A stretch of DNA of 63,984 nucleotides, the filler included, from Reticulomyxa filosa (taxonomy: Eukaryota > Protista > Foraminifera): the NCBI GenBank assembly GCA_000512085.1. It is 18 parts of 18 records of this genome, joined end to end, with 100 filler letters (N's around TTAATTAATTAA, not from the genome) between each part and the next. Parts side by side here need not be neighbours in the genome. Positions count along the whole stretch, not along the records: positions 1 to 11,846 come from ASPP01012863.1; 17 more parts are not named here. One strand, 5' to 3'. This document shows positions 1 to 63,984 of the stretch, one piece after another. Every line of letters starts with the position of its first letter. Within the stretch, counting starts at the first letter, position 1. Below the pieces are notes generated by a model. The model did not search any database. It was not told the origin of the DNA and saw only the letters and a program-made list of their open reading frames with translations. The position numbers and the translations under genes were made by a program.

Positions 1-45
1 GGGGGGGGAACATTGCAATAAAAGGCGTTTGACATTAGCAAACAA

Positions 46-1394
46 GTGCTGAAAACACAATTACGAGAAGACAGCTTGGCTCAAAATGAAAGTCAAAAGT
101 TTCGATTGCTGCCCGAGGACAAGTCGCATGACGTGGTACTGTTTCCAGTTGCCGGCAACGGTGGCGACTCGAGCGCGGCGGTGTCGCCGCATCTCGAATT
201 GACGAACGCGTTTTCGGCCATTGGTAGTAAGCCCAATGTACTGAAAGACTACAGTCCAAAGAAGAGCTTGCGTCTGTTCAGCCATCCTCCAGACCCTTGG
301 GTAGGACGCTATGTGGACATCTTTCAATTGATACAATTGATCCAAGACCCACAAAACAAGTTCACAATTGTGTTTGGAGATAAAGGCATTGGCAAATCTG
401 CACTGGTGAATCGCACATTCGAGTATTTATGGGAACGACAAAAGTTTGACGGAGTGTTTGTCATTGACGTGTACCAAAGGTTGCGAGAGAACCCGCGAAG
501 TAGCGTCGCGGAGATTATAAGTGACCATTTGCGTGAAGTATACGTAGTTATGAAAAAATGTTGCACGAATTCAGAATTGACGAAAGAGTTGAGAGACAGC
601 AACTACTTGCTTTGTATTGAAAACATTGACGCATATTCCGTGAAGCATTTATCGATTGCACAACGAATTGACGAGTGTCTGTATCATATCAATGAACGGA
701 CCAATGTGCGTGTAGTGGTAACCATGGACACGACTTTGCAGCAGGAGCATCTGCCTTTGCTTCAACGTATCCCCCGTAGCACGATGAAATTGAAACCCAT
801 GTCGGAAGAGGAAATGATTCAGCTCTTTTGGCTGCAAATGCAAAAAACCCATAACAAAACATTGCTCAAAAAACTCAGCGCCGAAAAGATTCAAAAGTTG
901 ATTCGTGATTGCAAAGGCATCCCCGAAATTGTCAATCACGCCGTCTTGCTGTGTACACAACAAGACATTGCCGATGACAAAGATGGACAGCTGATCAACT
1001 TCATCAAACACGTGCATAATAAAGTCCTCGAGCACAAACACACCTTACTTCATCATCGCTACTATCTCCCCTTCGTCATTGGCACTTTGGACGTCGGCCA
1101 AATCCGATCCAAAATACACGACTCCAGCGCGAGGGACTTTTGGGTGGAACACTTCAAGTTCAATTCTTTTGGGGATTGGCCTACCATTGCCCAATTTATT
1201 AAACAAAGATACAAACAAAAAGTAGGGGCCAAATTCGCCAAAATTCGCCCATTGCGAATTGATTCACCTGACAGTTTCGAATATGAGTTTATCATGGAAG
1301 AGTTGTTCCAGCATTTTGCAACTGAAGCCCGAGTTTTTTTCACATTACAAACAAAAGGACATTAATAGATCTTTGTGTCTTTTTATAAGGCGAG

Positions 1395-1430
<36 letters not shown>

Positions 1431-2497
1431 AAAAAAAAGGGACAAAATTCTATGTTATGTATTTGTATACAAATATATAAATATATATACGTATACGTAT
1501 ACACGTATAATATATATGTATACTTAAGGTTTTTAATCATTGCAAGTTACCATGTTTGTTAAAATAAAATAAAAAATAAAAACAGGTCGAATTTGAATAT
1601 CATCACCAAGACTTTCTCATGCAAGCAAAAAGTAAGGAGAAAGAAAAAACAACACCGGGGTCCTTTTTGAAATGGTTCCCGTTTGATTCCGTGAAACGCC
1701 TGGTTTCATCTCAATCCCATTCCCAGTCTCAATCTCGGCCTCAATCCCAATCCCAGTCGACAAATTCGCGCCCTTACTTGTATAGTCAACGTAGTCGCTG
1801 GAACTCGGTGGACGACCCCAATGACAACGACTGGAGCGAGTACTCGAAGGACGACCGCACATGCTCGACGCTCGAAAGCGAGTCGAAAACGTATAATGCG
1901 AGCATGGCAAATAACTCTTTGACCAATGCCAATGACTTTACTGCCGACAGTGGACACAACGATTCCATCGACCCTTTCACTTCCAACCCTAGCTCGAATT
2001 CGAACCACGGCATACCTATTGAAGTGTTTGGATTGTTTGTTGATTATTTCGACAGTTTGTTGGAATGCATTTTATTACCACAAATTGCACCCTATTATTT
2101 TCGAACAAACCCTGTGCTAATCTTTGGCATGATTTCGTCCACGAGGGCCATGGATTACGTTAGCGGCAAAAAACAAGGAACCAATACAAAGCCTGGAACG
2201 TGCTTATTTCGGTTCAGTCGGAAAAAGGGGTCCGCATTGGTCTTGGTTTGCGCCCATCAAAAAGAGGATCAATCTTTGCATACCGCACAGCACAAAATTG
2301 AACTTGTCAAATCCAAAGACAAAGTACTGTTTGAAATCTTTCAATCCGATGCCAACGTTTTGGAAGATTCCTTGTACAGCATCGTCCGCAATATGAAAGA
2401 GTTTCAATCACTCTTTTATTTTAATGCCAAAGGAAAACCCGACGTTGTGCCAAAAAGCAAAGTCTTGGATCTTTTGCGACCTCACAATATTAGGTGA
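46..2497 (+). CDS. STAND (NB-ARC-like) P-loop NTPase fused to C-terminal EF-hand-like + SH2 module; probably 5'-partial; intron 1333-1585
   Basis: Walker A GDKGIGKS preceded by PWVGR, FDGVFVID, Walker B LLCIENID, and CKGIP (GxP) motif. A GT at 1333 and CAG at 1583-1585 join ...EAR|VEFEY... in phase 0 into ORF 1619-2497. The C-terminus has FGMISSTRAMDYV...PGTCLFRFS (SH2 signature). Confidence 0.75.
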
Positions 2498-2949
2498 CCC
2501 TCCTTTGTGGATTGCTTAGCATATCTTCTTTTTTTCCCTCCCCCCCTCACTCCTTTCCTTTTTCTTGCCATGTTTGTGAGTCTGGCGAGATTTTTATTTT
2601 GTTTTGTTTTTTCCTGTTTTCAATGCTGATTTTTTTTTCACTTTTGCTTTGCCTTGTGCACCGTTTTTCTTTTGGTTTTTTTCTTCGAACAAATAACCTT
2701 TGCTGGTATTGCTGAATTTTGTATCAATGTTAACTGTTGCGCCTCCGAGTATTTGAATGTTTCACATTTTTCTGAATAACCAAAACGCCGATCTATCACT
2801 ATCATTCTTTCTGTAAAAGTTCTGTCTTCTATGCTTAAAGATGTTTTTTACTTTTGAGTGAATTGGTCACTATAATTTACTGTCGAAAGTGGAACTAACA
2901 GTACAAAGAATTACAAGGGACAATCTTTTTTTTTGAAAGAAAATTTGCC

Positions 2950-5427
2950 ATGGCTGAATTGCGCATAGTGGTGTTGAGGGCTATTTACTTTTGGAATGCC
3001 TGCGCTTTGGGGGTTTTGATCCGCTTTCTTGTCGTCTTTTTGAAAGAGATAGATTATACGCCAGGACAGATTGGTATTTTGGTGGCATTGCGACCAGGGG
3101 TAGGATTCTTTGGAGCAGTATTTTGGGGATTTGTGGGTGATTACACAAACAGGCGATTGACAGTACTATTGCTTGGGTCATTGATATCGAGTCTTTGTTA
3201 TACATTGCTACTTGCGGAAGTGATCCAAAGAAACTTTTGGTATGTATTTGCAGTGATAGCGGTGGCGTGTTTTTTTGGAGCAAGCTTGAGTCTATTGGAT
3301 GCAATATGTCTGACATTTTTGGCAGATCCCTCATCGAAACAACAAAATAGTGAGAAAGACAAGAATGAGTCCACATATGAACACGTCAGTATTCATCAAG
3401 AAAAAAGTAATCATGATTTTGCTGACAAAGCAAAAACGTGCAACGACAAGTCCGAACGAGAACAAAGCTATGATCAAGAAGGAAGAGATGACGATGAAGA
3501 ATTGAAAACAAGTAATGGAAAAAATGAGTCAAGTCGTTATGGAGAAACTCGAATGTGGGCAGCCATAGGTTGGGGTTTAGGTGCAGTGATGTGTGGTTTT
3601 TTGGTGAAACTATATGATAAGGATTTGATAATATTATTTTATGATGTTTGTGTTGTATTGCAATGGGTGATACTGCTATGTCTGCTGCCAATATTCATAC
3701 GGAGGAATAAAAGAAACAATAGACCACGCCATGAAGAAGATGGCAGCAGTGATGGAAACAAACCAATTCCACCAAAAAAAAAACCTTCCAAATTTTTATT
3801 TCTTTTTTCCAGAAAATTGCGTGAGGACTTAACCTCGACTCTAATTTCAACTCAGCCTGATGCTTCTGGTCACTCGAAGCCTAATGTGCACACAAATAAT
3901 GACACTGTGGTCCCCCATGTGCAACAGCAGCGTCAATCGTCCTTTGTACCTCAAACAACCTCCACTGCGACTGATGTGCAAAAGAATAGCACCCGTAAAA
4001 GTCTGTCTCACGACATTACGTATTCCAAAACGGTGGAACTCAGTCCAATGAACACCTATGTCAATCCCAACACTTCTTTGTCACGTGATGACACTTTTTT
4101 TTCTTCTTTATCTGAATTCGATTCTGGGGCGGCATCCAACGATTTTGACATGTCGCGTAAACATTTGTTGAAAGGTACTTTTTTTTTTTTTTTTTCTCCC
4201 GTCCTCCTCCCTCCCTCCCTCCCTTTCAACATTTATAAAATTCAATTGGTTATTGTTGTCGATGGATTTTTTATTTTTATTTTTTGATACGTATACAAAA
4301 ATGTGCCACGGGGTTAGTGTTTTGCAATGTGGCTTGCAACATCCATGCAATGGTATTTTTTTTAAATTTATTCTTGTTCGGCGTGGCCATGTCATTTGTG
4401 GAGCAATACTTGTTCCTGTTTTTGTTGGACAAGTTCAATGCTTCTTATGTGCTGTGCGGATTGACCATTTTTTCCATGGTGTTTGTTGGAGAAACACCTG
4501 TTTTTTATTACAGTCATAAACTGCTTCAGACCATTGGCATTTCTGGTTTGTGTATTTTTTTTTATTTTTTTTTTTACTATTTTTATTTCAATTTAAACTT
4601 CCTTGCCTATTTTGCTTGTGTCTGAACGTACGCTTCAATGCGTTCACAAATCTCATGTACTGTTTGCCATTCAACATGTATGCAAGCAAGTGGAAGAAAA
4701 ATTCGTACATTAAACAAACAATAATACAAAAAAGGGCTAATGGCATTGGCCCATTTGGCGTACGCTGTTCGTGTGTATGGGTATACGTTGATTCCTGAAA
4801 CAAGCCGTGATGCTTGGTTTATTTTGTTGTTGGAGCCATTGCATGGACTTACTTTTGCAGGTTTTGTGTGTGTCTTTGTTGGCAAAAATAACGTGAATAT
4901 CTTTTATTTGTTGCTTTTTGCTAATATCTGACTCCACCTCTGTGTATTCACTGCTAAGGTTGTTGGATTGCCTGTGTCCAATACGGCTCCATTTTGGTAC
5001 CTTCATATTTGCAGGGAACGATACAAGGAGTCATCAACGGGACATGGAGCGGTAAGCCATTGCATTACGTATATGATTTCTTTTTTTGTGTGTTGTCTGT
5101 AGGACAAAAGACATTGTTTTTATCTTGCTTCAAATGCATAATTTTAAAATTAACATATGGGTAAACAATTTTTAAAAAAAAGGTTTAGCGGACTGTATTG
5201 GTGCGATTGCAGGAGGATACATTTATGAACACTATGGGCCAGTGTGGATGTATCGTATAAGCGGTGGAGTCATAATGGTATGGATGATTGTTTTTCAGAT
5301 CTTGTTTCAATGCACAAAAAAATATCACCACTATTCGGACACTTCTGATCATGACGATGTCCCAGATCATAGCAAGACACAAAAGATATCTCCCAGTTTT
5401 AGTGACGAAAACAAAGAAACAACGTAA
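2950..5427 (+). CDS. Major facilitator superfamily transporter (MFS_1-like/MFSD6 type), multi-exon
   Basis: FWGFVGDYTNRR, SLLDAI, YGETRMWAAIGWG, GETPVFYYS and LLEPLHGLTFA motifs. Many TM helices, long hydrophilic loops and several GT-AG introns (first donor about 4175). Confidence 0.85.
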
Positions 5428-6867
5428 ACTAAATAATATATTGAATAAAGTAAAGGCCCCTACCTTCCAGCTGCTGAAGGAACAGTAAAAAGGTGCACTT
5501 CTGCTACACCATAAATATTCACAATAGTCTTTCCACCCTTTCTTTGCTTTAAAATCGTGTTTTGGTATTCTTAGTTATTTGTATGTAATTCTGTTATTGC
5601 GTTTTAGCAACATATCAAATGATGGAAATAATTAACACTGGAGAACTCACATAAATTATTGCTTCTTTTTCAACAAAGATTCTAATTATTTGTCATAAAG
5701 TTGCAAAAGTTTTTCAAACTATTTCAAGCAAGTACTTCTCCTTTTTCGTTGCATTTAGAAATTATTTGATGACTACTTTTTAAAACGAGTAAAATTTATA
5801 CAGTTCGTGATTCTCACAAAGTAATTGCTACAAACAGAAAGAGTGTCTTCATTCGAAACATGTTTCTTTCTAAAATCAATCATAACATCTAGTGACTAAA
5901 AGAGCTAAAAAACAGCATATAAACCTGCGCTAGGCTAAAATAAGAGCTTTTAACACTAGCTACCACAACACTCAATCACGCTGCATCTTGCATGGCAATT
6001 GCATTACATAATAAGATACTAAGCGCATATCAACATGCTAACGCTGGCAGTACCATATCATTTCACAGTCAGTGCCTCTTCTTACAAAGGATTAAATCAG
6101 TTTTTCCAATTGCTAAGCAAATACAATACATTCTAACAAAATTTTTTAAAAAATATGAAAAAGAAAACAGTTGCGTCCAAAGCGTTGTAAATTATTTCTT
6201 GCAATTATATTTACTAGAAGTGGTACCTTAACTTGGCAGTAATTTTCGAACTGTATACAACATATATAACCAAGTTTGTAGTGAACTTTTACTAGTAGAC
6301 GTCAACTGACATTCATGGCCATAGTGTTAGCAAATGTCTTCTAATTTGTAATACATGATTTATCAATTTAAGTTTTGTCTTGTGTATCGTGATTTACTTT
6401 TTAATTTAATTTAATTTTTTTTTATTGAAAGTTCATTCTGTAACGACTCTTTCACATTACATTTAATACCATTCATCCTACAGTTCCAATATCTATTTTT
6501 TTAATTTTTTATTGCTATGACAATATTTCAATTTTGCTTTTACAACTGCAGTTGCTTTTCTTGGTAGTTATATATTTTTTATTCATAATTACAAAACATT
6601 TTCGATATTTTCTTTGTATAAAGTTTTACTAAAGTGATTTTGTTTTGTGATTGCATTGAATAATATCATTTTATATGATTTTAATAATTAAGAAAAATAC
6701 AAAAAAGTGAAATACAAAAAGTACATCTTCAAAACTTTTTTATTTTAGCACTGTACTTGGGTACACAAGTTTGGCCAGAGCTCTTTTTCGCGGTTCAAAC
6801 TCCTCAAAAATTTTATTTCTCTTCAATTAAAAGTTAGAAATTCTTTGTGATCTATTTGGTTGAGAAA

Positions 6868-7338
6868 ATGTCTTTGGTGGCCTTAAAATTAACAGAAAAA
6901 GATAATCAATTAAAACTTCCAGTGTATTCTGCCGCAGTAGTAAGTGGACTTCACTTGCTGTTGGCAGTACGAATGTCATTTTTTAGAATTGAACATCGCT
7001 TGAGAAAAGATGATGGAAAATTAGATGAAGATTTTTATTCAAGTGATGCCTTTAAAGTGGCCAGTCGAACCCAATTAAATCATGCTGAATATAGTGGTGT
7101 TTTTGTTGCATTATTATTGTATTTGCAAGCACGAGCTGATAAAACCCAAAATCTGACCACCACCGCTAAGGTAGCATGCTTATTGACAACCATTGGTTCT
7201 GTTATATTCACCATTGGTTTTGCTACGGTTGAAAATCTCTCGAAAACCAATAAACTCAAATTAATTGGCGCAACTACTCGATACGCTGGTTTTGCTGCGT
7301 TGGTATTGAGTGTTCTTCAAGCTGGATTGCAACAATGA
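6868..7338 (+). CDS. MAPEG family membrane protein
   Basis: About 155 aa with four hydrophobic helices. RTQLNHAEY matches the MAPEG R-x-H/Q-x-N-x-x-E motif. Confidence 0.75.
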   Translation: MSLVALKLTEKDNQLKLPVYSAAVVSGLHLLLAVRMSFFRIEHRLRKDDGKLDEDFYSSDAFKVASRTQLNHAEYSGVFVALLLYLQARADKTQNLTTTAKVACLLTTIGSVIFTIGFATVENLSKTNKLKLIGATTRYAGFAALVLSVLQAGLQQ

Positions 7339-8919
7339 GACTGTACAAAGTATATTCACGGATAATTATGAGCGTCTGTTTTCTGGTAAACATTAAACTG
7401 CTATTTTTCCCTTAACTTGCTTTTTGTTGTTGCTTTAATGCATTTGTTATAATTAATCTTATTTTTCAAAAAAATTGTCGTAATTCAATACTCTACATAT
7501 CTAGTCGATCACAATAAAAGAGGGAAAAAATATGTTTTCTATTTGTTGCTTCTTTGAACGAAGTTTTGAAGCAAAGATAGCAAAACTAATAATGAGAGCT
7601 CTCACTGTGCCAAATTCTGGGACAAAGATAAAGAAAGAACTGATGGAACGATTTTAGGTTTGAGTTAAGTTTAGTACTCCTTATACGAAATATTGGTTAA
7701 AAAAAAGATGAAAAATCAAATCAAAATGACAAGGTAGAAAAGAAAGTGAAAGCAGGAGTACAATAATATCATTCAAGCATATGAAAAGTTGGCAGAAATT
7801 TCTGAACGGAACCGAACGACCAAAAAAAGCAAAGAAATTTGATATCTCAAAGCTTCCTTAGTTCCTTATTTTTTTTCGAACAAAAAAAATATAAATGAAT
7901 TGTTAATCTGGTTTTGTCAAATAGCGTTGAAAATATAATATTTTGGAGAAAAGTATGATGGATTTGTGCCGCAACAGTCAATGCAAAATAGCATAAAATT
8001 CCACTTATTTTTGGCATTAGAAAAAGCACAATTCACAGTCGATGAAAAATCATGCAATTACAGTCACTGTAATCGTACAGATAAAGATATATCATCCAAG
8101 AAAAGAAAAAAACCAAGAAAAAAGTAATACTAAAGTAAATCCAAAGAAAAGAAATTATTTTGATTGTGTGAAAACATCCAAAGACGTTTGTGTAATCAAT
8201 CCAATGTTTTGTTTGATTACAAGTGTTACGATATGAATATTTATTGTTCGATGTGTGCGCAATAATAGTATAGGCTCATGAGAAAAATAATATCAGTAAC
8301 CACACGAATATCTTGTGTAAACTATTGTTGGCAATGCTTTCAAATTTGATATGTTGTTTTTTCTTTATTGGATATCGAGCAAGTCACATAAAAATCTCAA
8401 TATCAAATGGCTCATTTGTTGCCTTTGATTTTATATAATTGCGTGTTTGGTCCATCTCTGATTAGGCTTGTACCCGATAATTTTAATGGAATTAAAATAT
8501 TTGAAGCACTCACCCGATGCCAGGGAATACTGGGTAAGATACTTTTTGTAAACCTTAAACGAGATGCTACTTCAATATCAATGAATTTTTATGTTTTTCT
8601 GCTCACTTGCTTCCCAAAGAACAAACATTTGTTGGAAGATGACAGTTAAATAAAATGCTGATACTCACTAATAATCCTTTTGCTGTCGATATAAAACTTC
8701 ACAAAAATTTGATAACCAAAAGTCCTTTCCCCAAAAGATTGCTTAATATTTGGTGTTAGCTTACAAGTCTTGCACTGTCTATCCGTTTTACTTTAAAAAA
8801 AGGAACCTATAGAAAAAAAATAAAATTAGAGCCCATCTTTCAGCTCATGACTTCCAAAAAAATAAAAATGATCACCGAGCTCAGCACAATAGCAAACAGT
8901 TTAATTTATCAACAAATTT

Positions 8920-11385
8920 GTGGAACATAATAAAACTCTGTTATTGCTTGACAGGTTGAGAGAAAATCGTGAGACAACAATCGCTCGAGAAATGGGTTTA
9001 TTTATATTATGGAACATTTTGAGTGAGCCAAATAATACCCGCTATCGCAAAATTAGCAACGAAAGGCTAAGCAATGTTTTGCAAAAAAAATGTCGCCGAA
9101 AGCGTGCAGATTATTCCATTGTCGTACAAGAATGTGTTGCTTATTTGTATGAATTTGGATTTAACGAAGAAATTGACAAGAATTGGTACAATTACAAACC
9201 AGTAAATATCATACGATTATGGAATTGGTACAAAGACCTAATAACAAAGCGGCTAAAGTATAATATATTTATATCATTGTCAAGCAGATGAATAATTATT
9301 CTGTTTTCTGACAAATAGCTATGCTTTGGTTTTTATATTTTGATCTGTTAGATATCAATCACAACAATATCCTATCCCCAAAACGGTATTGGTACTGCAG
9401 AAAGAGAAATGGAAACAGTGTGAAGCTGTATTTGATCATGATACTCGAAGAATTGCGCTGTTGGATGTAAAAAGTGAAAACTTGACAGTTGAAACATTGC
9501 AAGTTGGAGACTCAAATAAAAAAGAATTTGAATTCGATATAAGCATCCAATGGAATACTGATTTATCTGAAGCCGAAAAAATGGAGAACAAATGGCGTAT
9601 TGTCATTCTCAACAATCGTTGGAAGTTTCGTGTACTGACAACGTACGAAAGAGAGTGCTTATGCAAAGTATTATCAGTTATGGATATGCTTGCAATAGAA
9701 TATATACATATATATGTTTTTGTTTGTGTGTGCGTGGCAAATTAATTTGAAACTTATCAAAATATTTAACAACCAAACTATTAAAGGATTTCAATTCTTT
9801 TCGTATTGCATGGAAAGTCAACTCGAATAGGACAAATTATCTGCCATTGAACCCTTATACCACGACTTTGGAGCAAGTTTTTAAACAGTTGAAAGAACAA
9901 CTGCCAATATACGAAAGCATTGCATCGGAAGTTGATGAGTTAATTGCATTAAGATGTGAATATACAAAATGCGTGCCGCCAATTCCATCAAATGTAAGCA
10001 CTAAAGTACTATTAAATGATATTTACAAAGACGTTCGTCATTATCCACAAATTGAAGTCATGTGGGTAATACAATGCTGTTTCCTGGTTCCTTATGACCG
10101 TACATATTCTTTTGGCAATGATAGGTTTTCAAAAACTGTCAAAAAAGAATTACCATCATTAGAATTGACAAACGAAAAAATTCAATTTAATCCCTTTTTG
10201 TCGGAAAGTGATCAAAACAAAATTGAAGGAACTTATCCCTTGATGACTCACATTTCTCTTCAGTTTGAAACATCAAATACAGACACTCTGAAAGATCTAT
10301 TACACGAAGTAATCAAAAATGGTTTTTTGAGAGATTTGATAAATAATGAATCAAAAGATTTTGATGAAGGCAAAATTAAAGAAATAATTTCTTTCAATCA
10401 AACACAAAGCCGTCAACTGATATTAAATCCTGAAGTATTGACTATATTAAAACGAATCAAACATGTATATCACTTTAACTTTCATAAACGTCTGGGATAT
10501 CCTCTTGATATACACAAAATTTGTGCATTACTATTATACTGTGAAAAATCTTGTTCTTATCAATTTAAAAAGGATCAATTTGCTTTCAACTACAATAAAT
10601 GGATATATTTTGATCGATTTTTATGTGAAGCCATAATGACTTTGTCAAAGCATGAAAGAAGAGAAGAATGTGATGCAGAATTATATTATGGATTGAATTC
10701 AGTCAAATTCACTAATATTGAACAACAAATCAAACCAGGATATTTCATCGGTACTATTAGCACATATGACGATTTGAGGATAGCGCAGTCACATCGAGGC
10801 GATAGAGGATGTATTCTGGAATTTCATCCATCAATGCGACGGGCATTTCATATTTTCAGCTGTGATATATCGTGGTTATTTTCAAACAAACCTCAACATG
10901 AGATTCTCTTTGCAAGAACTTATGATTTTAATATTCACAAGAAATCACTCCCAGAATCAATATCATGGAATGTGAGCATTAAAAGTGAAACAGAAAATAT
11001 GCAAGTAGTATTGCTGACATGGGCAATATATGACAAATTTATCAACCAAACATTACAAATCAGCAAAATATTGAACAGCGGCATTGACTTTAATTTAATC
11101 TATATTGGACTTGCTCATATTGGCAGAGACTCCGAAAAAGCGAAGGAGTTGGTGACAAAATTTGAACAGTGGAGGACACGAGATAATAATGAAAAAGGTC
11201 ACAAGGATTTGATGTACAAGTTCTATCAGTATCGCGCTCGTAATGACGACGTCAATTTATTTTGCATTTTTCTTGATAATACAGGTGAATTACGACATCT
11301 TGGAATTAATTCCCTTGAGTTTGCAATTTATTTGACAATTTTTAATGGTCTGCCATTTGTTGAGAAAGACAAAACAAACACATAA
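8920..11385 (+). CDS. PUB-like domain + ADP-ribosyltransferase (ART)-fold protein; introns 9258-9351 and 9677-9786; start codon uncertain
   Basis: N-terminal LWNILSEPNNTRYRKIS...FGF (PUB-like). C-terminal LYYGL / ISTYDDLRIAQSH / GCILEF / CDISWLFS..QHEILF reproduces the ART motif order. Both GT-AG introns join the three ORFs in frame. Confidence 0.7.
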
Positions 11386-11846
11386 TAAATATTTTTAGAC
11401 ATAAAGAAAAACAACAAAACCTTGTTATGAATCAACTTATTCTTTTAGCTGCATACATTTTCTCTGCTATGTTTTTGACAGTAATTCATGAAAAAATTTT
11501 GGTGATGTTTCACCTTGATTTGTAAGTTTTTTGATAACTCCAGTTTTTTACAAAAGACAACGATTAGATTTTTCAATATAGTACAAACTTTTTTCGATTT
11601 AAAGATTAACTAATAGTTTTTTGGTAAAAAAAATTATACAAACCTTGTTTTTACCTAACCAGAACAACACAAATAATTTGATTATAAAACAAAATTTAGA
11701 TTCCTCTTTCCAATAGTATCGTACCATTTAAGCTAAATACACTACATCGAAGAAATAACACAAAAGGGATTATGCATCGGAGCAATCGTTACGCATTTTT
11801 TAAATTTACAATATACTCACAAGATGATAAATACATATTACTACAA

Positions 11847-11946
11847 NNNNNNNNNNNNNNNNNNNNNNNNNNNNNNNNNNNNNNNNNNNNTTAATTAATT
11901 AANNNNNNNNNNNNNNNNNNNNNNNNNNNNNNNNNNNNNNNNNNNN
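11847..11946. other. Artificial contig-joining linker N44-TTAATTAATTAA-N44. Further copies start at 14558, 16731, 18929, 21569, 22825, 25034, 27227, 31846, 34685, 35885, 38839, 42709, 44093, 45465, 54311 and 60784
   Basis: An identical 100-bp block occurs 17 times, and the 12-mer gives stops in all six frames. Confidence 0.98.
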
Positions 11947-11950
11947 AAAA

Positions 11951-11991
<41 letters not shown>

Positions 11992-12019
11992 CATTGGCTG
12001 TTTCGTCGAAGTTGCATTT

Positions 12020-14557
12020 GTGATAATATTTTGTTTTTTTTCATTCCATCATCAAAATCGAGACGGACAATTCTTTTTTGACTTGGAAAACATGCCCAAC
12101 CCTGACAACAACCCATTGGAGGCAATTCGAAGAGAGGAGTTTGAAAGAGACCAAGAGCGACTGTTGCAACAAATCGATCATCGACATCGTCGACTGCTTC
12201 AAAGAGGAGCTGAAGTCGAAGCAGAACCAGAGCCTGAACCTGTATTAGAAGCTTGGCCTGAACCTGTATTAGAAGCTCAGCCTGAACCTGTATTAGAAGC
12301 TCAGCCTGAACCTGAGCCTGAGGCTGAGGCTGAGCCTGAACCCGAGCCCGAACTTGACCTCGGCTTAGATGCGCAACAAGAGCAAAAAAGAAATGAGGAT
12401 TGGAATGGTAATGAAATGGGCAATGGACTGTTGGAAGAAGAGAACAACGAAGACGGACAGAGAAGACGAAGACAAAGACAAAGGAGAGTACGACGGAGAA
12501 GGAGAGCTGAATTCGCCCAGGAGAATAACGACGAAGATGATGATCGCATTGACATCAATAATATCCGACCCATTGAGGTGTTGGGATTTGGAGGACGCTT
12601 GTCCGCATTTTTGTGGACGATCTTGACAATCACCACTTGCAACGTTGCATTGGCTATTTTTTTTTTTATGTGCCCTATTGGATTGGGTCCTTTGTTCTCA
12701 CAAACCGATTGCATCAATCTCTCTTCACTTTTCTTTCCGACATTGTCTCTCTGTTGTGGTCTCGGCTGAGCAGTCAATGGATTCATTTGATTCATTCTCC
12801 AAGTGTCTCTGTGTTGCTTCCCCCAAAAGTTATTGTCATATCAAATTTATTTTAAAATATATGTACATATATACATACATATACATATATATATGTATAT
12901 TGATTCACAAGGGGGAGGGGGGGGGAAAAAAATAATAACAAAGGTTTGGTTATCAGTGACAGAAATATTAGAGTGGATGAACGACACATTTTCAAATGCA
13001 GGGAGCTGGTCGTTCAATCGATTGATTGGCAGCTTGTTTGACGATGTTCAAAAATGGATCACTGGAGTGCCAACCGCAATGGGATATGCTGTGATCAATA
13101 TCCATTTGCTCGTCTTGTTTTTTTTTGATTTCGCATATTACCATTGGATTCGACCACGTTTAGTGTATCGAAAAGAGCATTTGAAAATGAAAATCAACTC
13201 GTTTTGGTGTGTCGTGGAAAGGTTGTCTCGATTGTTAACTCCTTTTTGGAGAATTGTCGATTCAGTTGAGAACAATTTCCTTTCACAAATGTGTGTATTT
13301 TTTTTTTTTATGTTGTATTTTGTATAATGTGTTTATGTGTATAAAAGTTGTTGCGCTTGGCCGATTGTGTCATTCAATTGTTTGCAGTTCCGTACATTTT
13401 TGGATTATGGATTGAATATGCAACTCGGTCCATTCGACCTGTTCACTCGAATTACGATGAAAGTGTGATGTCGTTATCTTTGGCCTTGAAAAAGCTGTCG
13501 ATGCTGCAAGAGCAATCTCTCGATCGCAGTCTCGTCACCGGACTTGAAAAGGAACAGTCGCTCAGCAATCTGAGTCAAATCAATGACACGCTATTCCAAA
13601 ATCCAATGAATCTATTATGGATTCTATTAATCGATCGAAGCTTTTTGAACAAAGACGCGACCATGCATCGCGAGGCCTTGCGAGTGATTGAAAACGAATT
13701 GGTGTCGCGAATGTTGATTTGGATGATTGGCTTTTGGTATGTGTTAATGACAATGAGGACATTTCAGCAGGCGAGGCATTTGATGCGAATGGAGTTTAAC
13801 GCGCATTGGATGAGATTCCCACAGCCACATCAAATCCCAATCAGCTTAAGTCTGTTCCGAGCCATGAAAGAGCGTGTCATTAGTATGAGAATACACATTC
13901 CCGTTATTTGGTTGGGGATTTACGTTCCCTGCAAACTTATGCGCTATTGCTTTCCTTCCATTTTCCCGTTGCAGTTGTCATCCAAAGACGTTCGAAATAT
14001 CCCTTTGGTATAAATTTTTTTTTTTTTTTTTTTTTGAGTCCCCCTTTTTTTTTTTGTAAAATGCATTCATTCTTCGTTGTATCATTCATCCGTGCATACA
14101 TAACCTATCTAATGTTTGTGGGCCGTGTTAGACGGTCATGTTCTTTGTGTACGGGTTTGCCGCGTTCGCGATCATCAAACGTCTGCAAATCAAAGAGAGG
14201 TCGACTCGCTTTGCGCGAAAGTGGCTGGACACGGTGTCCTTTGGTCTGAACATCCGCTACTTGGTGGTCCCCGGCAGTGAGCCACCTGCCGAGGCCGTCG
14301 TGAACGCAGAGGCCATTGATGCCATTGTTCGACAGGAACAAGAGGACCAGGCAAGGCGAATGGGCGTGGTAGACCAAGGCAATGGTGATGCACCACATCA
14401 GAACCATCCCGTCAATGAAAATGCGGGACATAATGTGGAGAGATGGGTCGATAATAACGAAGAAGAAGAAGACGAAGAAGAAGAAGTCGAAGTGGACGAG
14501 CATAGATATGAAAACGAAGACAAAGAAGAAGAAGAAGAAGATGATGATGATGATGAT
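12020..14557 (+). CDS. MARCH6: MARCH6/Doa10/TEB4-like multipass ERAD E3 ubiquitin ligase, internal fragment (RING-CH not in contig)
   Basis: IEVLGFGGRL...NVALAIFFFMCPIGLG, VPYIFGLWIE, IWMIGFWYV, YVPCKLMRYCFPSIFPL and RKWLDTVSFGLNI match the TEB4-Doa10 segments in order. Multi-exon. Confidence 0.75.
12220..12352 (+). repeat. Coding minisatellite (EPEP / PEPVLEAQ units)
   Basis: A 24-bp unit cctgaacctgtattagaagct occurs three times, plus EP/EA dipeptide repeats. Confidence 0.85.
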
Positions 14558-14729
14558 NNNNNNNNNNNNNNNNNNNNNNNNNNNNNNNNNNNNNNNNNNN
14601 NTTAATTAATTAANNNNNNNNNNNNNNNNNNNNNNNNNNNNNNNNNNNNNNNNNNNNTTTTTTTTTTTTTTGAAATAATATGTTCTAACAAAAATAAATG
14701 TATGTATTTGTGTGTGTGTGTGTGTATGT

Positions 14730-15117
14730 ATCTGTTACCATCTGCTCCAAAAACTAACGGCTCTCGCGCTTTGCACGTTTGCCATTGATCACCGCTTCCC
14801 GCGTTCTGCACAATGTTTCTGCTCGCGTCAACGGTAAGGAACTTGGACTTGGATTTCGGCCATTGGTCCCACGACAGGGTCGAGTGTTGTCGCACCACGT
14901 GGCCGTAGATTTCGAAGCCGCTCAGAGACAAGTAGTAATGATTGTTGGAGTTTTTGTCGAATTGGAAGACACGGAAGCGTGTGTAGTATGCACCAGCAGT
15001 CAAAGACCACGTAAACGTTTGGCCTTTGAAGTTCAAGGCCGTGTCATTTTTATGTTCACGTAATGTCACCCATTTTTCTCCGTCACATGACGCCTGTTCC
15101 ATTTTGATACAATGATA

Positions 15118-15166
<49 letters not shown>

Positions 15167-16729
15167 GTATATGTTTGGATTTTGTATTCAATACACAACA
15201 CAATAATAAATATAAAATAAACAACATAAACTTCCAATCGCCAATTACGAAGTGCTTCCGTGTCCCACGAGGAATAATGCCTCAAAGTATAATGCGTGGC
15301 GAGAACAGCATAGTTTTGGAAATCGATTTCAAACCAGGTCTGTTTGACGGGCTTGGTGACACATCGGACAACCTCACGTCCGACAATGGCCTTCGATAGG
15401 GACCGAGTCATTCATCAGTCCGTTGGATCGAACGACAAGGAGGCCACGTTTCATTGGGTTTTGCCAAGTCTCGGTTCCGCAATTGGTGCCCAGCCAATAG
15501 CATATGCCGTGAGTGTCCAAGTCGCTCGAATACGTAAAGGCCTCTCCGATGAGCTCGGGTCCGATCTGGTCCGAGCCCTGTTGCGGCAAGGGGACGCTAT
15601 TGCCGGCTCCGGCATCGTCGTCGTTGTTGTTTTTGGACTTTGCGTCGTTCTCTGCGACTTTCTCTTCGTCGGGTTTGGAAGGGATAGGTGGAGGTACGGG
15701 CATGGGTGGGGGAGCACTTGCTTTGAGTGAGACGAGTCCTCCAACCGCATCGCCATACAATTCGATGCCGGAGCAAGCCAAATACTTGAAGCAAATGAAA
15801 AGTATATATATATATGTATATAGGGTCCATCACAAATAAATAAACAAACAAACAAAATAAATTTGATAATATATATATATATATATACACATATATATAT
15901 ATATATATTGTAACGAAACCCAATGGTTATTACTATTTCTTCCGGTCATAAAAAGTCGGAATCTCGAAAAGTATTGAGACGTTTCCACCGGCCACGTGTG
16001 TGTCATGCCTGCTTTTCGCAAGGCCTTATCGTCATTATGCTGACGCAAAGGGATCCACGCAATGCCATCATCACTGCCTTCCAACACCCAAAAGCGCAGC
16101 GCCTCTGTGTCCCACGAGTTGTAATGTCGCAAAGTGTAGTGTGTCAGTTTGATTTTAATGTCTTTGAGATTGATACTCATCCACGACTTTTGATGCGGCT
16201 TGGTCACACATCGCACCGAGGCCCGTCCACACAGCGCGGACAACGGCACTGAGTCGCTCATCAACGACGACGCTTCCACCACCACCAATTCCAAGTCCAC
16301 GGGGTTCGACCATTGTCGTTCTCCTCCATTCGTCCCCAAAAAGTAAAACAGCCCGTTGTAATCCAAGTCGTGGCCGTACTTAAATGCTCGGCGATTTCCG
16401 ATCGGCGCGTCGTTCTCATTGTTCACCGCGTCCATGCTGGACAACACTGTCCCGTAAATTTCAAACCCTGAACAAGGCAAGTAGTAATGCGAGTTCGAAT
16501 TGGGGCCGTATTGATACAATCGAAACTTGCTAAACGCTTGGTTCTTTACAGCATGCGACGGGATCGTCCATGTATGTGTGGCTCCCTTTCTACTTAATGA
16601 CTGGTCGTTCGTGTGTATCATCAGCAGGACCCACTCGCCATTCACACCATCGGTGCTGTCGTCGCTGGCCTCAAAGCGCCAATTGCGTACGCATTCCGTG
16701 TCAAATGTTATATAATGTCTTTCTCCCAA
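14730..16729 (-). CDS. Protein with at least 3 tandem HECTD1/At2g30600-type galactose-binding (Sad1-UNC-C/discoidin-like) domains followed by a SPRY-like segment; partial at both ends
   Basis: Repeated motif DLDxxGxxYxLGTN..WxNP...THYTLRHYxSWDTEALRxWxLEgSxDG..W..LRxHxND..L..W...RFR..NSNNHxYLxxSGxExYG. Introns at about 15787-15920 and 15095-15230. One apparent frameshift near 15400. Confidence 0.8.
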
Positions 16730-17243
16730 TNNNNNNNNNNNNNNNNNNNNNNNNNNNNNNNNNNNNNNNNNNNNTTAATTAATTAANNNNNNNNNNNNNN
16801 NNNNNNNNNNNNNNNNNNNNNNNNNNNNNNAGATAACAAAAGGAAAGTAAAGAAAAGCAAGAAAGTAAGAAGTAAGTTTGTTGAAGAAGTTTAACCTACT
16901 GGGGATTCCTCCGTTCCCTTGATGTTCAGATACTCGTAATAGGGACTTGCCCTACAATAATAGTAGTTGACATTGTGTAATTAATTTAAGTTGTTATGGA
17001 AAGTAGGAATAAGATGATAAAAATTCAAAATTTGTTGCTGAAGACACAGTTTCTTGTGAATAATAATCTTAAAAATGTACAACAATTTTGACAAAAATGA
17101 AGCCATTGTGTCTCTGTTTGATTTTATAAAAATTGGTGATCCATAAATTACGGTCAAAACAGAAGCACAGACTTTTGTAATCATTTTTTTTGTGAATTGG
17201 CACATTCCAAGGTAATTGGCCAATAACCTTATTTCTTCAGCAA

Positions 17244-18413
17244 ATGAGTAAGATTACTATAACTTCGGATCGCTTTGGTCCCAAGCGCTGGTATAATGTG
17301 ACAGAGCAATTCGAAATTGTCAGAAAGTTGTTGGCGCCAGGAGAGCTTGTGAAAGCTCCAAGTTTCACAATGCACTCAGCAACGGTATTTATGAAGAAGA
17401 AAAAGATTGTTGGTGAGTGAGTTGATCAAGAATTGTGCACATACGACAAAACATTTTGCTTTGTACAGTCGTGTTTAGAAATTGGAGAGAAAGCAGACCC
17501 CGGCATAAGTGAAAATGTATTATATTTCAAAGACATAATATTTGGTGAAAGTGAGGTCAATAAAGAAGAGAAGAAGAAAGACGAAAATGAGAATGTAGTG
17601 GACAAAACGACGTCATGGTCGTCATTGGATGAATTGTACCAACAAAGGAAAGTCAATCGTATTACACTGCCTTCGCAAATAAATAAAGACGAATTGATTG
17701 GAACAATGGATGAAATGATACGTTTGCTGTGGTCATTTTTTAGTGGAAATGCAGACCGCTTTTCCACTTTCACTTGTTTATATCTCCACAACGAAGTCCG
17801 ATTTCACCACCACTATAAATTACCTCACCCTCTCTTGTTTCCATTTGTGAACGCGATTTTATTAGTTGAGTTTTGATGTGTAGACACATATACATATATA
17901 TGTATGTATATATATTTGTATCTCTTGTGTTTCTTTTTTTTTTTTTTTTGATTGGTTTGAAAAAAAAAAAAAAAATAATAATGATGAAAATAATAAAAAA
18001 AAGTGTTCTCACTACGTGCGACAACTCGTAAAGTCGGCGAGCGTGAATGAGGAGGAAGACTGGTGTCGCTATGAATTTTATGACATCAAGTCTTTACCCG
18101 ACTTGGAAGAGACATTGCTTGCGCTAGACAAACAAGGCGTTGAAAGTGCGAACGGTACAGGCCGAGAGGAAAAAGAAGGCAATGAGTTGTTGCTGCGACA
18201 GTCCATTCAACATCGTGTGTCGTTCATGAAAATATTACTCCGGTTGGTTTCCAAATTGCACTTTTGTCACACTTTTTTCAATGAAAAAATCGACCATGCA
18301 ACAGCACAGGAAGGGCAATTCAAAGTTAATGTTTCTTTGACGTTATATGATATATGTACATATGTTGTGTTTGATGTGAAAAGAGTTGTGTGTTATAAAA
18401 ACAAATGAGCAAA

Positions 18414-18444
<31 letters not shown>

Positions 18445-18928
18445 ATTAATTAATTAATTAATTAATTATGGAAACAATAGAAAACCGCAGAAGAAACCAA
18501 TGATTTAAAAAACGATGAGAAACAAAAAGAAGACGATAAAGGCCAAAATAAGAAGAATAAGAATAAAAATCAAAACAAAAACAAAAAACTAGACCCACCA
18601 CAAAAGAAGAAAGACTCGCAAGGTGAGAAGGATGCTAACAACCCATCCGAAACCCAAACACAAGAAAATGACAAAGACAGCAAAGAGACGTCTTATCTCT
18701 CATTATCACTCCCAAACAAAATGCCGAGCATCTGGCTCTATTTACCGAAGTCGTCCAAGCGTGCAAAGAACTGACTGCACTCATCACTCAACATATCAAA
18801 CCATTTGCCCACTTGGGACATGCTGATCCACCAGGTTGAGTTTGTTTGTATTGGATGAAATGATATATTATCATACATTAAAAAAAAAATTATAAAAAAA
18901 AAAAAAAAAAGGGTTTGATTCCCGTATA
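17244..18928 (+). CDS. NAA35: N-alpha-acetyltransferase 35, NatC auxiliary subunit (Mak10), 3'-partial, multi-exon
   Basis: WYNVTEQF...LAPGELV...|SCLEIGEKADPG, LIGTMDEM..LWSFFSG...TFTCLYLH and ASVNEEEDW match the Mak10 family motifs. Confidence 0.85.
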
Positions 18929-19152
18929 NNNNNNNNNNNNNNNNNNNNNNNNNNNNNNNNNNNNNNNNNNNNTTAATTAATTAANNNNNNNNNNNNNNNN
19001 NNNNNNNNNNNNNNNNNNNNNNNNNNNNGGAATATATTGTTGCTCATTTCTCGCAAAATTCGGATGATCTCTGCGCAGCAATGTACGAAATAAATAAAAA
19101 GAATCGGATAGATTTGCGTTTGGATCAAATGTGGCTCCATCCTTGCTCCTTG

Positions 19153-20560
19153 TCATATGTAAGTCTTCTTCAGCCGTCTTTTCTGTAACTCGAATGTTGG
19201 ATGCGTTATATCCACCAGTTGTTCTATTCCATCATTCCATCTCACCAAGTGTCGATGCTCGCTTTCATTATAATCAATGATTTTTCCACTACGCCAATAA
19301 GTGGCACAATGCGGATCTATTACGTATACTATATGTCCCACTTTACTGTGATTGACATCCATCTTTTTTAAATTAACACAAAAAAAAATTCAAACAAATA
19401 AGTCTCTCATTTCTTATCTTTCAATCAGATATTTTGAAACAATATACAAAAAAAACAAACAAACTGGTTGCAGTATTTTAGCTCCAAATTTGGATTGGAT
19501 GGAAAGCCAGCCAGGGATTGGTATGATAATGCGCGCTCTGGTGCCGTCTATTTCGGCCACGATAACAATGGTTCCCTCGGGTAAATCAGTAATATGCAAA
19601 CTGTCCAATTGTTTCTGTTCGCGCACTTTTGCTTGCACTACAACCTCGTAAGTGCGAAGAAGTTCTGGAGAACAATGATCAGGATAATAACTTTGTGTCA
19701 TTTGTTGTTGTTGCGATGCATCTCTATCCCCTTTTGGATTGTCACAAGCGTTTACATTTGGATTATTTCCATCATTGTTCATTGCCATCTCTGTCTTATT
19801 TAAGCTATTAAAAAAAAAAATATGCAACAAAATACGTTTTCTTTTCCTTGCACTACACCCTCCCATCTTTTCTACTACCAAAAAAAAAAACAAACTAATA
19901 ATAATAATAATAAATTTATAAAAAAAACCAAACTCAGATTCGCAATTTCTGTTGTTTGAAACAGAAAGTATTGGAATGATATTTGTTTGCTCTTTGCTTT
20001 GCTCTTCTTTATGACATGTGTCAGATTCAACTGTATGAATAGTCCGCGTAAAATTAACACGCCGCTTCTCAGGATTGAGAGCATTGCCATGGCTTGTCAA
20101 TACGCTCTCGTTACTCGTTTCGTCTTTTACAATATTTATGTCGATACTTCCTCTTTTTTTGTAGCGTTCAAGATTTGATGATTTTTCGAGCTTTTTTTTT
20201 GCTGGAGATGACCTCGATGACAATGGCAACGGCAATGATTCTCTTGCATTCCCAGTGCTGATATTTTCTCTATTTTTTTCATTTTTTTTTGAACTCTTAC
20301 TTTTACCATTATCATACTTGTCTAAGTCCATTTTCTCCAGAGCACTTGATTCCATTCTTGGACTAACGCGCAATTGTGCAAATTCTTTCATCGTCGTCAG
20401 ATCTGGAGCCACTTGTTTCTTTAATTTACTGTTTCCATTCACTTCATATTTTAACAAGTAAATTCATATTTTAATCGTACTGTTTATTCACGTTTCATCA
20501 AGGAATGAAAGATACAAAACTAGTCTTTTCTTCAGGTGGTTGGTCAACTTTGTTCAACAT
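19153..20560 (-). CDS. Hypothetical protein with C-terminal SH3b-like and Tudor-like beta-barrels
   Basis: VREQKQLDSLHITDLPEGTIVIVAEIDGTRARIIIPIPGWLSI (SH3-like) and VGHIVYVI..YWRSGKIIDYN..HRHLVRWNDG (Tudor-like). Several introns. Confidence 0.55.
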
Positions 20561-21744
20561 TTCTTGCGCTTTCAATAAGTCGGTCTGTTGCAAGGACAAA
20601 TTTTACAGAGTGAAGACAAATAATAAAATATAAAAAATGATGATACTAATCAAGAAAAAAACCAATATTAAGCAGAGAACTCAAAACTTATGACTAATCA
20701 ACGATAAAGACACACTGACAGTATATCCAAAAAAAGGTTTTTTAATCCTTCGTGTCAACAGTTATAATTATTCAGATCGCTTTAAAAATGAATAGCTTTA
20801 TCACATTTATGTATTATTGAGCGTAAATTTTTATTTTTATGCTTGAAAATCTTCATCAAAAAATAGTGAAAATGCTGTTTGTAATATGGGATATGTTTTA
20901 AAGCTTTGTAGATTTTTATTGACAATTATTTACTCTCAAAAATTTGTTCTGTAAATTGTAATTGAACCGATTACGTGGTATTCCAAAAGAGAAGAAATTT
21001 TTAAACAAAACAATAAAAACTTAGTTTCTGCTTTTCTTGTAGGTTGACGCAATATATTAATCTTTCGATTATTCTATTTGTTTAAGTACATTATATCGAT
21101 ACCTCAATATAACTTGCAATTTTCATCAACTATCATTTGTTCTTCGACAATATTATATTATTTACTTGAATTACTCAATACTTATTGCTTGGCTTTCATT
21201 ATATCAAACACCATTAACATATTGGTGTACAGCCTAAAATACTTTTAAAAATCAATTGCATATTCGCGAAATGTTTATTAACTCGCACTTTTGAGTAAAT
21301 ATGGATTTTCACAAATTATCTCACCTGTATAAGCTTCTAAAAAAAAATTAGACAGTTTTATATCAAATCTGACATGGTGATTTTTAAGAATAATAGTAAG
21401 CTTTGTAGAGAATGCAAGTTTTTTAAAAATTTTTATTGCTGAATTTTTGACAATTGTTCGCGAAAGCTTGATGGCAACAAAGTTTTTTGGCGAGTCTTAG
21501 GATCGACAAATACATGCACAAATGTGCCATAAGCATTGATAGTACTGCTGTTTTCTTCAAATATACCANNNNNNNNNNNNNNNNNNNNNNNNNNNNNNNN
21601 NNNNNNNNNNNNTTAATTAATTAANNNNNNNNNNNNNNNNNNNNNNNNNNNNNNNNNNNNNNNNNNNNATATAAAAAGTATTATTCCTTATAGTTTTGTG
21701 TAGTTCATATCGCAATTGATATTAAAAAAAGAAATAAGTAGAAA

Positions 21745-22790
21745 CTAATTAACAACGAACGTGCGGATCTGTCTAGGCGATAATGTAGTAACAGTTCCAT
21801 TACTAGTTGTTGGCTTATCGTTGACAACTCGAACTTCACCGTCTTCATCAATGATAGTCCATGATAATTTCTTTAGCTTAGACAATGGTAAATTTGCAGT
21901 CAATGTTGTTTCAGTGACAGTGTTTACTGGTAAAACCGCCGGGTCAAATATTTTTGTCAGATCGATAGTTTCATTGACACTCCTACAATTCAACAAAATT
22001 ATTATTTTCTTTTTTATATTAATAAAATAAATATGTGTCATATATAATGATATAGCACTTTTACCATTGAGGATTTTCAGAAGTTTCAAACATGTGTTGT
22101 AATTGCAAGATCAGCCCTTGATTGTAGCCTAATCCATTGTACGCATATCTTAAGTCTTGCAAATGAATATTGTTGGGCAAGCCCCCAGAATAATTGCTAT
22201 TGGCTGCAGTCCAAGACAACGCATATTTGCTGGTCCAATCAAGAATTGATGGGCTCATTGCATAAAATTTTGTCACTCCATAATGTTGTCTCTCGAACAA
22301 GCGTCTCGATAAATATGACACTTGTTCACTCGAATCGTACAGCAAATATATTCGCGGTTCGATATGTGTTGTTTCATTCTATTTTACATTTGTTCACAAA
22401 AGCGAAGCATAATTAACATATATATGTATATGTATATATGTATATATACATATATATAACTAATGGTTCATCTGGTCCTCTTTCATCATTGCTCAATGTT
22501 CTTCGATGCAACATGAGTTCCAGTTGGCCGTCTGCCAAAGTGGCCACGCCATGTGCTTGATTAACAATTGTGGCAAGGCGATATTGATCGGTAGAATCAC
22601 AAAGATAAGCCTGCGAAGCAGTCGGATAATAGTTAGCGCCAATTCTCTCATCCAAGTTGGGTTGATATGTGCGTTGAATATATTCCAACGCATTTTGGCA
22701 TGTGTACATTAGGCCATTGCTGTCTAATTCGCTGTGCCATCGAGTAACAAATTCGGAGCCTTGATCCAATGGACCTAAGTGCACTTCGAC
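21745..22790 (-). CDS. Glycoside hydrolase family 38 alpha-mannosidase, C-terminal part
   Basis: IGANYYP, GVATLADGQLELMLHRRTLSNDERGPDEPL, LPNNIHL, ILQLQHMFE, ETTLTAN and TLSPRQIRTF. Confidence 0.92.
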
Positions 22791-23100
22791 CTATTATCAT
22801 CAATTATCGTTTTTGATTTGACTTNNNNNNNNNNNNNNNNNNNNNNNNNNNNNNNNNNNNNNNNNNNNTTAATTAATTAANNNNNNNNNNNNNNNNNNNN
22901 NNNNNNNNNNNNNNNNNNNNNNNNGTTCCAAAATACAGCATTGAAATTGAACAGTGGACGTCATGGATCATAAAAGACATTGAAGATACAGACGAAGGAG
23001 AAATATACGTCATCGAGGTCAACGTGTGGATCGAAGAATCAATAAACGTCGAGGTCGGACGAACAAGGCGCTTCAGTGTGAATTACTGACATAGCATAAC

Positions 23101-25016
23101 TCACTCACCATTTAGCATTGAACGAGTTTGACCAAGACAACAACGCAGCTCGAACAAGTGAACAGAATCGGAAAAAAGCGACGATAAGTCTCTTGATTGA
23201 ATGTAATTTACCAATGGTATGGTGGCCACGATCCGTTTCATTGGCATCATGTACTTCGCAACAGACGAGCAGACGAGTGTGAAGGATGGGGTAAGCACGA
23301 TGGCATGTACAAAGTAATACGTTACTTTACACGTCCACCAAAGTGAGGATTGTTTGTGAAAGAAGTAAAACGTCGCCACAACGATGATCGGAGTCTCCAA
23401 TACTCGAAACGACGATATCCATAATGTGAAGCCGTCGGCATGGTGAGTGATCTTTGAGGAAATCAACATTGAAGATGCAATATCTGAACTGTTTCAAAAA
23501 GATCAAGATACTGATCACGACATGAAGGCCAATGAAAAGATAAACTCCAACTTTGATGTTTGAATTCAATGGAAGCTTCTGAACGAGTGTGACAATATCA
23601 AATGGAAGCCCGCGACGACGAAACGTAGTCCATGTCCTATTCTACTCATTAGTCAATTGTCTCGAGACATTGGACTGTATTGTGTGAGCAAATATTTGGG
23701 TGCCGTTGCTGTATTCCAGCAACTTTGATTTGGTGTGCGGCGGAAGAGCTAATGTTGCTGTGTCATTTGTAATGAAAAGTAACAACGTCGTGCCAATCGA
23801 TAATTGGATCGACTATTCAAAAGTTGCTCCATTATTTAACAAAACAAAGTGATGACTTACTTTAATGTGTTGGGAGCGCCGCTAGGTGGATACGTGGGTA
23901 ACATCAGTGTCAGCAGTCGATTATATTATGCTCCCCCTTCCAAAGACCTTGTCGCTGTGGATGCAAACGAATTATTCAATTACCAAAAAAACCGAATCGC
24001 TAGGATTTAAGAAGTAGAAGTATCTTCTATTGGCAAGGCTATCATTCAAAAAATGGTAGTTCTAAGGGACGAGCCTTTCAATGATCAAAATAACGGAGCG
24101 CTTGCTAGTGGTGTTGTCATTGAAATCGAAGGGCGTACTTGGACGGCAAGAACTCAATTTATCACTCACAAGGATTTGCTGTTATTGCGCATGTTCCTCT
24201 TTCCTGCTATCTGAGTTATAATCGTGATTGGTCCATTGCTTGAAAAAGTATTTTTTGTATACATATATATTCAACATAACATCTTGATACGTATATTGAT
24301 TATATATTTATATGTGTTGCTTGAAATTTTTGAATAGATATTTAAAAGTGCACAAATGAAGATCAATAGTTGTCGCTGTTTTACATTACCATTGGTGCTG
24401 TAGTGAGTTCCTAGCAGTAATGGCAATAGTAGCAGATATCGATGGCTGCAGACATGAAAGTAAACAAAGTGGTAAATCATTGTCAAATTGCTGATGGAAA
24501 GCCAATATAATGAATCATGGAGCCATACTACAACGTGTGCCTGTCATTGAACAAATATCAATTTTAGTGACGGCGTGCATTTGATGTGGGTCATGGTATT
24601 GCGCTTTGAATGGCGTACAATTTGAAAAAAAAAATTGAAGGCCTCAAATTTTTGATTAAAAAATTTCTTTTTGTGTGAACCGATTGTGCATTTTTTTGGA
24701 ACAATAATTTCAACTCCAAATCTCCAGCCCACCTGACATCTCTCTAGTCTAATTAAATTAAATTTCTCGCAAAAGATTTCTGAATATTTTAAAAGAAAGT
24801 CGAAAATATGTAAATATTGATTTTGTTCATCTAGTTTTCACTTATGTCTTTGAAAAAACTGATAATTGGAATTAATTGTGGCTTTGTCCACTTCGAGAAT
24901 ACTTCTCCATTGTGGGTTGTCATTTGACAATTGTCTCCCTTGTAACAAACAAGGCATGGCCCTTTTTTGACGCTGAAGTAGTTGTTGCCATCAATGGTGA
25001 TGTTGAATTCGTTCAA
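23101..25016 (-). other. Hypothetical membrane protein gene fragment, frameshifted or low quality
   Basis: Coding-like composition and a hydrophobic multi-TM stretch at 23100-23570. No family recognised. Confidence 0.3.
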
Positions 25017-25133
25017 TTCAATACCGAACCTGTNNNNNNNNNNNNNNNNNNNNNNNNNNNNNNNNNNNNNNNNNNNNTTAATTAATTAANNNNNNNNNNN
25101 NNNNNNNNNNNNNNNNNNNNNNNNNNNNNNNNN

Positions 25134-25308
25134 CTTATGCTAGCCGGAAAAAGATGAGAACGAAAAGGATGGCAATGTCAGTGGCATGGATGATGTCGAT
25201 GAAACAAAGCTAATGAAAAAGAGATTGTCTGTGGATGTGTCGTTGACCGCTGGAGAAGGTGAAGATGCTCAAAATGATGACAATAATAATAATAATGATA
25301 ACAATAAC

Positions 25309-25355
<47 letters not shown>

Positions 25356-25791
25356 AGAAGAAGTGGATAGAAATACTGGTCTTTACAATAGCGCTGTGGT
25401 TACGCCCACCAAAACAGCCGAAACCATATGTCTTGGCGGTGTGTCATCGCTCCAATTGGTGAAGTCTTCGTCTTCGAATATGAGCAAAGGGGAGGCGAGA
25501 GACGAAGACGATCAAAGAGGATGGACAAAATTCCAAACGAGTTTGCTCAAAGTGTGGAAAGATTTAGTCAATGCATTCAATTACGAGAACTTGTTTGCCA
25601 TTTTGGACTTTCTGATTGAGACAGTGGAGTCGTATATGGCCCAAGCGCAAAAGCAGCAGATCAGCAAATCATGTCAGCATGCAAAAACATTATTTTTGCA
25701 ATTTACGAAGGACCCTCGGATTCAACCCGCACTGGAGGTGGCAATGGATCCAAGTATTATAGAGCAACACCGAAGCGGCCATTGGCATTGA
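25134..25791 (+). CDS. Hypothetical protein fragment with poly-Asn tract
   Basis: Open frame from the contig start, an (AAT)n tract at 25280-25352 and a helical C-terminal part. The 3' end is possibly frameshifted. Confidence 0.45.
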
Positions 25792-27326
25792 CGAGAAAGC
25801 TTATCACATTGTATATTGTGTGCTACTTGCTGCGAGCACTCACAATTGGAATTAATGAGTGCAGTAAGTCGAACCTGAAAATCTGCCATCGAAGTAGAAG
25901 AGCGTATCGAAGAAGAGGCCAAAGCGCAGGCACGCATGACGAAGCAAATAACAAACATCGTCTGGACTATGGCTACGAAGGACACATTGATGAAGGCAGC
26001 AAAGACTGCGCATTCGTGCCGTCGCAAAAAAAAAAAAAACAAAACAAAAAAAATAATAATAAAAACATAAACACTATCGATTGCAGCAATTGCGATGATT
26101 ATTGTTGGTAACCAATTTAGTTTGTGATATAATAAAGATAGGATTGGCAGTGTTTTATCTGCAATTGACAAATTGACTGCAAGTGCATTTGTTTTATTAT
26201 TAAAAACGAGTACCAATTGATCTATTTTTAAGAGAAATGGATTACTATCAAATTTTTAAATTACAATGTCTATATCGCTGCGTACCTGTCTTAATCTTTT
26301 TCATAACACAATACAGTATTCAAAGCAATAACAATAATCTATCTTTTGATTACGAAAACATTTGAAAGTAAAATTGTTAGGTTAACTTCAATTTCGAATA
26401 GAAAAAGGCAAATTTTTCCTTTATTTATTCGTTGCTCGATATTGTTTCATTAAAAGAACAAAAATATCTTTTAAAATGCTAAGAAAATATTCACAACATA
26501 TGCATTTAAAGTTTGCGCTACTGTTTATTGTTTTTCAATTTATAATTTTCAATTGCAATTCATAAAAGCAGATAAAAGTGTTGAATATAAAATAATGACG
26601 GGAAAAACTAATAATTAAGTTGAGGAAATTTAAGAATAGATAGTTTTATTTTCTTCAACTCTTTTAGACATTCTATATTCGTCAGACAATAAAGAAATGG
26701 TTTTGACCTCTAACCACGGCTTTTCATCTGATAAATTCGCACATTTTAAGATGCTTTGATTTATGAAACACAAATGAGGACTCACGCTTAGATAATGGTA
26801 AGCTGATGGGAGACAATCCAAACTCTGTGAATATGACACAACATATTTGAAGGAGTTTATACACAAGATTAGCTACGAAACTTTGTTTGGTTAAAAAACT
26901 AATAGACAAGACTAAAGATAAGGTTATTAATTTTGATGAGTTTTTGGGCGCCTTTGTGGCAATTATAACCAAAAAACGATGACAGTGGACTTGGTAGAGT
27001 TGGGTATGTCGCTGTTGTTTGGTGTTGTCTTTTCTTCACTACTTTGGACTTTTTCAACTTCAATGCACTCGTGTTGCTGCATGATCTGAATCGCCATGTG
27101 TTGCCACTTTTCAAAAATGGTTGTGAATACGTAATGAGTAGGATCTAGCATATACATACGTATATGTATTGTAAGTATATATAATGTTACAATATATGAG
27201 CAAACAAACTATACAAAAAAAAAGGGNNNNNNNNNNNNNNNNNNNNNNNNNNNNNNNNNNNNNNNNNNNNTTAATTAATTAANNNNNNNNNNNNNNNNNN
27301 NNNNNNNNNNNNNNNNNNNNNNNNNN

Positions 27327-29790
27327 TATGTTGGTACACCCGTTGGTGAAGCAGTACGTTGGTCTTGTGTTGGAGAACCCGTTGGTGAATAAGTTATGCT
27401 CCGACAATCACTGACCGATGCTCCAACGAGTCAATGTTGGAGCGTTTGTTGGTGCATCAGTTGGAGAAAAGGTTGACGAGTATGTTGGAGCGCATGTGGA
27501 GATAGTTGTAGATGTTGGTGAGAACTTTGATGCATCGTTGGCGAATATGTTGGAGAAAAAGTTGGCGACTGTGCGGATGCATTGGTTGGTGATAAGTTGG
27601 TGAGTACGTGGGCGTATTAGAGCGCTCGTTGGTGAATATGTTGAAGGTCGCTTTATGTTGGTGTCAGTTGGGGAATGCTGGAGAAAACGTTGGCGCACCC
27701 GTTGGAGTATGTTGGTGATTGCGTTGGTTGGCGACTAGCGCATTCGTTGGTGAGTTGTCGGACTAATGTTGAAGCTACTGTTGGGGAATAGATTGGGAAG
27801 GTGGCGCGTCCGTTGGGACATTCATTGGCGAATAAGTGGGACTGAACGCTGGTGCATCAGTTGATGGATATGTTGGAGCACCCGTTGGTGAAAAGTTGGT
27901 GATTACGGACAATGTTGGGGGGCATTCGTTGGACAGGATGTCGGACTGTATGTAGGACTATATGTTGGTGAATATATCGGGCTGAACGTGGGTGCGTTTG
28001 TTGGACTGTCCGTTGGTGCGCTTGTCGGGCTGTAAGTGGGACTATAAGTTGGACTTTCCGTTGATTATTTGTTGGACTATACGTCGGGTTCGACGTCGGT
28101 GGATATGTTGGTGAATACGTCGGACTGAAAGTAGGAGTGTTTGTTGGACTTGGCGTTGGACTGTAAGTAGAAGCATTGGTTGGGCTTGGTGTTGGGCTGT
28201 CCGTTGGACTGAAAGTAGGTGCGTTCGTTGGATTATAAGTCGGATTGCTCGGCGGACTGTAAGTTGGATTGTTCGTTGGACTGAAAGAGGGTGCATTCGT
28301 CGGGCTATATGTTGGATTGGCTGTTGACTGTAGGTTGGCGCATTTGTTGGGCTATAAGTAGAAGCGTTTGTCGGGCTGTAAGTTGGAGCGTTTGTTGAGA
28401 ATATGTTGGCGCATTTGTTGGATTTGGTGTTGGGCTGTTTGTTGGACTTTCGGTCGACTATAGGTTGGGCTGTATGTTGGAGCGTTTGTTGGGCTCTCCA
28501 TTGAACTCTATGTTGGGCTGTAGGTCGGGGCACCTGTTGGAGAGTAAGTTGGAGCATTTGTTGGACCATAATTCGGACTGTATGTTGGAGCATTGGTTGG
28601 GTTTGGAGTCGGACTGTTTGTTGGACTAAAGTCGGGCTCTCCGTTGGGCTGTATGTCGGACTATAAGTCGGGCTATATGTCGGACTGTCGGTTGGAGAGT
28701 AAGTTGGAGCACCAGTTGGCGAGTATGTTGGGGAAGGTGTTGGAGAATAGGTTGGACTATTCGTTGGTGATGGAGTCGGTGAGTCAGTTGGAGCATCAGT
28801 TGGAGAATATGTCGGTGAGTACGATGGAGAATACGTTGGAGCGCCTGTTGGTGAGCCAGTTGGAGAAAATGTTGGCGAGTAAGTTGGTGACTGTGTTGGA
28901 GCATTCGTCGGTGACTCCGTTGGAGCGTTTGTTGGGGCGTTTGTTGGATAATAAGTTGGACTGTACGTTGGGGCGCCAGTTGGTGAAAAAGTCGGTGAAT
29001 AAGTTGATTGTTCGTGGGAGAGAAAGTTGGACTATAAGTCTGGCTATCCGTCGGTGAATGTGTTGGTGAGTTGGTCGGAGAGTACGTTGGACTGTACGTT
29101 GGAGCGCCAGTTAGTGAATACGTTGGAGAAAGTCGGACGTCTGTTGGTGATTGTGTCGGAGCGCTTGTTGGAGCACTAGCTGGGGAATAGGTTGGACTGA
29201 ATGTTGGAGCGCCTGTTGGAGAATACGTTGGCGAGTATGTTGGAGAAAATGTTGGTGCATCCGTTGGCGGGTAAGTAGTGGAATACGTTGGTGACTGTGT
29301 TGGCGCGTTAGTTGGTGACTCCGTTGGCGCATCTGTCTCTCCAACATATTCACAACTTTTTCACCGAATGTTGGTGCGCCCGTTGGCGAATATGTTGGAG
29401 AAAAATTTGGCGACTGCGTTGGTGCATTTGTTGGTGACTCTGTTGGGGCATTTGTTGGTGAATAAGTTGGACTGATGTCGGAGCATCAGTCGGTGAATAT
29501 GTTGGGGCCCCGTTGGGGAATAGGTTGGATAGAAGGTCGGGCTTTGTGTTGGGGCATCCGTTGGTGACTCCGTTGGAGAATAAGTTGGCGAGTGTGTCGG
29601 ATTAATGTTGGAGCTCCTGTTGGGGAATAGGTTGGAGAGAAGTTGGGGAAAACGTGGCGAAATGTTGGAGCGCTCGTTGGGGAATACGTTGGCGAATATG
29701 TCGGACTGAACGTCGGAGATTTCGTTGGAGAAAATGTTGGACGAATGTTGGTGGAACGTTGGGCATTATTTGGTGACGTGTCGGCGCGCT
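27327..29790 (-). repeat. Degenerate 12-bp-period coding repeat (gttgg every ~12 nt = xxPT tetrapeptides)
   Basis: Well over a hundred gttgg/gtcgg cores at about 12-nt spacing. Confidence 0.9.
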
Positions 29791-31230
29791 TGTTGGTGCC
29801 AAAGTTTCAATTTGTGTTGACCAGAAAGTTGATGTCATTTCTATATTCGGTCACGCTCCAAGTTGGGTTATCAAACAATTGATCATGCGCATCCGTTGTT
29901 GAATTTCCATGTTCGTCAAGCCCTAAGACTAAACATGTGTAATCCGTTGATTTTGTTAAAGTGCAACTCATGTAACGGAAACATGTATTGCCTTTAATCG
30001 CCCAAATCCAACTCTTTCTGCATCGCAAAGTGGAATGCCATGAGTATCGGGACCAGTTGAATCACAAATTGGATAAATGACTAATGATCGTGCAACTTCG
30101 AATATTTTGCCAGTGGTTTGATTGATGATTATCATCCACAATCACAAACAAGTCCATGTTGCCCGTTTGACAATGAGCTCCCGTAAAGTTGAGAATAGGT
30201 AATGATTTGATTGTTGGCGCCACAGTCGAAGTAAATGGTGTCACTTTTTTATTCACCCCGTCCTCCAATTCCAATCTGTTTCCTCTTGGATTTGTCCATT
30301 TTCTGAACCAACATCCATAAATAGAAGGAACTTTTGCACTGCCCAAGCTGATCAACTGTCCGGTAATGTAACTGTATACTGTCTCCTGCGATACCACAAC
30401 CAATAACATGCAACTTTCTCCCACATTTAACCGCAGCAAGTCCATGTTGTCCGATTTGAAAAATCGATGCGCTTCCAGTGGTTGTCCAATCAATGACATA
30501 TTATGAAAGACTTTTTCTTCGAAAAATGCCCAACAGATTACCGGGTCTTGGTCCGTATCACCAGTATTCAAAAAGTTGTTTCCGATACATTCGTCCCAAC
30601 AATTGTTTGTCCTTTGTTCGCTCATCAATAAAATCACACGCTTGATTCGAATAACATGCTTTGCTGATGCGTTGGCCATTGCTTTAGCAAGTTGCTTGGA
30701 AGTATTTGACCTATATCATATCAATTAAAAAAAAAATTTAATTGGGACATTTTAAAAAAATATTTTTAAAAAGGAATGTACCAGTATTGCATATCACAGC
30801 CAAAATTGATACGCATACCAAAATTCAGTGAATATCCAATCTGGAGTCATGCGGACGTAAACTTGGCCCAAGTTATTGAAATAACGAAATCTTGTTCCAT
30901 AATCTATGTAAATTTTTTTATTTTTAACCTTTATATGTAAAATTACATTTATATACGTAACCTTTTTGCGCAAAAAAAAAAATTATCCCCTTTTTCATTG
31001 TACGTTTTTGTTTTTTTGCTACTCTTTTGCTTGTAATTTTTTGAGGACACGAAATGAACACATTCATTAACTTTATGAATCGAAGTTGCTGATATAAGGT
31101 TCATCAAACTATAAAATAATAATTGATTGCACCTGTCTACCCTCCAGTTGTCACCATCGTGATCTAATTGTGAGCCGGTGCCTGATATTGCTATTCCAGG
31201 TGCTACTACGAGTCTCTTTGCAAAACCTTT
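27327..31230 (-). CDS. Putative cell-surface/secreted protein with globular N-terminal region and long Pro/Thr/Ser (xPT) mucin-like stalk; frameshifted, 3'-partial
   Basis: The minus strand reads [11 protein letters not shown]-type repeats over about 2.4 kb, preceded by non-repetitive exons at 29800-31230. Confidence 0.65.
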
Positions 31231-31945
31231 TTTTTAAACAAAAAAACAATTAATTTTTATTGAAAAAAGCTATGTTTTTTTTCGCAACATCATTATTTTT
31301 TTAAAAAAGAGTTTTTTAACTCAAGAAAAGTCAAAAAAAACTTATGCACACAAAAACAAAAAAAACAAGGAAAAGTTCTTGCAAGTTAACTGATGATAAC
31401 GCTAAATAGCAGCAAAAGAATTTTATTCATTGAAGTGTTTTCTTTTTTCGCAAACGAAATAACTTTTGTTAAGATTCAAAGCAAACAAAAGTTAAAATGG
31501 AAACAAAAAAAGGAAGATAGCAAAATGAAATGGTATAATAAACTACAAAAACAAGATAACGGAACACTAAAACTAAAACACACTAAAAGGGGGGCGTAGG
31601 GGGAGGAAAGTCTCGCTGGACAAAAAACAAATTGTTTAGTGCATTTTGGTTTGTTCCAGATGTAAATATATGGAAATTGTACTGTTTTCTAGGTTGTTTT
31701 TGTTTAGATCAGAACATGTATTTATTTAGCTTTGCATAAAGAAAAAAAAGTGTTATATACATTGAATACAACAAATATTTTCTTTAGCAATTTTTTTTGT
31801 ATTCAAATTTGTAATGAGACTATACCAAAACGTTCCCCTCAAAACNNNNNNNNNNNNNNNNNNNNNNNNNNNNNNNNNNNNNNNNNNNNTTAATTAATTA
31901 ANNNNNNNNNNNNNNNNNNNNNNNNNNNNNNNNNNNNNNNNNNNN

Positions 31946-34340
31946 TCATCATCACATCTTCCTCCTCCTGTTTTCATCTTCTTGTCTGCTGGTGATATCG
32001 GCTTGAGTTTCCCCACCAAATTGAGTCACGATATCGTAAGAAGAGTTCAATGCGAGAGTGTCTTACTCGACGGATCATATGTGATTATTTATTTCCTACA
32101 GCATCTGCGTGTTTTTCATTCATTTTTTTCTACCAAGCCAGCCGCTGCGGTTATTGCGATACCGCAATATCGATATCGTTTCCATTTTGAGAGATATTAT
32201 CACGCCTTTTTTTTTTTTCTTTCTTCTTGATAAGCTCGCCTTTGTAATCGGACAGCGCCAAGATCCAGACCGTCGACGATTGAACTGGGATATTTTTTTT
32301 TTTTTTTCCACTGTTCCGATGCAGGTACGAAATGGATACTTTCTAAATAACACATTCATGCACTCTCGTCACCCTTGTGATAAAAAACACACTTTGGTGA
32401 TGGACTCGAGAATTTCCAGCAACAACAATCATCCAAGGCCAATGTGTTCATTCACCAATTTTTGGATTGGTGATCTCGGTGAGCGATGATACCATTTGCA
32501 TGTTCTTTTTTGGACGTATTTTCTGTTGTTCTTCTTTCTTGCTTTCTTGAACGCCATCTAACACGTCGTCTGCCGAACTACCTCCATGACCGACTGTTGG
32601 CTGCTAAGATTATATGCTTTTTTCTGGCTCCATCGTCGCAAGACTTGTTTGCCTTGCATTTGTCGAATAATGCAACAAGTTCTTATTTATTCACGAATTG
32701 TTAATGTTCAATGTTGCTTGCGAGCTTACGATTTCTTTCATTAGCACACACACACATGATCCAAAATCCAAATTTGCGCATGTGCGCACGCACGCTCACG
32801 ACCAGTTTCGACATGAGCGCTCGATTTTTGCGTTTGGATTGTTGTGTTTATAAAAGTAGCGCTATTTCCATAATGACAGAGTTTCACTTGGTCATTGGCG
32901 CCTGTAGATCGCAGCTGGACACTATATTTGCGGATAATTGTTGGCATGGCAAAGCGCAAGAGACTTGTATCCGCATACACTGATGGCAAACAGGTTCTTT
33001 TAAATACTCCGTGCTAACACTGCTAGACACTGACATACTCTTTCAACGCTTTTCATTGAGGAACAATATGGGAAGTTAGTCTGCCCTGCGAGTGGCGACT
33101 TTGCGTGTTTCTAAGAGTAAGCAATTCCACAACTAGTAAAGCCAGCCGACTGGTTTGTTTTTTTTTTCTTCCCCTTTTAAAGAAATCATACTCTTTCTAC
33201 TCTTTTTCTTCTTGCTTGCCAGGTGTCTTGTGCGTTTCGAACGACTACATCGGTGGAATCATCCCATGAAAGATTGGTTCAATTTAGTGTGGTTTCCTCG
33301 ATCGCAATACCAAGTATTTTCTTTCTTCTTCATCGTTTTCAACTTCTTCGTCGACACAGTCGCTGCTGCCGTTGCTATATCATAATGTCGACATCGTTTT
33401 TACTTTGAGCGATATCACGTTTTCTTTTTTTCTTCCTGGCGAGTCTTGCTTTTTTTGTTCTCAGCAGCGCCAAGATCTAGCTTGTTTGGGATTGATCAGG
33501 AGAATCTTGCCAATTGCCCCCAACTCCATATTGCGATGTTTTCCAACTATGCCATCGTCGCTGTTGTAATGAAAATCCTACTTTGTCTTGATCGAATCGA
33601 CGTGATCATTTTCAATAAAGGAATGCACCATTTGCATATTCCATTTTACTATTAGATGTATTTGTCGTTCTTGTTTTTCTTGCTTTCTTAATTGGTATCC
33701 AATACGTCGTTCGTAGTTCCGGAAGCAGTTCTGTAAAGATAATAGAACAAGCGCAAGGCGCACAACTCTTGCAGAGATTAACTCTGAAAATTCAACTAGA
33801 TCACTTTCTTCGCCGATGAACAACGTCCAATGTTTCGCGAACTCAGATTCCAAGTTGCGAGTGCGCGAACACATACGATCCATTTCAGTACGAGTGCTCA
33901 GGTTCTACATTCACAAAATTAGAGCGTTTTTTATAACGACCGATTATTCAATGTTCGTTGGCGCATGTAGACCGCAGTTCGGCGTCTTCTTTGGGGCTGC
34001 GCCGAGCCAACAATTATCCGCAGATACTTTGTGCGCATCTATTGATGGCAAACGTTCTTTCCAATGTTTCGACTGCAACTACTTGAAATTGCCGCATATA
34101 TTTAGAAGTTTCAATCGGGACGCGATGTTTGAACAAAGTTAGCTCCATTCCAATAAAGACGAGTTCCATTGTTTGTTGGCTGCTATAGACGAAGTTCGAC
34201 TATTTGCAGCGCCAATATTGCCACTATATACTTGTGCGTCTACGTTGATGCAACAAGTTTTCCAAATCTTCTTACCACTGGCACAAACACTACTCCAAAG
34301 CGCGAAAACGCGCAAGTATGCTATCCATTCGATCGGAGCG
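31946..34340 (-). pseudogene. Degraded or low-quality gene with an internally duplicated domain
   Basis: Two related segments (about 32740-32990 and 33840-34055) encode LPS...LRST(G/C)AN(D/E)...AH(A/S)Q. Many stops and frameshifts. Confidence 0.35.
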
Positions 34341-34820
34341 ACTAGTCTCCTCTCATAATTGTCAATTTTTTTTTTTTAAAATCTTTTTTTTCCTTTTTCT
34401 TTTTTTCTTTTTTCTTTTATATCTTTTTAATATTTTTTCTTTTTTCCCTTTTGTCACATTGCTTTTTTTCTCTTTTTTCTTTTTTAATTTTTTCCTCATT
34501 TTAATCTTTTTTTTTCCTTTTTTTCACGATGTCATTTTTTTTTTTCATTTTTAAATTTTTTTTTCATTTTTTAATTTTCCATTCTTTTTAATTTTCTCAT
34601 TATTTTCTTAAATAAAAATTTTACGAACTTTTTTTCCCAAACCCTTTTCACTAACCCTTTTTTTCCCTCTATTAAACCCCCATCNNNNNNNNNNNNNNNN
34701 NNNNNNNNNNNNNNNNNNNNNNNNNNNNTTAATTAATTAANNNNNNNNNNNNNNNNNNNNNNNNNNNNNNNNNNNNNNNNNNNNCAGTCGCACCAACCGG
34801 CAGACATCCTCCATCGAATC

Positions 34821-35884
34821 TCAGAAGTCCGCAGAAAGCGAGACCAGTATCGTGCGCGGCGCGCCCATGGCCAGGCCGAACAGGGAGTTGGCCGACTCCC
34901 AGTAGTTGTTGTTGCCAACGTTCAGGACATTGAGCCTGGCGCTGAGCGGCCGGCCCTGCACCTCGAAGCCGTAGCGTGCGCCGACGTCGAAGCGGACCCA
35001 GCTGGGGATCTGCTGGGTGTTGGCGTTGTCGTAGTATTGTGCGCTGGTGTAGATCGTGCGGCCAGTCAGGGTGAGACCGCGCACCCAGGGCGTATCCCAT
35101 TCCAGGCCGACATTGATCTGCACGTCAGGCACGCCCGTGGCGACCTTGCCGTCGGTGAGAGCACTGCCGGTCTTCTGCAGGCGCCCCTGCAGGAAGGTCA
35201 CACCCCCCAGCACGCGTACCGCGTCGGTCAGCAACCCCATCGCATTCAGCTCGATGCCGCGATTGCGCTGCTCGCCGTCCGCCGTGAAGGTGTTGGTCGC
35301 CGTGTTGGCGATACCGCTGGGCTGGGTGATCTGGAACAGCGCGAGCGTCGTGATCAGGCGCCCCCAGTCGACCTTGGCGCCGACCTCGAACTGGTTCGAC
35401 ACGAAGGGTGGCAGGACCTGGCCCCCGTTGGCAAAGTTCGTGGGAACGATGCTGCCCGGCTGCAGGCCCTGCATGTAGCTTCCATAGAAGGAGACGTTCT
35501 CCCACGGCTTGAAGAGCACGCCGACAGCCGGCGTCAGCGCGCCGCTGGAATAGCTGCCGGTCCGTGCGCCCGTGACGTTGCTGTAGTTGTTGCTCTCGAT
35601 CTGCTGCTGGCGCAGCCCCCAGATCAACTGCACGCGGTCGTCCGCTCCCGACATCGTGTGGCCGAAACCGTAGCTGTAGGCAAGGGAATCGCTGGCGCGG
35701 TTGGGATTGAGGAACGGGACGTTGGGCGCCGCGACGAAGGTCGGCTTGTATATGTTGGAAGTGACGGTCGTCAGCGTCGGATACTGGTTCGACGTGACCG
35801 TGAACTGCCGGTTGGCGATCAGCGACACCTGATGGTGGATCGGCCCGGTGTCGAAGCGCCCGCGTATCCCGACCTCTTCGCTAT
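34821..35884 (-). CDS. Bacterial TonB-dependent (ferrisiderophore-type) outer-membrane receptor, C-terminal beta-barrel, 5'-truncated
   Basis: High GC and no introns. Motifs include SFYGSYMQGL, QFEVGAKVD, GEQRNRGIELN, RFDVGARY, NVGNNNYW, GAPRT and a C-terminal aromatic residue (SADF). Confidence 0.95.
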
Positions 35885-37992
35885 NNNNNNNNNNNNNNNN
35901 NNNNNNNNNNNNNNNNNNNNNNNNNNNNTTAATTAATTAANNNNNNNNNNNNNNNNNNNNNNNNNNNNNNNNNNNNNNNNNNNNGTTTTTTTTTTTTTTT
36001 TTTTTAAAAAAAAAACCAAAATATTTTGCATTTGTTAAAAAAGATTCAATCATTACAGTTTTAAAAAAAATTTCAAACTTTGTGTCCGTCGGTTGTTCGG
36101 TTGGAGGTTCCACCTTCTCCGCAACTATATTTGTGAGATAAGTAAGTTTGTAGGTGCAAATGTTTTACTTGTTATATAATTTCGTAACACACAATGCGTT
36201 CAGCGATTGCTTTGGATTTACATAAACACATACATGCCTTGGTTTTCTTGCTTCTCGGTTTCTGCGTTGGTGGCTGTGGCTTCTACTGCTGAAGAGGTGC
36301 CTGCATTTGCGTCGGGGACACTCGCCACATTGTCGTTGGATGCTTTTTCTTGTACTTCGGGCACTTTTTCTGTCGTGGACGATATGGTCGGATTTCCTTC
36401 ATTCTTTTTTTGTTTTGTGGAATCCGTGAGTATTACTTTTTTTTTGTTTATGTTCTCCTCTTTTTCAAAAAAAAATATTAGTCGCGTGGCTGTTTCTTTC
36501 TGGTGAACTCCTTTCTAACTAACTGTTGGATTTTGTCCATCAGCATAAGGTTTGTGACCATCTCCATCATTACTTTGGCTTTCTCTTGGGGTAACGGGAG
36601 GCGGTGCCGCACTGCCAAAACATTGACCCATGTTACTATTTGAGAAACAACAAAAACCCCTTTACAAAAGTTAGTTAAACGCATATTTACTTCAATATTT
36701 CTTTAACCAAGTGATTTTTTTCTAGCCTTTCTTTCATTTACAATTCTTCCCCCAATATAGTCCATTGTATTCAGACGTGTCATTGATCACAACTTATGGA
36801 CAATTCTTTTCTGAAGTATATTGTAAGATTTGTGCTATGCGTATATGTCTAAAGAACAAAAACATAATTATTGTTTTCTTGATTAAAACATTATAACATT
36901 CATTAACACCAAATCCAGGTCAGAATACTGCAAAATCTTAAAGCTATCAACAATCAAATAGTTTAAATGTAGAATTATTTTAAATCTAACACCAACAATA
37001 GACAAATCCAACAGTAATTTTTCTTCTGCGGTATATTGCAGAACTGAACCCTAAAATGCAATTTCATGAAAATGATCGATTTTCTCCGTGCAAAACATTT
37101 AAGCCTAATTTTTTAAACGCTATTATAAAATTTTTTGTTTTAAATTTTTTTTTTTTGAGTTGAATAAGTTATGGAAAAGGAATTGACCGACTTCGTTTAC
37201 ACTTGTTAGTGCCCTACCCTGCATACTCAAAAAGAACTAAGAAAAAAACGCAAAAAAAAGATCATTGCAAACAAAATAAAATAACACTAAATTAAAATCG
37301 AATTTTGGAAAAAGAATAAGCTTTACAAAGTGTCATTTTATGTGTTAATTCAATAAACGCAATATAAGAAGTTCCGTTGTGCTAATTAATATAAATGCAA
37401 ATTATACGCATTTTCGTAGATTTTCAAGATCATATGAAAGAATTTCAACAAATGCTCTAACAACGAAGGTGCCATGAACACCGTATTATTTCCAAACAAA
37501 TGGAAGTCCAGTCATCACCTATTAAAAATGAATGGAAATATAACAATTCAATATTGCATAACATATTCTGATAATTTTTGAGTTATCTTACAAACTTGGA
37601 CTATATTATATCAACACATCACCGGAGAACTCCAAAATTTTTCACAACATCCTTCTCTCTTGCACCTGTTTATACAATTTCATTGCATCACTCTATGTAC
37701 AGTAGTAGTGATTTTTTTCAAGTTTTAAACATTTTTATTTACTGACTTTTTTTTTAAGCTTGGTCCTCAAATGAATTACTTACACTTTTCTCAGACCAAT
37801 TGAAAATAAAATATTTTTTTTTTTTTTTTTTAACCCAGAGGTCATCACTTTTTTTAAAACACTTTAAAAAAAAAAAAAAAAAGACTACGTTAGAACCAGA
37901 GAACTAAGAAAATAAGAGGAGGTGAGTGAAAATCAAGTGCAAATTTTTCTGTAATAATTGCACATTTGCATATCACCTTGCAAAATTGGAGA

Positions 37993-38809
37993 GATGATAA
38001 CAGTGTCAAGGGAGATCATCCAACATTCAGTAGTGGATAAGTCGGACGCGTTAGCAATGGTCGGAGGAGGTCGCGACAGCCCAAGTGCAGACCACTTTGA
38101 AGCAAGTCAAGCAAAGCGACCGAAGCGCGTGGACAAGTTCGAGACGATGTCAACAGAAGAGTTGGAGGACAATAGCAGCGGTGACGAGAAGCAAGATTCG
38201 TCGCCACAGAACGGGAGTAGTATAAGTCCGGAGAAGAAGGAAGTGGAAAAGCGCAATGCCCCCTTGGCGACAGCAACAAAAATAACAACAACAACAACAA
38301 CAACAAAGGCAACAGTAGTAGCAGTAGTCGGAGACAAGAGAGGAGGAAGAGGAGGAGGAGGAGGAGGAGAAGACAGTAGCGACAAAGCGAAGAAAAATGG
38401 CAATGCAAAATCGAATAACAACGACTCAACTGATATCCCAAGTCGAGATAACAAAGAGTCGACCACTGCTTATTTCGGAAAGCAACAACTGAAGATCAAT
38501 GCTACGCCCGCTCCAACCAAGTCGGCTCTTTCGTCGATATTGGCCACCTCTTTGGTCGTCAAAGATGGCGACGACATCCTTTCCAACAATGCTAGCAATG
38601 CTAGCAATGCTAACAATGCCAATAAACCCAACTTGACTAACAACACAAGTGATAACAATCACTTGAACGCTCCTTGGAACTTGGGCCTAACCGTCCGCAC
38701 AGGCGGTCGTCATGCCGCCATCCCTCGCAAAAACAACGTCAGTGAGGAGATCGACAGCAGTGATGATGAAGACATGGGGTTATCCACTATGAGTTATTTT
38801 CTTTATTGA
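37993..38809 (+). CDS. Low-complexity hypothetical protein N-terminus (3'-partial)
   Basis: Long open frame with poly-T, poly-G and Asn-rich segments, running into an intron-like T tract at the contig end. Confidence 0.5.
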
Positions 38810-38952
38810 CAAAATAATACACTTTTTTTTTTTTTTTTNNNNNNNNNNNNNNNNNNNNNNNNNNNNNNNNNNNNNNNNNNNNTTAATTAATTAANNNNNN
38901 NNNNNNNNNNNNNNNNNNNNNNNNNNNNNNNNNNNNNNTTTTTTTTAAAAGT

Positions 38953-40387
38953 TTGCGTGCAGAAATCGAGTTTGATGAGAGATTTGGCGCACGCGACAAT
39001 CTAAGTTGTGTACACATGTTACAATTCGGATACCCGTTGAGCACGACGGACACGAGCACAGGGAAGGAACATCGTATGCAAGTGGACGCGAGCGACGCGA
39101 AAGAGAACGTGAACGCGATGGCGTACCTGACGAAGATTGCCAGCGTGGACTACCGCGAGCGCTGCTCATCGTTGCAGAACCAGTGTGTGCAGGCGTTAAC
39201 ATTGCGAAAGACCGAGCAGCGACTAAGTGGTGGGCCTTGGATAATGGATGCGAACATTAATATTAATGTCAATGCCAATACTAATGTCAATACTAATGCC
39301 AATGTTAGTTTAGGTATCGATAGCAGTGGTGACAGCACATCGATGATGGACCAGATCGAGAGTGATTTCAACGACTTGATTTGGAGCTTGCCGAAGCAGC
39401 AAGATCTAAAGACTGCTATTCGACAGCTCAACGCGAACCACTTGACAGGCCTGCCTAATCGAATTGCATTTCGCACGTGGTACGAAGCAGAGATGAAGAT
39501 GCGCATGTCCATGCATGTAAATGCAAGTAATGGAGATGGTGACGACGAGGATGATAGCGATGATAATAAGAATGACAATAATAATGACAATAATAATAAT
39601 AATAATAATAACAATAATAATGTACAAACAATTGTGGCTAAAAAAAAAGAGCAATTCAAAAACGGCCATTTGGCATAATCAATATGAACATTTGCAACTT
39701 GGCTCTTTTGAACGAGGTGGTAACACATCAGGTGGTGGACCAGATAATAATCCGCATCGCGAACATCTTGCGAACGGGCGTGGATGCGAACGCGGCAATT
39801 TCGCGCTGTTCATTGTACCACTGGAACGCGGGCGAGTTTGTAATCGTGATGCTGGTGGACCAGGAGCAAGAGCTGCTGCATTTCGCCAAGTTATTGATCC
39901 AAACGATTTCGACGCAGCAGGAATATATCAAGACGTCGATTCCGCCCATTTTACAGAACAAGATCGGTCTGTCAGTGCTTACTGTATGCGCGGGGTGCGC
40001 GATTCACTCGGAGCGCATGGACTTTGGACAATGGATCGCCGACGCCGACCACGCCTTGGAGGTGGCCAAGCGACAGGGTCCTGGCAGCATTGTCAGCGCA
40101 TCTAACATCGACGTGAAGAAGGAGACACTAGCTTTGTTCAAAGGGATTCAGGACGAGTATCCGTCCATCGGACATATCTTGGAGCACATTCGCAATGGCG
40201 CCGATCTCGACGAGGTCGACCGCTTTGGCAACACCGCTCTCGCGTCTGCTCTCAAGATGGACAAGAACAAACGTCCACTCGTGCAAACACTGACATATCA
40301 GCCCTTCAATCCCAAGCTGCAGGACAAGCTTGGCAATACGCATTTGATGAAAGGTTTTTTTTTTTAAAAAAAAGAACTGAACTTTTT

Positions 40388-40420
<33 letters not shown>

Positions 40421-41359
40421 TTTTTATTTTTTTAAACCAAACCAAACAAAAAAAAAAAAAGGCATGCTCGAAGGATGGGACGATGGAATTGCTTGCCATT
40501 GGCATTGCAACCTATCAATCCCAATTCAATGAACACTGACGGCCATACGGCGCTGGACATTGCGCTGCAAAAGGGATACAAGTCCGTGGTGGACATGCTG
40601 TCCCGCTATTCGGTGGACAACTCGCTGAACCTGTTCGGCGATCGACAGTACGCATTTGCGTGGTTCAACGCATGCAAACAGGGCAGGGTAGACCTACTGC
40701 GACAATACCTCTCGCTGGGCTTTCCTATCGATGCCTTTGACTTTTCCAAACAACGCACCGGTATCACGTGGGCCTGCGGTCGCTCTCAAATCGACGTGGT
40801 CAAGTTCTTGCTCGACCCCAAGCCCATCGCCCAATTCGACAGCTCCGCCTTTGCCTTGATCAAGCTGGACCAAACGTCGATCAAGAGGCTCTTCGACCGA
40901 AACAAAAACAAAAAGCTCATGTCTGCCAATGTCAATCTGGGCGATCAATGGAACATTGGTCCTATCTATTCTCTGTTATCCGAGAAAGGGCGCGGCGTGG
41001 CTGCCAAAGAAGTTTTTCTTTTTCGATATTAATTATATATATATATATATATAATTAATATATTATAAGTGTTCATTTCATACATTTGCAATCAATGTTG
41101 CTTTTATTCTCTCGTGTGCGTGTATGTGTGTGTGTGTGTGTGTGTGGTAGCTTTTGCCACTATTGCTAAAAGCTGGAGCTGATGTGAATGCTGCGTCCAT
41201 AGGCGGAGTCACGCCGCTGCACGAGGCCGTCGAACAGGACTACTTTGAAGCGTGTCTGATACTGATCAACCATGGAGCCAACTTGCTTGTCAAGACGAAT
41301 AAAAATTACGTTCCAATTGTAAACGCATTGCAAAAATGGAAGCCGCAAATCTTGAAACT

Positions 41360-41396
<37 letters not shown>

Positions 41397-41612
41397 ACTC
41401 GACAATTGGCTGTGCAGGTGCTCGAGTTGATGATCAGCAAGTGCTCGCCTGCTGATATTCTCACCTCTTTTCCTTTGCCCGATGACCCCAAACAAAAACA
41501 GAAGTCGGTCACTATTCTGGAGTTGGCAAAAGACTATGCGTCCACCAACATCCCAAAGATAGTCGATCAAAAAATGAGTGAGTTGCTAAAAAATTGGCAA
41601 CCAATCTCATAA
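38953..41612 (+). CDS. Degenerate GGDEF (diguanylate cyclase-fold) domain fused to ankyrin repeats; 5'-partial; introns 40354-40461 and 41012-41150; apparent frameshifts near 39645 and 40490
   Basis: HLTGLPNRIAF, FGIINMNICNLALLNEVVTHQVVDQIIIRIANIL, YHWNAGEFVIV, LTVCAGCA and ADHALEVAKRQG give the full GGDEF motif order. Ankyrin motifs GNTALASA, GHTALDIA and GVTPLHEAV follow. Confidence 0.8.
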
Positions 41613-42041
41613 GAGAAGAGAAGAACAGAAAAAGAGGAGGAGCAAAAGATGGCTCATATCGGACAAGATAAATGAGGGAAGAGAGTAAAATAGCAATCAT
41701 TTCTTCTTTTCATTTTTTGTATATTCGTTTTTTACAACAAAAAAAAAGATGGTTTGATCAATGTTCAAGTTATATGGTCACTTCACATCTTTGCGATCAT
41801 CGAAAGCTTTCATAACAACAATTCCACAAATAATATCATAATAATTGTAAGTTATTTCTTGTGTACTTACCCTCTTGCCAATAGCTTCAATGTAATTTTT
41901 TACGCCATTTTAAAAACATTGCTGACCACAATACATAAAACGATCAAATTTTGTAGATTGAAACTTTCAACAGCGAAAAAAAAATCGGAAAAGGAGCATA
42001 CAAATATATATATATATATACAAATCTAAGAAAGAGCAAGG

Positions 42042-42613
42042 ATGTCAATCGGGCCAAACAACAAATTGTCTGAGAGAAGTTATTTTGGCAAACATTTTGC
42101 CCATGACATGCCTCAATCTCCACGCCCCCGACGGTCGTCAATGTCACCGTTTGCTTGCAAGTCACGCCAAACGGCGCCTAGTCTTGTGAGCATGTCAAAG
42201 CGTAGATATGTTTTACAAAACAAAATCGGCGAGGGTACATACGGACAAGTGTTCATGGGATACGAAATTGAAAGTAGCACTCCAGTGGTGGTAAAGAAGA
42301 TGAAGCGATTTGAAGAGGAAACGGAAGGCTTCCAACCTTGCATGATTCGAGAGGCAAGCAAAAAAAGAGAGATAAAAAGTGTCCGAATCATAGTGTTTTT
42401 CTGAGCGTTAAAAAAGAAGCTTGTTGTTGTTTGCATTATCACAAATAGATATCCTTTTTGAAAGCGTTGAATCATCCTCGCATTGTGTCAATGTTTGACT
42501 TCTATATGCAACATGACACATTGCACGTAGTATTTGAGCAACTATCAATGGACCTGTATCGATTCATGCATACCAAAAAATGTTCCAAATTTTTGGATAA
42601 GTCATTTGTCCAA
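42042..42613 (+). CDS. Cyclin-dependent kinase-like Ser/Thr kinase, 3'-partial; GC-AG intron 42354-42448
   Basis: KIGEGTYGQVF, VVVKK, GFQPCMIRE|ISFLKALNHPRIV and HVVFEQLSMDL. Confidence 0.88.
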
Positions 42614-42676
42614 GTTGTGCTTTGTTATTATTATTATTGTTATTAATGCTTATTATTCATCTCTCCTCCAAAATAC

Positions 42677-42707
<31 letters not shown>

Positions 42708-44192
42708 TNNNNNNNNNNNNNNNNNNNNNNNNNNNNNNNNNNNNNNNNNNNNTTAATTAATTAANNNNNNNNNNNNNNNNNNNNNNNNNNNNNNNNNNNN
42801 NNNNNNNNTGTGGATGTTATCTGGCCCTTGAGCTTTGTATGGAGACAAATGTAACGTGATTGTACATCCAATTCAACATCATCCGTTCTCCAATTACTAA
42901 CAAATGGAAAAATAGATGATGAACATAATGTAATACTTGATGTTGCGTTGTCTTTCATGAATGTGCATTGGATATAATAAAATCAAGAATACACTCACCC
43001 GCATATGTGCATTCCAATGATGATATATTCAGTGATTTTCAGAGCAAGATTTAATTCTTGCTCAAATGAGGTCGTATTGAATTGCTTACAGATTGCAAAA
43101 TAATAATGGTTTATTTTGACCAGGACAAGAGATTTCCACCCAACACGATTCATAACCAAACACATTAAATGTCCGGCATATTATTGAATGATCGCAATGT
43201 TGAATGCAAATATCTTCGGCATAACACTCCAGACCTTACTGTCTCACTCCAGTGATGAACATAAAAATACTGGAAGTTATAATCGATATTTTCTTCTTTG
43301 ATCTAAATCCAAAAAAAAAAATATAAATCTATATTATCATTATTAACGGTCATCGTGAAAAATCGTCAAGATTATCTCGAGATCACTTCAAGTAAACTTA
43401 AAACAAGTGGATATATCGATATATCTCAAAATCGTTGAAAAAGTCAAGTAGTTCCAACACAACAAGAATCCTCAAGTCAAAGTCCGAAATTATTTTTTTT
43501 TTACTAGTAAAATTAATTTTTATGTTGGATTTTGTGATATTGTTCGTATTGAGATATGAAAAAAAAAAATTTTAGCACCTTCATAATCATTTTCAACTTA
43601 CTGCAAAAGTTGTTTTTTTGGAGGGATCTAGGTCAAGATAATCCAAGATCTTTCAAGATTTGAACTTAATTTTGGAAAAAATTCTTTAGGAAATTTCCTT
43701 AAAAAAATTGATTGTTATTGGAAGATTATTTGGATTAATTAATTGAAGGATTTATTTGAAACGCTTGAAGAGGGTCTTTGGGATATTAAAAAAAAATCAC
43801 AAATTTGTTATTTTGAAGATTTTTGTATTGGGATTTTAATTGAAATTTGATAAATCTGACATTTTTCATTAGAATATTCTATTGGAAATTAATTGTAAGT
43901 TTTATTAGAAAATTGTAATTTAAAGGTTATTTATTAACTTTTATTACTTGGGGATTAAGGCACGATCAGACAGGACGCGAAAACAGCGATACAAAGTTTT
44001 ATTTAAGGAATAGCGACGTCCCCTTGCAAAAATTTTGCTTTAAATATTAAAGTTTTTGAAGTTTGGTGAAAGATGACTTCATTGCCGAACAANNNNNNNN
44101 NNNNNNNNNNNNNNNNNNNNNNNNNNNNNNNNNNNNTTAATTAATTAANNNNNNNNNNNNNNNNNNNNNNNNNNNNNNNNNNNNNNNNNNNN

Positions 44193-44233
<41 letters not shown>

Positions 44234-44571
44234 TTATGTACCTATCAATGGGTATGTTAGCACCAATATCTGTCCGCAATAGGAAGGATCTGTCAACGAC
44301 TCTGGGTATCCAACCATTCCGGTGTTGAACACTACTTCGCCGCTCACAGGCTTCTCCGCGCCAAATGACAATCCCTTTTTTTTTTTTTTTTTTTTTTTTT
44401 GCAACCAATGTGCACCCCCCCCATCCAAAAAAGTTTCTTTCTTACTCACTGTCCTTCTTTTTTTTCCTTTTCCGTCATATTAACTGAAATTATTTCTCCA
44501 TCTTCTAATGTCAAAGTGGCCTTCTTCAATTTGCGCTCTTTTATCTCGTCCAAAAAATTTTCGATTGTCAT
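44234..44571 (-). CDS. Carbamoyl-phosphate synthase glutaminase N-terminus (CAD/CPS-II or small subunit), 3'-partial; intron about 44375-44484
   Basis: ATLTLEDG...|[45 protein letters not shown]. Confidence 0.92.
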
Positions 44572-44890
44572 TGAAGCGCGATTATTCTTAATGTCAATTA
44601 AAAAGTTGAACAACAAAATTCTTTAATCCCCTTTTTGAGCCTTTCCGGTACTACAGTCTTTTTTACAGAATTCCGAATGTGGGTCTTTTTACAAATCGTG
44701 CAGACTTCTTTTTTAATAAATGTATTTTTAACTTTATTTATTTTTCCATTTTCATCTTGTACCCAATAATTAACAACTTTATTCTCTGCTATGTTGAAAA
44801 ATAAAATTCTAATCCTTGGTAGCATTTGAAGCAAGGAAGTCAGTGTTGTCGTGAGGGGACACAAAAGGAAAAAAATAATCAATCGCGATC

Positions 44891-45370
44891 ATGTTTGGAT
44901 TATTTAAATTGAAGAGCAATGATTGGGTAAACATATTGCCAGATTTTGCTTGTCATGAGCGCGTATTGTCAAGATGGTGTCGAAATGTGAATGTGCATGA
45001 GAGGATACCTCTAGTCGTGTGTGGGTTAATTTTACGTTTTTCAACGGAAACGGACAAAGAGAATATACACCAACAAATCAAGATGGAAAACCTGCAGTGG
45101 TTTATAACGTTTAGTTTGAAATATCAATGGTGGCAGTACTTGGATTACGTATGGCGTTGGTGTAATACAAGAATGTCGCTTAGCCCAACAAATGAGACTG
45201 TGGTTATTGTGGCCGATATTCTGAAAAAGCAAGGACGGAACGACTTTTTGGCTTTGTTGAAAAGAGATCAATTTTATTTGAGAGAGGAGTGTATTTTCAT
45301 TATCGCCATGGAATGGTGCAAATTTCAAATGATACAAGATGTTGAAGTTCATAAAAAGCAAAATGGTTAA
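44891..45370 (+). CDS. Hypothetical protein with BACK-like helical segment, 3'-partial
   Basis: DFLALLKRDQFYLREECIFIIAMEWCK resembles the BACK domain pattern. Divergent from the CPSase gene. Confidence 0.45.
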   Translation: MFGLFKLKSNDWVNILPDFACHERVLSRWCRNVNVHERIPLVVCGLILRFSTETDKENIHQQIKMENLQWFITFSLKYQWWQYLDYVWRWCNTRMSLSPTNETVVIVADILKKQGRNDFLALLKRDQFYLREECIFIIAMEWCKFQMIQDVEVHKKQNG

Positions 45371-45427
45371 AAAAAAAAAAAAAAAAAAAATTATAGTATT
45401 CTAGACTCTATCATACCTACAAACACA

Positions 45428-45464
<37 letters not shown>

Positions 45465-45564
45465 NNNNNNNNNNNNNNNNNNNNNNNNNNNNNNNNNNNN
45501 NNNNNNNNTTAATTAATTAANNNNNNNNNNNNNNNNNNNNNNNNNNNNNNNNNNNNNNNNNNNN

Positions 45565-45785
45565 ATTTCATACAAAAAAATTTGACAGCGCCCTTTTGGG
45601 ATTTGTTTCATACAAGAATAAGGTTTCGTATGGCACAAAAATCTAGATTAAAAAATCCAACATTTCACAAAACATCGACAAATTTTTTTCTGCAGAAAAA
45701 TCCATAGGAAATTTAAAAAAATCGTTCGCATTCTCGTTTGATTTCATACAAAAAAATTTGACAGCGCCCTTTTGGGATTTGTTTT
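45565..45785. repeat. ~176-bp tandem repeat (satellite-like); diverged copy at about 52000-52105
   Basis: atttcatacaaaaaaatttgacagcgcccttttgggatttgttt occurs at 45565 and 45741. tttttttctgcagaaaaatc(c/a)ataggaaattt...gcattctcgtttgattt is shared with 52018-52105. Confidence 0.85.
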
Positions 45786-45999
45786 TGCACATGAGTAAAA
45801 CAACGACTGCTGCTTTAGATTTGGATTTTTTTGCTATTTTGGTCCGGTTAATCAACAATATCTTTATCAGACGATCACTCTGATTGACAATGCCTTTTTT
45901 TTCACTTGTCCTTACTGCCTAGAGATAATCAGTGGCAAAAAAGGTTTGGCCTTTTACATGCGGGACTTTATTAGGTTAGCGATCGCAAGAAAGTTTGCA

Positions 46000-48900
46000 G
46001 AGATGAAGATTGCACTAAAATTTGGATTCAATTAAAGATTCTAACGGAGGAGCGGCTGGACAATTTAAAAAGATGTTTTCCAAGTTATCAATTGGATGAT
46101 ATTGTTGACCACATTCGATATGGCAGATGGGACAAGATTGAAGAATTTAATATAAAAGTGGCGGAAGAAGTGAAAGAAATACCTTTGGATATATTATTTT
46201 AAAAGACGTGAGGAAGGAAATCGAAGAAGAAGAAAATAAAAGTGACAGTGCAAGCGAAAATTCGCAAGATGGGAATTTACAAGATTGTAGTTCACAAGGT
46301 AGTCAGACAAGGACAAGCCAAAGAATAAAAGAGGCAAATAGAAAGAAAAATAGGAAAAAGAAATTAGGTGCTGACAATGAGAAAATATCATCATTATCTA
46401 TCCTAAAAACTTTCCTGAGGAGGGAAAAATGCCTCTAAAAAAATTAACAAAAATAAGACATACAGAGTCAAATACACTAGTAAATGTAACCAAAAACAAA
46501 CAAAGCAAGTGAAGAAACAACAACTGTTATTAATAATGACGCCTCCAAGAATAGTAAAAATACTAGTTTGCACAGCGAAAATAATGAGGAAAGAGACAAT
46601 TGACAAAGCAATGAAAACGAATACAGCCAAAATAGTGTAAATAGTAATAGTCATTCCATAGATGAATTGAACCATAAAGAAAAAAAGAGGATGAACAAAT
46701 GGAGGACCAAATTGATAAGCAAATGATAATTGACCAATTACGTGAGCAATTAAGTGTGATAGAAACGAATTACAATCAACTATTGCAAGAATTACAAAAT
46801 AGGATAGATCAAATTGACGAGCAAAATAAACAATTGCAGAAGCTCAATGAAGACCTATCAAAGAAGTGCAAAAAAAATAAAAACCAAAATCAGAATCAAA
46901 ATCAAAATATGCGAATAAGCGAACACGTATAGAGAAAATAAAATAGATAATAATAACAATAGCAATAATGATAATAGTCATAGCAAAAATATTAATACAA
47001 ATAACATTAATAATAATAATAAAATATCTATTATTAATAATCAAGGCAATACAATGAAGAGCAAAATCGCAATGTTTGGCTGGATCTTTAATTCATACAT
47101 TAATTTTAAAGATCTGAAGCAATGTTTATTGTCATGGGGTATACCAATGCAGGAAACAGGAAGGATACGGTTCCACACATATTCGAACGGAACCAGGAAA
47201 TTCATCATTATAGAAATAAAAAATATACAAAAAGCAGAGGAATTCCTATTGATAATACGTAAGAAAATTAGTGAAAAAATGGTAAAAGGAATAACATGGG
47301 CTGAGATATATAAAGAGAATGGTGTAAAAATAGATAAAGAAATAAATAGAAATTTTTACATACCAAAATGGAATAATCAAATAAATAGTCAACAAGGAAA
47401 ACACTAAAATAGACGTTACAGTAACACATGGAACCAACAAAAACCTTTGCATCAAGGAAACAACATATATATATACAACAACATTATAAAAGAAATAATA
47501 TGTATCGAAACAACTATCATCAAAGAAATACATATCAAAGGAATAGACATTATAGAAATAATAATTATCAAAGAAATAGAAACCAAAGAAACCATTACCA
47601 AAGAAATAGAATCAAATGGACAATTACCAAAGGAATCAATATCATAACAATAGATATCACAATCCAATATATAACATACAGCAAAGAAGTACCAATGGAT
47701 ATCAATATATTATAAATTCAAACAAAAGACAGTGCAAAGTTTTATTTCTAAATGTAAAAGGACATATTAACGACAAATTATCAAAAAATTCAGCACTCAG
47801 GAAGATCATCCAAGACGAACATCCGGATTTTTTTGGATTCTGTGAAACCCTTCAGAAAAATGAGAACATAGACAAAATATTAGATAATGTAACAACTACG
47901 TACCAAAAATCATATAAAAAAGATGAAACAAACATAAGATGAAGACTTAGCAGTGGAATGTGTGTAATAACAAAGACAGAATGTATAAGTATAACAGCCA
48001 TGAACAATTTGCCAACGAGAATATAATGACTGTAATAATCCATAAACATCGAGTGATAATAATATTTATAAACATACCGCCAAATGATGACGAAACAAAT
48101 GATAAGATAACTATCACAATCTTCCAAAAAATGAACAAATTAATACAAATATTTAATATATTAAAATATTCAATAATAATAATGTGATATTATAATGCAC
48201 GATTGTACGAAACAGTAGACAAAAAAATAAACCAAAATGGATACTATTAAAACAATTTTGTCAAGTACATCAATTAAAAATATATAAACAAAGAACATAT
48301 CATAACTTTGATACAGTGGATGTAACTTTCTCGATAGTTGACTATATAATAATTAATAATTACTGTCATGATATTGATCCAAGAATGCAAATGGAAATAT
48401 TTACCTGCTCTGATCACTTTCCTATTAAATTAACATTCAACATAACACAAAATGAAAACAAAGAACAAGATAAGCTATTACCAAAGATACAGATTACAAT
48501 AGATCAAATAAAACTATATGAAACAATACCTGATATCAAATCAAAGATACTTGATGAGGAAGCAACAATTGTTATGATTCAAACCAATTATACGATAAAT
48601 TAATGTGTAATATCTATGACGTACTAATTAGGAAAAACACGGTCAAGGAAATATATGGGAACAATAAAAAGGAAAAAGAGTCGATAAATGAAAGTATACT
48701 TAACACAATTAAAATAACAAATATCTGTATTAAATATAATGCATCGAAACATTTATTGAAACACAACATAAGCAAATATGAATTACAAAAAGAACAACAG
48801 CAAAGCAAGAACTAAATAAACTATATTTAGATTACAAAAGAACATAAATAATGGAAATGATAAAAAATTTTATGAAATAATCAGGAAACTACAATGGGAC

Positions 48901-49090
48901 CAACAGTTATTACTACATGATAAATCAGGAAAAGCGATACACCAAAATAGATAGAAATTCATATTACTGGGTGAGCACTACCAACTTCTATTCAAACATG
49001 TACATCATAAGGACACATTATGTGAAATGGAAATAAAAACAAGAACACATGCATAAAACACATTTATCATATGAAGAACAATTAGATAGC
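46000..49090 (+). mobile_element. Decayed APE-type non-LTR retrotransposon 5' half (ORF1-like coiled-coil + APE endonuclease), truncated before RT
   Basis: KVLFLNVKG (about 47736), FFGFCET (about 47830), YYNAR remnant of GDFNA, IVDYII (about 48334) and SDHFPI (about 48409). Coiled-coil at 46699-46932. Many stops; very AT-rich. Confidence 0.75.
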
Positions 49091-49099
49091 AAGTTTTGT

Positions 49100-51830
49100 A
49101 TGCGAAAGCTTACTGCACAACAACGTCAACAAGCATCTGGACTCCGCCGTCGTCGAAATACCGCAATCTTATTTTGCAGCATACAATAGGAAGATATGTT
49201 CATATTGTATATCGATATCGTACAGTAAACACATACATTGCATGCACAAGAATTACATGATCCTGTACAACAAACAAGCATCTCAAGCGAACCACCCAAC
49301 AGAATCACGCAGTAACCTTGAAATGCAACATCTCGCACAGGACAACACCGAAAAAAACATTGATCTATCTGCCTGCAGCGTCCCCCATCCTCAACCAGCA
49401 ACCGGTTTGCAAATTCGACAACATCAATTCATCGAAGAGTCAAAATACCCTCAAGCAGATCAACAAGCTCGCGTAATGCCGGACACATAACACTGGTCAT
49501 GGCCATCTCCCTCCGCAATCGCTTCAATGCCGGCAAAATTGATCCCAGAATTACGCGCCCCATTCGATCCATCTTCGCTTCAGCAGTAGCCATAAGCCTT
49601 CGTGATATTGTGAAAAACAATGACTAGAAGGCATGTCCAAATGGCTGTTATTGGTTCGCCCGATACTTTGGGCACCTGAAAGATGATGGAAAACTCACTC
49701 CAATGCATTAGTATCATTATTGAAAAAGATATTGCAGAAATAGATGGAAAAGTCTTATATTACCTTGTGGCAAGACTACTTCAGTCATTCCAATCGAATG
49801 AAAGCATAACTCAACGTCCCGCCGAAAAGAAAGACACGCAGGCACAACTATCATGTTTGAATTTTGTGTCGCTCGGAGAATACTCCAAAGCGTTCAAATC
49901 CTTGACCCCGTCACAGCCGGTGTTATATGATCAAGCAACGGTCGATGCACTCATTGTCAAGCACCCGACGATGATATACCAATCTGTGATCGTGCTCAGC
50001 AGCCGGCCGATCCAATCACTTTGGAGTAGATACGCATTTACATCAGAAATATTGGCAGATCATCGACGGGAGGCACAGACCTTTTCTCTGCCCAATATCT
50101 CATCAATCTCGAGCCAATGTCGCAAATCTCGTAGCCCAAGGTAAAGTGCCGGATGCCGGTGCACCGTTGCATATGGTACAAGACTGATTGCCATCTCGAA
50201 GCCAGATGTATCCCCAAGACCGATCGCCATATGCTCATTGTTTCGTCGCTCGGCTGCTGCAATTCTAGTCAATATGTTCGTGAACAAAATTAAGGATATC
50301 GTTGGCAGCCATCAAACAGGTGTCAACGTTAAAGCCAGAATTGAATTATTAGTCCATGGATTCAAAGCAGCTGTTCGTCGTGCAAAGATACCAACGGGGC
50401 GGCCGTCGTCAAAATCGACTTTCAAAATGCCTTCAATTCGATAAGAAGGTCCAAAATGATGCAACTGGTACAACACCAGATATGGCAGGATACGTCAATG
50501 GCTGTTATTCCAAGCACGTCCCCCTCTTTCTACCCACCGGCCAAACAATACCATCACATACCTGAGTTTATCAAGGGGACCCTTTGGTGAGCTCGTTGTT
50601 TGCCATTGTGTTGGCGGATGCAGCTAACGTTGCCTTCGTCGATCTTCCAAATTTGTATCATGCTGCTACCACGATGATCTCACAATTGCCGCCGACTCCG
50701 TTATCACATTGACCAGGGCCTTGACATCTCTCATGGCATTGCAAACATCTCATGGCCTCCGAATGAATCATAACAAATACGAGTGGATCGCTGCGGCCAT
50801 CAATTTGACAAACTTGAGCTCCTTCAACACCATCAATCAACGCTTATTCTGCTCCGCCATTCCATGCAGCTATCGAAAGTCGAATACTTTCTTCGGGTCA
50901 ATTTTGTTGATCCTTGTTCCGCCTGTGTGTTCAAATTCGACTGCCGCATCCGCAGAACCATGGAGACGATCGTCTGTATGCTCTTTCTGGCCGCGCAATG
51001 GAGGCAATGCCAGCTCCCGATCAAACAGGGCAATTTCGGGCTCCTCACAATTCAAAATTATTCCAGCGTTTCGTTTATTTCGTCCATTGCACTTGCATCA
51101 CGTCACCTACCATCCATACATCAAGACACACAGATATCAGAATGTATAGACAACAGAGAGACCAATGACACAATCACTCACTACAACTCAAACACAGCGC
51201 CTGCAGACATCATTAGAACATTGGCCTCAGTGCAATCATACACCAGTCTAGCCAAATGGGTCACGTCCTATGCCGTCCACTCTTTCTCTGACAATGCGAA
51301 CCCCCGAACGAATGAAGTCGTTACCGCTCTGTCGGCAAACCAGTCGTCTGCATATCTTCACGCGCCACCCAATCGCTTTTCCCGAACGATGTTTGATAAC
51401 CGGAATTCCAGACTATACTCCGTCTTCTCTTCTCCATGGAACTTTCGACAGACGTCATTTGCCACTGTGGCGACACTTGCGAGATGCAAATGGATAATTA
51501 TGGCGATCATGCCCTCAGTGTGTAGATTGTAAGTGCAGGATTGCTATCCACGATCGGGTAGTCGCATGTATCTCCAATCTTCTTAAGCTTGCAAGACTCC
51601 TTCATCAGCTTGAGCAAGGCATCGATGCAAACAAGTACCGTCCAGAGGACATTGGAATAAAATGGTTTGACGATCCAATGAGTATATAATGTTCGACGTG
51701 GTAATCATTGAAATAGCCGCAGAATATTGTATACCAAAAGATAATCGTCACTCTTCAAAAAGGGAATGCCCTCGCAATCTGGACGCATTGCAGATGACCA
51801 AATGCAAAATGATTCATCATGTCTTCAAAG
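49100..51830 (+). mobile_element. Decayed CRE-like non-LTR retrotransposon (RT + Zn knuckle + restriction-like endonuclease)
   Basis: YSKAFKSL, PRPIAI..LFRR, HQTGV, KIDFQNAFNS (about 50410), YQGDPL (about 50570), YHDD (about 50667), GLRMNHNK, QLPIKQGNFGL, C..C..D.YGDHAL, RPED and FDV, read across frameshifts. Confidence 0.82.
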
Positions 51831-52439
51831 TAATCAAAAAAATTTTATTTATTTTTATATTTTTTATTAAATTATATTTGTTTCCCCCACGAAAGTTCAC
51901 TAGTTAGTGTAATATGTGCATTTCATTGAGTAATCGATTGGTGTTTTACAAAGCTTTTCCTTTGGATATTTAAATTCAATATTTAACAAAAGTTTCTGTT
52001 TTCCAAAAACCGAAAAATTTTTTTTCTGCAGAAAAATCAATAGGAAATTTTTAAAAAAACAGTTTGCATTCTCGTTTGATTTTATACGAAAATATTTGAC
52101 AGCGCATGGAGTTTGGTTATGCGAGTGTGCATGAGATTTTATATTTTGAATGCAAATAGAAAATATTTTTATGTAGTAGTATTTTATGTTTTTAAACAAG
52201 TATTTGTATCAATTGATTTAATTTAATTTATTTTCATTGTCATTAGTTTTTGATTTGTTAGTTTTTTTTACAGACATAATCTATATAGTTTGGCAAAAGC
52301 AAAGGATTTATTTTTTTTTTTTTTTGCGATTAAACTGAATTTTCTGTCTATTCTGATCGGAAAAATACAATCAATCTATTAAAATCGAGTGAAAATATCG
52401 CAACTTTTGGAAGTGAATGTGTCAATATATATATTTTAA

Positions 52440-52560
52440 TGCAGTGTTGAAAGATTTGGATCAATTTGTAACGAAAATACAGCCAAGATCTGTGAAAGAA
52501 ATACTAAAAGGAGTATAAGCTTTGCGTAAACTGTTAAGCGCGGACAACACCAATTGATAT
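52440..52560 (+). pseudogene. Importin-alpha-like gene relic
   Basis: EILKGV*ALRKLLSAD..PID resembles the first ARM repeat motif RKLLS...PPID. It has an in-frame stop. Confidence 0.35.
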
Positions 52561-53130
52561 GCTAGCCTCTTTACACGTGTTTTTCTTTTGATTAGACACA
52601 TATCTTCCATAATTTAAAAATACAACCAAACATAACAAAACCTCACTGTCATATACTTTGAACATCAACACAAATTAAATTTTTAATGTAATTACATACG
52701 TACATATCAATAAAAACGCTTATTTACATACTCCAAAAAAAAGATAAAAAGACTTCAACACAATAATAGTTAATAATATTTTTTTCTTAATCTTTAAGAA
52801 AGCTGTTTATCTTAATTATATTAATTGTATAATAAATTGCCTAAAAGAAAAAGATATCCGAATATTAAAATTAAATTGGGGCGGATTCATATGATTTTGA
52901 CAAACTTATTGTCGAGTATGTTATGTTTTTTGCAAATGTTCAGATATTTATTTAAAATCATAATTTAACACTTTCTTTCTACTTGGCATCTTTTATTCAT
53001 CCAAAAACAACTGAAGAAGTACACATCGTATCCAGGTTTTTTTTGTTTAAGATCAGAGAAAGGGAGGGGAAGAATTACATTATCAATTCGAAACAGTAAT
53101 TTTTCCCCCTAGAGTGAATAACAACAATAC

Positions 53131-54225
53131 ATGTCTGTTCCAACAAAGAGAGAAGCAAAAGGCGATGTTTATTCCTCTGTAGACATGCCCCCGCTGCCGG
53201 ACCAAAGCAAGACCAGACAACCAGTAACAAAGCGAGTAAAAACGGGGAGAAAGAAGAGAGTAAAAGACCGAATGTCAATGGACGGAACAAAGTATATAAA
53301 AAAGGTACCCCCCAAGCCAGCCGTGGTACGTACAATACGTTCGCAATCGACTCACTTTGGAGCAATTGCATTGCCATTGTCAGAATCAAACGAAGCTCCT
53401 TCCGACGCAGCTGCCATCGAAGAAGAAGAAGATGAAGAAGAAGAAGAAAAAAAAGAAAACATAAATAAACACAAAGAAGAAGAAGATGATGATGATGATA
53501 ATAAAAATAAAAGTGAACATAAAGAAATGAAACGAGGCGAAAGTGCATCGCACTTGCCAACATACCATATCTGTACACTATCGCATTGCAAGAATCCCCG
53601 ATGCCGAGCGATTTCGCGAGAGCGACGTCAGCAAAGCAAAGTGCGAAAACACGAGAAAGGGATAAGCACCGTGGCAGTCAAAAAAGAAAAAGAAACGCAT
53701 GACTCGAAAGGGACGACGGACGACCTATCGGTCAAAGAGATTGTGGAAAGTTATGGGAGTCACTCGCGGTCGCAAGTGCAAAGCGATAGTCAATCAATTC
53801 TAAGCAACGTGAGTGCGGCCACGCAGGCCGTGCACTTGGAGTTTCAAAGCTTGTCTTTCGAAACGGAGAAGGTGCACATTATGACGGACAATAATGACAT
53901 TGACATGTTGGACGAGGAAATCCCTTTGGAAAATTTCATCGTTGCTTTGCAAGAAGGCAATATCCGCATTATGACCGAACATGATAAGCACATCGAATAT
54001 TCGACCGGAGTTAAAATCGCTAGGCACCATTCCATGGGAGATCGCAGGCTGCTTGACATCTTTACTAAAAAGCGACAATTGCATAACATTGCTGAAACAA
54101 ATCAATCCAATGCTACTGCTGCTGCTCCTTCTTCTTCTTCACTTCATAAGTCCACTCATAGTCACAATTCCAATAGCTCCTCCAGCAACTGGTCTCAAGA
54201 CTTGGATGATATTGATCCCGCTTGA
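53131..54225 (+). CDS. Hypothetical low-complexity protein
   Basis: 364-aa ATG-initiated ORF with acidic tracts and a short HxCxxxxCxxxxC cluster. Confidence 0.6.
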   Translation: MSVPTKREAKGDVYSSVDMPPLPDQSKTRQPVTKRVKTGRKKRVKDRMSMDGTKYIKKVPPKPAVVRTIRSQSTHFGAIALPLSESNEAPSDAAAIEEEEDEEEEEKKENINKHKEEEDDDDDNKNKSEHKEMKRGESASHLPTYHICTLSHCKNPRCRAISRERRQQSKVRKHEKGISTVAVKKEKETHDSKGTTDDLSVKEIVESYGSHSRSQVQSDSQSILSNVSAATQAVHLEFQSLSFETEKVHIMTDNNDIDMLDEEIPLENFIVALQEGNIRIMTEHDKHIEYSTGVKIARHHSMGDRRLLDIFTKKRQLHNIAETNQSNATAAAPSSSSLHKSTHSHNSNSSSSNWSQDLDDIDPA

Positions 54226-54268
54226 CCGTTGCGTCTTCTATTCACACACGGTTAACAACGGTTGCTAT

Positions 54269-54310
<42 letters not shown>

Positions 54311-54799
54311 NNNNNNNNNNNNNNNNNNNNNNNNNNNNNNNNNNNNNNNNNNNNTTAATTAATTAANNNNNNNNNNNNNNNNNNNNNNNNNNNNNNNNNN
54401 NNNNNNNNNNCTTTTTTATTCACATATTTTTCCCCCCTTTTATCAATTTTTTTTCTATTATTTTTTATACATTTTCCCACTGTTTTTTCCCTCAACCCTC
54501 TTTCTGCAACTTTTTCAATAAAAAATCTTTGCGTACTGGTGCATCTGTACAAACACAAAAATATTATTTGTTAAGTTTTTAACAGGAACAAAATATACAT
54601 AACTATTAGTTGGAGTTCAATCTCATATTTCAAATTTTTTCCTACTGTGAACAAACTCAAATATTTTTTCGTTGTTTATGTATGTATGTATGTATGTGAC
54701 AATAAAAATATAAATACATATTTTTTTCTTTGTGAGGGGGAATTCCTATGTATTAAACAAATACACAATTACATTATGTTGAAAAAAAAAACATATATA

Positions 54800-55545
54800 T
54801 AAATACAACATACCTCTTTTGTTTTTATCGTATGCCGGGTGGTCTTCGACCCCATTTTTTTTGTGTGTGGAGGGAAGTGTGCGAACATGTAACTGTTTGG
54901 GGGGACGGTGGATTCCTATACACAAACACACATAAGCTTGATATATTTTTATTTAAAAAAAAGATATAACAAACATCTTTTGCTCCTTTCGGAGACAGGG
55001 GTGGATTCTCACCGTTTCTGCTTGTCATCGTCGTTGCCATCGCGTCATTGCTCTATGTTATTTTTTATACGTAGTATACACTATTGAAAAAAAATAATAC
55101 ATTGTTTTCGTACATGTACATATATACGTATGTTAAAAAAATGTTTAACATACCAATTGGCCTTGTCAGATTGACCGTGATCCGATGGCCTTTTTTTGTT
55201 GTTGTTGCGCAATGCGCAGTCGTTGAGATGAGATGGCATTTTTGCCCTTCCACGTACAAGCCTTTTTGTGCGGCTATCGAGTTCATCACGCTCGACTGAG
55301 CAACGTGCCGGCAAATTGACGCAATTTGAGATTAGTGCTAATATATTGAATGATCGCCCCAGCCAACGTAATACAATACCATCACCATCAGTACCGTTCA
55401 TGATATCAATAATATTATTCTTGCCACTTTCCACACAAGCATCGTCAATAATACCATCGTTTGTGCTTGCATGGTCTTGCCTACGTAGGCTTTGACTGAG
55501 CAAATCATTTTCTCTGGTAGTCATAACGTGCTGTATATTGTATTT
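54800..55545 (-). CDS. Hypothetical multi-exon protein fragment
   Basis: Coding-like segments alternate with AT/(TA)n intron-like segments. Confidence 0.35.
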
Positions 55546-56979
55546 TTTTAAAATCATAAAATTGAAACATACTGTCATTTTATTGTTATCAAAGTTTTTT
55601 TACATACTTCTCTATATCTTTTTTTTAATTGAAAGAAAGATAATGAAAGCAACTGTAGTGCAAGGTCACAACATCGAGTGACTCAATTTTTTTAAAAAAA
55701 TCCAGTGATTGGATGCGCATGAATTTGATCTGCTGCAAATATATTTCCAATTTGTGTGATGATATTTTTTTGATGATTTGTGCGATAGTTGATGTGATGA
55801 TTGGTCTGATGGTTGATGTGTTGGCCGATTTAATAATTTCTGTGATTGTTGTTGATACTGCCGTGCCACCCGTTGGGCGTGGTTGTGTAAAGGCTTGTGG
55901 GGTGTTGACGGCCAACTTTTCATATTAATGATTTGGGCGTTATTTGTGGGAAAATATTGATACAGAATGACCGTCATGCAACGCCAGCCCAGACTTTGGT
56001 GACCAAGAAAAGAGTTTTTATAACTACCCAACAATACCCTCCATAAAAAAAGAATTTGTAATTTTCAATTTTAATTAAGATATTTCGTCAAAATAAAATA
56101 TTTTTGATTAAAATATGTGACCAAGATAACTTTACAATACTTTTCACGTCAAACAAGAAAAAAAAAGTTCTAGACCAAAAAAGTTTTTTTTGAAGATCTA
56201 AATCTAGCAACATTTGAACAAGACCTTTCAAATGAAAACTAGTACAGCGTTATTGCTCTTTGACATCTATGACTTCCTAAGTTTTCTTAAGTTTTGCTTA
56301 CGACGCTGTCACAACGAAAACACAGTCAAGAGCTCCTAAAGTTAAGTTTGATAGTGTCCACTTTGTTTTTTTGTGTGTTATTTCACAATGAAAAAATTTT
56401 AACAAACAAAAAAAAAAAACAGAGTTCAAAATGAAACAAAAAAGAAAGCATGAATACAATACGGTTCAGAAAGTGCATCGAGCCAACATGTAAATAGTCT
56501 GTGAGTACCAATTAGAAGAGAAAACGATAACATTCCTTTTGTTTTTATTTTATTCGACAATGAACTGTGGGTCTGTTGCTGTGTTTTGTGGGCACATGCA
56601 ATGAAGGAACTGTCGCCATACTCATAGTTTTTTTCTTTTTGAAGTGGGCACTACCACACCTTTTATACAGTGCACGTGTGTAGATTAACTCATGGCATAA
56701 ATAGTCTTAATGATCGAGTGTTCTTTGGCATTAAGAATTTTGCATTTTTAATTTTTTAAATAATAAATGAATCGATCCAAAATTTATTTTATTTCACAAA
56801 GAATTTTTTACTAATAAACAAAAACATTCAGCACAACTAACTTGAAAAAAAACTTAAAACACAGTTAGTGTTTTTTTAAAAAATTAAACAGTATTCCAAG
56901 GTGAATGATGTTGACAACAACATCTGAAGAAAAGTATCTATTGACTGATGTAATTACAAAAAGTTTTTTATTTTAATGT

Positions 56980-58500
56980 TTTAAATTTGAAGAAAAATCG
57001 AAATTGTGAAAATTTTTAAAAATATCAAACAATTGGAAGAACTAATAAACTGTTAAAACAAAACGCAAAAAAGGGAGAAGTATTTTCAACACAAACCAAG
57101 TTTTTTAATATAAAAGTTCATCAACATGATTGATTCGATTCATCTCCAAAAATGTTTCGTTGATTCAAACGAGCAGCTTTAGTCTCCAACTTATAGTTTG
57201 AACAAGATCTCAATTTGACTGCCATTACATACGTAGTCCCAACTGAACTGCTTCAGATAGTGATAGTCCATTTCACATCGAATCTCACTCACATGTCAAG
57301 CAGTATAACCTTTCTTTGGGTTCTTCCTGTGCACATAGAATTTCTTTTCCACTCTTGAACAATGTATTGATATTTTTTAATACTTGCTGGCCGTGTTTCT
57401 ACTGGTACACGTAACCTTTTGCTTTTTGCAAGAAATCGATCAATATGCGTGTCAATGATATCTTAAAAAATCAGGCCTCTTTTATTGTAATAACTCAACA
57501 TACAACTCTGATTGTCTTTCAGCATCGTTATTTGTTACTATATTTGGAATTGTTTGGAGGAGTGCATTTCACTTCCGCTTGTAGACTCTGTTTCTGTGTT
57601 AATATCTGCAGAAACTTTGAATATTTCAATGTCCATATTTCCAACAAGTTTTTTTTTTGTTATCAAATCATAAATGGTTGAGTTCCACTTTGTCGGGTGG
57701 GTTGTTTCCACAGATATTAGTTCTTTTCCATTTTGACAGAATGTATTTGTGTCAATATTTTTGTTAATTTTCTTTCTTGTGTCATCATCTCCTATACTTG
57801 TACTAATTTGTGTTTGTGTTAGTTTTTCTCTAAAGTTACACAAATAAATTTAAATTTAATTTAAAAAAAAGACAATAATACGTTGAGCAAGTTTAAATAT
57901 TTTAAAAAAGTGTTTGTATAAACAAAACAGTTGCTTTAATATCTTCTTTAAAGGTGATTGAACTAATGAAGCGTAGTCATTGTATCCGAAACACAATCTA
58001 CTTGCGATTTTTGTTTTAAAATTTGCAGAAATTTTAAAAAATATCAAACAATTGGAGAAATGGATAAAATTGTCAAAATTAAAAAACACAAAAAAGATTC
58101 ATTCAACAGTAACACGTTTTTTTTGGGGGATTTTTAGAAGTTTAATAATAACAAACACTTCACATGACGGCAACTAAATCAGCCCGAACAAAAGTTTTTT
58201 CGGCCCACAGTTGACAGCGTCTCAATTTAGTATACTCACACACGGCCACAAATGAACTGTCTCGCACAGTCACAACCATATTTCAAATCAAATTTCGTGC
58301 ACCATCGACAACATGTAGCCAAGAGTGATGTTCTCACATAAATTTCAATGGTCCTTTCTTTTCCATTCTTGAACAATGCCTTGCTCTTTTTTTCCCGCTG
58401 GCCGTGTCTATACTGGTTTGCGCAAGCTTTTTTTTTTTGCGGATCATTGATAAATATTGTGCCAATGGCATTTTGGACAAAGGATCACACAATCAGGTCT
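56980..58500 (-). pseudogene. Two diverged tandem copies (~1 kb period) of a decayed Cys-rich (MYND-like) gene end
   Basis: Shared blocks ttttaaaaatatcaaacaattgga (57015/58032) and ttttcca(c/t)tcttgaacaatg...gctggccgtgt (57345/58360). The minus-strand remnant reads KLRRCQL..KNFCS. Confidence 0.4.
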
Positions 58501-58639
58501 CTTTTATCGTAATAAGCTGACAGTCAGCTCTTATTCTCTCTTTCTATTTCTTGATACTATATGTTTCACATTAATTATGAGATATTTTCTTGTAACCAAA
58601 GAGAAAACAGATAAATTTAAAAAAAAAACAAAGGATTTT

Positions 58640-60783
58640 TAACTTGAATGACTTTGAGCAAATCTTATATTAACCAATTTTGATAGCAAACCAATTGAAT
58701 TGCGACATGTCACAATTTTCATGTCTTCCACCAAACCAATATGGACGTCATACCAACTTGCATCACTGAGCGTTTCCATACACCTGGTGTATGTGACATC
58801 GGAGGCACATACAATATCATATCAAATACATGCAAAAAAGCGACGAACACCAATATCCAACCAATATCCAATCAGCCAGATATTTTTATATAATTCATTT
58901 TGGGAGTGAAAGTTGTGTTTGACTGCAAACACATAACACTCTATCGCTGCTTGTGTTCCTCGTTTCAATGTATAGCACTTCCAAGGAATTTATTCTGTTG
59001 GTCCTCTTTCATTCGCATTGCCTCTGTGTGTGGACGTGGACAAATGCCTTGCTTTCACGATAGATTCGTGCTCCTTTGTACTGATACGTCGTTTTTCTTT
59101 TGCACAATCATTGCCGCTTATCGTACTGTTTGAAATAGTCCGACCATGTTTATGTTTCACTTTTTTTTTTTTTTTTTTTCTTCCACTTTCATTAATTTTT
59201 TCTCTCTATCCAAAGCTAAAAAGAAATAACTCCACAACGAAAGGATCCATGTTCACATTGCCTTAGTTGATACATATTTACAACCACTGACAATATGATG
59301 TAAATGACGTATAAATCCACATTGAAAGTGAAAATACGACTCTTTCATCCATTAAATGGAATTTCTATCCTTTTGCGATACCAATTCCACGAGCTTTTTC
59401 AACTTGAGTAATGCAGGGTCGCATGTCACAAAGGGACATTTTCTGCGGAATAACGACTACTTCACTATCTCCATAATTCTCTGCTGCTGCTGTTGTCCAA
59501 TGGTAAAATCACAATTACATTCACTACAATCATGGAAAGGTTTTCTCGTTCCTTTCTTTAATTGTATGGATTGATTTGTGGATTCACCACGAAGCTAATC
59601 CATTTTTGGAATGTAATTGCGATATTTACCAGAGTTGGGCAATCACACTGTCGCAAATGTATTCAGTTAATGGATACTGATTCACATCGCCTCCTTTATT
59701 CTCGACGGCAGTGGCTTGTAACACGTTTACACTTATGACAGTTGATGTGACCATGGCTTTCTCACTGTGGTAACACAAATTTAGAAGCAATCAGTTTGAG
59801 CATAGCCATTGCCAGAGGTACCCAAGTATCTGCAACAGCACTTAATATCAATGCTTACGACCAAAGACACAATGTTCAATGGAATACTTGTTACATATGC
59901 TGACACGCTGCTTTGAATTACTTGTACAATCGCTGAAGCTTTCACCTGGGTCTCAATGTTTCAATTTGATACAATTTTTTGAATTGTCGTCTTCTGTATC
60001 GCTATTCGAATATACAGCCGCAGGAAAAGTCAATCAATGATACGTCGATTACTTTTCCGTACATGTCAATGATACCTCCATTGCGCAGATAGACAAAATA
60101 GTCCATATTCGATGTTATCGTATTGCACAGCCCATCACTGGCTCGAATAACTTGGTTGTGCACATTGCATGAGTGCTACATGAAAATAGAGCCATTGACT
60201 ACCATTGTCATCGTCCTTATCATATTTGCAACAAATGAGATTGCATACGCATTTCCATTCGAAGGCAATATTGGACCATGTGGAATTTGAATTTATGTCG
60301 TTGTCTGGAGGGTTATTTGTTTGAAATGAAATTGACTGCTTTCCAGATATGACAACGATTGTGCACACGAATCTTGACATGACGTTTTGGAGGCGATATT
60401 TGAATGTGTAAAGATATTCAGTAGACGCGACTACTGAGACCCCCGGATTGCAAATATCGATTGGGTGTGTTCTCTTGATTGAGCTGCTGGTCAATTTTAA
60501 TATTGCTTGCTTGATCGAGAATAGATAAAGCCAAATCTTTTTGCGCGATGTTGTATGATTGTTCATCAAATTGGGAGTGAGTCCAGGAGTATGGTCAACC
60601 AATATCAATGCACTTTCGACATGTTTGCACACAATAGAACTACAATTTGCCCAAGCGTTGGCATCGACAAAAAAGTGGGGGCGGCAACGAAGCAACAGTT
60701 GAATTAAACAGCTGTGGCGAAAATGGTGCATTGTAGACTGTATTACAAGCAATAAATTCAGTGCATTGCACACTTCTTTTCGG
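58640..60783 (-). mobile_element. Highly decayed non-LTR retroelement 3' part with RNase H remnant
   Basis: The minus strand near 59000-59050 reads FVHV.THRGNANER(A)DQ (RNase H HxGxxxNExAD) across frameshifts. Upstream RFGFIYS and NIEYG remnants resemble the LINE RT thumb region. Confidence 0.45.
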
Positions 60784-60883
60784 NNNNNNNNNNNNNNNNN
60801 NNNNNNNNNNNNNNNNNNNNNNNNNNNTTAATTAATTAANNNNNNNNNNNNNNNNNNNNNNNNNNNNNNNNNNNNNNNNNNNN

Positions 60884-61600
<717 letters not shown>

Positions 61601-61989
61601 ACGTATCAAAGAAAAAAATAGACATGGAAATAACAGTCATAATAACGATGGCAACAACAAAAGCAATTATCCTGCTATTTCTTTTAATTTAATCTTTTTT
61701 CAAATTCTGCACTTTAAAAAAGATAAAAAAACAAAAAACAAGCTAACTAACTGTATATCCAATTAAAATTTTAGTTTTCGAATTAGAAGTACTGTTTTTT
61801 GGCAGAGGGGTTGCTAAGAAAAAGTTCATATTTTGAATAGTAATACAGATGTCAAAAAGAACATTACAGGTGATGCTTGCATATGCTGTTTATTGAGTAA
61901 TTTTCTCAATAAATGTGTGTTTATTTTTATTTTGTTTCCTCCACGCACAAAGTCGTGTCAGCAATAGAGGGTGGGGGGGGGGAAAAAAA

Positions 61990-62691
61990 ATAAAAAAAAA
62001 GCAACAACAAGAGGATGATATCAACGAATCCTTTTATGAAGATAGTAACGACGAAAATGAAGAAAGCGAGGATTCGTTATCGCACGCCAGCAAGAAACAA
62101 AAAGTGTGCGAATTTTCAGGAAAAGCCCCGGAAGACGGTGTGGAATTGTCATTAGGGGATTGGAATTTCTGGAGCAGTGATAATGGCGGAAACAAGAGCA
62201 ATGTGACAGAAGCGAGTAGTGAAGACAGTAAAGGGAAAGAAAAAAGAGGGACAAATGAGAATGAGAACGACAATAAAAAAGATAAGAACAATTTGGACTT
62301 ATTGACTTGGACTTTGGAAGAGGGAGATGAGGAGGAGGAGGAGGAGGAGGAGGAGGAAGAAGCCATTGCATGGGCAATGGACATAAAGAAGGAGCCGAGC
62401 ACATCATTTTTGAACATGTTGGACAACTCATTCGCGTTTGACAGTAATGACTTGCAATGGGGTACCGAAGTGGATATCAAGAGCACTATCGTCCCCATCG
62501 TCGAGTTGAAAGGCAACCCCCTCCAAGCGGAGAGGAACAGGACACCACATATTTCAAATGTAATGTCAAAGTTATACCTCTTTGATACCGAAGGCAACAA
62601 CAAAACCATCAGACTGTGGAAGCAACATGGTGATGGTGAATTATTTGTTAACAACATTAAAGGGACTGGCATTGGCGATTAGTTATACTAA

Positions 62692-62731
<40 letters not shown>

Positions 62732-63403
62732 TTAGTAATCAATTACATCTTTTTTTTTTATGTAATACTTTCAAACTACAAATAGCTTTGTCGCCAACAC
62801 GGCACTGGATTCGTTCGGCTCAACTGTCCCATTACAAACCACTTTTCTTGCAAAATCGTCGGCAATGATCGCGTCCAGTTTGTCGCGCCTATTCTCTCCG
62901 ACACTGAAACCTCGCAAAAAGACCTCTCTTCTCTACAGAATCAATCTTCCTCCTCCTCCTCCGTCAAATTGGCTCTTTATTGCATTCGAGTTTGGCCCTA
63001 TTCACTTCATCTCCCCTCCTCTTTCCCCCCCCCCCCCCCTTTTTTTAAAAATTTGTTTATTTCCTTACAGCCGATCGACTCTAACAATGTGCAAGATATT
63101 GTCCGATTCGTTCATACTATCCAAGCCGAAAATGCACCCAAAAATCAAACCCAAAACGAAACCAAAGCTCAAAAACAAGAATCATCTAAAGAACAACCCA
63201 AGGAACAGCCTAAAGGGCAACCTAAAGAGCAGTCCAAAGAACAACCTAAAGCACAACCCAAAGCACACCCTAAAAAACAAACTAAAGAGCAAACTAAAAA
63301 CACACCTAAAAGTCAGCCCAAAAGCAATGCTACAAACAAAACCGGAAGCCAAAACAAAAGTAAATCAAAGAATCAAACTCAAGTCGCTCCTTCTGTGAAA
63401 TAA
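61990..63403 (+). CDS. Acidic protein with divergent RanBP1-like (Ran-binding/PH-fold) segment and K/E/Q/P-rich tail; gene model uncertain
   Basis: IVPIVELK...MSKLYLFD...WKQHGDGELFV resembles RanBD PIVxL...RAKLYRFD..WKERGxG. KEQP repeats at 63180-63300. Confidence 0.45.
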
Positions 63404-63984
63404 CCTTTTTCTCCTCTTTATACTTTTTTTACAAAAAATCTTTCACTTTTGTCATTTTAATCCGAAGATTTGATTTTAAATGCATTATGAATCAATCATT
63501 TCGAAAAATAAAATAAAATAGAGTTATTAATTTTCAACATCGATTAACAAATTAACAATGTATTTTTACTTAACGTCCTAAGCTGAATTCATACCATAAA
63601 ACAAGCTTTTTTCAAATCTCAATAAAAAAAAAAAAAACAACTAGTATTTTGAAATGGAAATAATGTAACAAACATATGGCTTTTTGCTTTAAATTGTTTA
63701 TACAGTTTGCTTTTGAGATGAGTTTTGCTACGATTTGGAAAATTAAAAGAATTTCGAAAATCTTTTCCAGGATAGTTCATGCTCAGTTTTTTTTAGCCAT
63801 GGATGCCCCGATCTTACATAATTTGAACGCAAAGTCACTTGGTAGAAAAAAACCGCTAAAAAAAAGGTTATCGGAAGTCTATGAAGACGATAAAGAAGGA
63901 AGCAAGGCGTCACCGCCAAAGCGTCGCAAGCTTTCAAGCCAAAGTTCTGTGTGTGTTTTCTATGTTTCCTGCGCTTGTTCCGTT

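Follow-up and report, generated by a model that had tools for sequence, protein, structure and literature searches.

Results

Two predicted exons of one gene lie at the start of a scaffold

The window analysed here is the whole stretch of 63,984 nucleotides of Reticulomyxa filosa DNA, a chain of scaffolds. The gene of interest sits at the extreme start of the first scaffold, which occupies positions 1–11846. The gene model is defined by the following features.

1–24, plus strand: scaffold start, read either as an A-rich ...AATAAAAG acceptor with AG at 23–24, or as coding sequence with an in-frame TAA at 19–21
25–1332, plus strand: exon A, coding for a pre-NACHT linker, a NACHT NTPase, a helical region and an EF1-like helical block
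46–1365, plus strand: frame-1 open reading frame (ORF1), with paralogue homology beginning at base 22
1333–1585, plus strand: predicted intron of 253 nt, GT..AG, AT-rich, with a poly-G run of 36 nt at 1394–1429
1586–2497, plus strand: exon B, with its TGA stop at 2495–2497
1619–2497, plus strand: frame-2 open reading frame (ORF2), holding IPIEVFGLFVDYF from 2012 and then FGMISSTRAMDYV...PGTCLFRFS

The sequence motifs quoted in a first-pass annotation of this DNA were all found where it had placed them, and the in-frame splice that it proposed, from 1332 to 1586, holds up. The predicted intron opens with GT at 1333–1334 and closes with AG at 1584–1585. Twelve in-frame GT..AG pairs are free of stops, and 1333/1585 is the only one that retains paralogue-conserved residues on both sides. 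The ORF2 frame opens no earlier than 1580. The 11 codons at 1586–1618, which precede the ATG at 1619, contain no stop and resemble the paralogues. Fusions among the paralogues and the predicted packing of the two exon products speak for a single gene across the intron.

Both ORFs resemble other R. filosa proteins, with E values of 1e-42 to 1e-106, a sequence likeness far past chance. Three R. filosa proteins match ORF1 (among 2774 candidates), as does the longer protein P0007 (873 aa; 1 match among 3364 candidates). For ORF2 the matches are itself and two R. filosa proteins (3 among 632 candidates). Exon A is 64% identical to P0004, 57% to P0005 and 42% to P0007. The same STAND–SH2 fusion is present in two paralogue gene models, RFI_12626 and RFI_09927, and the P0003 and P0007 models continue from the STAND part into the SH2 part. 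The P0002 model begins exactly at the residue homologous to 1586. Similarity in the P0005 model ends exactly past the residue homologous to 1332, where junk follows. P0002, P0003 and P0007 all resume with V[EDN][FL].., as at 1586.

The locus could instead hold two genes. A STAND NTPase would then end at the TAA at 1363–1365, and the ATG at 1619 would open a separate SH2 protein of 292 aa, whose promoter might lie in the AT-rich spacer. The public gene model of the locus (P0001) is exactly this product, ORF2 alone, and each ORF has a stop of its own. However, paralogue similarity extends 11 codons 5' of that ATG, up to the AG at 1584–1585, and ORF1 similarity goes no further than the GT at 1333. 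The annotation gives P0003 and P0007 as fusions, and the highly conserved helical block of exon A is predicted to fold as one unit with the exon B module. We consider two genes very improbable and read bases 22–2497 as the last two exons of one R. filosa gene, with a predicted spliced product. A mis-assembly at the poly-G run, fusing unrelated ORFs, was also considered. It was rejected because the paralogues have the same order and junction.

The 5' edge of the gene raises the matter of a decaying copy. Likeness by tblastn to the C-terminal end of the CHAT-like domain of the paralogues (G.T[IL]Q.AFD) reaches bases 1–4. It crosses the TAA at 19–21, which is an additional codon relative to the paralogues. 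Such a stop would suit a non-functional member of an expanded family, severed from its 5' part or carrying an early nonsense codon, as would a gene that adjoins a scaffold end and a poly-G run in a family with several partial paralogues. The TAA is most simply intronic, however, because an AAAAG acceptor lies at 23–24 and the P0004 model has an intron-like break there, becoming poly-Phe (poly-T) just 5' of the homologous KAFD. This A-rich acceptor resembles the one ending at 1585, and bases 1–24 are probably the 3' end of an upstream intron. Moreover, 437 sense codons in exon A and 303 in exon B are open in a row, in DNA of about 40% GC, and every conserved motif is intact. A pseudogene is accordingly an improbable reading of the locus.

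The family evidence comes from a single species, R. filosa, and from a fragmentary assembly. Searches for related loci gave 591 pattern matches in metagenome contigs and, with the NACHT core, 31 in prokaryote genomes, none of which was confirmed. As judged by these searches, the architecture is so far found only in R. filosa.

The core is a NACHT-type STAND NTPase

Four features mark the NTPase part of exon A.

364–828, plus strand: NACHT domain (Pfam PF05729), residues 107–261 of the ORF from 46
376–399, plus strand: Walker A motif (P-loop), GDKGIGKS
607–630, plus strand: Walker-B-like strand LLCIENID, with Glu and Asp, placed by eye
886–894, plus strand: GIP in CKGIPEIV

The core had been called NB-ARC-like at first pass. 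A STAND core with the Walker A motif GDKGIGKS is indeed present, but Pfam scores it as NACHT. The NACHT match (E 1.4e-6) passes by a narrow margin, 28.7 bits against a cut-off of 26.7, and the paralogues P0004 and P0007 score 37.3 and 31.9 bits. The nSTAND1 and NB-ARC scores fall slightly below their own cut-offs. The NB-ARC label was dropped, its 18.7–23.4 bits being below cut-off and lower than those of NACHT.

The P-loop is an intact GxxxxGK[ST] and is kept in P0004 and P0007. The Walker B position, placed by eye, holds Glu and not Asp; the surrounding IE[ND][IV]D is kept in all four family members that cover the site. Searches of ORF1 against PDB sequences returned P-loop-level matches and nothing relevant, and NCBIfam and PADLOC searches likewise gave only P-loop-level matches, far below their cut-offs. 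Further along, CKG[IVN]PE is kept in P0003, P0005 and P0007, and we take its GIP to occupy the GxP position of STAND helical domains. The stretch from the GIP motif to the EF-like block is only about 70 residues long, so the protein may lack a full winged-helix domain. In neither ORF nor in the paralogues did Pfam find LRR, WD40, TPR or ankyrin repeats. By sequence, the protein is NLR-like in layout only: the repeat sensor of a strict NLR is not among its parts.

The C-terminal domain is predicted to have an SH2 fold

Exon B ends in a domain that contains one residue of particular interest.

2114–2494, plus strand: predicted SH2-fold domain, from the AlphaFold2 model, Foldseek, VIA-align and the ESM Atlas
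2210–2212, plus strand: Arg of CLFRFS, corresponding in position to the phosphate-binding beta-B5 Arg (FLVR motif)

The AlphaFold2 model is of low overall confidence, with a mean pLDDT of 54.9 and of about 54–80 over residues 61–160 (10-residue block means). Its secondary-structure order, with helix A, a central antiparallel sheet and helix B, is that of SH2 domains. All 47 rows listed by Foldseek are SH2-containing entries, the best at E 0.011 and none reaching E 0.001. In a VIA-align comparison with 48,161 solved chains, all 50 rows listed are SH2 proteins, at Z 7.5–5.6; a Z below 8 can reflect a common arrangement, and no match reached Z 8. The best was SAP (Z 7.5, rmsd 2.7 Å, 95 residues) and the second-best STAT1 (Z 7.2, rmsd 2.7 Å, 95 residues, 19% identity).

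The ESM Atlas points the same way. Its top match scored 0.90, with 185 of 256 features in common and SH2 on 37% of the cluster members. Rank 3 was a STAT linker-plus-SH2 cluster, and a mostly plant SH2 cluster was also near. The best 10 matches having a family all shared the same one. The ESM 'recognition' value was 2249, below the 2300 mark. Pfam SH2 (PF00017), Cbl_N3 and STAT gave no match up to E 10, so SH2 membership by sequence profile is not supported. PDB sequence searches with ORF2 and with the family profile found nothing relevant. A whole-protein model of P0003 (451 aa, 6-row alignment) had a mean pLDDT of 41.6 and was left unused. We conclude that the C-terminal domain has a predicted SH2 fold, as the first-pass annotation had claimed, together with its retained Arg.

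That Arg (Arg72 of the module) is invariant in 4/4 family sequences and sits on strand 1 of the modelled sheet (E68–74). A basic helix-A residue, R or K, is also kept in 4/4, and a His in the third strand (strand D) in 3/4. The module might all the same be no phosphotyrosine reader. With the same architecture, it could serve constitutive dimerisation or autoinhibition, or recognise a different ligand, for example phospho-Ser/Thr, an unphosphorylated motif or an acidic one, and the STAND switch would be regulated otherwise. Its sequence has diverged beyond the reach of the Pfam SH2 model, and none of the papers listed for Reticulomyxa with SH2 or tyrosine kinase gave information on tyrosine kinases in this species. 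SH2 folds occur in lineages that have no classical tyrosine kinases, and the SH2 domains of the transcription factor Spt6 read Ser/Thr/Tyr phosphorylation of RNA polymerase II. Against this stand the FLVR-type Arg, the basic helix-A residue and the strand-D His, and the fact that the closest ESM clusters are STAT-type and plant-type SH2. According to PMC12470777, phosphotyrosine is bound through its phosphate by the beta-B5 Arg. On balance we think this alternative reading of the module unlikely.

A split EF-like unit is predicted to pack on the SH2 fold

Two helical regions, one from each exon, make up the EF-like unit.

1108–1332, plus strand: EF1-like helical block (SARDFWVEHF...FATEAR), with the start of ARDFWVEHF at 1099
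2009–2113, plus strand: EF2-like helix region (GIPIEVFGLFVDYFDSLLECILLPQIAPYYFRTNP), whose residues 4–26 are predicted to contact the EF1-like block

Conservation in the protein is highest in the EF1-like and EF2-like blocks. Their identity to the paralogues is 55–74% and 62–85%, respectively (55–85% together), compared with 46–67% for the NACHT core and 20–25% for the linker. Exon A has a Cbl_N2 (PF02761) match at 1111–1251, at E 0.028 and 15.5 bits against a cut-off of 22, covering profile positions 2–48 of 84. P0005 (E 0.025) and P0007 (E 0.03) have sub-threshold matches as well, all in the first half of the profile, and P0003 has none. In the ESM Atlas, the EF1-like block had no EF-hand, Cbl or STAT neighbour; its top match, at 0.86, was among unrelated clusters. 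No canonical calcium loop was seen by eye.

We therefore asked whether the two exon products are predicted to pack together. Complex prediction with 1081–1332 and 1997–2494 gave an ipSAE of 0.87 (runs 0.88, 0.78 and 0.87) against 0.01 for the best of three controls, a score that shows likeness and not binding, because model memory of solved Cbl or STAT structures may explain it. Contact agreement between runs was at least 56% and partner pLDDT at least 63, and the chains were folded without family alignments. In the predictor's own calibration, 51 of 78 solved complexes and 2 of 108 mismatched pairs attained the score mark. Among eukaryotic pairs, 39 of 65 solved ones without a similar complex in older structures attained it, as did 2 of 126 unrelated ones. 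Because the exon A block is predicted to pack onto the exon B piece, the model supports one split EF-like/SH2 module encoded by one gene. The EF-hand is a weaker part of the first-pass annotation, suggested by sub-threshold Cbl_N2 matches (E 0.025–0.03, 15–16 bits against 22) and by the predicted packing.

The linker carries a conserved tyrosine, a candidate phospho-acceptor

The two EF-like blocks are held apart by the linker that opens exon B.

1586–2008, plus strand: linker, rich in S, N, D and Q, of low complexity, with pLDDT 25–33 in the model
1892–1894, plus strand: Tyr of KTYNAS, aligned with the sole linker Tyr of each of three paralogues

The linker is probably disordered, as judged from the model. 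It contains a Lys-rich island plus FLKWF at 1625–1678, and its length across the family is 94–142 aa. P0002, P0003 and P0007 each have exactly one linker Tyr, 27–42 residues before an IP[IV][ED] motif, and the Tyr at 1892–1894 lies 39 residues before that motif. From this alignment we infer that it is a candidate phospho-acceptor.

A CHAT-like domain precedes the NTPase in paralogues

A CHAT-like (PF12770) domain lies N-terminal of the NTPase in P0006 and P0007. Its HMM score in the paralogues, 22.4 against a cut-off of 24, is slightly below threshold. Aligned to the solved CHAT chain 8tl0_A (E 0.0065), P0006 has Phe instead of the His of GHG and Tyr instead of the Cys. In P0007 the catalytic His and Cys places hold Tyr and Ser, as read by eye from the family alignment. 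In the copy studied here, the CHAT-like part would be located upstream of the scaffold start. The CHAT- or caspase-like effector suggested at first pass thus exists upstream in two paralogues, but its catalytic His and Cys are absent and the domain is probably not a protease effector. Because the dyad is absent in the paralogues, the logic of a sensor that activates a protease cannot apply as such.

Discussion

Taken together, these data point to a NACHT-type STAND protein in which a predicted EF-like/SH2 unit replaces the repeat sensor, a putative phosphotyrosine-controlled oligomerisation switch from one gene whose last two exons are seen here. We give this reading a probability of roughly 0.55. 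The product would most likely be a nucleotide-driven oligomerisation switch with phosphotyrosine binding as its control. The SH2 pocket would bind a phosphotyrosine that could be on a partner protein. Alternatively, in a STAT-like manner, the ligand could be the conserved single linker Tyr, in either the same protomer or a neighbouring one. NTP-dependent assembly would be released or promoted by this binding. The CHAT-like domain upstream, which has no catalytic His/Cys in the paralogues, would then serve as a scaffold or adaptor and not as a protease. Both the gating by phosphotyrosine and a role in immunity are purely our inference. The first-pass interpretation, a phosphotyrosine-gated STAND switch that might be an innate-immune or signalling receptor, is partly supported overall.

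A fuller version of the switch is held only tentatively. It would be a foraminiferal NLR-like family in which a Cbl/STAT-type EF–SH2 phosphotyrosine reader stands in for the repeat sensor and a dead caspase-like domain for the effector. STAND oligomerisation would then be driven by Tyr phosphorylation, perhaps at the linker Tyr of the protein itself.

STAND/NLR proteins act as the central switches in the innate immunity and cell death of animals, plants, fungi and bacteria. To our knowledge, their C-terminal sensors are almost always repeats that bind the ligand directly. An SH2 fold at the sensor position would mean that the switch takes its input from a kinase cascade. If true, this would be the first case in which phosphotyrosine signalling is linked directly to an NLR-type switch, as well as evidence of working SH2/phosphotyrosine signalling in Rhizaria. 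It bears, too, on the presence of such signalling beyond animals and amoebozoans.

The STAND–SH2 architecture is real and apparently undescribed. Such proteins escape domain censuses because the SH2 part is invisible to Pfam and one source labels P0007 only as a 'NACHT domain-containing protein'. Literature searches for a STAND NTPase with SH2 returned only SH2 on Death/TRADD-N proteins (PMC8195603). Searches for NACHT with SH2, Rhizaria with NACHT, Rhizaria with SH2 domain and Reticulomyxa filosa with NACHT found none; the R. filosa genome paper (Curr Biol 2014) lies outside their coverage, and its supplements may bear on novelty.

Comparison with known systems

The protein can be set beside four known systems. 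The first is the CHAT-type STAND/NLR NTPases. CHAT–NACHT and CHAT–NB-ARC proteins with TPR, WD40 or LRR repeats occur in bacteria and fungi, and Apaf-1 and the animal NLRs are the functional paradigm. The R. filosa protein shares with them the NACHT-type P-loop core and the three-part layout, with the CHAT-like domain N-terminal in P0006 and P0007. Unlike them, it has an EF-like/SH2 module and a disordered linker and no repeat sensor, and the CHAT His/Cys are replaced in the paralogues.

The second is the TKB domain of Cbl, a four-helix bundle plus EF-hand plus SH2. Here too, a helical block with a weak Cbl_N2 match stands directly 5' of the SH2 fold and is predicted to pack on it. However, there is no Cbl_N or Cbl_N3 Pfam match and no RING, and the EF-like unit is interrupted by a long disordered insert and an intron.

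The third is the linker–SH2 part of STATs, which covers the STATs of animals and Dictyostelium and the STAT-type SH2 proteins of plants. Both have a helical linker followed by an SH2 fold; STAT1 was the second-best structural match, and a Dictyostelium STAT was among the matches. In contrast to STATs, the protein has no coiled-coil or DNA-binding domain, with a NACHT domain there instead. It ends 10 to 15 residues past the SH2 fold. The Tyr tail of STATs is lacking, and the candidate Tyr lies upstream, in the linker. STAT-type SH2 domains are described as having no beta-E and beta-F (PMC12470777). In our model strands are predicted past strand D, and the domain may be of either STAT or Src type.

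The fourth comprises SH2 proteins of Holozoa. Cytosolic TIR–SH2 proteins are reported from choanoflagellates (PMC6040629), and Death/TRADD-N proteins with a C-terminal SH2 from metazoans (PMC8195603). As in those proteins, SH2 is joined here to a domain of the innate-immunity or cell-death type. The difference is that the partner in R. filosa is a STAND NTPase, and the lineage is Rhizaria.

The two reading frames probably join into one gene

The plus-strand features of the locus are:

46..1365 (+), ORF1, frame 1
1619..2497 (+), ORF2, frame 2
25..1332 (+), exon A, ending in an EF1-like block (1108..1332)
1333..1585 (+), predicted intron
1586..2497 (+), exon B: linker (1586..2008), EF2-like helix region (2009..2113), SH2-fold domain (2114..2494)

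In a database protein search, both ORFs matched proteins of the freshwater foraminifer Reticulomyxa filosa only. ORF2 gave three matches among 632 candidates: a 292-aa protein at 100% identity, which is the public model of ORF2 alone, and the paralogues RFI_29692 (P0002) and RFI_12626 (P0003) at 46-48%. ORF1 matched RFI_08826 (P0004), RFI_15200 (P0005) and RFI_33111 (P0006) at 56-63% identity (three matches among 2774 candidates) and RFI_09927 (P0007, 873 aa) at 41% over 97% of the ORF1 length (one match among 3364 candidates). Nearly all of these relatives are partial because the R. filosa assembly consists of 50,809 scaffolds with an N50 of 3.6 kb (PMC13746701, table).

Upstream of 1580 the ORF2 frame is not open; the first AG in its open part is that at 1584-1585. 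Six GT donors (1222-1333) were paired with seven AG acceptors (1585-1643). The joined frame is open in 12 pairs, and only 1333/1585, removing 253 nt, keeps the conserved paralogue residues. This join places ...HFATEAR at left and VEFEYHHQDFL... at right, which is what the paralogues conserve. The P0003 gene model runs from ...HFAALAG directly into VEFESQRHF..., and that of P0007 from ...DFAEEAR directly into VNFSSFL.... The partial P0002 model begins exactly with VDLPS.... In the partial P0005 model, junk (poly-Phe/Pro, then a Tyr-Ile-Leu-Val run) starts exactly after ...HFADEAG, as would be expected from read-through into the same intron. Because the paralogue models resume or break at this point, the 11 codons 5' of ATG 1619 are conserved coding sequence. 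The public stand-alone model of ORF2 is probably truncated. We infer the junction from the sequence and the paralogue models, in agreement with the first-pass annotation, which had joined 1332 to 1586 in frame.

The AT-rich predicted intron contains a poly-G run of 36 nt (1394-1429), followed by poly-A. Its acceptor, ...AAAACAG, has the A-rich style of a probable acceptor at 23-24. R. filosa genes have about two introns each, with a mean length of 87 bp (PMC13746701, table), which this intron exceeds. Two separate genes would suit the stand-alone public model; set beside the single residue-preserving join and the uninterrupted P0003 and P0007 models, they are very improbable.

A STAND-type core, with a CHAT-like region upstream in paralogues

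The core matched the Pfam NACHT profile (E 1.4e-6, 28.7 bits against a cut-off of 26.7), while nSTAND1, AAA_16 and ATPase_2 fell just under their cut-offs. Walker A, GDKGIGKS, is intact at 376-399, and the family also conserves LLCIENID, which is Walker-B-like (607-630), and CKGIPEIV (886-894). Every motif quoted in the first-pass annotation is thus in place. Its NB-ARC-like core stands as a STAND-type P-loop core, but the Pfam label is NACHT. Pfam found no repeat domain in ORF1, ORF2 or the searched paralogues.

ORF1 has no ATG 5' of the P-loop. Paralogue similarity begins at base 22 (KAFDISKQVLKT...), and tblastn similarity to the C-terminal end of the paralogue CHAT region (a caspase-like domain) extends to bases 1-4, across an in-frame TAA at 19-21 that is one extra codon relative to P0006 and P0007. 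This TAA may be intronic, with the acceptor AG at 23-24 and the last few similar residues due to chance, a reading favoured about two to one. Alternatively, it is possibly a nonsense mutation or, at a scaffold end opening with G8 (1-8), an error of sequencing. The P0004 model breaks into poly-Phe at the corresponding point, which favours the intron. The N-terminal part of the protein lies off the scaffold under either reading. A decaying copy, for which a nonsense codon would speak, is improbable beside the intact Walker A and the conserved motifs.

Homopolymers such as this G8 and the poly-G run of the intron may be break points of this short-read assembly, and such breaks may explain the absence of the gene's 5' part.

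The N-terminal part of P0006 matched the CHAT profile at E 9.3e-5 (22.4 bits against a cut-off of 24) and that of P0007 at E 0.1. P0006 could also be aligned with 8tl0_A, a CHAT chain of solved structure (E 0.0065); there (P0006 residues 28-36, 72-80) Phe replaces the His of GHG and Tyr the catalytic Cys. In P0007 (16-24, 62-70) the family alignment, read by eye, has Tyr for His and Ser for Cys. The CHAT/caspase-like N-terminus that had been guessed is therefore right for the family, as seen in P0006 and P0007, but with both residues replaced the domain looks catalytically dead. Both models begin part-way along the CHAT profile (position ~130 of 289), so that further 5' exons are probably absent from them as well.

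The C-terminal domain has a predicted SH2 fold

The C-terminal domain gave no Pfam match at E up to 10 and no sequence match in the PDB. An AlphaFold2 model of window positions 1997-2494, made from a 4-row alignment, had low overall confidence (mean pLDDT 54.9; 47 residues at 70-90; residues 1-62 below 50). It contains helix 48-56, strands 68-74, 80-88 and 94-106 and further short strands, then helix 126-132, two strands and helix 153-160. Foldseek against the PDB returned no match at E ≤0.001 (best E 0.011, probability 1.00). All 47 matches listed were SH2 domains or SH2-containing proteins (four titles without a molecule name), Dictyostelium STAT among them. An independent VIA-align search of 48,161 representative chains found 60 with Z of at least 5, and SH2 proteins made up all 50 matches listed. 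Superposed over 95 residues at an rmsd of 2.7 Å each, SAP reached Z 7.5 and STAT1 Z 7.2 (19% identity for STAT1); Z below 8 can mean a common arrangement, and the weight comes from the uniformity of the list. In the ESM Atlas, rank 1 (0.90, 185 of 256 shared features) was a mainly plant cluster in which 37% of members carry SH2, and rank 3 a STAT_linker-plus-SH2 cluster. One family was common to all 10 best matches having a family. The recognition value of this search, 2249, was below the 2300 mark.

All four aligned sequences have the Arg of CLFRFS (codon 2210-2212), helix A keeps a basic residue in 4/4, and a third-strand His is kept in 3/4. The invariant Arg coincides in position with the FLVR-motif Arg at beta-B5, which is described as forming a salt bridge to phosphotyrosine (PMC12470777). 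The modelled SH2 fold is well supported and compatible with either the STAT type or the Src type. Both the SH2 assignment and the retained phosphotyrosine-binding-type Arg of the first-pass annotation hold up.

The P0007 gene model has an Ile/Tyr/Phe-rich insert (residues ~742-790) within the SH2 domain, immediately N-terminal to the conserved Arg-Phe. The insert resembles a translated intron that was left unspliced. In that case an additional intron, absent from the window copy, interrupts the SH2 part of some family members.

A proposed split EF-hand-like unit and its linker

The end of exon A (1108-1332) matched Cbl_N2, the Cbl EF-hand-like profile, at E 0.028 (15.5 bits against a cut-off of 22; profile positions 2-48 of 84). 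P0005 and P0007 gave the same weak match. The helix region GIPIEVFGLFVDYF... (2009-2113), which immediately precedes the SH2 domain, would supply the second half of the unit. The halves are parted by the intron and a disordered insert of 94-142 residues.

This split-module idea was tested by two-chain complex prediction, with the two window pieces entered as separate chains. The complex scored 0.87 (runs 0.88, 0.78 and 0.87) against 0.01 for the best of three controls, with contact agreement of at least 56% and partner pLDDT of at least 63. In the tool's own calibration 51 of 78 solved complexes reached its mark, as did 2 of 108 mismatched pairs; among eukaryotes it was reached by 39 of 65 solved pairs lacking a similar complex in older structures, and 2 of 126 unrelated pairs did so too. 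The predicted interface brings the DFW helix and last helix of exon A against residues 4-26 of the exon B piece, and against the beginning of helix A and strand B in the SH2 domain. Since the pieces are presumed to belong to a single domain, as its two halves, and solved structures exist for Cbl TKB and STAT, the pass may reflect likeness to those structures. That likeness is the very point tested here, but the score is a model score, not a measurement. The EF-hand part of the original proposal thus retains a Cbl_N2-like match and a predicted packing, but the match is below cut-off, Pfam found no Cbl_N2 match in P0003 and the ESM Atlas gave no support for the block at the end of exon A.

Independently of any structure model, the helical blocks are the protein's most conserved parts. 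Identity to the paralogues is 55-74% in the EF1-like block and 62-85% in the EF2-like block, compared with 46-67% in the NACHT core, 35-52% in the SH2 domain and 20-25% in the linker.

S, N, K and D are abundant in the linker, whose length varies. All four family members share two conserved islands in it: a Lys-rich stretch leading into FL[KRD]W[FL] (1625-1678), and a Tyr. The first could be a localisation or membrane motif. P0002, P0003 and P0007 have exactly one linker Tyr each, in the context [ST].Y[SDN].[ST], 27-42 residues before the helix-plus-SH2 module of exon B. The window copy has five, one of which (1892-1894), 39 residues before the module, aligns with the paralogue Tyr and is a candidate phospho-acceptor.

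Scaffold setting and other loci

In the window, separate scaffolds follow one another as a chain, with N runs enclosing the word TTAATTAATTAA between them (20 matches; chance expectation 0.04), at 11847-11920 and 19 further sites, e.g. 14602, 16775, 34729 and 60828. Three overlapping TTAATTAATTAA matches at 18446-18465 may be native sequence. The STAND-SH2 locus is at the extreme start of the first scaffold (bases 1-11846). Because separate scaffolds are joined, sequence past 11846 is not its genomic context. Other loci are:

2950-4287 (+), MFS_1_like transporter, E 3.4e-26, the gene after the STAND-SH2 locus, same scaffold and strand
27987-29635, field of degenerate tandem repeats of 12, 24 and 36 nt over 1.6 kb, unit near GTTGGAGAATAA
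34824-35828 (-), bacterial-type TonB-dependent receptor beta-barrel, E 7e-36, on another scaffold
39684-40364 (+), bacterial-type GGDEF domain, E 1.4e-7, on another scaffold

The transporter gene likely has further exons, because its match is confined to the first ~130 residues of the ORF and low-complexity sequence follows. The two bacterial-type genes could stem from bacteria present in the assembly, either as contaminants or as associates, or from lateral transfer. The repeat field, which has a very strong GC skew (0.43 over 28-30 kb), may encode a repeat protein on the minus strand.

A possible phosphotyrosine-controlled switch

STAND NTPases switch between a closed monomer and an oligomer, and a C-terminal module keeps the closed state until ligand binds. 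By analogy, the NTPase described here would alternate between these states, and its C-terminal module, predicted to be a phosphotyrosine-reader fold, would keep the protein closed until ligand arrives. The most economical mechanism would be that tyrosine phosphorylation, on a partner or on the linker Tyr, opens or bridges protomers. The dead-CHAT N-terminal domains so gathered would form a scaffold. We give this whole reading, a STAND switch with an SH2-fold module under phosphotyrosine control, a probability of roughly 0.55. Its architecture is highly probable; control by phosphotyrosine has an even chance or somewhat less. An otherwise identical architecture whose module binds a ligand other than phosphotyrosine, or serves structure alone, is rather unlikely beside the invariant FLVR-type Arg.

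The protein is not an NLR in the strict sense, lacking repeats; it differs from the Cbl family in having no 4H bundle or RING, and from the STAT family in having no coiled-coil or DNA-binding domain. It falls within NACHT by profile, by a narrow margin, and within SH2 by fold and FLVR Arg, though not by Pfam profile. No NACHT/STAND-SH2 protein was found among the papers listed for SH2 with STAND NTPases, for protists, for R. filosa and for Rhizaria, those on Rhizaria being judged by title and the beginning of the abstract. Among these papers, one has SH2 on Death/TRADD-N proteins (PMC8195603), and TIR-SH2 proteins are reported in choanoflagellates (PMC6040629).

Follow-up and report, generated by a model that had tools for sequence, protein, structure and literature searches.

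GGDEF domains were once described as entirely absent from eukaryotes (PMC2904730), before Dictyostelium DgcA, and in eukaryotes they are still called only occasional (PMC13375341). How, then, does a gene of the foraminiferan Reticulomyxa filosa come to join such a domain to a stack of ankyrin repeats, and what might the domain do there? The gene lies in a window of 63,984 nucleotides, the whole stretch of DNA that was presented, which consists of 18 parts of assembly GCA_000512085.1 joined end to end with filler. Our analysis covers the piece at positions 38939-42708 of this window (record ASPP01014356.1); the gene model was built from the sequence alone, and homology searches and folding were carried out exon by exon. 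The reading that we prefer, with a probability of about 0.4, is that a bacterial cyclase domain was domesticated long ago and would now be a pseudo-enzyme whose guanine pocket serves an ankyrin scaffold as a switch that needs no metal.

Gene model and genomic context

The coordinates of the predicted features are collected in Table 1. The N-terminus of the protein and the 5' end of the gene probably lie off the contig, as the piece appears to open in the tail of an intron ending in CAG at 38962. Position 38953, from which the initial annotation counted, is just an ORF-finder start and lies ahead of the end of this putative tail. The frame of exon A contains no stops, against 11 and 14 in the other two frames, with a GC3 of 0.60, and in a Pfam profile search the exon matched no family. 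Within it, an N/V-rich low-complexity stretch (39227-39313, +) is flanked by an in-frame GT...AG pair and has a coding-versus-intron score of -7.7 bits; it could be a further intron or an insertion in the coding sequence.

Table 1. Predicted features of the GGDEF-ankyrin gene and its neighbour, in window coordinates.
Feature	Position	Strand	Evidence and remarks
Probable 3' end of upstream intron (inferred)	38939..38962	+	T-rich, ends CAG; GC 0.29, T 0.50
Exon A, open frame 38941	38963..39526	+	N-terminal region, N/V-rich low-complexity stretch, then pre-GGDEF helix
Predicted dimerisation helix and wide-turn motif, N-terminal part of GGDEF domain	39343..39501	+	DgcN and WspR likeness
D/N-rich stretch, GT-AG intron or coding insertion	39527..39651	+	See Frame changes
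Degenerate GGDEF core	39657..40079	+	Pfam, alignment, column test, AF2 model, Foldseek
Linker helices and first ankyrin repeats	40110..40353	+	Same exon and frame as GGDEF core
GT-AG intron, phase 1	40354..40461	+	GC 0.11, poly-T, (AT)n, poly-A
Exon C, ankyrin repeats	40462..41011	+	Ank_4 E 6e-10, Ank_2 E 2e-8; PDB ankyrin matches
Frame break within ankyrin repeat, frame 38940 to 38939	40484..40499	+	No splice solution; composition model places switch here
GT-AG intron, phase 0, in frame	41012..41150	+	Sequence, composition
Exon D, ankyrin repeats, (DN)n insert, stop TAA at 41610-41612	41151..41612	+	Ank E 1.5e-7
Neighbouring CDK-like kinase, cut by contig end	42042..42708	+	Pkinase profile; best PDB matches CDK12/13/CDK1

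The ankyrin repeats are interrupted by two AT-rich introns predicted from the sequence (40354-40461 and 41012-41150), both GT-AG, in keeping with the host-type spliceosomal introns originally described. The CDK-like gene starts 430 bases past the GGDEF-ankyrin stop, and within it a predicted GC-AG intron (42354-42448) joins MIRE to ISFLKALNHP, with a next intron predicted from 42614. Its C-helix motif is divergent (QPCMIRE versus PSTAIRE of CDK1), and it has a Ser/Arg-rich N-terminal extension. Taken together, the ankyrin introns and the CDK neighbour with its GC-AG intron point to a eukaryotic nuclear gene and make contamination very unlikely. As 69% of the prokaryote-derived genes of R. filosa have gained introns (bioRxiv 10.1101/2023.01.27.525846), a domesticated bacterial domain in this genome is not odd in itself.

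A GGDEF domain fused to ankyrin repeats

The core at 39657-40079 is a true GGDEF homologue. Profile PF00990 matched the frame at 39642-40364 with 37.9 bits (E 1.9e-9; gathering score 23.8) over profile positions 29-158 of 161, and TIGR00254 matched at E 4e-9, just below its cut-off. The first 28 profile positions, missing from the core, were found in the preceding frame, where NHLTGLPNRIAF lies at 39436-39471 (frame 38941, +); the DxLT motif here reads NHLT and is followed by GLPNR (39448-39462). The predicted helix and DxLT turn match NCBIfam DgcN weakly (E 0.005) and align weakly to the DGLTGLSNR stretch of WspR. The later landmarks follow in frame 38940 of the same strand, with IINMNICNLALLNE from 39675, WNAGEF at 39822-39839, and LTVCAG then ADHALEVAK to 40070, all in the order and at the places that the initial annotation had listed. 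Of the checks that it had proposed for the domain, the profile comparison gave a match to GGDEF and the structure prediction a model compatible with that fold. The best PDB sequence matches of the core were DosC and Dcsbis, and the AF2 model of the GGDEF exon (pLDDT 85.8) has a palm-type alpha/beta fold that Foldseek matched to solved structures at E 2e-9 and a TM of ~0.7, GGDEF domains being all of the best 50 matches. A GGDEF alignment underlies the model, so this match shows compatibility with the fold and is not proof independent of Pfam.

A receiver domain upstream, as in REC-GGDEF proteins of the WspR/PleD type, was considered and rejected: the REC profile scored 0.4 bits, a score matched by 258 of 2000 shuffles, and PF00072 was not found. 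Over 73 residues (39310-39500, +) the sequence resembles, without gaps, the end of the WspR receiver and its helix (pairwise E 0.005); this resemblance was picked post hoc, and the profile test of it failed. A ubiquitin-like domain at 39022-39233 (+) was likewise set aside, with 24 residues aligning, no Pfam match, and low E-values that are a sum over polyubiquitin repeats. This stretch has a likeness to the start of ubiquitin and an RLSGG end ~68 residues on, which is not significant; it could be a very degenerate ubiquitin-like domain.

Downstream, neither a stop nor an intron separates the GGDEF core from two helices, which the AF2 model places at 154-180 immediately behind the last GGDEF strand, or from the first ankyrin repeats, and all share a single frame. 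Since this junction sits inside one open frame, the fusion is independent of the guessed gene model, and the claim that GGDEF and ankyrin belong to one protein stands. The repeats of this GGDEF exon (exon B) are below cut-off (Ank_4 E 0.004, Ank_2 E 0.01); those of exons C and D are above the Pfam cut-offs and form tandem 33-residue repeats at the C-terminus, giving ~8-10 repeats in total when counted by eye. Weak matches to Legionella Ank effectors reflect generic repeat similarity far below cut-off. Within exon B, GC3 hardly differs between the GGDEF part (0.68) and the ankyrin part (0.67), which argues that the domain has ameliorated to its host gene.

Frame changes

Exon A (frame 38941) and the GGDEF core (frame 38940) differ in frame, and the D/N-rich stretch at 39527-39651 lies between them. 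It contains a phase-compatible GTAATG...GAG pair whose excision restores the frame. Its T content and codon structure are exon-like, with the first 49 bases scoring +18 bits as coding, and its overall coding-versus-intron score is -3.8 bits. The change of frame is explained equally well if the stretch is a GT-AG intron or if it is a coding insertion and one base is wrong in the A9 run (39640-39648), so the poly-Asn/Asp insertion reported earlier within the domain may be an intron. Coding low-complexity inserts do occur in this gene, as a (GACAAC)n tract at 41361-41400 (+) encodes a DN run within the last ankyrin region. A programmed -1 frameshift at the A9 run was rejected, with no structure downstream (z -0.6).

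A second break was overlooked in the initial annotation, together with the option of a recent pseudogene. After intron 40354-40461 the ankyrin pattern keeps frame 38940 for ~9 codons and then continues in frame 38939, and no credible phase-compatible splice pair removes the change at ~40484-40499. Splicing from a GC donor at 40340, or from 40491 to 40573, would repair the frame but cut through well-formed ankyrin motifs, and a programmed frameshift was rejected for want of a slippery site. Only runs of two bases occur around the break, and a homopolymer error is thus not the obvious explanation; unsolved by splicing, it would be either an assembly error or a real lesion of a recent pseudogene.

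Active site and ligand pocket

To describe the active site we use PleD numbering and the residue roles given in PMC7288161. In PleD, D327 and E370 are the Mg ligands, each half-site needing both, while N335 and D344 read the guanine base (PMC7288161). By alignment and column test, D327 is replaced by N (39687) and K332 by A (39702); the GG(D/E)EF motif reads NAGEF (39825-39839), with G368 and G369 replaced and E370 changed to G (39831), and R446 has become P (40080). Residues kept are N335 (39711), H340 (39726), D344 (39738), R366 (39804), E371, F372 and K442 (40068). In the column test half of the 28 columns conserved in bacterial diguanylate cyclases (DGCs) were kept (14/28), the lost ones falling on catalytic positions while the guanine readers N335 and D344 remain. 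With both side-chain Mg ligands lost, synthesis of c-di-GMP is very unlikely and, to judge from these residues, the protein is almost surely not a cyclase; the catalytic inactivity proposed at the outset is strengthened by the concurrent loss of K332 and R446.

What the pocket might still bind is a separate matter. As a GTP half-site it keeps its base readers and has lost metal and phosphate ligands in part, and no EAL domain lies within 38939-42708. The absence of both Mg ligands and of two phosphate-binding residues weakens the case for an Mg-GTP sensor like CC3396. An RxxD I-site five residues before the signature motif is absent in either register, the D being A and no R coming first, so the usual route to a c-di-GMP receptor is absent. 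Thus the suggestion of a GTP or cyclic-dinucleotide sensor survives in part: the guanine pocket is kept, but sensing of Mg-GTP is weakened and the I-site is gone. The motif hairpin carries a five-residue insertion, which together with the replacement of G368/G369 may block the pocket, and the needs of folding alone may explain why N335, H340 and D344 persist.

Relatives, age and selection

The best matches of the GGDEF domain are bacterial DGCs, with ~27-37% identity over matched stretches and E-values of 6e-6 or weaker; apart from these, an unfiltered search gave one chance match. No close relatives were found in 185,579 prokaryotic genomes, JGI metagenomes or viral contigs. Neither the GGDEF exon nor the ankyrin exon nor a piece of the CDK gene gave a match in word-indexed searches, although these are length-limited and silent on longer fusions, and the exact ORFs are not recorded among predicted proteins. 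In a tree of 35 mostly GGDEF rows, from which DgcA was left out, the Reticulomyxa domain was 34% identical at most to the other members and sat on a branch of 5.45 (median 0.62) with no supported neighbour; the donor lineage would thus be obscured by this long branch. No DgcA-like sequence was among the matches of the unfiltered search, which suggests an acquisition separate from that of DgcA.

Simulated neutral drift to 30% identity produced ~5 stops, and none of the 300 runs was stop-free. As the GGDEF domain has none, it appears that its divergence occurred under selection on the protein and that any pseudogenisation is recent, though these inferences of selection and conservation come from one sequence. 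The ameliorated GC3, the long branch and the stop-free domain all agree with a long domestication, domestication as such having been envisaged at the outset.

Comparison with known systems

The domain shares with the bacterial DGCs (PleD, WspR, DosC, DgcB) a common fold, the domain order of helix, wide turn and core, and residues N335, D344, R366 and K442, but differs in the loss of catalytic and metal residues and of the I-site, in its introns and in its ankyrin C-terminus. The I-site c-di-GMP receptors PelD and PopA also have degenerate GGDEF domains; in contrast to these, RxxD is absent here. Degenerate GGDEF domains are known as nucleotide sensors, as in GTP-sensing CC3396 and in YybT (PMC7288161). 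Caulobacter CC3396/PdeA and the Bacillus ATPase YybT/GdpP likewise place a dead GGDEF domain beside an output module, but here the output is an ankyrin stack rather than EAL or DHH, both Mg ligands are lost and the host is a eukaryote. By analogy, the protein would work most like these two degenerate sensors, with a eukaryotic output module.

Among eukaryotes, a parallel is dictyostelid DgcA, whose GGDEF domain reached the dictyostelid ancestor by horizontal transfer (PMC10559540), and which was the first eukaryotic cyclase, highly conserved and active, its product inducing stalk cells (PMC4686194). Unlike DgcA, the Reticulomyxa domain has a dead active site and is fused to ankyrin repeats. 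Eukaryotic ankyrin adaptor proteins share with it the C-terminal 33-residue repeats, and the collections and literature searched yielded no ankyrin protein that also carries a GGDEF domain. The literature searched, mostly non-subscription and so not proof, likewise described neither a foraminiferan GGDEF domain nor a protist protein that joins GGDEF to ankyrin.

Alternative explanations and a proposed mechanism

The same origin would also fit a domain that has gone nucleotide-blind, its GGDEF fold now serving an ankyrin adaptor just for dimerisation or as a scaffold. We consider this a real but lesser possibility: the Mg ligands, K332, R446, both motif glycines and the I-site are all gone and the branch is very long, yet pocket-lining N335, H340, D344, R366 and K442 survive at ~30% overall identity. 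That the frame breaks are real, and the gene a recently broken pseudogene of such a pseudo-enzyme, is unlikely. It would explain a break at 40484-40499 that is unspliceable and set amid two-base runs, as well as the gene's absence from recorded predicted proteins. Against this stand ~740 codons without in-frame stop, intact splice sites and a retained GC3 bias. Each break would be mended by gaining one base, the same change for both and one typical of under-called runs; one of the two falls on the A9 run and a valid intron. As it stands, the gene is real and unusual by its sequence features, and the exciting reading of it draws on a single sequence carrying a frame break.

A receptor of c-di-GMP that senses prey or biofilm, or forms part of a host c-di-GMP pathway, seems improbable. 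The guanine pocket is kept, GGDEF domains of known structure show more than one mode of c-di-GMP binding (e.g. 3QYY) and Dictyostelium signals with c-di-GMP (PMC4686194, PMC10559540), but the missing I-site speaks against it, neither signal peptide nor membrane segment can be made out in the piece examined, and no cyclase, EAL/HD-GYP or PilZ partner is shown within 38939-42708. Both ideas raised initially, prey or biofilm sensing and an unrecognised eukaryotic c-di-GMP system, are unsupported, the RxxD site being absent and neither a partner cyclase nor a phosphodiesterase or homologue being shown from that piece. Highly improbable is a catalytic role, whether alone, in a heterodimer where an intact paralogue is the partner and this domain holds the GTP, or through a new activity such as a YybT/GdpP-like ATPase; the substrate-specificity residues, E371 and K442 are kept, but D327 and E370, which each half-site requires for Mg (PMC7288161), are lost along with K332, and the GGDEF_GdpP profile had no match in the exons searched. 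Finally, all database matches of the GGDEF domain are bacterial, as expected of a bacterial contaminant or chimeric contig, but the ankyrin junction lies within one open frame of uniform GC3, introns and a CDK gene follow on the contig, and nothing closely similar occurs in the prokaryotic genomes or JGI metagenomes; we give this next to no credence, in line with the view taken at the start.

Under the preferred reading of a metal-independent switch, a bacterial diguanylate-cyclase domain would have entered the protist lineage long ago, joined a C-terminal ankyrin stack, acquired host introns, lost catalysis and been retained as a pseudo-enzyme. Its N-terminal helix would still dimerise the GGDEF domain, and the former active site would bind a guanine nucleotide without metal, with GMP, GDP, pGpG or c-di-GMP likelier than Mg-GTP. 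Binding could then re-orient the directly attached ankyrin stack, such that different host proteins are recruited. The frame breaks are here taken as assembly errors or, for the first one, an intron.

Biological meaning

An intron-bearing, ameliorated and deeply diverged copy on a eukaryotic module indicates that another protist lineage has kept a GGDEF domain for a long time in a non-enzymatic job. It is doubtful that the gene encodes an intact, expressed receptor outside the dictyostelids, with its ankyrin repeats as the signalling output and c-di-GMP, or another guanine nucleotide related to it, as the ligand of the former active site; if it does, eukaryotes would have domesticated GGDEF a second time, independently, and would possess a kind of cyclic-dinucleotide receptor that has no kinship with STING. 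If a cyclic dinucleotide is bound, the protein may offer a route by which protists read a bacterial messenger, and if nothing is bound, it would still exemplify how a bacterial enzyme can become a pseudo-enzyme scaffold.
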